IMG/VR virus record: IMGVR_UViG_3300009155_000057 | Source: an uncultured virus (IMG/VR IMGVR_UViG_3300009155_000057) | Lineage: Duplodnaviria; Heunggongvirae; Uroviricota; Caudoviricetes | Strand: one strand, 5' to 3' | Length of the DNA: 20,000 nt | Shown: positions 1 to 20,000 of the stretch, piece after piece | Numbering within the stretch: the stretch's first letter is position 1 | How the letters are laid out: every line of letters begins with the position of its first letter | Notes under the pieces: generated by a model | Told to the model about the DNA's origin: nothing | Seen by the model: the letters and a program-made list of their open reading frames with translations, nothing else | Database searches by the model: none | Position numbers and translations under genes: made by a program

Positions 1-9
1 GCGGAGGAA

Positions 10-606
10 ATGATGGAAATCAATATCGCAACCAAGCTTGCAAATGATATTCGTAATTCTCTTCGTGGAGTCTCCCGCGCTGAAGTTGCAGGTTCTGTTC
101 GACGCCAAAAGCAAAACGTCAAAGACATTGAGATTGTTGCAATGGTGAGCGATTGGGATGAGCTTTTTAGTTCTCTTGCTCCTCATGGTACATTCATCAA
201 GCCTGGTGTTCCTGATGTCATTCCTTGGCCTCCAAAGCGTGACTCAAAGTACATTCGGATGCTTCTCAATGACGGTTTGAATCTTGACTTTTTCATTGCT
301 AGCCCTGAGAATTGGGGTGGCCTCTTCATGATGCGAACTGGCTCTGGTGCGGGTCCTGACGGCAATCCGTTCAATGGATTTACTCCGGGTATGTTCATGC
401 GTTGGAAGCAAGTTTCAAATGGCGGAAAGATGACCGGGTGTATGCCAACCCTTCCTGACGGTCATCGGGTCATCATTCGAGAGGAGGAGGACTTTTTCCG
501 TCTTCTTGGAGTCAAGTGGGTTTCGGCCCCTGAGCGAATCGCTCGCTCTTCTATTAAGAAGATTCCTGGATACGTCCTTGATATCTCTCTTTGGGAAACG
601 GTCTGA
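10..606 (+). CDS. Minimal DNA polymerase X-family nucleotidyltransferase
   Basis: Motifs VAGSVRRQKQNVKDIEIV (GSxRR..D-x-E), LNLDFF, MMRTGS and EEEDFFRLLGVKWVSAPER match PolX palm/thumb. GAGGA RBS upstream. No 8-kDa or PHP domain. Confidence 0.8.
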   Translation: MMEINIATKLANDIRNSLRGVSRAEVAGSVRRQKQNVKDIEIVAMVSDWDELFSSLAPHGTFIKPGVPDVIPWPPKRDSKYIRMLLNDGLNLDFFIASPENWGGLFMMRTGSGAGPDGNPFNGFTPGMFMRWKQVSNGGKMTGCMPTLPDGHRVIIREEEDFFRLLGVKWVSAPERIARSSIKKIPGYVLDISLWETV

Positions 607-632
607 GACACTGGAAAAATTCGACGGTACCT

Positions 633-661
633 GTGCAAACAGGCCTGCCACATGGTATAGT
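633..661 (+). promoter_or_regulatory. Sigma70-like promoter GTGCAA-N17-TATAGT with extended TG
   Basis: Same NTGCAA-N17/18-TAnnnT pattern recurs at 1481, 1725, 9444, 16240 and 18461, each upstream of a gene or RNA unit. Confidence 0.6.
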
Positions 662-703
662 TACAAAACCGGTGGAAAAAATACTACTAAAAAAGGAGCT
701 AAA

Positions 704-1453
704 ATGAAGCTGAATATCGGTAACGACGGCATCCCTTTCGGAACCAACATCAACAACATTACCGTTCCTGCTGAAATGCAGAAGCGCTTTATGTCTGGCC
801 TTGATTATTTTGATGCGGCCATCGGTGGTCGTGGCTTCACTCCGAGCACTTCGATGCTTTTCACCGGTGAATCCGGTGCTGGCAAGACCACGATGCTTCT
901 CACTCTTGCTGATCGACTTTCCCATAGTGGCGTCAGCGTTGTCTACAACACTGCTGAAGAGTCTCTCTATCAGGTGAAGATGACTTGTGATCGTCTTCGT
1001 TTCCGGCGTGGATTCGCTGTTGGCAGCGAAATCAATGTTGAGCGTCTCCTGAAGAAGGCGGATGTCATCCGAAACGCGGCTGCGGCTGCTGGAAAGCATT
1101 TTGTTCTCTTTGTGGATTCGCTCCAGTGTATGGACGATGACAATGGCGGCGGTGCTAATCGCCAAGCTGAACATGCTCTCTTCCGAATCACCTCTTGGTG
1201 CAAGGAGCACTATACCAATGCAATCGTCATTGGCCAGGTGACCAAGGGCGGCAAGTTCGCTGGTACGAACAAGTTGAAGCATGCCATTGATGCTCACCTC
1301 CATCTTGGCTTTGAAAAGAAGGACGAGGACCTCGTTGGTTGTCGAGTTCTTACTACCGAAAAGAATCGTTTCGGCGGTGGAGTCGGTGACACCACTTGGC
1401 TCTCTCTTGGTGAGAATGGCTTCAAGGTTGTTGCGGTCTCTCAAGAAGAGTAA
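704..1453 (+). CDS. radA: RadA/Sms-like RecA-fold ATPase (ATPase core only)
   Basis: Walker A GESGAGKT, AEES, Walker B LFVDSLQ, IGQVTKGGKFAG and the RadA signature KNRFG. AAGGAG RBS before ATG 704. Lacks the N-terminal Zn finger and C-terminal Lon-like domain. Confidence 0.85.
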   Translation: MKLNIGNDGIPFGTNINNITVPAEMQKRFMSGLDYFDAAIGGRGFTPSTSMLFTGESGAGKTTMLLTLADRLSHSGVSVVYNTAEESLYQVKMTCDRLRFRRGFAVGSEINVERLLKKADVIRNAAAAAGKHFVLFVDSLQCMDDDNGGGANRQAEHALFRITSWCKEHYTNAIVIGQVTKGGKFAGTNKLKHAIDAHLHLGFEKKDEDLVGCRVLTTEKNRFGGGVGDTTWLSLGENGFKVVAVSQEE

Positions 1454-1480
1454 CAACCCCGCAAAAAAATGCAAAAAAAA

Positions 1481-1509
1481 TTGCAATTTTTTGCGGAATG
1501 AGTTAATAT
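1481..1509 (+). promoter_or_regulatory. Promoter TTGCAA-N17-TAATAT at the head of the tRNA array, inside an inverted repeat
   Basis: 17-nt spacing. The -35 lies within the inverted repeat CCGCAAAAAA(1459-1468)/TTTTTTGCGG(1487-1496). Confidence 0.55.
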
Positions 1510-1617
1510 CTAATCAACACGGGGCGACAAAATGTTGCCTCAAAAAACGATCATTGACATATTGCTAATATATGTATGTAATTACTGATGTAGGGCCTAA
1601 AAATCCCTACATCTTAT

Positions 1618-1688
1618 GTCTCGCTGCTCAAGGAAGAGCGTTCAATGGACAGTCCATTGGATCCCTGGTTCGATTCCGGGGTGAGGCT
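1618..1688 (+). ncRNA. tRNA-like RNA with a palindromic arm replacing the anticodon arm
   Basis: Acceptor GTCTCGC/GTGAGGC, D stem GCTC/GAGC, T arm CCTGG-TTCGATT-CCGGG. Middle arm is CAATGGAC-A-GTCCATTG with no 7-nt anticodon loop. Confidence 0.7.
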
Positions 1689-1724
1689 TTAAATCAAAAC
1701 TGCGAATAAAAAAAGCATGAAGGT

Positions 1725-1753
1725 ATGCAAATCCGGCCGGCATGTGGTAATAT
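1725..1753 (+). promoter_or_regulatory. Promoter ATGCAA-N17-TAATAT (extended TG)
   Basis: Matches the recurrent motif and lies just upstream of tRNA-Ala. Confidence 0.6.
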
Positions 1754-1796
1754 AAGGACATACGGCGGCTGGAAAATAAAAACAAAAAAAACAAAT

Positions 1797-1868
1797 GGGG
1801 ATGTAAGCTAAACGGGAAACTGGCGGATTTGCACTCCGCTCTTAGGGGTTCGATTCCCCTCGTCTCCA
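1797..1868 (+). tRNA. tRNA-Ala(TGC)
   Basis: GGGGATG/CGTCTCC with G3:U70, GCGGA-TT TGC AC-TCCGC, T loop TTCGATT. CCA not encoded. Confidence 0.9.
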
Positions 1869-1875
1869 CTCTTTG

Positions 1876-1914
1876 GTGCCATCTTATTGGCGATGCATAA
1901 GATGAACACTTTTT
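1876..1914 (+). terminator. Hairpin plus T tract (possible intrinsic terminator)
   Basis: CATCTTAT/ATAAGATG stem followed by TTTTT. Confidence 0.4.
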
Positions 1915-1962
1915 CAACCCTTGACAATTTTTATTTTTGGTTGAAAATATTATAACGCATCG

Positions 1963-2097
1963 ACGTAATCACAGCACATGAAAATGTGTTTCCGCATCGT
2001 AACTGGCGGCAGGCTTGAATGGATATATGTATATCACTGTTTTGATACGTAATCACACCATTCTACTCCTTGGCCTGAGTGAACTGTGAAAAGGAGT
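1963..2097 (+). ncRNA. Candidate multi-stem pseudoknotted ncRNA
   Basis: Pairings TCACAG/CTGTGA, GCACAT-GAAA-ATGTGT, CCGC/GCGG, CAGGC/GCCTG, GAATGG/CCATTC and crossing ACTCCTT/AAGGAGT. No ORF. Confidence 0.5.
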
Positions 2098-2103
2098 TTT
2101 ATT

Positions 2104-2186
2104 GCCCCGGTTGCATAGAGGCCGATTGCACCGCTCTTGTAAGGCGGAATTCCACACCGTGAGTTCGAATCTCACTCGGGGCTCCA
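2104..2186 (+). tRNA. tRNA-Thr(TGT), 11-nt variable region
   Basis: GCCCCGG/TCGGGGC, CCGCT-CT TGT AA-GGCGG, GTGAG-TTCGAAT-CTCAC, CCA. Confidence 0.9.
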
Positions 2187-2195
2187 TTTAAATAT

Positions 2196-2269
2196 TGCGA
2201 GTTGGTGAAGCGGTCTAACACTGTTGGTTCATACCCAACCATTCACTGGTTCGAATCCAGTACTCGCAA
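2196..2269 (+). tRNA. tRNA-Met/Ile2(CAT)
   Basis: TGCGAGT/ACTCGCA, GTTGG-TT CAT AC-CCAAC, ACTGG-TTCGAAT-CCAGT. Confidence 0.88.
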
Positions 2270-2344
2270 CTTTTTTGTGTCGGATAGAGCAAAAATTTTA
2301 GAATATTTGCTCTATCCATATACTTAGCTACATTTCTAATACAT

Positions 2345-2808
2345 ATGAAACACACAACTGCAGGTACTGCAACAAGTCATACGAAAAGAAACAGTCAAAA
2401 TCAGCCCATGAGAAGTGGTGCAATTCCAAAGTCAGACCTGACCATTCCGGCAAAAAAAACCCCATGTGGGGCAAGTCTGGAAAAAATCAATGGTCAAAGG
2501 TTGACTGGGATAAGATTGCTTTTGAAGATCTGGGGATCATAAAAAAAAGAGAAAGGCTCCTAAAGGAATCCAATAACAGTTGCACTATGTGCGGTTTCTC
2601 AACGACAAAGGCCGACGGGACAGTGATACTCCAGATCGATCACATCGATGGCAATAGAAAGAACAATACTAAAGAAAATCTTAGAGTACTATGTCCCAAC
2701 TGTCATGCGGTATACTCCGAAAAATTCATGCACATAGGGCAGAAACACTCTGAAGAGTCAAAGAAAAAGTGCTCAAACACTCACTACCGTATCTCTTCGG
2801 TTTCCTAA
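2345..2808 (+). CDS. HNH endonuclease with N-terminal Zn finger and NUMOD3-like motifs; frameshifted at the extreme 5' end
   Basis: CTMCG...LQIDHIDGNRKNNTKENLRVLCPNCH is a clear HNH. The same frame extends upstream of 2464 as HNCRYCNKSYEKKQSKSAHEKWC..SGKKNPMWGK, but ATG 2345 is out of that frame. Confidence 0.85.
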
Positions 2809-2846
2809 ATCTGAGGTTGTAAGTTCAAGTCTTACAGGGGATACCA
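2791..2846 (+). tRNA. D-armless tRNA-Arg(CCT)-like element overlapping the HNH stop codon
   Basis: ATCTCTT/AGGGGAT acceptor, TT CCT AA loop, GTAAG-TTCAAGT-CTTAC, ACCA end. No D arm. Confidence 0.6.
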
Positions 2847-2851
2847 TTTAT

Positions 2852-2926
2852 GCACCCATGGTCAAGCGGTCAAGACGCTGGATTTTCACTCCGGAATGAC
2901 GGGTTCGATTCCCGTTGGGTGTACCA
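2852..2926 (+). tRNA. tRNA-Glu(TTC)
   Basis: GCACCCA/TGGGTGT, CTGGA-TT TTC AC-TCCGG, canonical T arm, CCA. Confidence 0.93.
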
Positions 2927-2935
2927 TATAAATAC

Positions 2936-3022
2936 GGGAGAGACGCGGAACGGGTATCCGCACCAGACTGTAAATCTGGCCCTCATAGAGGATTGTAAGT
3001 TCGAGCCTCACCTCTCCCACCA
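2936..3022 (+). tRNA. tRNA-Tyr(GTA)
   Basis: GGGAGAG/CTCTCCC, CCAGA-CT GTA AA-TCTGG, long variable arm, CCA. One T-stem mismatch. Confidence 0.9.
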
Positions 3023-3041
3023 CTTTGATAATCAAAAAAAT

Positions 3042-3116
3042 GGGCTGTAAGTGTTGTTGGGGGCACACGGGCTTTGCAAGCCTGAAGGACCGGTTCGATC
3101 CCGGTACGGTCCACCA
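3042..3116 (+). tRNA. tRNA-Ala(TGC), second gene
   Basis: GGGCTGT/ACGGTCC with G3:U70, CGGGC-TT TGC AA-GCCTG, CCA. Confidence 0.9.
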
Positions 3117-3121
3117 TTTTT

Positions 3122-3200
3122 CTGGGAATAGCGCAGCCTGGTTAGCGCGCCTGCCTTGGACGCAGGAGGTTCGTGAGTTCAAATCCCACTTCCCAGACCA
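3122..3200 (+). tRNA. tRNA-Pro(TGG)
   Basis: CTGGGAA/TTCCCAG, CCTGC-CT TGG AC-GCAGG, CCA. Confidence 0.92.
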
Positions 3201-3208
3201 TTTCATTC

Positions 3209-3284
3209 GGGTTGTTAGCTCAGTTGGTAGAGCGGCGGACATCAGGGCGCCACGTCGCAGGTTCGATCCCTGCACAACCCACCA
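3209..3284 (+). tRNA. tRNA-Lys-like body with aberrant anticodon arm (positional anticodon TCA)
   Basis: 76 nt with perfect acceptor GGGTTGT/ACAACCC, D arm GCTC-AGTTGGTA-GAGC, T arm and CCA. The anticodon region GGCGGACATCAGGGCGCC does not pair in the canonical register. Confidence 0.75.
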
Positions 3285-3292
3285 CTTCATAC

Positions 3293-3358
3293 GGGGTGTC
3301 TACTCATTAGGAGTAAATGACCGGTCAGTATCAGGTTGAAATCCTGAGCAACCCTCCA
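3293..3358 (+). ncRNA. 66-nt anticodon-less tRNA-like RNA
   Basis: GGGGTGT/GCAACCC-T-CCA, TACTC-ATTAG-GAGTA arm, TGACCGGTCA mini-palindrome, TCAGG-TTGAAAT-CCTGA T-like arm. Confidence 0.7.
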
Positions 3359-3364
3359 CTTTAT

Positions 3365-3458
3365 GCGCCCATATCGGAACTGCCTTCTAAGCAGGTGCTC
3401 ATCGTAGAGTAAACCCCGTAATTGGATTATGTAGGTTCGAGTCCTACTGGGCGTACCA
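3365..3458 (+). tRNA. Rearranged tRNA-Arg(TCT): no D arm, ~35-nt expanded variable region
   Basis: GCGCCCA/TGGGCGT-A-CCA, only TATCGGAA before CTGC-CT TCT AA-GCAG, then TGCTC-ATCGTA-GAGTA and CCG-TAATTGGATTAT, perfect T arm. Confidence 0.75.
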
Positions 3459-3460
3459 TT

Positions 3461-3539
3461 TGAATGATTTGCGATTGGTCCTTGACCACTGGGTCATTGC
3501 CCCCACCATTTGGAATGGTGCCCGAAAACAAATCATTCG
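3461..3539 (+). ncRNA. Four-way-junction structured RNA followed by a T tract
   Basis: Closing stem GAATGATTTG/CAAATCATTC encloses TGGTC-CTT-GACCA, GGG-TCATTG-CCC and CACCATT-TGG-AATGGTG. Confidence 0.6.
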
Positions 3540-3585
3540 TTTTTTCTTCAAAACTAAAGTCCCTTAACATTGAAAGGAGATACAA

Positions 3586-3636
3586 ATGAGTATTGTTTTG
3601 TCACTGCTTATTCTAATCGTAGTTGTAATTGGTTAG
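3586..3636 (+). CDS. 16-aa hydrophobic peptide MSIVLSLLILIVVVIG
   Basis: Strong AAGGAG RBS (3574-3579) 6 nt before ATG and tandem stops TAG TAA. Below the ORF-track cutoff. Confidence 0.55.
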   Translation: MSIVLSLLILIVVVIG

Positions 3637-3645
3637 TAAATCTGA

Positions 3646-3720
3646 GCACCCATGGTCAATTGGTTAAGACGCTGGATTTTCACTCCGGAATGGCGGGTTC
3701 GAGTCCTACTGGGCGTACCA
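3646..3720 (+). tRNA. Chimeric tRNA-Glu(TTC) with a 3' end from the Arg(TCT) gene
   Basis: The 5' part is nearly identical to the 2852 Glu gene. The 3' 25 nt are identical to the Arg(TCT) end, giving mismatches in the acceptor and T stems. Confidence 0.8.
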
Positions 3721-3739
3721 TCTCGATCAAGAGGATAGA

Positions 3740-4015
3740 ATGAAGATCACTTCTGATATGTGCAAAGCGGCGATTGCCGCCAAGGCAGCTGAGAATCCAG
3801 ACTACATTCGATCGCAGTTTGTTCTCCAGCCTGGAGAGAAATTTGACACAAGCTCTTGCACAAAAGTCAAAAACTGGAAACGACTGAGCAAAGAAATGAA
3901 TGATTGGGGATTCACAGAACGAGCGTTTGACTGCGTTCCATACGATGATTAACTTCGTGCATATACGCTTGATGACGGAAATAAAATTCTATCTGTTGAA
4001 ATCGTGGGAGAGTAA
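3740..4015 (+). pseudogene. Hypothetical protein interrupted by an in-frame TAA at 3950-3952
   Basis: GAGGA RBS. The frame continues past the stop as LRAYTLDDGNKILSVEIVGE to TAA 4013-4015. Confidence 0.55.
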
Positions 4016-4058
4016 TTTAGACTACAAGTCTAAAGCTTTAGATTCAAGCAAAGCTTTT

Positions 4059-4131
4059 GGATCAATAGCTTAATTGACAGAGCGTGGGACTACGGATCCC
4101 GATGGTAAAGGTTTAACTCCTTTTTGGTCCA
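4059..4131 (+). tRNA. tRNA-Arg(ACG), divergent D/T loops
   Basis: GGATCAA/TTGGTCC, TGGGA-CT ACG GA-TCCCG, D loop AATTGACA, T loop TTTAACT. Confidence 0.75.
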
Positions 4132-4174
4132 CTTTTCCTCCAAGACACCAATTTTTAAATAAAAGGAACAAGCA

Positions 4175-4366
4175 ATGTCAAATGAGCAACTTTATTCTAT
4201 TTCATGTAGTTGCGGATCACATTACAGACTTCAGGATAATTACTTGGTTTGGTATTGTGGACTTCCTGGATGCAATTTGAGTTATGTACGCTCTCGTTCA
4301 CAAGAGCCTGAGGAGGAAGGGGCCTCAATGATGTCACCCAGCGACTTTAAGAATTATTACAAATAA
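4175..4366 (+). CDS. Small Zn-ribbon-like protein
   Basis: AAGGA RBS; CSCG and CGLPGC cysteine pairs. Confidence 0.6.
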   Translation: MSNEQLYSISCSCGSHYRLQDNYLVWYCGLPGCNLSYVRSRSQEPEEEGASMMSPSDFKNYYK

Positions 4367-4376
4367 TGTTTATTAT

Positions 4377-4453
4377 ACGAGTGTAGCTCAGTTGGTTAGA
4401 GCACCCGACTGATATTCAGGAGCGCAATGGTTCGACTCCACTCACTCGTACCA
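4377..4453 (+). tRNA. tRNA-Ile(GAT)
   Basis: ACGAGTG/CACTCGT, CT GAT AT loop, CCA. Single mismatches in the anticodon and T stems. Confidence 0.87.
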
Positions 4454-4458
4454 TTTTT

Positions 4459-4535
4459 AGGATGATAGCTCAATTGGACAGAGCACCAGACTACGAATCT
4501 GGCGGTTGAAGGTTCGACTCCTTTTCATCCTACCA
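4459..4535 (+). tRNA. tRNA-Arg(ACG)
   Basis: AGGATGA/TCATCCT, CCAGA-CT ACG AA-TCTGG, A20-containing D loop, CCA. Confidence 0.93.
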
Positions 4536-4583
4536 TTTTAAATCGGAAGTCTAAATAAATTTGTTGATGTTAATATAATAAAT

Positions 4584-4666
4584 GGGATGCTAGCTTAATG
4601 GCAGAGCGGGCCCGTGGAGGCCCGTGGAGGGCCGAGATATAGGTTCGATCCCTATGCATACCCACC
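4584..4666 (+). ncRNA. tRNA-like RNA or pseudo-tRNA with a tandem 10-nt duplication in the anticodon arm
   Basis: GGGATGC/GCATACCC (bulged), GCTT/GAGC D stem, CCCGTGGAGG x2 (4611-4630), ATAGG-TTCGATC-CCTAT. Confidence 0.65.
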
Positions 4667-4672
4667 TTCTAT

Positions 4673-4746
4673 ACGGACATAGCTCAGCTGGTTAGAGCAG
4701 ATGATTCCAAATCATCAGGTCAGAGGTTCGAATCCTTTTGTCCGTG
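4673..4746 (+). tRNA. tRNA-Trp(CCA)
   Basis: ACGGACA/TGTCCGT-G73, GATGA-TT CCA AA-TCATC. Confidence 0.92.
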
Positions 4747-4763
4747 CTTTTTAAAATTGATTT

Positions 4764-4837
4764 GGCTTGATGGTGTAATGGGAGCACCCTTGACTGAAGA
4801 TCAAGTAGTAGCAGTTCGACCCTGCTTCGAGCCACCA
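4764..4837 (+). tRNA. tRNA-Phe(GAA)
   Basis: GGCTTGA/TCGAGCC, CTTGA-CT GAA GA-TCAAG, CCA. Confidence 0.9.
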
Positions 4838-4867
4838 CTTAAATACCAAAAAAAACAAGGAAAAAAC

Positions 4868-5098
4868 GTGAAGTTCATAATTGAATTTCTTGATGGGATT
4901 AGTGTGATTTTTTATGTTTTGTCAGTTTTTTTTATGGTTCTTGTACTAGCAAGGTTAGCTAGTGTAGGGATACTTCCAGCTTTATTTTATTGGCGTGACT
5001 TGTTTGTTAGCGGAAATCCTAATGCTATACTCCTACCAGTACTGGTTTTCTGCTTTGCATTTGTTTTGGATACAATTTCTACTTTTATTAAAAAGTGA
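4868..5098 (+). CDS. Small membrane protein (2-3 TM segments)
   Basis: GTG start after AAGGA and hydrophobic stretches. The ORF-track start at 4757 lies just upstream of tRNA-Phe, reads through it and is rejected. Confidence 0.65.
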   Translation: MKFIIEFLDGISVIFYVLSVFFMVLVLARLASVGILPALFYWRDLFVSGNPNAILLPVLVFCFAFVLDTISTFIKK

Positions 5099-5123
5099 TT
5101 GGATTAACAATCAAAACTATTGA

Positions 5124-5198
5124 TGCGGGGTATATCAGTGGCTGATAGCAAGGCTCATAACCTTGAGGACGCCGGTTCGATTCCGGCCCCCGCTTCCA
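5124..5198 (+). tRNA. tRNA-Met(CAT), initiator-like
   Basis: TGCGGGG/CCCCGCT with 1:72 mismatch, CAAGG-CT CAT AA-CCTTG, CCA. Confidence 0.88.
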
Positions 5199-5217
5199 TC
5201 TTAAAAAGGAGCAATAC

Positions 5218-5538
5218 ATGAGCTTCACTATGAAGTTTGTTTGCTGTGAAGTTGATGATGCTGAGGAAATTATTCCAAACTCTGGTTGCGGTGAGGTAGA
5301 TCATCTTCATTTGGATCTGTACAATTACATTGATACAGCTGGTGAAGGTCTTTATGTTACCCTCAAAAATGACGGAACAGTCTTCTTTAAGGAAGAACAA
5401 TCCTGGTATCATCCAAGTTATTGGGATCAATCCAAGCTCATTGAGATTGTTAAGAGCACCACCAACAAGAAGTACTCTCTTGATTTTGGTCAATGTCCCA
5501 ATTGTGGTGAATGCGCTCTTGTTGAATATAGTGAATAA
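5218..5538 (+). CDS. Hypothetical acidic protein with C-terminal CPNCG
   Basis: AAGGAG RBS, 106-aa ORF. Confidence 0.75.
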   Translation: MSFTMKFVCCEVDDAEEIIPNSGCGEVDHLHLDLYNYIDTAGEGLYVTLKNDGTVFFKEEQSWYHPSYWDQSKLIEIVKSTTNKKYSLDFGQCPNCGECALVEYSE

Positions 5539-5580
5539 GATTAATTGTAATTGAGCAAAATTTGCTCTTACAAACTAAGT

Positions 5581-5749
5581 TTGGCAGTAGCTCAAGAGAT
5601 GATATGGAATCCTCGCGCAAGGTTCTGTATTGTTACGATATCCAGAAAAATTTTTAGTGTGGGTCGACACACATTAGACATCTTTTGGAGAATGCTTAGA
5701 GCACCATTCCGCGGAGGGGTGGAGATGATGCACAGTGCATCCTGTTCAA
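5581..5749 (+). ncRNA. ~170-nt tRNA-shaped RNA with two long hairpins inserted in the D loop
   Basis: GGCAG/CTGTT, TA-GCTC(5590)...GAGC(5699), GU-rich hairpins 5598-5634 and 5641-5689, CCATTCC-GCGGA-GGGGTGG, GATGC-ACAGT-GCATC. Confidence 0.6.
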
Positions 5750-5753
5750 TAAT

Positions 5754-5829
5754 GGGAGGTTAGCTCAGTCGGGAGAGCAATAGCCTTACAAGCTATGGGT
5801 CATTGGTTCGAACCCAATACCTCCCACCA
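5754..5829 (+). tRNA. tRNA-Val(TAC)
   Basis: GGGAGGT/ACCTCCC, ATAGC-CT TAC AA-GCTAT, CCA. Confidence 0.93.
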
Positions 5830-5846
5830 TTTCAAATAAGTTTTGT

Positions 5847-5922
5847 TGCAGGTTGGTGAAGTGGCCTACCACGAGCGGGTTCATACTTGCTTTATTCATC
5901 GGTTCGAATCCGATACCTGCTA
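5847..5922 (+). tRNA. tRNA-Met(CAT), anticodon arm out of register by 1 nt
   Basis: TGCAGGT/ACCTGCT, AGCGGG-TTCATA-CTTGCT, ATCGG-TTCGAAT-CCGAT. Confidence 0.75.
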
Positions 5923-5927
5923 CCGCT

Positions 5928-6001
5928 GTGTCTGTTCCCTAATTGGTTAAGGGGCCTGGTTGTGACCCAGGTATATGCGGGTTCAAGTCCCGCCAGACAC
6001 C
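5928..6001 (+). tRNA. tRNA-His(GTG)
   Basis: GTGTCTG/CAGACAC-C73, CCTGG-TT GTG AC-CCAGG. G-1 is not encoded (T at 5927). Confidence 0.9.
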
Positions 6002-6057
6002 TTTTTAAGACAGTGTGTTTTCATCTAAGGTAATATACAGCTAATAAAAGGATAATT

Positions 6058-6402
6058 ATGCATCGTCCATCGACAATTACTTCTGCTTTTATCTTTAGCG
6101 TTAAGGTTAAGAAAAATAACGAATTTGTTGATACTCTTGTTCTTACTTACGAAATTGCTGATATTTTATATCACATGAAAGATATAACTGAAATTAAAAA
6201 GTTGGATAATATCCGTGTGTACGGAACGCTTCTTGGCAGAAATGTTGATATTTGGAAGTCATCAAATGGTGATTACATGGCCTTTGCTGAAAAATGGAAT
6301 ATCAATCCTTCGCCTAATCCTGATGAAAATGCTTTATTGATGGTAGTTGAAGGCAATGTCGCTACTGTATCTCCGCGCCAACATGATTGGGATCGCGACT
6401 AA
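6058..6402 (+). CDS. Hypothetical protein
   Basis: AAGGA RBS, 114-aa ORF. Confidence 0.7.
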   Translation: MHRPSTITSAFIFSVKVKKNNEFVDTLVLTYEIADILYHMKDITEIKKLDNIRVYGTLLGRNVDIWKSSNGDYMAFAEKWNINPSPNPDENALLMVVEGNVATVSPRQHDWDRD

Positions 6403-6434
6403 AATATACTGTTGTTTTTTATAAAAGGATTAAA

Positions 6435-6704
6435 ATGATAATTCCAATTCCATTTACTGAGGAGCCTGAGACAAGAGTAGGCTTTCCTTGTAAGGCGTTT
6501 CGAAAAGTAATCGAAATCAGACTTGATTCAATTGCGTTGCTTCACCAATACCATATTGACGGAAAATGGAAAAGCTCTCATACCAATGTACGCTCCATTT
6601 GCTTGATGAAAATCAAGAATTGGACCCTTGGTTACAAGGAAGATCATTTCTGGTATGACGGAACTCATTGTATTTACATTATTGGACCAACAGGAGTTCA
6701 ATAG
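6435..6704 (+). CDS. Hypothetical protein
   Basis: AAGGA RBS before ATG 6435, in frame with ORF 6387. Confidence 0.65.
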   Translation: MIIPIPFTEEPETRVGFPCKAFRKVIEIRLDSIALLHQYHIDGKWKSSHTNVRSICLMKIKNWTLGYKEDHFWYDGTHCIYIIGPTGVQ

Positions 6705-6755
6705 GATGATTATAATTGTAAGAAATGTCATCCTGATGATTAAAAGGAAACAAGA

Positions 6756-7175
6756 ATGAAAACTTTGGTTTTAAATGAAAAGTTCCCACTTCAATTTCAA
6801 CATAACATTACAGCACATTGTGGAACTTTCTATGATGTAGAGATTAACACATCAGATAAAAATGATTTTCTTCTTAATGTAATAGGTAAGGCAATTACTA
6901 TTGTTACACAAAATGGTCATTGTTTTCGCTGGAATGAAGACTCATTTTCGTTACTGATGAGTGATTATGTTTTTGACCCACCTGATTGGTGGCCAAGAAA
7001 AGAAGTTGAAGTTGAGGAAGTTTTGCCATTCTTTCCTCGTATGAAGGCATGGCTGGCGGGCCAACCAAAAACTCGTCTCGTAAAGAAAACGGTCTATGAT
7101 GATTATGTAGAGCTTGAAGGATATTACAACTTCACTATTCCAGTAACACAAATTAAAGTGATTAAGGATCAATAA
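6756..7175 (+). CDS. Hypothetical protein
   Basis: AAGGA RBS, 139-aa ORF. Confidence 0.75.
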   Translation: MKTLVLNEKFPLQFQHNITAHCGTFYDVEINTSDKNDFLLNVIGKAITIVTQNGHCFRWNEDSFSLLMSDYVFDPPDWWPRKEVEVEEVLPFFPRMKAWLAGQPKTRLVKKTVYDDYVELEGYYNFTIPVTQIKVIKDQ

Positions 7176-7199
7176 CCATTTAACAAATCATTTAAAACA

Positions 7200-7875
7200 A
7201 TGAAACAAATGAATACTATTGAAACATTTTTAGAAAATAAAAACAAACTAACATCAGAAATTTCAAAAGCTATCAAAGATAAATAATGCTTACGCTAAAC
7301 AAAGACTGAAAACTAGTGAAAGAAAAACGTTAATCTCAGAATTTATTAATTCTGAGCTCAAGAAAGAAATCAAAGAATTTGCTGAGAAAAACAACTACGG
7401 TCACATCTTTGATTATGAAGATCATGTGAGATACACATCTCAAAATACAACAAATCCATACACAAGAAGTTACATCCCTTATTTTTCCATGAAGCAATCT
7501 GGTTGGTTTTGTTTCTTTCAAGACGGTAAGCAGCCACATTTATATCATGAGTATACAATCTCTTGGAGATATAGACTCTATCCTGAGAAATCTAAATCGT
7601 CGGAAGAAACTGAAAGAACTCTTCGTAAGAAGTTTAGGTTTGTTCATATCAAAACTATTGATATGCAAAAAATTAAAGATGAATTACGTTCTGCTATGAT
7701 CAATAACAATCTTGATCCAAGTGACCTGAGTTCTTTAGGTTATGATTACTCTCGTTATTACAAAGATAATAACTACAAAGATTTTTATAACAAAGCTTAT
7801 TCCATTCTTGCAAAGAACAATTTGAACTCAATTTTATCTTCAGCGTTTATTTATGACTTTGTTAAAGTAACTTAG
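7200..7875 (+). pseudogene. Hypothetical protein with a +1 frameshift near 7252-7284
   Basis: MKQMNTIETFLENKNKLTSEISKAIKDK* continues in the +1 frame (NNAYAKQRLKTSERKTLISEF...) into ORF 7426-7875. Confidence 0.6.
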
Positions 7876-7880
7876 CTCAA

Positions 7881-7937
7881 ACTATAAACCAAAAATTTAA
7901 ACTTTTTTCTTTTAAAATTGCATTTTTGGTTTATAGT
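7881..7937. repeat. Perfect 16-bp inverted repeat upstream of the second tRNA block
   Basis: ACTATAAACCAAAAAT (7881-7896) / ATTTTTGGTTTATAGT (7922-7937). Confidence 0.85.
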
Positions 7938-7946
7938 AAAGATATT

Positions 7947-8031
7947 GGATACATGGTCGAGCGGTTTAAGGCACAGCTTTGCTAAAGCTGCGGGTCTTCG
8001 GGCCCCGAAGGTTCAAATCCTTCTGTATCCG
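7947..8031 (+). tRNA. tRNA-Ser(GCT)
   Basis: GGATACA/TGTATCC-G73, CAGCT-TT GCT AA-AGCTG, long variable arm with TTCG loop. Confidence 0.93.
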
Positions 8032-8048
8032 CCTCTTTTACATCTTAC

Positions 8049-8125
8049 GGTGCCATAGTTCAGTTGGTTAGAACGCCTGACTGTCTATCAGGAGGTCGCG
8101 GGTTCGAGCCCCGCTGGCACCGCCA
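8049..8125 (+). tRNA. tRNA-Asp(GTC)
   Basis: GGTGCCA/TGGCACC-G73, CCTGA-CT GTC TA-TCAGG, CCA. Confidence 0.93.
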
Positions 8126-8132
8126 TTTTCAT

Positions 8133-8207
8133 GCACCCATGGTCAATCGGTTAAGACGCTGGCCTCTCACGCCGGAATGACGGGTTCGACTCCCGTTGGG
8201 TGTACCA
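8133..8207 (+). tRNA. tRNA-Glu(CTC)
   Basis: GCACCCA/TGGGTGT, CTGGC-CT CTC AC-GCCGG, CCA. Confidence 0.93.
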
Positions 8208-8216
8208 TTTAATCAA

Positions 8217-8291
8217 GGCGCTTATCCAGCTGGCGCTGGAGGATGATTGCAAATCATCTTAAGTAGAGTTCGATTCTCTAAAGCGCCTCCA
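8217..8291 (+). tRNA. tRNA-Cys(GCA)
   Basis: GGCGCTT/AAGCGCC-U73-CCA, GATGA-TT GCA AA-TCATC. Confidence 0.9.
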
Positions 8292-8311
8292 AATTCATAT
8301 ATTAGCAAAGT

Positions 8312-8388
8312 GGGCCGGTGATGGAACTGGTATACATGCTACGCTTAGAACGTAGATTTTAGGGGTTCGAATCCCATCTGGCCTACCA
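8312..8388 (+). tRNA. tRNA-Leu(TAG) with a short variable region
   Basis: GGGCCGG/CTGGCCT, CTACG-CT TAG AA-CGTAG, variable region only ATTTT, CCA. Confidence 0.85.
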
Positions 8389-8399
8389 TACAAAAATGC

Positions 8400-8431
8400 T
8401 GAGGGAAAGGAATTAACGTTCCTTTCCCTCA
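8400..8431. terminator. Strong hairpin at the convergence of the tRNA array and the minus-strand gene
   Basis: TGAGGGAAAGGAA-TTAACG-TTCCTTTCCCTCA, 13-bp perfect stem. Confidence 0.7.
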
Positions 8432-9397
8432 AGCTAATTCACACATCACAATAGCTGTAACTGAAGTGTTGCTAAACAAGTCTTTAACAACCTCATCAGG
8501 GTATAGTTTATCCCAAATTTCATTTTGTTTTTTAAATTCTGGCCCGCTAAGATCAAATGATCGATTTAAAAGATTGAATTTGACAGCTGTTATTTTTAGA
8601 TTTTTCCCCATAATAACTTCAGATTCATCATAATTGCTCGCCGCTGAAACATCGCTTCCATAAAGACAATCTTTAACTTTGAGAATGATTGCACAATCTT
8701 GGTTACTGTCAGCAGCAAATTGTTTTGCTGTTTGTCCATCGGTTGTCCAAGAAGAAATTGGAAAATTCTTAAATTGAATTCCTGCTTTTAAATTCATGCC
8801 TACAGCTTCTGTCAATCCAATTCCTCGATAAAGATTTTGTGGTCCCATTCTGTTTTTGGTTTGAGCAGCAAATTGCAAAATTTTCTTTGCGTTTCTATAA
8901 TCTTCTCTAGTAGGCATAATTTCTTTATATGGGCTGTCATTGTGCTTAATTGCCTGAGATTGCCAACTTTCATACCCTGAAGGCTTTCTAATAGTGCTAA
9001 CACTTCCTGACGTGAATAAAAGAAATGAATAAAAAATAGAAGCAAGATTAGCGTCTAGTTTTTCATTTTTCTTATAGCCTGTTGAATACCAACGGTTGAC
9101 ATCGTCATTAACATAAGTTGAGATGGCATCATAAAAGTCTCCTTTGTCGGAGTCCAGTTTATTGTAAAAATAATCAAACATTTCTTCGGTTGGTTCTTTA
9201 ACTTTAATCAAAGCTTCGTTTACGCTTCTAAGAAAAGCTGGAATAGATTTTCCGTTGAAGCGTTTTGTAGATAGCTCTTTATAAATTGCCAAAGCAACAT
9301 TGGAAGTTGATGAAGAAAGATCGACATTACGTTCAGAAAATCTAAATTCTTTTAGCAATCGATTCAAAATTCTGATTTCAAGATTTTCATTTTTCAT
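8429..9397 (-). CDS. Putative mono-ADP-ribosyltransferase (R-S-E / VIP2-like C-terminal domain)
   Basis: LYRG, FPISSWTTD..AKQFA and ESEV occur in the expected order and spacing. Likely start MKNENLEIRILNRLLKE (the ORF track extends to 9424). Confidence 0.7.
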   Translation of the reverse strand: MKNENLEIRILNRLLKEFRFSERNVDLSSSTSNVALAIYKELSTKRFNGKSIPAFLRSVNEALIKVKEPTEEMFDYFYNKLDSDKGDFYDAISTYVNDDVNRWYSTGYKKNEKLDANLASIFYSFLLFTSGSVSTIRKPSGYESWQSQAIKHNDSPYKEIMPTREDYRNAKKILQFAAQTKNRMGPQNLYRGIGLTEAVGMNLKAGIQFKNFPISSWTTDGQTAKQFAADSNQDCAIILKVKDCLYGSDVSAASNYDESEVIMGKNLKITAVKFNLLNRSFDLSGPEFKKQNEIWDKLYPDEVVKDLFSNTSVTAIVMCELA

Positions 9398-9443
9398 AAC
9401 TTTAATTATTTCAAAAAACGCCAACTAATATTTTTTTGCAAGT

Positions 9444-9472
9444 ATGCAACACGTGAAAAATAGTGGTAAAAT
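9444..9472 (+). promoter_or_regulatory. Promoter ATGCAA-N17-TAAAAT (extended TG)
   Basis: Recurrent motif at the start of the long + strand gene run. Confidence 0.6.
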
Positions 9473-9521
9473 AGTACAGGTTGAACAACAAACTACCTAC
9501 AGGAGCGGACTCTTATGTCCA

Positions 9522-9875
9522 GTGTACTATAAGGCTAAGGACATTGCTTTGACCAACAGTTTTGATTTTCATTTGGCCGCCTTTGCAAATAAGAAGGGAC
9601 CATTTGGGGTCAATAATAGAAACAAAAATTCATCCAAGTTTGTAAAGCGTTACAGGAACACCAGGAACACTTATCATGAGGTTCATGCCGAGGCTGATCT
9701 CATTTTGAAGCTCGATTATGTTCCTGAGAAGATTAGTGTTGTTCGGTTCCTCAAGGACGGAACCGCAACCATGGCAAAGCCTTGCATTCATTGCCAGCAT
9801 TTTCTAAAGCATGTAGGCGTGAAAAAGGTTCGCTATACCAATTGGTTCGGTGTCTGGGAAGAGATGAGCTTGTAG
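9522..9875 (+). CDS. Zn-dependent cytidine/dCMP-type deaminase-fold protein
   Basis: HAE...AKPCIHC...GVKKVRY motifs. Start uncertain: GTG 9522, or ATG 9515 with a +1 shift. Confidence 0.8.
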   Translation: MYYKAKDIALTNSFDFHLAAFANKKGPFGVNNRNKNSSKFVKRYRNTRNTYHEVHAEADLILKLDYVPEKISVVRFLKDGTATMAKPCIHCQHFLKHVGVKKVRYTNWFGVWEEMSL

Positions 9876-9884
9876 GAGTTTCCA

Positions 9885-10103
9885 ATGTGGAATTTGAAAA
9901 ATCGCCCTGACTTCCCGATGATTGGAGATTTGGTTAGTATCAACAAGGTGCTTTCCATTCACCCTAGCTTCCACCTTTTGGTGGGACTTGTGATTGATAA
10001 AGATTATGAATCTGACATTCCTACGCTACACATCATGTTTCCTAATGGCGCTAGTCTCAAATTCGTCGATGAGTGTAATGTCACTATACGTTCATTTGCT
10101 TAA
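9885..10103 (+). CDS. Small hypothetical protein (SH3-like barrel pattern)
   Basis: AGGAG RBS; IGDLV...GLVID pattern. Confidence 0.65.
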   Translation: MWNLKNRPDFPMIGDLVSINKVLSIHPSFHLLVGLVIDKDYESDIPTLHIMFPNGASLKFVDECNVTIRSFA

Positions 10104-10159
10104 GTAAAAATTCTAACAATTCAAACCTTGAAGATTAAAATACCTTAAAAGGAAAGAAA

Positions 10160-10654
10160 ATGCCTCGTCCAAATGATGTCGGCGTCGGAACTGCTTGTAT
10201 CATCTACAAGGTTATTGGCCGTAAATTTCAAGTTCTTCTCATGAAGCGTCAAGGCGCTCATTGCGCCGGCCAGTGGGCTGTTCCTGGAGGTTGGCTCGAT
10301 CGTCCTGATGAAACGACTTCGGGGGCGGTTTGCCGCGAGGTTGCAGAAGAGACGGGAATCACCCTTGAAGAGTCCAAGGTCCATCACTATCAATGGACTA
10401 CTGAAGACCATCCAGATATTGGTTGCCGCAGCGTGACTTTGTATCATACTACCCAAGTGCCGCCCGACCAGGTGCCGCAAATCATGGAGCCCAATAAGTG
10501 CACCGAAATGCGCTGGGTAGGTTACAGTGAATTGCTTGAATTTGTAAAAAGCGAGCCCATTTTTCCTGGACTTGCCAGAATTCTAAATGATTTTTGCTAC
10601 GGACTGAGCATGGTGATCATTCATGCTCCAGAAGAAAGTGAAAGCGAAGAGTAG
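10160..10654 (+). CDS. Nudix hydrolase (MutT/NUDT15-like)
   Basis: WAVPGGWLDRPDETTSGAVCREVAEETG Nudix box; PQIMEPNKCTEMRW. Confidence 0.9.
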   Translation: MPRPNDVGVGTACIIYKVIGRKFQVLLMKRQGAHCAGQWAVPGGWLDRPDETTSGAVCREVAEETGITLEESKVHHYQWTTEDHPDIGCRSVTLYHTTQVPPDQVPQIMEPNKCTEMRWVGYSELLEFVKSEPIFPGLARILNDFCYGLSMVIIHAPEESESEE

Positions 10655-10684
10655 TTTATAAAAACACAAACAAAGGAGAAGCAA

Positions 10685-10894
10685 ATGAGCAATAGTGATA
10701 AAAACGTCAAGATCACCATTGGTAGCCGGGGTCTCACTTTCTGGGGTGTGACTTGTCGGGTGATTGCTGCGATTTGTTCCTGGACTATCAATCATAGCAT
10801 CGTTTGGGCTGTGATTCATGCTTTTTTCGGCCCATTTTACATCCTGTATCTTTGTATGGGGTGTGGCGGCGGAATCCCTCAGCTTTCTTGGTAA
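10685..10894 (+). CDS. Small membrane protein
   Basis: AAGGAG RBS; SWTINHSIVWAVIHAFFGPFYILY hydrophobic motif. Confidence 0.75.
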   Translation: MSNSDKNVKITIGSRGLTFWGVTCRVIAAICSWTINHSIVWAVIHAFFGPFYILYLCMGCGGGIPQLSW

Positions 10895-10903
10895 GGAGCT
10901 TCT

Positions 10904-11338
10904 ATGTCTAAAGAAGATGAGATTCTTCGACAAGCTGCTAAGAAAGAAGGAGAAAGAATTCTCAGTTTGCTTGACGAACCAGACCGAGACAAGATTCTTG
11001 CGTGGCGGGCAGCCACAACGGAAACTAAGCAAATTGTTGTAATGGATAAGAATAGCGCTGAAATGCGCAATGTTGGATGTGGGTTTTTTGGTGCTTTTTT
11101 TCTTTTTATCAATTTTGTCTTCATTATCTCACGACCTGACGGTTGGCCCCTGGTGTGCTCGCTTGAGCACAAGGAGCCAATCATGTGGCAAATTGGTTGT
11201 GATGACGGAACTGTCCGTTGCAGCGAGTCAAACGAAACAGTTTACTTCATCGCAAATGTAGGCGACTGGAAATGCAAGACGAACGACAAGCGTCATTTCG
11301 TCTGTAATGACGTTGCAAAGCTTCCACAAGAATTCTAA
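10904..11338 (+). CDS. Single-pass membrane protein with Cys-rich C-terminus
   Basis: AAGGAG RBS; TM GFFGAFFLFINFVFII. Confidence 0.7.
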   Translation: MSKEDEILRQAAKKEGERILSLLDEPDRDKILAWRAATTETKQIVVMDKNSAEMRNVGCGFFGAFFLFINFVFIISRPDGWPLVCSLEHKEPIMWQIGCDDGTVRCSESNETVYFIANVGDWKCKTNDKRHFVCNDVAKLPQEF

Positions 11339-11352
11339 GAAAGAGGTGTGGG

Positions 11353-11798
11353 GTGGAATCTTTTCGGTCAAACAGTAGTTTCATTGTAGATAAAATGATT
11401 GAGGAGATTAAAAGAAAATCCAAAAAAATGATCTTGTACCTAAAGATTGCAAGATCAGTGTTTATGAACACGATAAACGTTCCAATCCATATTGGAACGT
11501 GCGTTTTAGTTATTCTGTCTCTTTTAAAGACCTTCCTAGCGGTAAGCATTGGTTCTCGTCACATTCACCTGACATCTACGATCCATATGAAGCTCAGTGT
11601 GTAGTTGATGATTTAAGAAGCAAATTGGGAATCTTAAAAGAAGAACATTCTCTTTTTGAAGAGATTAAAAACTTTAACTGGAATCACGTTGCTTTCATTC
11701 TTTTCGTTTCGGGCATAATTTTCATTTCCAATGAAATTGGAATTCAATTTCATGATGAAATTGCCCAAATAATTGGTCAATTAGAGGGGTCACGATGA
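11353..11798 (+). pseudogene. Membrane protein split by a -1 frameshift at an A7 run (11422-11428)
   Basis: MESFRS...IKRKSKK joins NDLVPKDCKISVYEHDKRSNPYWNVRFSYS... (ORF 11499). The stop overlaps the next ATG. Confidence 0.6.
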
Positions 11799-12265
11799 AT
11801 AAGTCAATGTCTGAGATTCTGTCACACAAGTCAAGGACTTTCTTCCTCAGTAGAGGTTATGTTGAGTCTTCTACATATGCCATGATTCCTCTCTATTCAG
11901 AGGAAGAGATTGACGCCCTAGAGTTCAGGGATCGACTCAAAAAGTTGTGCAAGCTGCTTATGACTCTTGAAACGATTTGTTATCGTCTTCATATTGAAGA
12001 CGGCGCTGATCACAGCACCTTACTAGGAGAAGCGCTTTTTGTTTTTTCAAATCTTGACGCTGATGAGTGTTCTTATGAGGCAGATGAGGCGATGAATGAG
12101 GTTGGTCTGTTTTTTGGGTTTCCATATTATGTGAAACTTTCAGATTTCATGCACATCCAAAACTATGATGCCTTTCTTGGGTCTGATGAGGGCTCCCAGT
12201 GGTGGAAGGTTACTCATGGTAATTTCGGATTTAACGTAAGAGATGTAGAGAGTTCAGGTATCTAA
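11795..12265 (+). CDS. Hypothetical protein
   Basis: ATGA-coupled start, GAGGGG RBS, 156 aa. Confidence 0.75.
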   Translation: MNKSMSEILSHKSRTFFLSRGYVESSTYAMIPLYSEEEIDALEFRDRLKKLCKLLMTLETICYRLHIEDGADHSTLLGEALFVFSNLDADECSYEADEAMNEVGLFFGFPYYVKLSDFMHIQNYDAFLGSDEGSQWWKVTHGNFGFNVRDVESSGI

Positions 12266-12283
12266 GATTTATGGAGAGAAAAA

Positions 12284-12640
12284 ATGTCTTCAAACATGTA
12301 TGGCTTTGAAGTCAATTTTGTGTGGGAAGGCCGGGATTGCCAAGCACAGTTTGTGTATAACGGCACGTTCGAAGACGAGCCCAGTTCTCTGGACTATGCA
12401 ACAAAAGACTGGGAATCGACCAATCCCGTTGATCTTGCAAAGTATGAGCTTGAACATCGTGATTGGAACAAGAAGTATCATGCCGATATTCGCATAGGTG
12501 CTTATGGCATATATTCATTTTGTAATGATGATGACCCAAGCGACTTTGATTGGATTCCGCCCCATCCAACTGAAAAAGAAGTTCTGCAAATCATTGCAGA
12601 TGGAAAAGCAAAAGAAATACGCGAAGGATGGGATACTTGA
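12284..12640 (+). CDS. Hypothetical acidic protein
   Basis: GGAG RBS, 118 aa. Confidence 0.75.
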   Translation: MSSNMYGFEVNFVWEGRDCQAQFVYNGTFEDEPSSLDYATKDWESTNPVDLAKYELEHRDWNKKYHADIRIGAYGIYSFCNDDDPSDFDWIPPHPTEKEVLQIIADGKAKEIREGWDT

Positions 12641-12978
12641 TGGAAAATAGTAAATGCTTTGAACGACTTTTCAAATATCAAGATATGGATATGAAATATC
12701 CTGGCATATTAGATTTGCTATACGACATTGCGTACAAAGATGATATGGCCGGCCATTACCACCCTTCAAAGCTTTCTATTCAGAATAGATTTGGATTAGA
12801 AATCTTTGTTGTCAAGCCTTGGCACGAGCAAGGTGAGCGTAATGTTTGTGAAATTGCTAACAAACATAATGTAAAAACAAGCATTAGAATTAAAACAAAG
12901 CAAAGAAGTATGTTTGGTCTTGATTATGATTTTGAAGACAAATTTTTTGATGCTATAAAGAAAGCGCTGGAAGAATAA
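12640..12978 (+). CDS. Hypothetical protein
   Basis: TGATG overlap with the upstream gene. Confidence 0.7.
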   Translation: MENSKCFERLFKYQDMDMKYPGILDLLYDIAYKDDMAGHYHPSKLSIQNRFGLEIFVVKPWHEQGERNVCEIANKHNVKTSIRIKTKQRSMFGLDYDFEDKFFDAIKKALEE

Positions 12979-13020
12979 TCAATAAATTCTTAATAAGCAA
13001 CATTCAAAGGGTTTCGATAA

Positions 13021-13324
13021 ATGAACTTTTTTAATAAACTCCAGGCCCACGTTGGAGAGCTTATTAAGCTGACATCACCAGTAAAATGGATGGTCAATAA
13101 TCAGCCTCTAGCTCTTGATGAAAGTATGAAAGACAAAGTTTTTCTTTTGATGAATGCTGTAGGAAATAAGAAGTGGCAAAAAATATCCTTTGCGCGCTAT
13201 AACATCAAGCGTTGGACATGGTGAAAATAGATATGTTCTCCTCCTAATAGAAGGAGAAGAAACCTGGATGATAGTTTCAGAACTAGATGTAGAATTTATT
13301 CTACCTGGAGAAAAAATAGCATGA
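13021..13324 (+). pseudogene. Hypothetical protein with a +1 frameshift near 13162
   Basis: ...LLMNAV continues in the +1 frame as EIRSGKKYPLRAITSSVGHGENRYVLLLIEGEETWMIVSELDVEFILPGEKIA*. Its TGA overlaps ATG 13321. Confidence 0.6.
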
Positions 13325-14166
13325 GTCCTTTTTATACTGCGCAAAGATATATTCCGGCACGAGTTGAAAATGATCGAGATTGGCCTGGTCATGTGCTTCG
13401 TTTTGATGAAAGGTATGAGTTTTGTTATGTTGCGAAAACCAAGCCCGAGCTAATAGAGCTTATTAAGGGATATTACAAATATCCAGATCGCAAACCAGAG
13501 CATGATCCAAGGGTAATTGAAACAAAGGAATTGGAAGATAAAAGTCGTCAAATCATAACCATACTTTGCAATGAATATAAAACTCAATATTTGATTACTG
13601 AATATCAAATTGAGAGTGAAGATTCTTTGCCAATTCGTTATGCCTCTACTGTAACACATCCAAACTTTCCAGGTTTTGGAATCGTTGTATCAGTAGAAGG
13701 TGATAATGCAAAGGTTATGTTTGAAAAATGATTTATTATAAATCATTTTTCCAAAGTTGCTCCTTATGAAGATAGATCTATTTCCCTGCCTATTTCTTCA
13801 CTGCAAAAGTATGGTGATCTTGTTTTTCTAGTTGTAGAAACAGGTGGCGCCTGGAACGATCTTGAATATCCTAACTTTGTAGCTGTGGCCGCCTCCCTTG
13901 AGGAGCTAAAAAGAAATATGATTAGTTACGCAAAAAGGCGACATAGTTATATAGAAGGACGTGATAAAACTTATGAAGTAGAAACTTCAGATGCCAATTT
14001 TACTCATAAGGGTGGTTCAACTTATCAAGGCTATGATTCCTATGAAAAGGGATACTTGAAAAGACTTATCAACCTTGTCACTATAATGAAGTATAAGAAA
14101 GAAAGTGATGTAGAGTACACCTACACTTATAACTATTCATGTGAGACATTGACATTGACAATGTAA
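13321..14166 (+). CDS. Hypothetical protein with an in-frame TGA at 13729-13731 (readthrough or pseudogene)
   Basis: ORFs 13321-13731 and 13885-14166 are in the same frame and the intervening 51 codons are open. Confidence 0.55.
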
Positions 14167-14176
14167 TGGAGAAGAT

Positions 14177-14509
14177 ATGGACGAGGATACTTTTTTGTTT
14201 TGGGCGACAGTAAATAACGTTGAAATTCCAGTTTTTGCCCGCAAGATTGCAGATGTGTTTAAAGCATTGCTAGATGCAACTGAAGTGAAGGAAGGTTATA
14301 AGGTCTTGACTACAAGATCTTTTAGTTTTGGTGTAACACACTCAGTCGATATTCTTGTATCTGATTCAGGTGATTTATATGCAACACACACCGTACGAAG
14401 GGGAGCTGATCTTCCTCGTTCCAAATCTTGGAAAGTTATACACAAAAATGTTTTGGTTGCCATTCCTCATGATTGGATGTCCATTCCAATGGATTGTTGG
14501 GGACGTTGA
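14177..14509 (+). CDS. Hypothetical protein
   Basis: GGAG RBS, 110 aa. Confidence 0.7.
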   Translation: MDEDTFLFWATVNNVEIPVFARKIADVFKALLDATEVKEGYKVLTTRSFSFGVTHSVDILVSDSGDLYATHTVRRGADLPRSKSWKVIHKNVLVAIPHDWMSIPMDCWGR

Positions 14510-14537
14510 TATTCTAATTTTTATTTAAGGACTTAAA

Positions 14538-15155
14538 ATGAAACAATATCCTTCGATTAGCCATCTAACAAAAAAGACAAACCTCAATGACACGTACTAT
14601 GTGTTTGATAAGCTTGATGGATCAAATGTGCGGGTCGTCGTAGACAAGGAAGCAATCAAGAGCGGCATTCTTACAAAGCTTGGAAAGCGTAGCGGTTTGC
14701 TTGATGACAAAACCCCGTTTCTGATTGAGTCAAAAGACCTTATCTCTGCTCTTAGCAAGAATCTAATCCGAATGGTAAAAGATTCTAAGTGGCAAGAAGC
14801 AACTTTCTTTTTTGAATTTTATGGAGATTCCTCTTTCTCAGGAGCTCACTTTGATGAGCCTCATAAAGTCTCCTTGATTGATATTGACGTTTATAAAAAG
14901 GGAATCCTGCCCCCAGATCAGTTTTTGCCGCTGGCTGCAGCTTACAATATCCCTTATGCAAGGATGCTTCGCATTGGTAACATTGATGAAAACTTCCAAA
15001 AGAGTGTTGAAGATTCAACAGTTGAAGGCATGACTTTCGAAGGAGTTGTTTGTAAAAACAACACCAGCACATTTAAAATCAAAAGTAAGGCCTGGCTTGC
15101 AAAGCTAAAAGAAAAGTGTGGGGATGATGAGGAATTGTTCTCTAAGCTTCGATAA
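14538..15155 (+). CDS. ATP-dependent RNA ligase-like protein (Rnl2-type nucleotidyltransferase domain)
   Basis: Motif I DKLDGSN, motif III FEFYG, IIIa LIDI, IV EGVVCK, V FKIKS. Confidence 0.75.
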   Translation: MKQYPSISHLTKKTNLNDTYYVFDKLDGSNVRVVVDKEAIKSGILTKLGKRSGLLDDKTPFLIESKDLISALSKNLIRMVKDSKWQEATFFFEFYGDSSFSGAHFDEPHKVSLIDIDVYKKGILPPDQFLPLAAAYNIPYARMLRIGNIDENFQKSVEDSTVEGMTFEGVVCKNNTSTFKIKSKAWLAKLKEKCGDDEELFSKLR

Positions 15156-15170
15156 ACAAAAGGAGGCGGA

Positions 15171-15383
15171 ATGACTGTTAAAGATCTAATCAAGAAGCTT
15201 AAAGAATATGATGATGACACTATTGTTACCGTTTGTGAATACAGCGGATCAGAAGATCTTTATCGCAAAATAAAATTCATTGAAAGAATGATCTACACAG
15301 GAAACGCTTCTGATAAACTCAAAAAGAAGTTGAAGAACCACACTCCTGGCGCAATTTACCTAACCGCATTTGAGAGAGGATAA
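15171..15383 (+). CDS. Small hypothetical phage protein
   Basis: AAGGAGG RBS; MTVKDLIKKLKEYDDD N-terminus typical of small phage proteins. Confidence 0.75.
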   Translation: MTVKDLIKKLKEYDDDTIVTVCEYSGSEDLYRKIKFIERMIYTGNASDKLKKKLKNHTPGAIYLTAFERG

Positions 15384-15885
15384 AGCGCTTTTAACGTCCC
15401 CTGACATTCTTGGTCATGATGACTACTTCATTCGCAGAATTTTTCTTGCAGGTTCCATTGAAAATGAAAAAGCAATTGATTGGCAGGCCGACCTTTATGA
15501 AAAGGTAATGAAAGGTCTTACGAAAAATAATCGTGAAGATTTGTTTAATGAAAGTGTTGTCTTCTTTAATCCAAGACGAAAAGAATGGAATCCAAATGCA
15601 AGTGAAAAAGAACTGACGACCCAAATTAATTGGGAGCTTAGTCACCTGACCGAGTCAAATATCGTTTTCTTTTTTCTTGCAAAGGGAACGATTAGCCCAA
15701 TTTCTCTCCTTGAGCTTGGGTTAATGATTCGCACCAATAAAAAAATCATTGTTGTGTGTGAAGATGATTATTTTCGCGCAACGAATGTTAGTGAAACTTT
15801 AAGATTCTTTAGAAATCAATTTGTGTTTTCAACTCTAGAAGACGGAATTAATGCTCTTATTAAAGAAATTTCATTGGAATTGTAA
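15370..15885 (+). CDS. Nucleoside 2-deoxyribosyltransferase-like protein
   Basis: IFLAGSI, FFNPRR, QINWEL, SPISLLELG motifs. Confidence 0.85.
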   Translation: MREDKALLTSPDILGHDDYFIRRIFLAGSIENEKAIDWQADLYEKVMKGLTKNNREDLFNESVVFFNPRRKEWNPNASEKELTTQINWELSHLTESNIVFFFLAKGTISPISLLELGLMIRTNKKIIVVCEDDYFRATNVSETLRFFRNQFVFSTLEDGINALIKEISLEL

Positions 15886-15887
15886 TC

Positions 15888-16220
15888 ATGACAAATAGTA
15901 GCAAAATGACTTTTAAAGAACAGATCACAGAAGTAGAAAAAGAAATTCAGGCTCTGAACGTAGTATATGCTCCGCTCCATAAAAAGATGAATGAGCTAAC
16001 CAGCACTCTTGCAAACCTCCAAAACCAATTTGATGTTGATGACAAGGTTTATGTAGAGGAGACGTGTCGGCGTGGATGCTGCATCGAAGATAGCTATCAT
16101 GGAACCGTCATCAATGTAGAATTTGAGGAATGGCGTAAGATTTACCATTATACGATTCGTCAAGACAGCACAGGAGTAGACCGTAAGTATCAAGGAACTT
16201 ACGGTATCAAAAGAATTTGA
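15888..16220 (+). CDS. Hypothetical protein (coiled coil plus CRRGCC motif)
   Basis: 110-aa ORF packed against the upstream gene. Confidence 0.7.
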   Translation: MTNSSKMTFKEQITEVEKEIQALNVVYAPLHKKMNELTSTLANLQNQFDVDDKVYVEETCRRGCCIEDSYHGTVINVEFEEWRKIYHYTIRQDSTGVDRKYQGTYGIKRI

Positions 16221-16239
16221 ACTATCGTTGACGGAAAAT

Positions 16240-16268
16240 ATGCAAACCTGCCCGCGACCTGGTATTAT
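16240..16268 (+). promoter_or_regulatory. Promoter ATGCAA-N17-TATTAT (extended TG)
   Basis: Recurrent motif in an intergenic gap. Confidence 0.6.
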
Positions 16269-16291
16269 GGTAGCATAAGGAAACAAACGCC

Positions 16292-16596
16292 ATGAAACAT
16301 TTTAAACTGTATCTGTTCCAGATACATCAATTTCAGTTTATTTGACTGAGCGTTCTGTTTACGTTGGACACAGCGGTGAACCAATCTATGCAGGAGTAGA
16401 TCTCCATGTTAAAATTGGAAGCTATCATGTCGCGACCAAGTGTTTTGGAATGAAAACTTTGGTCGATGAAAAGATAGATGAATGGGCCAAAAAGTGTGTT
16501 CAGCAAGCAATTGAAAGAAAGAAGAAGCAGCTGGAAAAGGCAAAGCGTGATGTTCAAATAATCGAAGGACATTTGTACGCTTTGGTGTTCAAGTGA
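16292..16596 (+). pseudogene. Hypothetical protein with a -1 frameshift near 16304
   Basis: AAGGA RBS and MKHFK, then the -1 frame TVSVPDTSISVYLTERSV... joins ORF 16342. Confidence 0.55.
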
Positions 16597-16752
16597 TTTT
16601 CAAAACTAAACTAAAAGTTATACACTTAGAAAAGTTTGGTTATGATTTATAATTGGGAATTTTTTCCACACAAACTTATTCTTTTGAAAGAAAGTGATAT
16701 AATCGAAATGGAACTTGGAAACTTACCAACTTGGTAAGTTTCGCACCAATAT

Positions 16753-16845
16753 GGAAGGTTACCGAAGTGGTCATAACGGCGGCGCCTTGAAAGCGGATGA
16801 GCCCCGAAAGGGGGTCCGTGAGTTCGAATCTCACCGCTTCCGCCA
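16753..16845 (+). tRNA. tRNA-Ser(TGA), with stem mismatches
   Basis: GGAAG/CTTCC-G73-CCA, CT TGA AA loop, long variable arm CCCC-GAAA-GGGG, perfect T arm. Two mismatches each in the acceptor and anticodon stems. Confidence 0.82.
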
Positions 16846-16912
16846 TTTCCTATAAACCGTGACAAGCTTGTCACTTTTAAAAACAGTCAAAATAGCAACT
16901 CGGACGGACAAA

Positions 16913-17953
16913 ATGACTAAGTATGTGTTTGTAATCGGTCGGTTCCAGAATTTCCATATCGGCCATCAGTCTCTTCTTGAGACTGCCTCTCTCCATGGAG
17001 AGAAGCTGGTCGTGCTTGTTGGTAGCGCAAATGCTCCAAAGAGCATCCGAAACCCATATACATATTCCCAGCGTGCCAAGGTGCTGAAGGCCGCCGGCTA
17101 TGAAAATGTGTATCCTCTAAACGATTACCACAATGACAATGTTTGGGTGTCCCAGGTAAAGGCTCTCATCGCGTCCATTACGAATGGACAGTCTTATTGC
17201 ATTGCGGGTTCGAACAAGGACGAGTCTACATACTACCTCAACATCTTTGGTGATGTGAAGGTTGTTCAAATTCCACAGTTCTTCCTTGATGGCGGCGAAA
17301 CTGTGAATGCGACCAAGTTTCGAAATGCAATGTTTGCAGGTTTTAGCAAGGGTTGTTGGTCTACTGAGTGTGAAAAGTATCAATCGACTTCCATGAAAGC
17401 AAACCATCTCCTCATGGAGCAATTTTCTTATGTCGCTCCCAGCCTCATTGAAGAATGGCGGCATGTCAAGGAGTACGCAAAGCTGTGGAGCGGTTCTCCA
17501 TTCCCTCCAATTTTTGTGACTGCTGACAACGTTGTTTGTCATCGTGACAAGTTTCTCGCCATTGTGCGAAAGGGTCATCCGGGTCGAGGCCTATACGCTC
17601 TTCCTGGTGGATTCATTGATGAAAAGGAAACTATTCGAGCTTCCGCGCTGCGGGAACTTCGGGAAGAGACGAGTATCGAAATCTTCAACTCCCGAAGTGG
17701 ATCAAAGATTCCTTTCCAGAATGAGTGGTTCATCAAGTCTCAGGTCTTTGATGCTCCAAGTCGTTCTATTCGTGGTCGCACAATCACGCATGCCTTTCAT
17801 TGGAAGATTCCTGACACTCTTAATGTGAGTATTGCAGCCGCCGATGATGCTGCTGATGCTCTTTGGATGCCTCTTACTTACCTTGACGATCCAATGAACA
17901 TGGCAACTTTCATGGAAGATCACTTCAACATCATCAAGACAATGGTCCTTTGA
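16913..17953 (+). CDS. nadM: Bifunctional NMN adenylyltransferase / Nudix hydrolase (NadM-Nudix)
   Basis: IGRFQNFHIGH, VGSAN..RNPY, PFPPIFVTADNVV, ALPGGFIDEKET...LRELREET, RSIRGRTITHA, AADDA, EDHFNII. Confidence 0.95.
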   Translation: MTKYVFVIGRFQNFHIGHQSLLETASLHGEKLVVLVGSANAPKSIRNPYTYSQRAKVLKAAGYENVYPLNDYHNDNVWVSQVKALIASITNGQSYCIAGSNKDESTYYLNIFGDVKVVQIPQFFLDGGETVNATKFRNAMFAGFSKGCWSTECEKYQSTSMKANHLLMEQFSYVAPSLIEEWRHVKEYAKLWSGSPFPPIFVTADNVVCHRDKFLAIVRKGHPGRGLYALPGGFIDEKETIRASALRELREETSIEIFNSRSGSKIPFQNEWFIKSQVFDAPSRSIRGRTITHAFHWKIPDTLNVSIAAADDAADALWMPLTYLDDPMNMATFMEDHFNIIKTMVL

Positions 17954-18010
17954 AATCATCCAAAGAAATCGGATTTCATTATCCATAAGTCTTAATTTGC
18001 ATGTCTGAGC

Positions 18011-18445
18011 TTGATATTGCAGTTGCCCTTTTTTTTCCTCATAATCTTTCTTTGCTTTGTAATTTCCATTCTAATGAGCGCTGGTCGCTACTATATTGAA
18101 AATATAGATACAGTCAAGTCATGGAACGATCTTCAGAAAGTTGGCAGTGTCACAATCCTCTCTGTTAAAGAAATAGATGATTTTAGCAAGACCGAAGTGG
18201 TTATTTGTCTGGCAAACGATTCCGATCGGCAAATTGCTTTTGAGGAACCAAACGTGGTAGCCCTTGACAAAGAAGGGTTTCTGTTCAACGATTGGTGTGG
18301 CACAAATTTTGAATGTAATCTACCACGTAATTCAAAAAAACTGATTACAATAATCTTCCTGACTACGGGCCTTGCCATTGACAAGGTCAGAATTTGGGAC
18401 CAGGACATTCAGATTACACCAAGTATGTCTTTGTACGAAGAATAA
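18011..18445 (+). CDS. Membrane-anchored hypothetical protein (N-terminal TM, beta-rich domain)
   Basis: 144-aa ORF between nadM and nadV; start uncertain. Confidence 0.55.
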   Translation: MILQLPFFFLIIFLCFVISILMSAGRYYIENIDTVKSWNDLQKVGSVTILSVKEIDDFSKTEVVICLANDSDRQIAFEEPNVVALDKEGFLFNDWCGTNFECNLPRNSKKLITIIFLTTGLAIDKVRIWDQDIQITPSMSLYEE

Positions 18446-18460
18446 TTTTTTTTTGCACCT

Positions 18461-18490
18461 ATGCAACCACACCATAAATGGTGTTATAAT
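18461..18490 (+). promoter_or_regulatory. Promoter ATGCAA-N18-TATAAT (extended TG)
   Basis: Recurrent motif with a consensus -10, upstream of NAMPT. Confidence 0.65.
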
Positions 18491-18523
18491 AACTAAGTGG
18501 ATGGCTGATGCCAACCATCGAGG

Positions 18524-18555
18524 GCCAGCCGCGTAAAAACTGGTAACAAAAGGAG
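18524..18555 (+). promoter_or_regulatory. Candidate compact NAD+-II-like riboswitch (SD-sequestering pseudoknot)
   Basis: GCCAG-CCGCGTAAAAA-CTGGT-AACAAAA-GGAG directly upstream of the NAMPT ATG. Confidence 0.45.
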
Positions 18556-18561
18556 ATAAAA

Positions 18562-20000
18562 ATGTCGTTCCCTGTTCCTAATATGCTTCTCAACAACAGT
18601 CGCAATATGGTTCCTTTCCTTCTTGATACGGATACCTACAAGGCGACCCATCACTTTCAGTATCGTGATGGCATCGATGAAATGACCGCCTATTTCACTT
18701 TCCGCGGTCCTCTTCGTCGCGAAGATAGTCGTATCGTCGTCTGCGGCTTGCGGTATGCCTTTGAAAACATTCTTCTTCGCCGGATCACTCAGCGTGATAT
18801 TGACGAGGCCGAGGCCTATCTTGCTCATCATGGTGTGATGGGTGGTCGAATCGATTGGCCGAAGGACCTTTGGCAGGATATCGTCGACACCAACGATGGT
18901 CGTCTTCCTTTCAAGGTTGAGGCCCTCCGCGATGGTGAGGTCATCTATCCTGGCGTCCCGGTCTTCACCATCACTGGCACTGGCAAGTATGCCAAGTTGA
19001 CCACTTGGCTTGAAACCTCACTCATGCGAATCTGGTCTCCAAGCGTCACGGCCACCAAGAGTCGCCACGTTCGTGGCATGATTCAGGAATACTTTGACAA
19101 GACCGTTGATTCCAACAGCTTCTTCCTGCTTCCTTCTCGATTCCACGATTTCGGTTCTCGAGGCGTCTCCTCGGCCGAGACTGCCATGACGACTGGTATT
19201 GGTCACCTTCTGTCCTTTGACGGAACTGACACGATGACTGCTGGTTGGCTTGCCACAACTTGGAACAACGGCGTCGGGGTTGGCGAAAGCGTCATCGCCA
19301 GTGAGCACTCGGTCATGACCACTCATCAGGACGAGCTCACCGCTGTTCGTCACCTGATTTCGAAGACTCCGACTGGCCAGATTCTCAGCTGTGTTGCCGA
19401 CTCGTACGATTACACGAATTTTGTGTACAACATCGTCCCGCAGATTGCTGATGAGGCAAAGGCAAAGGGCATCGTTTTTGTTCTTCGTCCTGATTCTGGT
19501 GACCCCGTTGAGGCGGTTCTTACCGGTCTTGATGGTCTCTCCAAGGCCTTTGGTTATGTCACCAACAGCAAGGGTTACAAGGTCATCACTGGTGCTGCGG
19601 TCATTCAGGGTGACGGCCTGACGATTGAAAAGGTTGAAGATATCCTCCACGAGGTGGCGGCTGCCGGCTACTCCGCGCAGAATGTTGCCTTCGGTATGGG
19701 CGGCGGCCTCCTACAGTCCCAGACTCGAGACACCATGAAGGCTGCAATCAAGGTCTGCTCCATCACGGTGAATGGCACCACACTTCCTATCATGAAGAAT
19801 CCTAAGTCCGATTGGAGCAAGGCGAGCTTGCCTGGAAAGTTGCAGGTGAACAAGGTTGCCGGAATTCCAACGATTTATCCTTCCACCAGTGTTCAGTGGG
19901 ACGATTATCGAAACGAGTTCAACATGCTTGAGACCATTTACGACAATGGTCCGACTGCCTGGAAGCCCGAAACTTTCCAGCAGATGCGTGATCGTCTCAA
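18562..20000 (+). CDS. nadV: Nicotinamide phosphoribosyltransferase (NAMPT), 3'-truncated by the window end
   Basis: Hand translation gives LDTDTYKATH, FHDFGSRG, ASEHSV, VADSYD, LRPDSGDP, VIQGDG, FGMGGGLLQ..RDT. AAGGAG RBS. Absent from the ORF track because no stop occurs in the window. Confidence 0.95.
   Translation, partial: MSFPVPNMLLNNSRNMVPFLLDTDTYKATHHFQYRDGIDEMTAYFTFRGPLRREDSRIVVCGLRYAFENILLRRITQRDIDEAEAYLAHHGVMGGRIDWPKDLWQDIVDTNDGRLPFKVEALRDGEVIYPGVPVFTITGTGKYAKLTTWLETSLMRIWSPSVTATKSRHVRGMIQEYFDKTVDSNSFFLLPSRFHDFGSRGVSSAETAMTTGIGHLLSFDGTDTMTAGWLATTWNNGVGVGESVIASEHSVMTTHQDELTAVRHLISKTPTGQILSCVADSYDYTNFVYNIVPQIADEAKAKGIVFVLRPDSGDPVEAVLTGLDGLSKAFGYVTNSKGYKVITGAAVIQGDGLTIEKVEDILHEVAAAGYSAQNVAFGMGGGLLQSQTRDTMKAAIKVCSITVNGTTLPIMKNPKSDWSKASLPGKLQVNKVAGIPTIYPSTSVQWDDYRNEFNMLETIYDNGPTAWKPETFQQMRDRL

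Follow-up and report, generated by a model that had tools for sequence, protein, structure and literature searches.

The gene at positions 3365-3458 (+) of the window (the whole 20,000-nt stretch of DNA analyzed here) encodes a candidate tRNA-Arg(UCU) whose parts are linked in an unusual order, with the D stem forming an outer helix around the anticodon arm and the D loop lying 3′ of that arm. By sequence comparison, this rewired layout is real, conserved and widespread, recurring in hundreds of phage genes that are mostly unannotated. The first-pass annotation had read the window gene as just such a topologically rewired tRNA, a proposal that gains support from covariation, a relocated GG motif and the base at position 20. 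Comparison among homologs shows the outer helix and the moved GG motif, as well as a link between position 20 (and, in genes with Ile/Met anticodons, A73) and the anticodon; it also shows canonical genes being replaced slot for slot. We consider it probable (roughly 80%) that the RNA is a working tRNA-Arg(UCU) that decodes AGA and is charged by the host ArgRS.

The record comprises 77,989 bases (41% complete), and the window forms its end. On the plus strand, the window carries an array of ~30 tRNA and tRNA-like genes, 25 of which are called by ARAGORN. The gene under study is built as follows:

3365-3458 (+): rewired 'type 1' tRNA-Arg(UCU), complete, CCA encoded, with all elements located as below
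3365-3371 (+): 5′ strand of the acceptor stem, 7 of 7 pairs with 3448-3454, one of them G·U
3372-3373 (+): U8 and the next A (TA in 173/173 aligned genes, albeit base-fixed by the search patterns and filters)
3374-3378 (+): equivalent of the D-stem 3′ strand (positions 22-25, TCGG at 3374-3377) plus position 26 (A3378), placed before the anticodon arm and covarying with 3416-3419
3379-3395 (+): anticodon arm with stem 3379-3383/3391-3395, loop 3384-3390 and anticodon TCT at 3386-3388; U33, A37
3396-3411 (+): optional extra hairpin of 5 pairs, one G·U, predicted in the single-sequence fold
3416-3419 (+): equivalent of the D-stem 5′ strand (positions 10-13; CCG at 3416-3418), placed after the anticodon arm, with U13 opposite U22
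3420-3426 (+): relocated D loop A14 A15 U U G18 G19 A20 (the D-loop-like stretch spans 3419-3426)
3427-3430 (+): connector ending in the conserved A47 U48 (A in 240/242 and U in 235/242 genes, U48 being pre-fixed only in the scan for non-A at position 20)
3431-3447 (+): T arm, 5 bp with a standard loop, perfect by direct reading and in the Rfam alignment
3448-3458 (+): 3′ strand of the acceptor (3448-3454), then discriminator A73 and CCA (3455-3458), by direct reading

The perfect acceptor and T arms and the CCA claimed at first reading are borne out by these elements, and the 8 nt originally counted between the acceptor and anticodon stems holds for a 4-bp anticodon stem, corresponding to 7 nt in standard numbering. 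This stem has four pairs and an A·G mismatch at 27-43, a position paired in only 67% of the type 1 family (173-gene alignment). Measured against a canonical tRNA (RF00005), the window gene has the 7-bp acceptor, the 5-bp T stem with its TTC loop, the discriminator, the CCA and a regular anticodon arm (7-nt loop, U33, purine 37), and departs from it in cloverleaf order: a 7-nt linker without a D stem-loop joins the acceptor and anticodon arms, and the D stem spans the anticodon arm. If the relocated GGA is equated with positions 18-20, the Arg identity set (A20, C35, U/G36, A/G/U73) is present. A3373 may take the place of canonical A21 or A9, and a Levitt pair A15·U48 would form at the connector.

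Annotation tools treat this gene in different ways. Standard finders had been expected to miss it, and ARAGORN indeed makes no call at 3365-3458 at either its default or a 90% threshold, whereas RF00005 aligns to it with 33.7 bits, i.e. above the gathering score of 29, albeit only via deletion of the D arm and a 32-nt insert. Rfam returned no family for the rewired layout in the window or in eight carrier loci; its Plastid-ycf2 matches were rejected as antisense tRNA artefacts below the gathering score. A family model (R1) assigned 78.3 bits to the window gene, which was in its training set, versus at most 30 bits to every other tRNA of the window. A plasmid search returned no match, and among the best 40 of 110 matches from BLAST of positions 3200-3760 against phage records, only neighboring tRNAs were matched. 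The minimum-energy fold of the single sequence lacks the 3-bp CGG/CCG pairing, and 8 of 200 shuffles fold equally well (z = −1.86). On the lone sequence, this pairing is no better than chance; it is significant only with homologs.

Covariation of CGG and CCG was one of the points on which the original proposal had staked itself, and this covariation proved strong. In a structure-anchored alignment of 173 distinct type 1 genes (effective number 119), the pair 11:24, which was unconstrained by any search pattern or filter, ranked first of 3158 column pairs by MI-APC, ahead of every acceptor, anticodon and T-stem pair. It occurs as C-G (64 genes), U-A (48), G-C (39), A-U (21) and U-G (1), and thus in all four Watson-Crick types. 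The flanking pairs 10:25 (73% paired) and 12:23 ranked 14 and 24 in the same alignment. When 242 distinct genes were pooled, 11:24 was paired in all 242, 12:23 in 241 (the sole miss, L397, being a mis-parsed gene) and 10:25 in 192, leaving the latter unpaired in 50. Using 56 genes hand-picked from the 173, RNAalifold recovered the outer helix unaided; with these genes, none of 500 shuffles matched the helix and slid registers were 20-39% paired, while the 100% pairing at 10:25 in this selection overstates the family value (192/242). The resulting D stem is short, comprising 3 bp plus a U·U. As most search patterns fixed TA, C23/G12, U13, A14, A15, GG and the T loop, invariance at these positions is no evidence of conservation, except in a relaxed scan.

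In that relaxed scan, which did not request a D loop and yielded 103 distinct hits, GGA was found downstream of the anticodon arm in 45 of 45 genes with an acceptor beside the short linker, and an acceptor lay beside the linker in 0 of 57 hits with a short variable region. No plain D-armless gene was among the 103. A D-loop-like segment 3′ of the anticodon arm, as initially suggested, is hence recovered even when it is not asked for, and its position 20 tracks the anticodon. These observations bear on a simpler reading, according to which the gene encodes a D-armless tRNA in animal-mitochondrial style with a long variable region, or one that loses its extra segment through intron splicing. The Rfam alignment takes precisely this form, and the 5′ linker is unpaired in the single-sequence fold. 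Against it stand the covariation between linker and segment and the two counts from the relaxed scan; besides, the segment of ~14-40 nt is below the size of group I or II introns, and Rfam intron families gave no match at the window gene. Removal of an intron would leave the window gene without D elements, and a segment that carries GG in 45/45 genes and couples position 20 to the anticodon is unlike an intron, so that this reading is largely refuted and very improbable.

Of 175 genes with Arg anticodons, 173 have A at position 20, and of 66 genes with NAT (Ile/Met) anticodons, 65 have U there; all 66 of the latter carry A73. Both classes, Arg/A20 and NAT/U20, are present in each of four loop-length groups that we defined. 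A20 is a determinant for ArgRS, and the bacterial Arg and Ile determinants as given in Table 1 of PMC9976931 fit the A20/U20/A73 pattern. Since anticodon and position 20 change together, we infer the relocated loop to be read by a synthetase, in keeping with the A20-like identity from the opposite strand that had been predicted. None of five near-complete carrier phages encodes an ArgRS gene, which argues for the host enzyme as the likely reader.

To delineate the family, viral contigs were scanned with a pattern that combined a TCT loop with a T loop and a TGGA at some distance. This returned at least 79 distinct genes with paired acceptor and anticodon stems and a 7-11 nt linker, of which, among those listed, at least 33 were type 1 like the window gene and at least 46 belonged to a second type. 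The search for further Arg anticodons that the first-pass annotation had suggested was successful: scans with A20 fixed and the anticodon left free retrieved 143 loci with 90 distinct matches, and the 83 passing the stem filter were all Arg, with anticodons ACG (49), CCT (23), TCG (6), CCG (2), GCG (1) and, as neighbors, TCT (2). Scanning for non-A at position 20 gave at least 97 matches, at least 34 of which passed, with TAT (15), GAT (11), CAT (6), CCA (1) and TCT (1) among the matches listed; a scan for TAT, TGT or TTT with position 20 free returned TAT in 45 of 45 genes, 44 of them with U20. The tRNA-Arg identity proposed for the window gene thus describes most members but not the family as a whole, which includes Ile/Met anticodons with U20. 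The CCA case (L275, 183-263, −), type-1-like with G20, is the only one beyond Arg and Ile/Met and may be real or a chance fit.

The layout extends to GTDB, with 31 loci, all 31 on MAG contigs; 19 of 30 distinct genes pass, and the carrier loci that were checked adjoin other tRNA genes. Dense arrays of 10-30 tRNAs were seen on the MAG contigs of L384, L388, L391, L393, L401, L408 and L412, which are assigned to Acidobacteria, Alphaproteobacteria and Planctomycetes and hold one or two rewired Arg genes per array. With a type 1 query, matches came from 303 cultured-phage records, the weakest of them confined to the T arm; among the 60 matches listed, five were labeled tRNA-Arg, these being T-arm-only matches, and the others carried no label, tRNA-OTHER, tRNA-Undet or an unrelated feature.

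The second type is represented by L445, L451, L686 and 70 other loci, nearly all of them Arg(TCT), including T4-like Acinetobacter phages. Anticodon and position 20 combine as TCT/A20 in 70 genes, TAT/U20 in two and TCT/U20 in one. Their D-like stem measures 5-6 bp, and the acceptor branch often looks like 8/4. With 73 genes aligned and one dropped, pairs of the 5-6 bp outer helix ranked 7, 9 and 17 of 3003 column pairs. A second helix crosses the outer helix and so makes a pseudoknot; its mean best run was 2.81 pairs, compared to 2.06 ± 0.07 in 2000 shuffles that ignore relatedness. Type 2 genes occur in cultured Acinetobacter, Vibrio and Aeromonas phages, where no tRNA label was found among the 60 matches listed.

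Rewired and canonical genes replace one another at the same genomic position. In Streptomyces phage CeilingFan, a canonical tRNA-Arg(UCU) follows tRNA-Gly(GCC), and in Genie2 an unannotated rewired gene occupies this slot, with the same neighbors and the same 3′ flank. Likewise, the slot flanked by Ile(GAT) and Ser(TGA) holds a canonical gene in Sf14 and a rewired one in Felix O1; the Felix O1 genome paper states in the portion considered here that a tRNA for AGA was expected but not found (PMC3185647). A canonical-spaced TCT pattern was present in 2 of 39 records with a rewired TCT gene as opposed to 20 of 48 with another rewired Arg gene (Fisher's p = 1.2e-4), a comparison that leaves out one further record with rewired TCT, and in which many records are fragments and part of the canonical-spaced matches are chance or amber-type loops. 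Restricting it to records at least 90% complete left 0 of 16 versus 7 of 11 (p = 3.7e-4); as the records are related, both p values overstate independence. In the long ORFs of the 78-kb contig that holds the window gene, 241 of the 854 Arg codons are AGA, and the contig contains no other TCT gene.

This replacement also speaks to a reading in which the RNA is a tRNA mimic or decoy that folds and is perhaps charged, and that binds or distracts ArgRS/IleRS, a tRNA-cleaving defense enzyme or a stress sensor without decoding. Covariation alone attests structure, not decoding; other tRNA-like genes with broken anticodon loops lie in the same array; and there is precedent for irregular tRNAs that are charged yet go unused, in that six allo-tRNA(UAU) variants and two G-1 tRNAs are described as inactive in translation in the part of PMC5389517 drawn on here. 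A decoy would, however, be expected beside the canonical gene, whereas the rewired gene replaces and nearly excludes the canonical gene of the same anticodon; the anticodon loops are regular 7-nt loops, and the anticodons are limited to Arg and Ile/Met with the matching position 20. We therefore regard a decoy as unlikely.

A promoter and terminator scan of positions 1400-6100 gave chance-level hits only. A run search with the Felix O1-like locus L020 returned 23 matches, all of them Logan contigs, and in four RNA runs the rewired gene sits within ordinary long contigs that are possibly DNA.

For a working tRNA, the preferred reading, we propose that the normal L shape is reached by another path of the chain. 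Where the canonical order is 1-7, 8-9, 10-21, 22-43, 44-48, 49-76, the rewired order would be 1-7, U8-A, 22-43, loop, 10-20, a connector with A47-U48, and 49-76. The anticodon arm would thereby be surrounded by the D stem as an outer helix, and the D loop would turn into a junction strand that runs on to the T arm. In the core of a normal tRNA, residues 8, 14, 15, 21 and 48 meet, as do 10, 25, 26 and 44-45; re-linking 8 to 22, 43 to 10 and 20 to 48 should hence need only short connectors, and the L shape can stay. By analogy to standard tRNA structure, the elbow would be rebuilt via U8·A14, A15·U48, G18·U55 and G19-C56, and conservation of GG and of A47-U48 is compatible with an L fold and a D-loop/T-loop elbow. 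RNase P, the CCA enzyme and EF-Tu would meet an unchanged acceptor/T domain, the host ArgRS would read A20, C35 and U36 and then charge the tRNA, and the ribosome would use it at AGA codons during infection.

Several accounts may explain why phages keep this isomer. It could be a near-neutral form exchanged by recombination, an account to which we give just under even odds. A serious possibility, though we would not bet on it, is that the isomer evades some tRNA-targeting enzyme recognizing the D/variable region; phage tRNAs have been proposed or shown to counter tRNA-cleaving defenses, as set out in the portions of PMC10264068 and PMC11555353 considered here. Some other reason for its retention seems unlikely. 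A broader view, in which phages possess a second tRNA architecture (the cloverleaf isomer plus the pseudoknotted subtype) that is accepted by the host, has repeatedly switched between Arg and Ile and escapes defenses reading the D/variable region, is offered tentatively, and we lean against it as a whole.

To our knowledge, the order acceptor-D-anticodon-variable-T is held to be universal in mature tRNAs, and the known exceptions shorten or lose arms, never reorder them. One of the closest known systems is the canonical tRNA-Arg(UCU) (RF00005; Sf14, CeilingFan, T4, T5), which shares the 7/5 acceptor/T domain, the 7-nt anticodon loop, GG-A20, A/G/U73, CCA and a place in tRNA arrays; the acceptor and T arm of the T5 gene are nearly as in the rewired L043. 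The rewired gene, in contrast, lacks a D hairpin between acceptor and anticodon arm; its anticodon arm is enclosed by the D stem and followed on its 3′ side by the D loop, as a junction strand. The allo-tRNAs and (8/4) tRNAs of Mukai et al. 2017 (PMC5389517) are likewise non-standard bacterial or phage tRNAs in which Arg and Ile(UAU) anticodons are prominent, and the D-like stem and frequent 8/4-like branch of type 2 recall them. As described in the portion of that paper considered here, they retain the cloverleaf order, a D stem-loop, a long variable arm and Ser/Ala identity, whereas the rewired gene has 7/5, Arg identity and altered connectivity; of their hallmarks (an 8/4 or 9/3 branch, a long variable arm, a D stem with tetraloop), the window gene shows a 7/5 branch instead and no D hairpin. 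'Five-stem-junction' forms referred to there (Supplementary Figure S5) could bear on novelty. D-armless mitochondrial tRNA-Ser, in the account of PMC7609411 that we used, has a similarly short connector from acceptor to anticodon arm and loses the D arm, whereas the rewired gene keeps stem and loop, including the GG motif, in a relocated position.

Permuted tRNA genes mature to an ordinary cloverleaf, and YrlA is devoid of an anticodon. Both the circularly permuted tRNA genes (PMC3978253) and the permuted tRNA-like YrlA RNA (RF02553) encode tRNA parts out of textbook order; the rewired gene, by comparison, has normal ends and departs only in its internal order. One might suppose that here, too, the transcript is cut and rejoined to a cloverleaf, as in red algae and archaea, and the window does encode an RNA ligase family protein (14538-15155, +), which could also serve tRNA repair. 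Yet the acceptor strands come in normal order rather than 3′ half before 5′ half, one circularization would be insufficient and three cuts plus three joins would be required, and there is no conserved splice-like motif between the blocks, making such processing extremely improbable. Rfam gave no YrlA match at the window gene. Among odd small RNAs inside phage tRNA clusters, T4 rnaC and rnaD and T5 RNAI, III, IV, 1, 2 and 3 offer a further likeness; none of these stable RNAs fits the family model or shows the rewired layout, and both phages have a canonical Arg(UCU).

The rewired tRNA is, in these terms, a new architecture inside a known kind of molecule. In the open literature, with subscription journals and supplements outside the scope of the search, we found no description of the family; that it is already in print is doubtful, with a small but real chance. 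Candidate viral RNAs in PMC10690425 overlap tRNA-Arg calls, without a rewired layout in the portion of that paper considered here. If working, the tRNA would imply that shape rather than connectivity is what synthetase, RNase P, EF-Tu and ribosome recognize, and would provide a natural scaffold for orthogonal tRNA design. The family corrects phage annotation, and in Felix O1, phi92-like, Streptomyces, Acinetobacter and Vibrio phages it would amount to an uncounted AGA reader, which bears on codon-compensation analyses. The allele pairs Genie2/CeilingFan and Felix O1/Sf14, each with one anticodon, one slot and two topologies, open the old question of what phages gain from tRNAs of their own to direct testing.

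The window copy has peculiarities of its own. The TGCTC/GAGTA hairpin noted at first reading exists at 3396-3411 with its 5 pairs, but it is an optional insertion outside the family design: the loop between the anticodon stem and position 10 measures 20 nt in the window gene as opposed to 3-13 nt in 169 of 173 genes. No close relative carrying the long insertion was found in viral contigs, and a metagenome scan showed it in 5 of 14 loci. Among these, L427 does not differ from the window over the region and may come from the same population, and L417, whose flanks are different, has a single change that turns the hairpin G·U into G-C; in L403 the hairpin is shorter. In sequence, the window hairpin resembles a canonical D arm that has decayed and lost its GG, as might be expected if it arose via duplication or recombination. 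Given the rare 20-nt insertion and the A·G at 27-43, the window copy could be weaker than the family average.

The same two irregularities might point to a decaying pseudogene, or to an allele kept only for resistance to a neighboring homing endonuclease. The last 26 nt of the gene are also duplicated in a chimeric Glu gene (3696-3721), and HNH genes adjoin some carriers. Even so, every family position is preserved, as is every stem pair apart from 27-43, L417 keeps the gene between other flanks with its pair-preserving change, and a crude motif test placed HNH-like ORFs next to 15 of 138 rewired tRNAs and 44 of 411 canonical ones, without enrichment. We hold either fate to be exceedingly improbable.

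Several neighbors are odd as well. Immediately upstream, a 66-nt tRNA-like gene (3293-3358, +), missed by ARAGORN and Rfam, combines an acceptor stem, a small D-like hairpin, a T arm and CCA without an anticodon loop. Together with the window gene it forms a block conserved in L417, L419, L421 and L427, where flanks differ, and its relatives repair its single acceptor mismatch. The Glu chimera, a tRNA-Glu(TTC) at 3646-3721 (+), resembles the Glu gene at 2852 in its 5′ part and ends in the 3′ end of the window gene, with resulting acceptor and T-stem mismatches; it looks like a product of recombination in the T arm. An Arg(CCT) remnant at 2784-2846 (+), following the HNH gene at 2464-2808, has a rewired-like start (TA linker, anticodon arm) and a canonical 3′ end (variable loop, T arm, CCA), and a fragment of a canonical Arg D arm lies upstream of the HNH gene at ~2281-2293; the remnant is possibly a canonical/rewired hybrid left by HNH insertion. 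The genes at 3209-3284, 4584-4663 and 5847-5924 (+) are tRNA-shaped, with good acceptor, D and T arms and irregular anticodon loops (ARAGORN '???'); those at 3209 and 4584 recur in L427. In L417, a gene at 572-648 (+) has the body of the window's tRNA-Pro(TGG) (3122-3200), but its anticodon loop is shortened and ARAGORN assigns it a stop anticodon.

Elsewhere in the window, the plus strand encodes a cytidylyltransferase-like and NUDIX fusion (16859-17953), a second NUDIX protein (10160-10654) and a nucleoside 2-deoxyribosyltransferase-like protein (15370-15885). A tRNA-Ser(TGA)-like gene at 16763-16845 (+) is isolated from the array and is called only at a lowered ARAGORN threshold.

Follow-up and report, generated by a model that had tools for sequence, protein, structure and literature searches.

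The window, by which we mean the whole stretch of 20,000 nucleotides analysed here, is part of the genome of a large freshwater phage. The sequencing runs that contain the stretch are labelled mostly as freshwater, lake or aquatic metagenomes. ARAGORN finds 25 tRNA genes in the window, between positions 1618 and 8388 and all on the plus strand, and among the proteins encoded in the window are a RadA-like ATPase, an HNH endonuclease, an RNA ligase (14538-15155, from protein family searches) and a NadM-Nudix enzyme. The RadA-like gene has many relatives in viral contigs of 200-320 kb, where tRNAs often adjoin it. The HNH gene (2464-2808, from PHROGs and Pfam searches) is free-standing. A promoter-like motif, TGCAA-N17-TAnnnT, mostly with TGG preceding the second box, recurs at 633, 1481, 1725, 9444, 14956, 16240 and 18461. 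On the minus strand, opposite to the cluster, the ORF at 8429-9424 has a weak match (E 0.0005) to phrog_832, a family of phage RNA-polymerase ADP-ribosylases.

Within this cluster, at 5581-5749 of the plus strand, lies a tRNA-shaped non-coding RNA gene of 169 nt, recognised from its fold and from variant alleles at the same site and called by neither ARAGORN nor Rfam. The adjacent gene, tRNA-Val(TAC) (5754-5829; called by ARAGORN and scored at 71.4 bits by Rfam), begins 4 nt after its end, and both the neighbour and the 4-nt distance are the same in the three homologous loci found, L052, L057 and L060. The 5′ strand of an acceptor-like stem (5581-5587) pairs with 5742-5749, leaving one bulged U at 5745. 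It is followed at 5588-5594 by TAGCTCA, that is, U8-A9, the 5′ strand of the D stem (GCTC, 5590-5593) and A14, in agreement with the tRNA D-arm consensus; the plus strand of the window has seven copies of this heptamer, of which five occupy the same place in tRNAs called by ARAGORN. Two hairpins lie in the D loop, which has a length of 105 nt: H1 (5598-5634), with 15 bp, including five G-U pairs, and a 6-nt loop, and H2 (5641-5689), irregular, with about 16-20 bp. The linker between them (5635-5640) is unpaired in the fold and invariant relative to L057. The terminal loop of H2 (5662-5669) displays a self-complementary GTCGAC (5663-5668) that is invariant in all three alleles. The segment 5690-5703 comprises the 3′ side of the D loop, without G18G19, the 3′ strand of the D stem (GAGC, 5699-5702) and A26. 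An anticodon-position arm of 7 bp (5704-5722) bears a 5-nt loop, GCGGA, that has no U33. The segment 5723-5741 consists of a 4-nt variable region, AGAT, and a T-position arm (5727-5741), which can be drawn as 5 bp with the loop ACAGT or, alternatively, as 6 bp plus 3 nt, the loop having no TΨC. The acceptor-like stem's 3′ strand, without an encoded CCA, and the 4-nt spacer complete the element and its junction with tRNA-Val (5742-5753). The earlier note on this DNA had listed these parts, and each is found where it had placed it, 4 nt before tRNA-Val.

The unconstrained minimum-energy fold of 5581-5749 is this cloverleaf, with H1 and H2 in the D loop, at -50.5 kcal/mol. The stability of the whole element, for which the earlier note had proposed a z-score check, is only modestly above chance (z -1.97, with 9 of 200 shuffles as good), and the minus strand gives z -1.78. 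In the window allele, the inner three pairs of the acceptor stem have probabilities of 0.95-0.97, given the one bulged U that the stem requires, and the outer pairs, tested in two G-U pairings, are weak (0.64 and 0.25). The junction spacing is that of canonical tRNA throughout: a 7-bp acceptor, U8-R9, a 4-bp D stem, one nucleotide, the anticodon-position arm, a short variable region and a 5-bp T stem abutting the acceptor. A strict descriptor of this geometry and of the D-arm sequence gave nine matches in 3.2 Mb, four of them copies of the element and five spans across adjacent real tRNAs; a looser one gave 16 in 3.5 Mb (four copies, six overlapping tRNAs and six unrelated, far from tRNAs). 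Neither descriptor matched any of 400 shuffles of the 7-kb cluster, a chance control that is lenient in that both were written after the element had been seen. Since the D-arm consensus flanks the insert at both ends, with tRNA spacing to all stems, geometry plus sequence is a stronger argument against chance than the stability of the fold. An origin from a fused tandem tRNA pair was rejected: read across neighbouring tRNAs, the apparent D loop comes to 90-91 nt rather than 105-108 nt, and a T-loop-like hexamer in H2 is out of register. A CsrA-type GGA loop was likewise discarded, as it is absent from the variants. Apart from the self-palindrome, the search for intramolecular loop-loop pairing found, as the one complement common to all alleles, a 4-bp match between the linker and the tip of H2, which is out of reach.

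The window motif search found no sigma-70 promoter of the phage motif on the plus strand directly upstream of the element, and we therefore infer that it is co-transcribed with the tRNA operon. A TAnnTTTG at 5576 was considered as a promoter of its own and dropped, since it is one of 26 such matches in the window and the promoters of the phage look sigma-70-like. Just upstream, also on the plus strand, there is an inverted repeat (5545-5573); 41 of 42 spacer bases are equal in L057, the single change in the repeat gives a G-U pair, and the hairpin forms in the centroid fold of the element with its flanks. This repeat may be a leader hairpin or a protein site. Its arms, GAGCAAA/TTTGCTC, are shared with another inverted repeat at 2281-2317, which is very stable (z -7.2), and the two are possibly a common protein site or processing hairpin.

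When JGI metagenomes were scanned with a gapped pattern, 11 matches came up, of which L052, L057 and L060 are homologues and the other eight are chance matches or tandem tRNAs. The L052 element is identical to that of the window, within 8.8 kb of 99.98% identity, and is therefore not independent. L057 (2181-2353) and L060 (382-554) are variant alleles at the same site, so that there are three distinct alleles in all, two of them close to each other, which amounts to one real comparison. Differences of the L057 type are also present in contigs of two lake RNA libraries. Relative to L057, the element has 18 substitutions (12 of them transitions) and four single-base insertions. The substitutions number 0 in 17 positions of the 5′ frame, 10 in 37 of H1, 0 in 6 of the linker, 5 in 49 of H2 and 3 in 60 of the 3′ frame; frame plus linker is changed at 3 of 83 positions and the hairpins at 15 of 86 (P 0.005). 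H1 is the fastest-changing part, outpacing the fourfold sites of four ORFs (18 of 162 differ; P 0.018), and the frame (3 of 77) is not significantly different from those sites (P 0.09). The tRNAs of the cluster differ from their L057 counterparts by 0-7%, except for the Met-like gene at 5847.

In a structure-guided alignment of the window with L057, nine pairs differ and eight remain canonical, seven by swaps between G-U and Watson-Crick pairs and one, 5606-5626, by change on both sides; the sole broken pair, 5728-5740 in the T-position arm, is A-C in both L057 and L060. The eight other substitutions fall in loops, bulges or mismatches. Retention of eight of nine pairs has P 0.0004-0.014 at a transition bias of 2-8, P 0.0015-0.04 when site 5656 is scored as broken and P 0.07-0.16 in the transitions-only limit. 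Within H1, six of six changed pairs are retained, one with both sides changed, the gap in H1 being placed by structure; the MAFFT placement of that gap gives no two-sided change. In H2 of L060, one G-C pair is gained and the terminal pair is lost. RNAalifold returns a different terminal fold and no two-sided change, from three sequences, which are too few to decide. Across the three alleles, H1 alone has z -2.7 to -3.6 and H2 alone z -2.2 to -4.0, and in each allele the plus strand of the insert outdoes the minus strand in folding energy by 7-11 kcal/mol. H1 and H2 look selected as plus-strand RNA, and because the plus strand carries G-U rather than A-C, the selected form would be RNA rather than a DNA cruciform. 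The earlier note had read selection on RNA structure from many G-U pairs; the selection on the plus strand is supported, but the richness in G-U belongs mainly to H1 (5 of 15 pairs). It had also named, beforehand, a lack of structural conservation as the outcome that would tell against an RNA, and the eight retained pairs point the other way. The register of the GTCGAC loop has probabilities of 0.98, 0.55 and 0.64 in the three alleles, and the GTCGAC self-duplex is worth -10.3 kcal/mol; an exposed palindrome arises by chance with a probability of about 5-6%. Such a loop presumably recalls the kissing-loop sites through which RNAs dimerise.

The frame that carries these hairpins is tRNA-derived and nearly invariant, and it is less secure as a fold. 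The acceptor and D stems are invariant in all three alleles and so show no covariation, and the one frame pair that does change is broken. The probability of the cloverleaf in the ensemble is about 0.89 in the window, 0.28 in L057, where it is level with an alternative terminal helix, and 0.012 in L060, so that it is a minority fold in the two variants; for the D stem, the values are 0.92, 0.35 and 0.01. When flanking sequence is included, the minimum-energy fold loses the D and acceptor stems, whereas the centroid retains most of them. The anticodon-position arm still forms in L057 and L060 with a changed loop and one inserted base; its loop has 5 nt in the window and 3 or 5 nt in the variants, and in both allele types it can be read as what we take to be a GNRNA pentaloop. 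The T loop and CCA are features that tRNA-processing enzymes use, and since the frame has neither, it is a doubtful substrate for them. The suggestion of the earlier note that the tRNA frame is there for processing and stability is accordingly no more than a conjecture, given also the low share of the cloverleaf in the variants. Measured against the canonical features of tRNA set out in the available portion of PMC7609411, the alleles compared lack the loop signatures, having neither G18G19 nor TΨC, no anticodon loop of 7 nt with U33 and no CCA; the elbow formed by G18G19 and TΨC is missing from all three. A covariance model made from the three alleles and a supplied cloverleaf aligns real tRNA genes in register while skipping about 102-107 model positions, a likeness to tRNA that is partly built in by the given structure. 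In the window, four of its top five non-self matches are tRNAs, each with E above 0.29, and a tRNA-like gene in L150/L153, which was not selected by motif, scores 21.1 bits (E 0.003-0.005).

At least three more tRNA bodies in this cluster have no anticodon that could be used. That at 1618-1688 has a normal T loop and, in the anticodon position, a 10-bp arm with a 3-nt loop (z -3.2); its ARAGORN call as Leu(CAG) is probably wrong, and 1549-1689 has a weak Rfam match to DUF2693 (E 0.88). At 3209-3284, the D loop, T loop and CCA of a tRNA body are intact and the anticodon arm is disrupted, so that ARAGORN cannot assign it. The tRNA-like 3293-3358 has a D-like hairpin, a tiny middle arm and a T-like arm and folds no better than shuffles (z -0.14). 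In the tRNA at 3365-3458, the anticodon arm (TCT) follows directly on the acceptor strand, without a D arm; this type occurs at nine IMG/VR loci, eight of them beside ARAGORN tRNAs, and the window copy adds a variable-region hairpin. The tRNA-Glu at 3646-3720 looks like a recombinant, with a mismatched T stem and a last 25 or so bases that repeat the 3′ end of the 3365 gene. In the body at 4584-4666, the loop at the anticodon position has 5 nt, and there is a tandem duplication of 10 nt, which is absent from L057 and from run X19. The Met-like tRNA at 5847-5924 has an altered anticodon arm and 11 substitutions relative to the normal CAT tRNA at the corresponding position of L057. Between tRNA-Ala and tRNA-Thr, the gene-free interval 1960-2095 contains the repeated 9-mer CGTAATCAC and is possibly a further structured RNA.

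Unusual bodies also occur among the tRNAs of other large phages. The tRNA cluster of an unrelated phage of 480 kb contains a cloverleaf of 75 nt, L032 2994-3068 (the same as L183 394-468; z -5.2). It has CCA, its D loop lacks GG, the loop at the anticodon position is of 5 nt and TΨC is absent; ARAGORN and Rfam both miss it, and phage records give no match to it. The 8 nt of its D loop are identical to the 8 nt that follow the D stem in L057. On the minus strand of L003 and L008, at about 2952-3019, there is a 68-nt tRNA-like body (z -0.2 and -1.6) whose D loop is rich in purines and whose middle arm is very short. The compact pattern is present in only these 3 of 48 records (L032, L003 and L008), which were fetched by D-arm-motif patterns, so that this likeness is due partly to selection and establishes no homology. 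Read by eye, L146 (about 7150-7255 and 8513-8750) and L154 (8244-8490 and 8653-8996) have uncalled structured RNAs between their tRNAs: a tRNA frame whose anticodon position is taken up by several hairpins, two multi-stem RNAs related to each other, and a gene that resembles tmRNA.

The element itself is so far limited to one narrow lineage. In a blastn search of phage records, a 901-nt region matched through tRNA-Val only, and the element alone gave one 24-nt chance match; the L057 allele had no match in plasmid records. Pattern searches of IMG/VR found it in 0 of 14, 0 of 35 and 0 of 35 loci, a further pattern gave no match, and none of the five GTDB genomes retrieved by pattern holds a homologue. 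Neighbouring proteins used as single baits yielded no IMG/VR loci; the protein encoded immediately upstream belongs to a cluster with 25 members. An alignment search with the RadA-like protein kept 80 of 123 confirmed loci, at 48-58% identity, and the element model matched none of these 80 distant relatives and none of 38 whole records, most of which are fragments, so that absence from these relatives does not follow. Nine other large-phage tRNA loci gave no full-length match.

What, then, is this gene? The ORF at 5551-5763 of the plus strand, an open frame of 70 codons, could in principle be a small protein gene with a chance fold, but it starts with TTG, overlaps into tRNA-Val and has no PHROGs or Pfam match, and the four single-base insertions shift it and stop it at 62 codons in both variant alleles. 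Since it is frameshifted in both, it is spurious and not coding; the coding test that the earlier note had set for its non-coding reading leaves that reading standing, and a protein gene is hardly credible. The same note had offered, as a second reading, a tRNA gene with an intervening sequence, which finds no support. Such a gene would contain a D-loop intron, spliced to give a mature tRNA, as has been proposed for the enigmatic introns in Lak phage tRNAs, or for archaeal D-loop introns. The exon spacing is that of a class I tRNA, the window encodes the RNA ligase noted above, phage tRNA introns are reported in the accessible part of PMC6784885, and all three alleles allow a loose bulge-helix-bulge to be drawn over the insert; however, that motif also appears in 694 and 648 of 2000 shuffles, with a pair probability of at most 0.016 for its central helix. 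Moreover, exons without a 7-nt anticodon loop, G18G19, TΨC and CCA make no working tRNA, the anticodon-position loop differs in length between alleles, and Rfam has no group I or group II intron match. RNA evidence comes from contigs of three of six RNA runs, from three studies, and of one of the 14 DNA runs listed. The element sequence is unspliced in the RNA-library contigs of all three studies: contigs of two RNA libraries and of the DNA library cross the whole of it, and in the third RNA library overlapping contigs cover 5229-5735. A joint that skips the insert is found in none of the four runs, in contigs, which can drop rare or short forms. No strand, ends or level can be read from the RNA contigs, which may also hold DNA, and although the depth of one RNA contig at 5605-5735 is 38.5 and that of the contig upstream 9.3, expression cannot be ranked by the depth of contigs. 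We regard a spliced tRNA gene as very improbable, and we judge no more kindly the suggestion that the element is a Y-RNA-like partner, of the YrlA type, of the Ro60/Rsr protein. The available text of PMC4201824 describes phage-encoded YrlA RNAs (RF02553) with tRNA-like domains, in which, as here, a tRNA-derived module is joined to an extra helical domain, and the loop of H2 resembles part of the Ro-binding motif. Yet the GNCGAA motif (GNCGAAN0-1G near the 5′ end of YrlA in that part of PMC4201824) is absent from all three alleles, there is no T loop, the arms follow the order of tRNA rather than the permuted T-acceptor-D order of YrlA, no YrlA or YrlB match was found over the element in Rfam searches at E up to 1 and up to 10, and no TROVE gene occurs among the 35 window ORFs scanned, including those within 4 kb.

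Two further explanations accept the tRNA ancestry and deny the element a function as a discrete molecule. According to one, it is a dead tRNA gene, disabled by inserted mobile hairpins (the scar of a homing endonuclease or of a palindrome cassette) and now drifting. The HNH gene inside the cluster speaks for it, as do the damaged or chimeric look of other cluster members and the short GC-rich hairpin that variants have in the anticodon-position arm. However, the HNH gene, the nearest to the element, is 2.8 kb away, and the inserts are AU-rich and long and occur once in 155 loci plus the window, with no match for the window allele in phage records or for the L057 allele in plasmid records; no GC-rich palindrome recurring at other tRNA loops, and no intact copy with an adjoining nuclease, was found, nor does an intact duplicate gene adjoin. 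By 7 to 1, the changes on the plus strand also lean to G-U rather than A-C, which indicates selection at the RNA level, and we consider a dead gene quite improbable. According to the other, the hairpins would act in cis, inside the polycistronic tRNA precursor, as a processing or stabilising spacer, for instance by offering duplexes of the kind that RNase III cuts, or by blocking exonucleases, in front of tRNA-Val, -Met and -His; the frame would be a relic, and no discrete RNA would accumulate. In its favour, the structural signal is carried by the hairpins and not by the frame, the cloverleaf is weak in two alleles, RNA-library contigs span from the upstream ORF through the element into tRNA-Val, and H2 is an irregular duplex of a size that we take to be cut by RNase III. 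Against it stand the exact tRNA junction spacing in three of three alleles, a frame that changes less than the hairpins (P 0.005) and the fact that the 5′ end of tRNA-Val needs RNase P only. This spacer is the likeliest of the rival explanations, though we think it unlikely.

The locus encodes a non-coding RNA with tRNA-type spacing, in which the pairing of H1 and H2 is kept across alleles and whose place before tRNA-Val is fixed. We think it rather probable that the large freshwater phage has here a stable RNA that derives from tRNA, does not decode and is similar in general kind to T4 RNA C. The element would be transcribed with the tRNA operon. RNase P cuts at the mature 5′ end of tRNA-Val, and the cut by the host enzyme would free the 3′ end of the element with a 4-nt tail, while another cut, or an exonuclease stopping at the terminal stem, would make its 5′ end. 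The molecule would then be closed and shielded by the old tRNA stems. Decoding is beyond an RNA that has no anticodon, elbow or CCA, and this one would stay out of translation. Up to this point, that is, as a discrete functional RNA, the proposal seems to us reasonably probable. The D-loop domain may be the working part, its hairpins displayed to a protein partner. Because the sequence of H1 changes fast and its shape is kept, it is tempting to see in the H1 duplex a surface bound by a host protein under conflict, as decoy or ligand, and the palindromic loop of H2 may let two copies of the RNA pair; the decoy role is a tentative suggestion, possible but on balance doubtful.

Taken further, it may be that phages have a class of RNA that keeps the four-way helical skeleton of tRNA, drops every loop signature and uses the D loop as a display site, here for a fast-evolving duplex aimed at a host protein and a palindromic kissing loop that makes dimers, with L032 2994-3068 as an insert-free form. 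This generalisation is speculative, and we would not expect it to hold as it stands. If it were true, such skeleton-only RNAs would be invisible both to tRNA finders and to enzymes that read the elbow. In any case, RNA genes that lie within phage tRNA clusters escape standard tRNA and Rfam scans.

How does the element compare with known systems? In tmRNA, the acceptor, T loop and CCA are kept and the insert sits where the anticodon would be, and GOLLD and ROOL are several times the size of the element. Over the element, ARAGORN calls no tmRNA, and Rfam gives no match to tmRNA, GOLLD or ROOL. These are likewise non-decoding structured RNAs that lie among tRNAs or resemble them in phages (from the portion of PMC5737381 at hand). 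The five tRNA-like viral candidates in the available main text of PMC10690425 overlap ARAGORN calls, whereas the element does not. Full-text literature searches, in a library short of subscription papers, turned up no account of the element, or of a tRNA frame in a phage that has a D-loop domain but lacks the T loop, although the supplements of PMC10690425, with 10,006 candidate viral RNAs, could include it. Phage tRNAs are discussed, in the accessible text of PMC13096335, as decoys or supplements against tRNA-cutting defences, the molecules in question being real tRNAs. The tRNAs of Lak megaphages, as far as the available part of PMC6784885 describes them, share with the element a phage tRNA frame and a long insert, and one Lak insert may be tRNA-like. 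Their exons, however, have an assigned isotype and anticodon, and intron-less versions exist, whereas the exons of the element make no tRNA, and no insert-free allele of it was found. According to the same part of PMC6784885, Lak introns are nearly identical across cohorts, whereas the insert of the element is its most variable part.

The closest parallel is T4 RNA C, a late RNA whose function is given as unknown in the available text of PMC9697503. We fetched rnaC (NC_000866 70908-71046; 139 nt, species 1) and folded it: the fold (z -4.4) has an acceptor-like stem, a D position filled by one long hairpin of irregular pairing, an anticodon-less arm of 10 bp and a canonical T arm. Both RNAs lie in a phage tRNA cluster, on the strand of the tRNAs, and both combine a tRNA frame with an oversized D-position domain and no anticodon. 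The element had been presented in the earlier note as a possible new class of non-coding RNA; as T4 RNA C shares its general plan, that was an overstatement. The two are different in detail. T4 rnaC keeps a canonical T loop (TTCGAAT), whereas the element has none; in rnaC, one long hairpin replaces the D arm, whereas the element keeps a 4-bp D stem and has two hairpins in the D loop; rnaC folds far more strongly (z -4.4 versus -2.0); and rnaC is present in 744 phage records, whereas the element is known from three alleles. The covariance model of the element does not match T4 rnaC, so that sequence homology between them finds no support. Look-alikes of tRNA have been known in phages since T4 RNA C and are still without a function. 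The element separates the parts of such a molecule, for its tRNA stems are kept, its loops are gone and its extra domain changes fast with its shape kept. If it is stable without a T loop or CCA, then mimicry toward RNase P, synthetases or the ribosome would not be the point of the class to which it and T4 RNA C would belong; the extra domain would be.

Follow-up and report, generated by a model that had tools for sequence, protein, structure and literature searches.

The leader of a NAMPT (NadV) gene from a family of lake phages carries, judged by sequence comparison, a pseudoknot that is real and uncatalogued and is best read as a cis-regulatory element of the phages' NAD-salvage genes, a candidate for translational control tied to NAD status. 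The gene stands at the end of the window (the whole stretch of 20,000 nucleotides that was analysed), which itself forms the last part of a 78-kb virus record with an estimated completeness of 41%. The features are listed in Table 1, and core positions are counted from 18519 as position 1. The NAMPT gene named by the first-pass annotation of this DNA starts at ATG 18562 and was borne out by the two Pfam families NAMPT_N and NAPRTase.

Table 1. Features of the window that bear on the leader and its genes
Feature	Position	Strand	Remarks
NMNAT-Nudix (NadM-Nudix) gene	16913..17953	+	Pfam; partner in NARP2-type pathway; leader without the motif in the window
Extended -10-like box TGnTATAAT	18482..18490	+	Found by eye and regex; absent from sigma-70 scan
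P0, 5' hairpin adjoining the core	18497..18518	+	-10.4 kcal/mol; equalled by 0/60 shuffles; shape kept, sequence free
Conserved 28-nt core	18519..18546	+	H-type pseudoknot in positions 1-25
Stem S1	18519-23 with 18529-33 (18519..18533)	+	Four Watson-Crick pairs around fixed A(18521)-G(18531) mismatch
Loop 1	18524	+	Single purine
Stem S2	18525-28 with 18540-43 (18525..18543)	+	Two compensatory pairs in L129; one end pair broken in L128
Loop 3, UAAAAA	18534..18539	+	Invariant; same loop follows S1 in tmRNA PK1
Shine-Dalgarno (SD) AGGAG	18551..18555	+	Outside the knot; 8-10 nt 3' of core position 25 in 10/10 copies
NAMPT (NadV) gene	18562..20000, runs past window end	+	Pfam NAMPT_N PF18127 and NAPRTase PF04095; phrog_448, E 5e-114; best solved relatives are NAMPTs

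The pieces from which the earlier reading had been assembled, namely GATGG (18500-04) and CCATC (18515-19), GCCAG (18524-28) and CTGGT (18540-44), an 11-nt loop (18529-39) and a tail (18545-55) with the SD before the ATG, are all present at these places. The letters of the proposed 5' hairpin GATGG/CCATC are thus there, although the predicted pairing runs in another register, as P0. The pair that closes P0 immediately 5' of core position 1 can be formed in 10/10 copies, and just five of the ten copies beat all but 0-2 of 60 shuffles. The promoter that had been proposed was recovered as an extended -10-like box by eye and by regex but was not listed by a sigma-70 scan. The same box is found 28-29 nt 5' of the core in the loci L125 and L127, and the putative transcript start would lie near 18496-98; in L128 a TATAAT stands 3 nt 5' of the core, and an RNA initiated from this box would begin within the core. 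The distance from core position 25 to the start codon is 18-23 nt in all copies. The folding energy of the leader as a whole (18491-18564) is unremarkable (z -1.87; 8/200 shuffles as good), and with the knot locked, nested folding gave no consistent change in SD accessibility once the coding sequence was included.

Core positions 1-5 pair with 11-15 and positions 7-10 with 22-25; the result is an H-type pseudoknot in which loop 1 is a single base and loop 2 is absent. This topology was proposed before the divergent copy L129 was inspected. Three distinct cores are known in all, and the covariation comes from one sequence, L129, which differs at seven positions. Six of these changes form three compensatory pairs, one in S1 (pair 5-11, G-C to C-G) and two in S2, and the seventh turns the junction pair 10-22, otherwise G-C, into a broken A.C, C22 being invariant. 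The probability of such compensation by chance is 4e-5 to 1.4e-4 for changes at random positions and 0.013 when they are limited to the nine variable positions. The other three pairs of S1 never vary, and the A3-G13 mismatch is retained in 10/10 copies. By itself each stem has little stability (-2 to -3 kcal/mol or less); loop 3 probably lies in the minor groove of S1 as a tertiary contact. The stem GCCAG/CTGGT of the first-pass annotation is real, as two of the compensatory changes show, except for its outer pair, and the general claim of a pseudoknotted cis-element tied to NAD-salvage genes has held, the element being conserved and the knot supported by compensatory pairs. A leader peptide was considered as well and rejected, as judged by eye, since the short frame through the core changes residues in L129.

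In the closest IMG/VR relative (77% amino-acid identity) an identical 28-nt sequence precedes NAMPT and again the NMNAT-Nudix gene. These are the only two strong copies of the motif in the 102 kb of this relative, both before NAD-salvage genes, and the 78-kb contig of the window has one. The second copy stands before the NMNAT-Nudix orthologue in L020 and L131, so that two of the four NMNAT leaders read have the motif, those of the window and of L128 being without it. Among 15 metagenome NAMPT loci, the core was found in all eight at ≥72% identity (one of which, L124, is 100% identical to the window protein over the 213 residues queried, while L125 and L126 share one leader) and in none of the seven at ≤60%; among 80 viral NAMPT loci it was found in just one, that of the IMG/VR relative. 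In a 19-row NAMPT tree all eight carriers fall on one side of a branch supported at 100/100 (stem branch 0.65), and none of the 11 rows outside has the core. The core is identical at 28/28 positions where fourfold sites are identical at 91/202 and 21/48 (44-45%; binomial P about 1e-10) and where the 20 nt upstream of it agree at 2/20; it is still identical at 25/28 and 21/28 positions where fourfold sites are 30% identical. By these comparisons the core is under strong selection. A lack of conservation in nadV leaders, which the first-pass annotation had named among its refuting conditions, was not borne out, the core being kept in the leaders of one NAMPT clade.

Several alleles show how the surroundings of the core change. 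L134 (upstream of 2046) has a NAMPT near-identical to that of the window (38/38 fourfold sites), but its upstream region is another one and its 5' hairpin is longer and unlike that of the window; core and gene travel together. A further sequence variant of P0 occurs in a freshwater metatranscriptome contig, presence in an RNA library being no proof of transcription. Freshwater metatranscriptome contigs of a close allele keep the promoter side and the SD and have other sequence at both ends of the leader (18502, 18551); one contig has another sequence directly 5' of the SD and another a different leader start. The leader of this allele may have been swapped or may carry an insertion.

Rfam gave no significant match for the leaders of the window, of L129 and of L020, L128 and L131. 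Degenerate core scans of IMG/VR returned 2, 5, 8 and 36 matches, two of which were real each time, always both copies of one relative; in a further scan of this kind 2/19 matches were the copies of the same relative and 15 others lay inside long ORFs. There was no core match in GTDB, and a looser pattern matched there 18 times, never with the four tested pairs, an SD and an NAD gene together; such database patterns match only where S1/loop-3 or S2 is preserved almost letter for letter, and a bacterial family that had diverged would escape them. By blastn, INPHARED and PLSDB held no match over more than 80% of the query. The remaining 79 viral and seven metagenome NAMPT loci held no copy by either a motif model or a pseudoknot descriptor that ignores sequence, and 41 genomes of one bacterial phylum yielded no convincing copy.

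Judged by gene content, the pair of NAMPT and NMNAT-Nudix fits NARP2 as outlined in the accessible part of 10.1101/2024.02.11.579819, because a match to the Adps family (PF14572) is absent from the virus record of the window and from its relative, fragments of 41% and 31% estimated completeness. The record thus combines NAMPT and NMNAT without Adps. According to the same part of that source, unregulated NARP2 overproduces NAD+ at a cost in PRPP. The surrounding region has some features of its own. ARAGORN called 25 tRNAs in the window, three of them with irregular anticodon loops (3209-3284, 4584-4663 and 5847-5924). Directly 5' of the NMNAT-Nudix gene lies a sequence (16754-16845, + strand) that resembles a tRNA-Ser(UGA) whose variable arm is long, and which was missed by ARAGORN and by the Rfam gathering score, its 3' half alone scoring weakly; it is a degenerate or unusual tRNA. 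An ORF of 331 aa (8429-9424, - strand) runs against the local gene direction and weakly matches a phage RNA polymerase ADP-ribosylase family (phrog_832, E 5e-4); a NAD-consuming enzyme at this place would add a second reason for NAD salvage. A nucleoside 2-deoxyribosyltransferase-like gene (15370-15885) and a second Nudix gene (10160-10654) are found in the same region. Distant relatives of the window NAMPT (44-46% identity) include proteins labelled as from chytrid fungi and amoebae.

The tentative first choice is a cis-acting RNA switch, read by a metabolite, through which translation of the NAD-salvage enzymes would follow the NAD status; a metabolite-locked knot is ranked first because the stems are weak, the junction has the layout of NAD+-II and unregulated NARP2 is costly. 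The transcript would start at P0, which would stack on a marginally stable pseudoknot of the PK1 type (A-G mismatch, second stem of 3-4 bp). A nicotinamide-containing metabolite would bind at the stem junction (purine 10 and invariant C22, which correspond to the NMN site of NAD+-II in PMC10085692) or at the mismatch and lock the knot. For the sign of the response, the somewhat less favoured form of this reading is ON, in which nicotinamide or ADP-ribose would lock the knot and so protect the mRNA. The somewhat more favoured form is OFF: given the extent of the 30S footprint, a rigid knot at its 5' edge would lower initiation when NAD+ or NMN is plentiful. The metabolite reading is supported by the conserved core, its topology, its restriction to NAMPT and NMNAT-Nudix leaders, the fixed distance to the ribosome site and the mismatch that stands where tmRNA PK1 has a Watson-Crick pair. 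Against it stand the missing SD-pairing platform, the little room for a pocket in a knot of 25 nt that has a single base in loop 1 and lacks loop 2, and the NAD+-II contacts that are not jointly present; the changed pre-SD sequence of the metatranscriptome allele, the absence of the motif from the NMNAT leaders of the window and of L128, the TATAAT of L128 and the origin of the covariation in one sequence count on the same side.

The likeness to NAD+-II can be specified from the crystal structure, in which NMN sits next to G33:C46, where the A5 strand ends, and between C5:G34 and G6; any one of the mutations C5U, G33A and C46U is enough to abolish the complex (PMC10085692, accessible part). 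The order of P1, purine, A5 strand and invariant C opposite a purine, as given there, is repeated in the phage RNA, where UAAAAAC (the A5 strand after P1, then C) is invariant in 10/10 copies. NAD-pathway genes, an H-type core, a purine after the P1 5' strand and a C opposite a purine just 5' of the P1 3' strand are likewise shared with NAD+-II, as far as the available parts of PMC7749635 and PMC10085692 describe it. On the other hand, the pseudoknot of NAD+-II includes the SD, whereas the phage knot closes 8-10 nt 5' of it; the equivalents of C5/G33/C46 under the probable mapping are G/G/C in 9/10 copies and C/A/C in L129; and the conserved CAAAAGGAG 3' strand occurs in 2/10 phage copies, where it does not adjoin the A5 strand. 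The phage RNA also differs in having neither P1a nor the 2N4 core, in its extra 5' hairpin and in its source, phage as against Streptococcus. The phage RNA may work like NAD+-II site 1 without being a member of that class, because the order of elements is the same yet the site-1 equivalents are G/G/C or C/A/C.

Close behind metabolite reading comes a translational operator read by a protein, which is possible at a slightly lower level of belief. In the simplest form the phage NAMPT (or NMNAT-Nudix) would bind its own leader in a ligand-dependent manner and block the 30S subunit by its bulk; T4 gene 32, thrS and PyrR are precedents for operators read by proteins. Such an operator would explain why a platform for pairing with the SD is missing and why the spacing is held at 18-23 nt, and the core contains a purine-purine mismatch, a common feature of protein recognition. 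The motif always accompanies one NAMPT clade (8/8, support 100/100) but only two of four NMNAT leaders, a pattern which shared ancestry alone can explain. Proteins of the carriers' NAMPT clade are also less acidic, with net charges of -2 to -8 (n=11) where the others have -7 to -21 (n=23), and basic residues peculiar to the clade occupy four positions (35, 96, 142 and 415); habitat may account for the shift in charge, and leaders were read for part of the 11 proteins. To our knowledge there is no RNA-binding NAMPT or NadM, which counts against an operator of this kind.

Another known RNA resembles the core in its letters. A weak Rfam alignment (E 1.1, not significant) placed the core on pseudoknot 1 of tmRNA (PK1; RF00023), and the comparison was extended to bacterial tmRNA loci (11 fetched, nine tried, seven parsed). 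Over S1 and loop 3, 15/16 positions are equal in three of the seven tmRNAs, the fixed A-G mismatch being the sole difference, and 10-13 in the rest. Both RNAs have a 5-bp S1 of the CG-x-G type, an A-rich loop 3, a short S2, a helix directly 5' (helix 2 in tmRNA) and a short distance before a reading frame. They differ at the central pair of S1, A-U in tmRNA, where a Watson-Crick pair is found in 7/7, and A-G in 10/10 phage copies; the phage knot has no loop 2 and a shorter S2 and stands alone in an mRNA leader with an SD. For a full tmRNA (tRNA-like ends, tag frame, PK2-4) no match above the cut-off was obtained in the record of the window or in the relative, and ARAGORN called none in the window. 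The likeness may be due to convergence, which is possible because knots of compact shape, with contacts between loop and stem, are met repeatedly among frameshift signals (PMC1149493, accessible part), or perhaps to descent. A PK1-type scaffold explains most of the invariance (S1 and loop 3), whose weight as evidence for a pocket is lowered in this way; it leaves unexplained why the mismatch is fixed, why C22 never changes opposite a purine that does, why S2 is short and why the element is confined to certain genes.

On this likeness, with its 15 equal positions, rests the improbable proposal that the knot is a constitutive structural element which, behind its 5' hairpin, shields the mRNA from 5'-dependent decay or aids ribosome loading without sensing anything. 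It agrees with the description of PK1 as mainly a stabilising module, replaceable by a hairpin (PMC3968760, available part), and with the ability of a compact guanidine-III knot to block RNase E scanning (PMC12186494, available part). A general stabiliser would nevertheless not be expected at just two enzymes of one pathway, nor would a destabilising mismatch be kept in 10/10 copies. Guanidine-III offers, in the same portion of PMC12186494, a model of a compact ligand-locked knot acting through mRNA stability, although it has no sequence match to the phage RNA and belongs to different genes. The type I preQ1-I riboswitch, which acts by indirect SD occlusion in the accessible part of PMC11625349, is likewise a small H-type knot with an A-rich loop 3 near the SD; the phage RNA differs in having AG or GA instead of UC/AC before the P1 3' strand and no UU after the 5' strand. 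Rfam gave no preQ1-I match at E≤10, and the genes are NAMPT and NMNAT, with no queuosine genes.

The mechanism favoured by the first-pass annotation, a miniature NAD+-II riboswitch whose loop CC would pair with the SD on binding of NMN or NAD+, has been largely refuted and is now very improbable. Mini-NAD+-II riboswitches are compact H-type knots on NAD genes; the gene context fits, and the tail of the window equals the NAD+-II 3' tail. That A-rich tail, ACAAAAGGAG, is however found in 2/10 copies, the SD lying 8-10 nt from the knot. The loop CC has its partner in the core's own 5' GG, and position 11, a G in L129 and unable to pair there with the SD, covaries with position 5 and not with the SD. 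CGCG, which had been taken as a mark of the class, occurs in neither of the two strands from which ligand-bound NAD+-II lacking P1a is assembled in the available part of PMC10085692. The ribosome-binding-site pseudoknot, the 3' strand and P1a of NAD+-II are wanting in the phage RNA, and the site-1 nucleotides that the crystal structure defines for this parent class are never jointly present. A CCGCGT-plus-tail pattern had 15 matches in IMG/VR, none of which, as judged by eye, precedes a NAMPT or NMNAT gene. Least probable of all is a DNA operator or recombination anchor in place of an RNA: the core and NAMPT of L134 are kept despite another upstream region, but the core is not palindromic, and compensatory changes in both stems together with a hairpin kept as a shape argue for RNA.

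No description of the phage element was found in the accessible literature, which mostly leaves out subscription papers, and nothing on the regulation of NARP2 by phages was found there. The words 'riboswitch', 'nicotinamide' and 'NAD' are absent from the main text of Fremin et al. (PMC10690425), and the motif is absent from six of its supplementary files (files 1, 2 and 4 lying outside the search); an 11-mer of the core had four matches in full texts, all unrelated. Phage-encoded riboswitches as such are mentioned in the available part of PMC9004378.

The leader can be regarded as a 50-nt candidate control element for the costly NARP2 pathway. If it is read by a metabolite, it would be a minimal NAD-pathway riboswitch in a phage, and if by a protein, the reader would be an RNA-binding NAD-salvage enzyme; either would be new. 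Given the likeness to tmRNA PK1, a housekeeping RNA module may here have been turned into an aptamer or operator. A more specific and rather unlikely form of the metabolite reading combines these points: a 25-nt aptamer built on, and perhaps derived from, tmRNA PK1 by one pair-to-mismatch change would sense NAD status, possibly through nicotinamide or ADP-ribose from NADase immunity, so that counter-defence enzymes would be made only when the host destroys its NAD+. Were this aptamer reading true, the phage RNA would stand for a new class of riboswitch, below preQ1-I in size, and would be an RNA that senses bacterial immunity.
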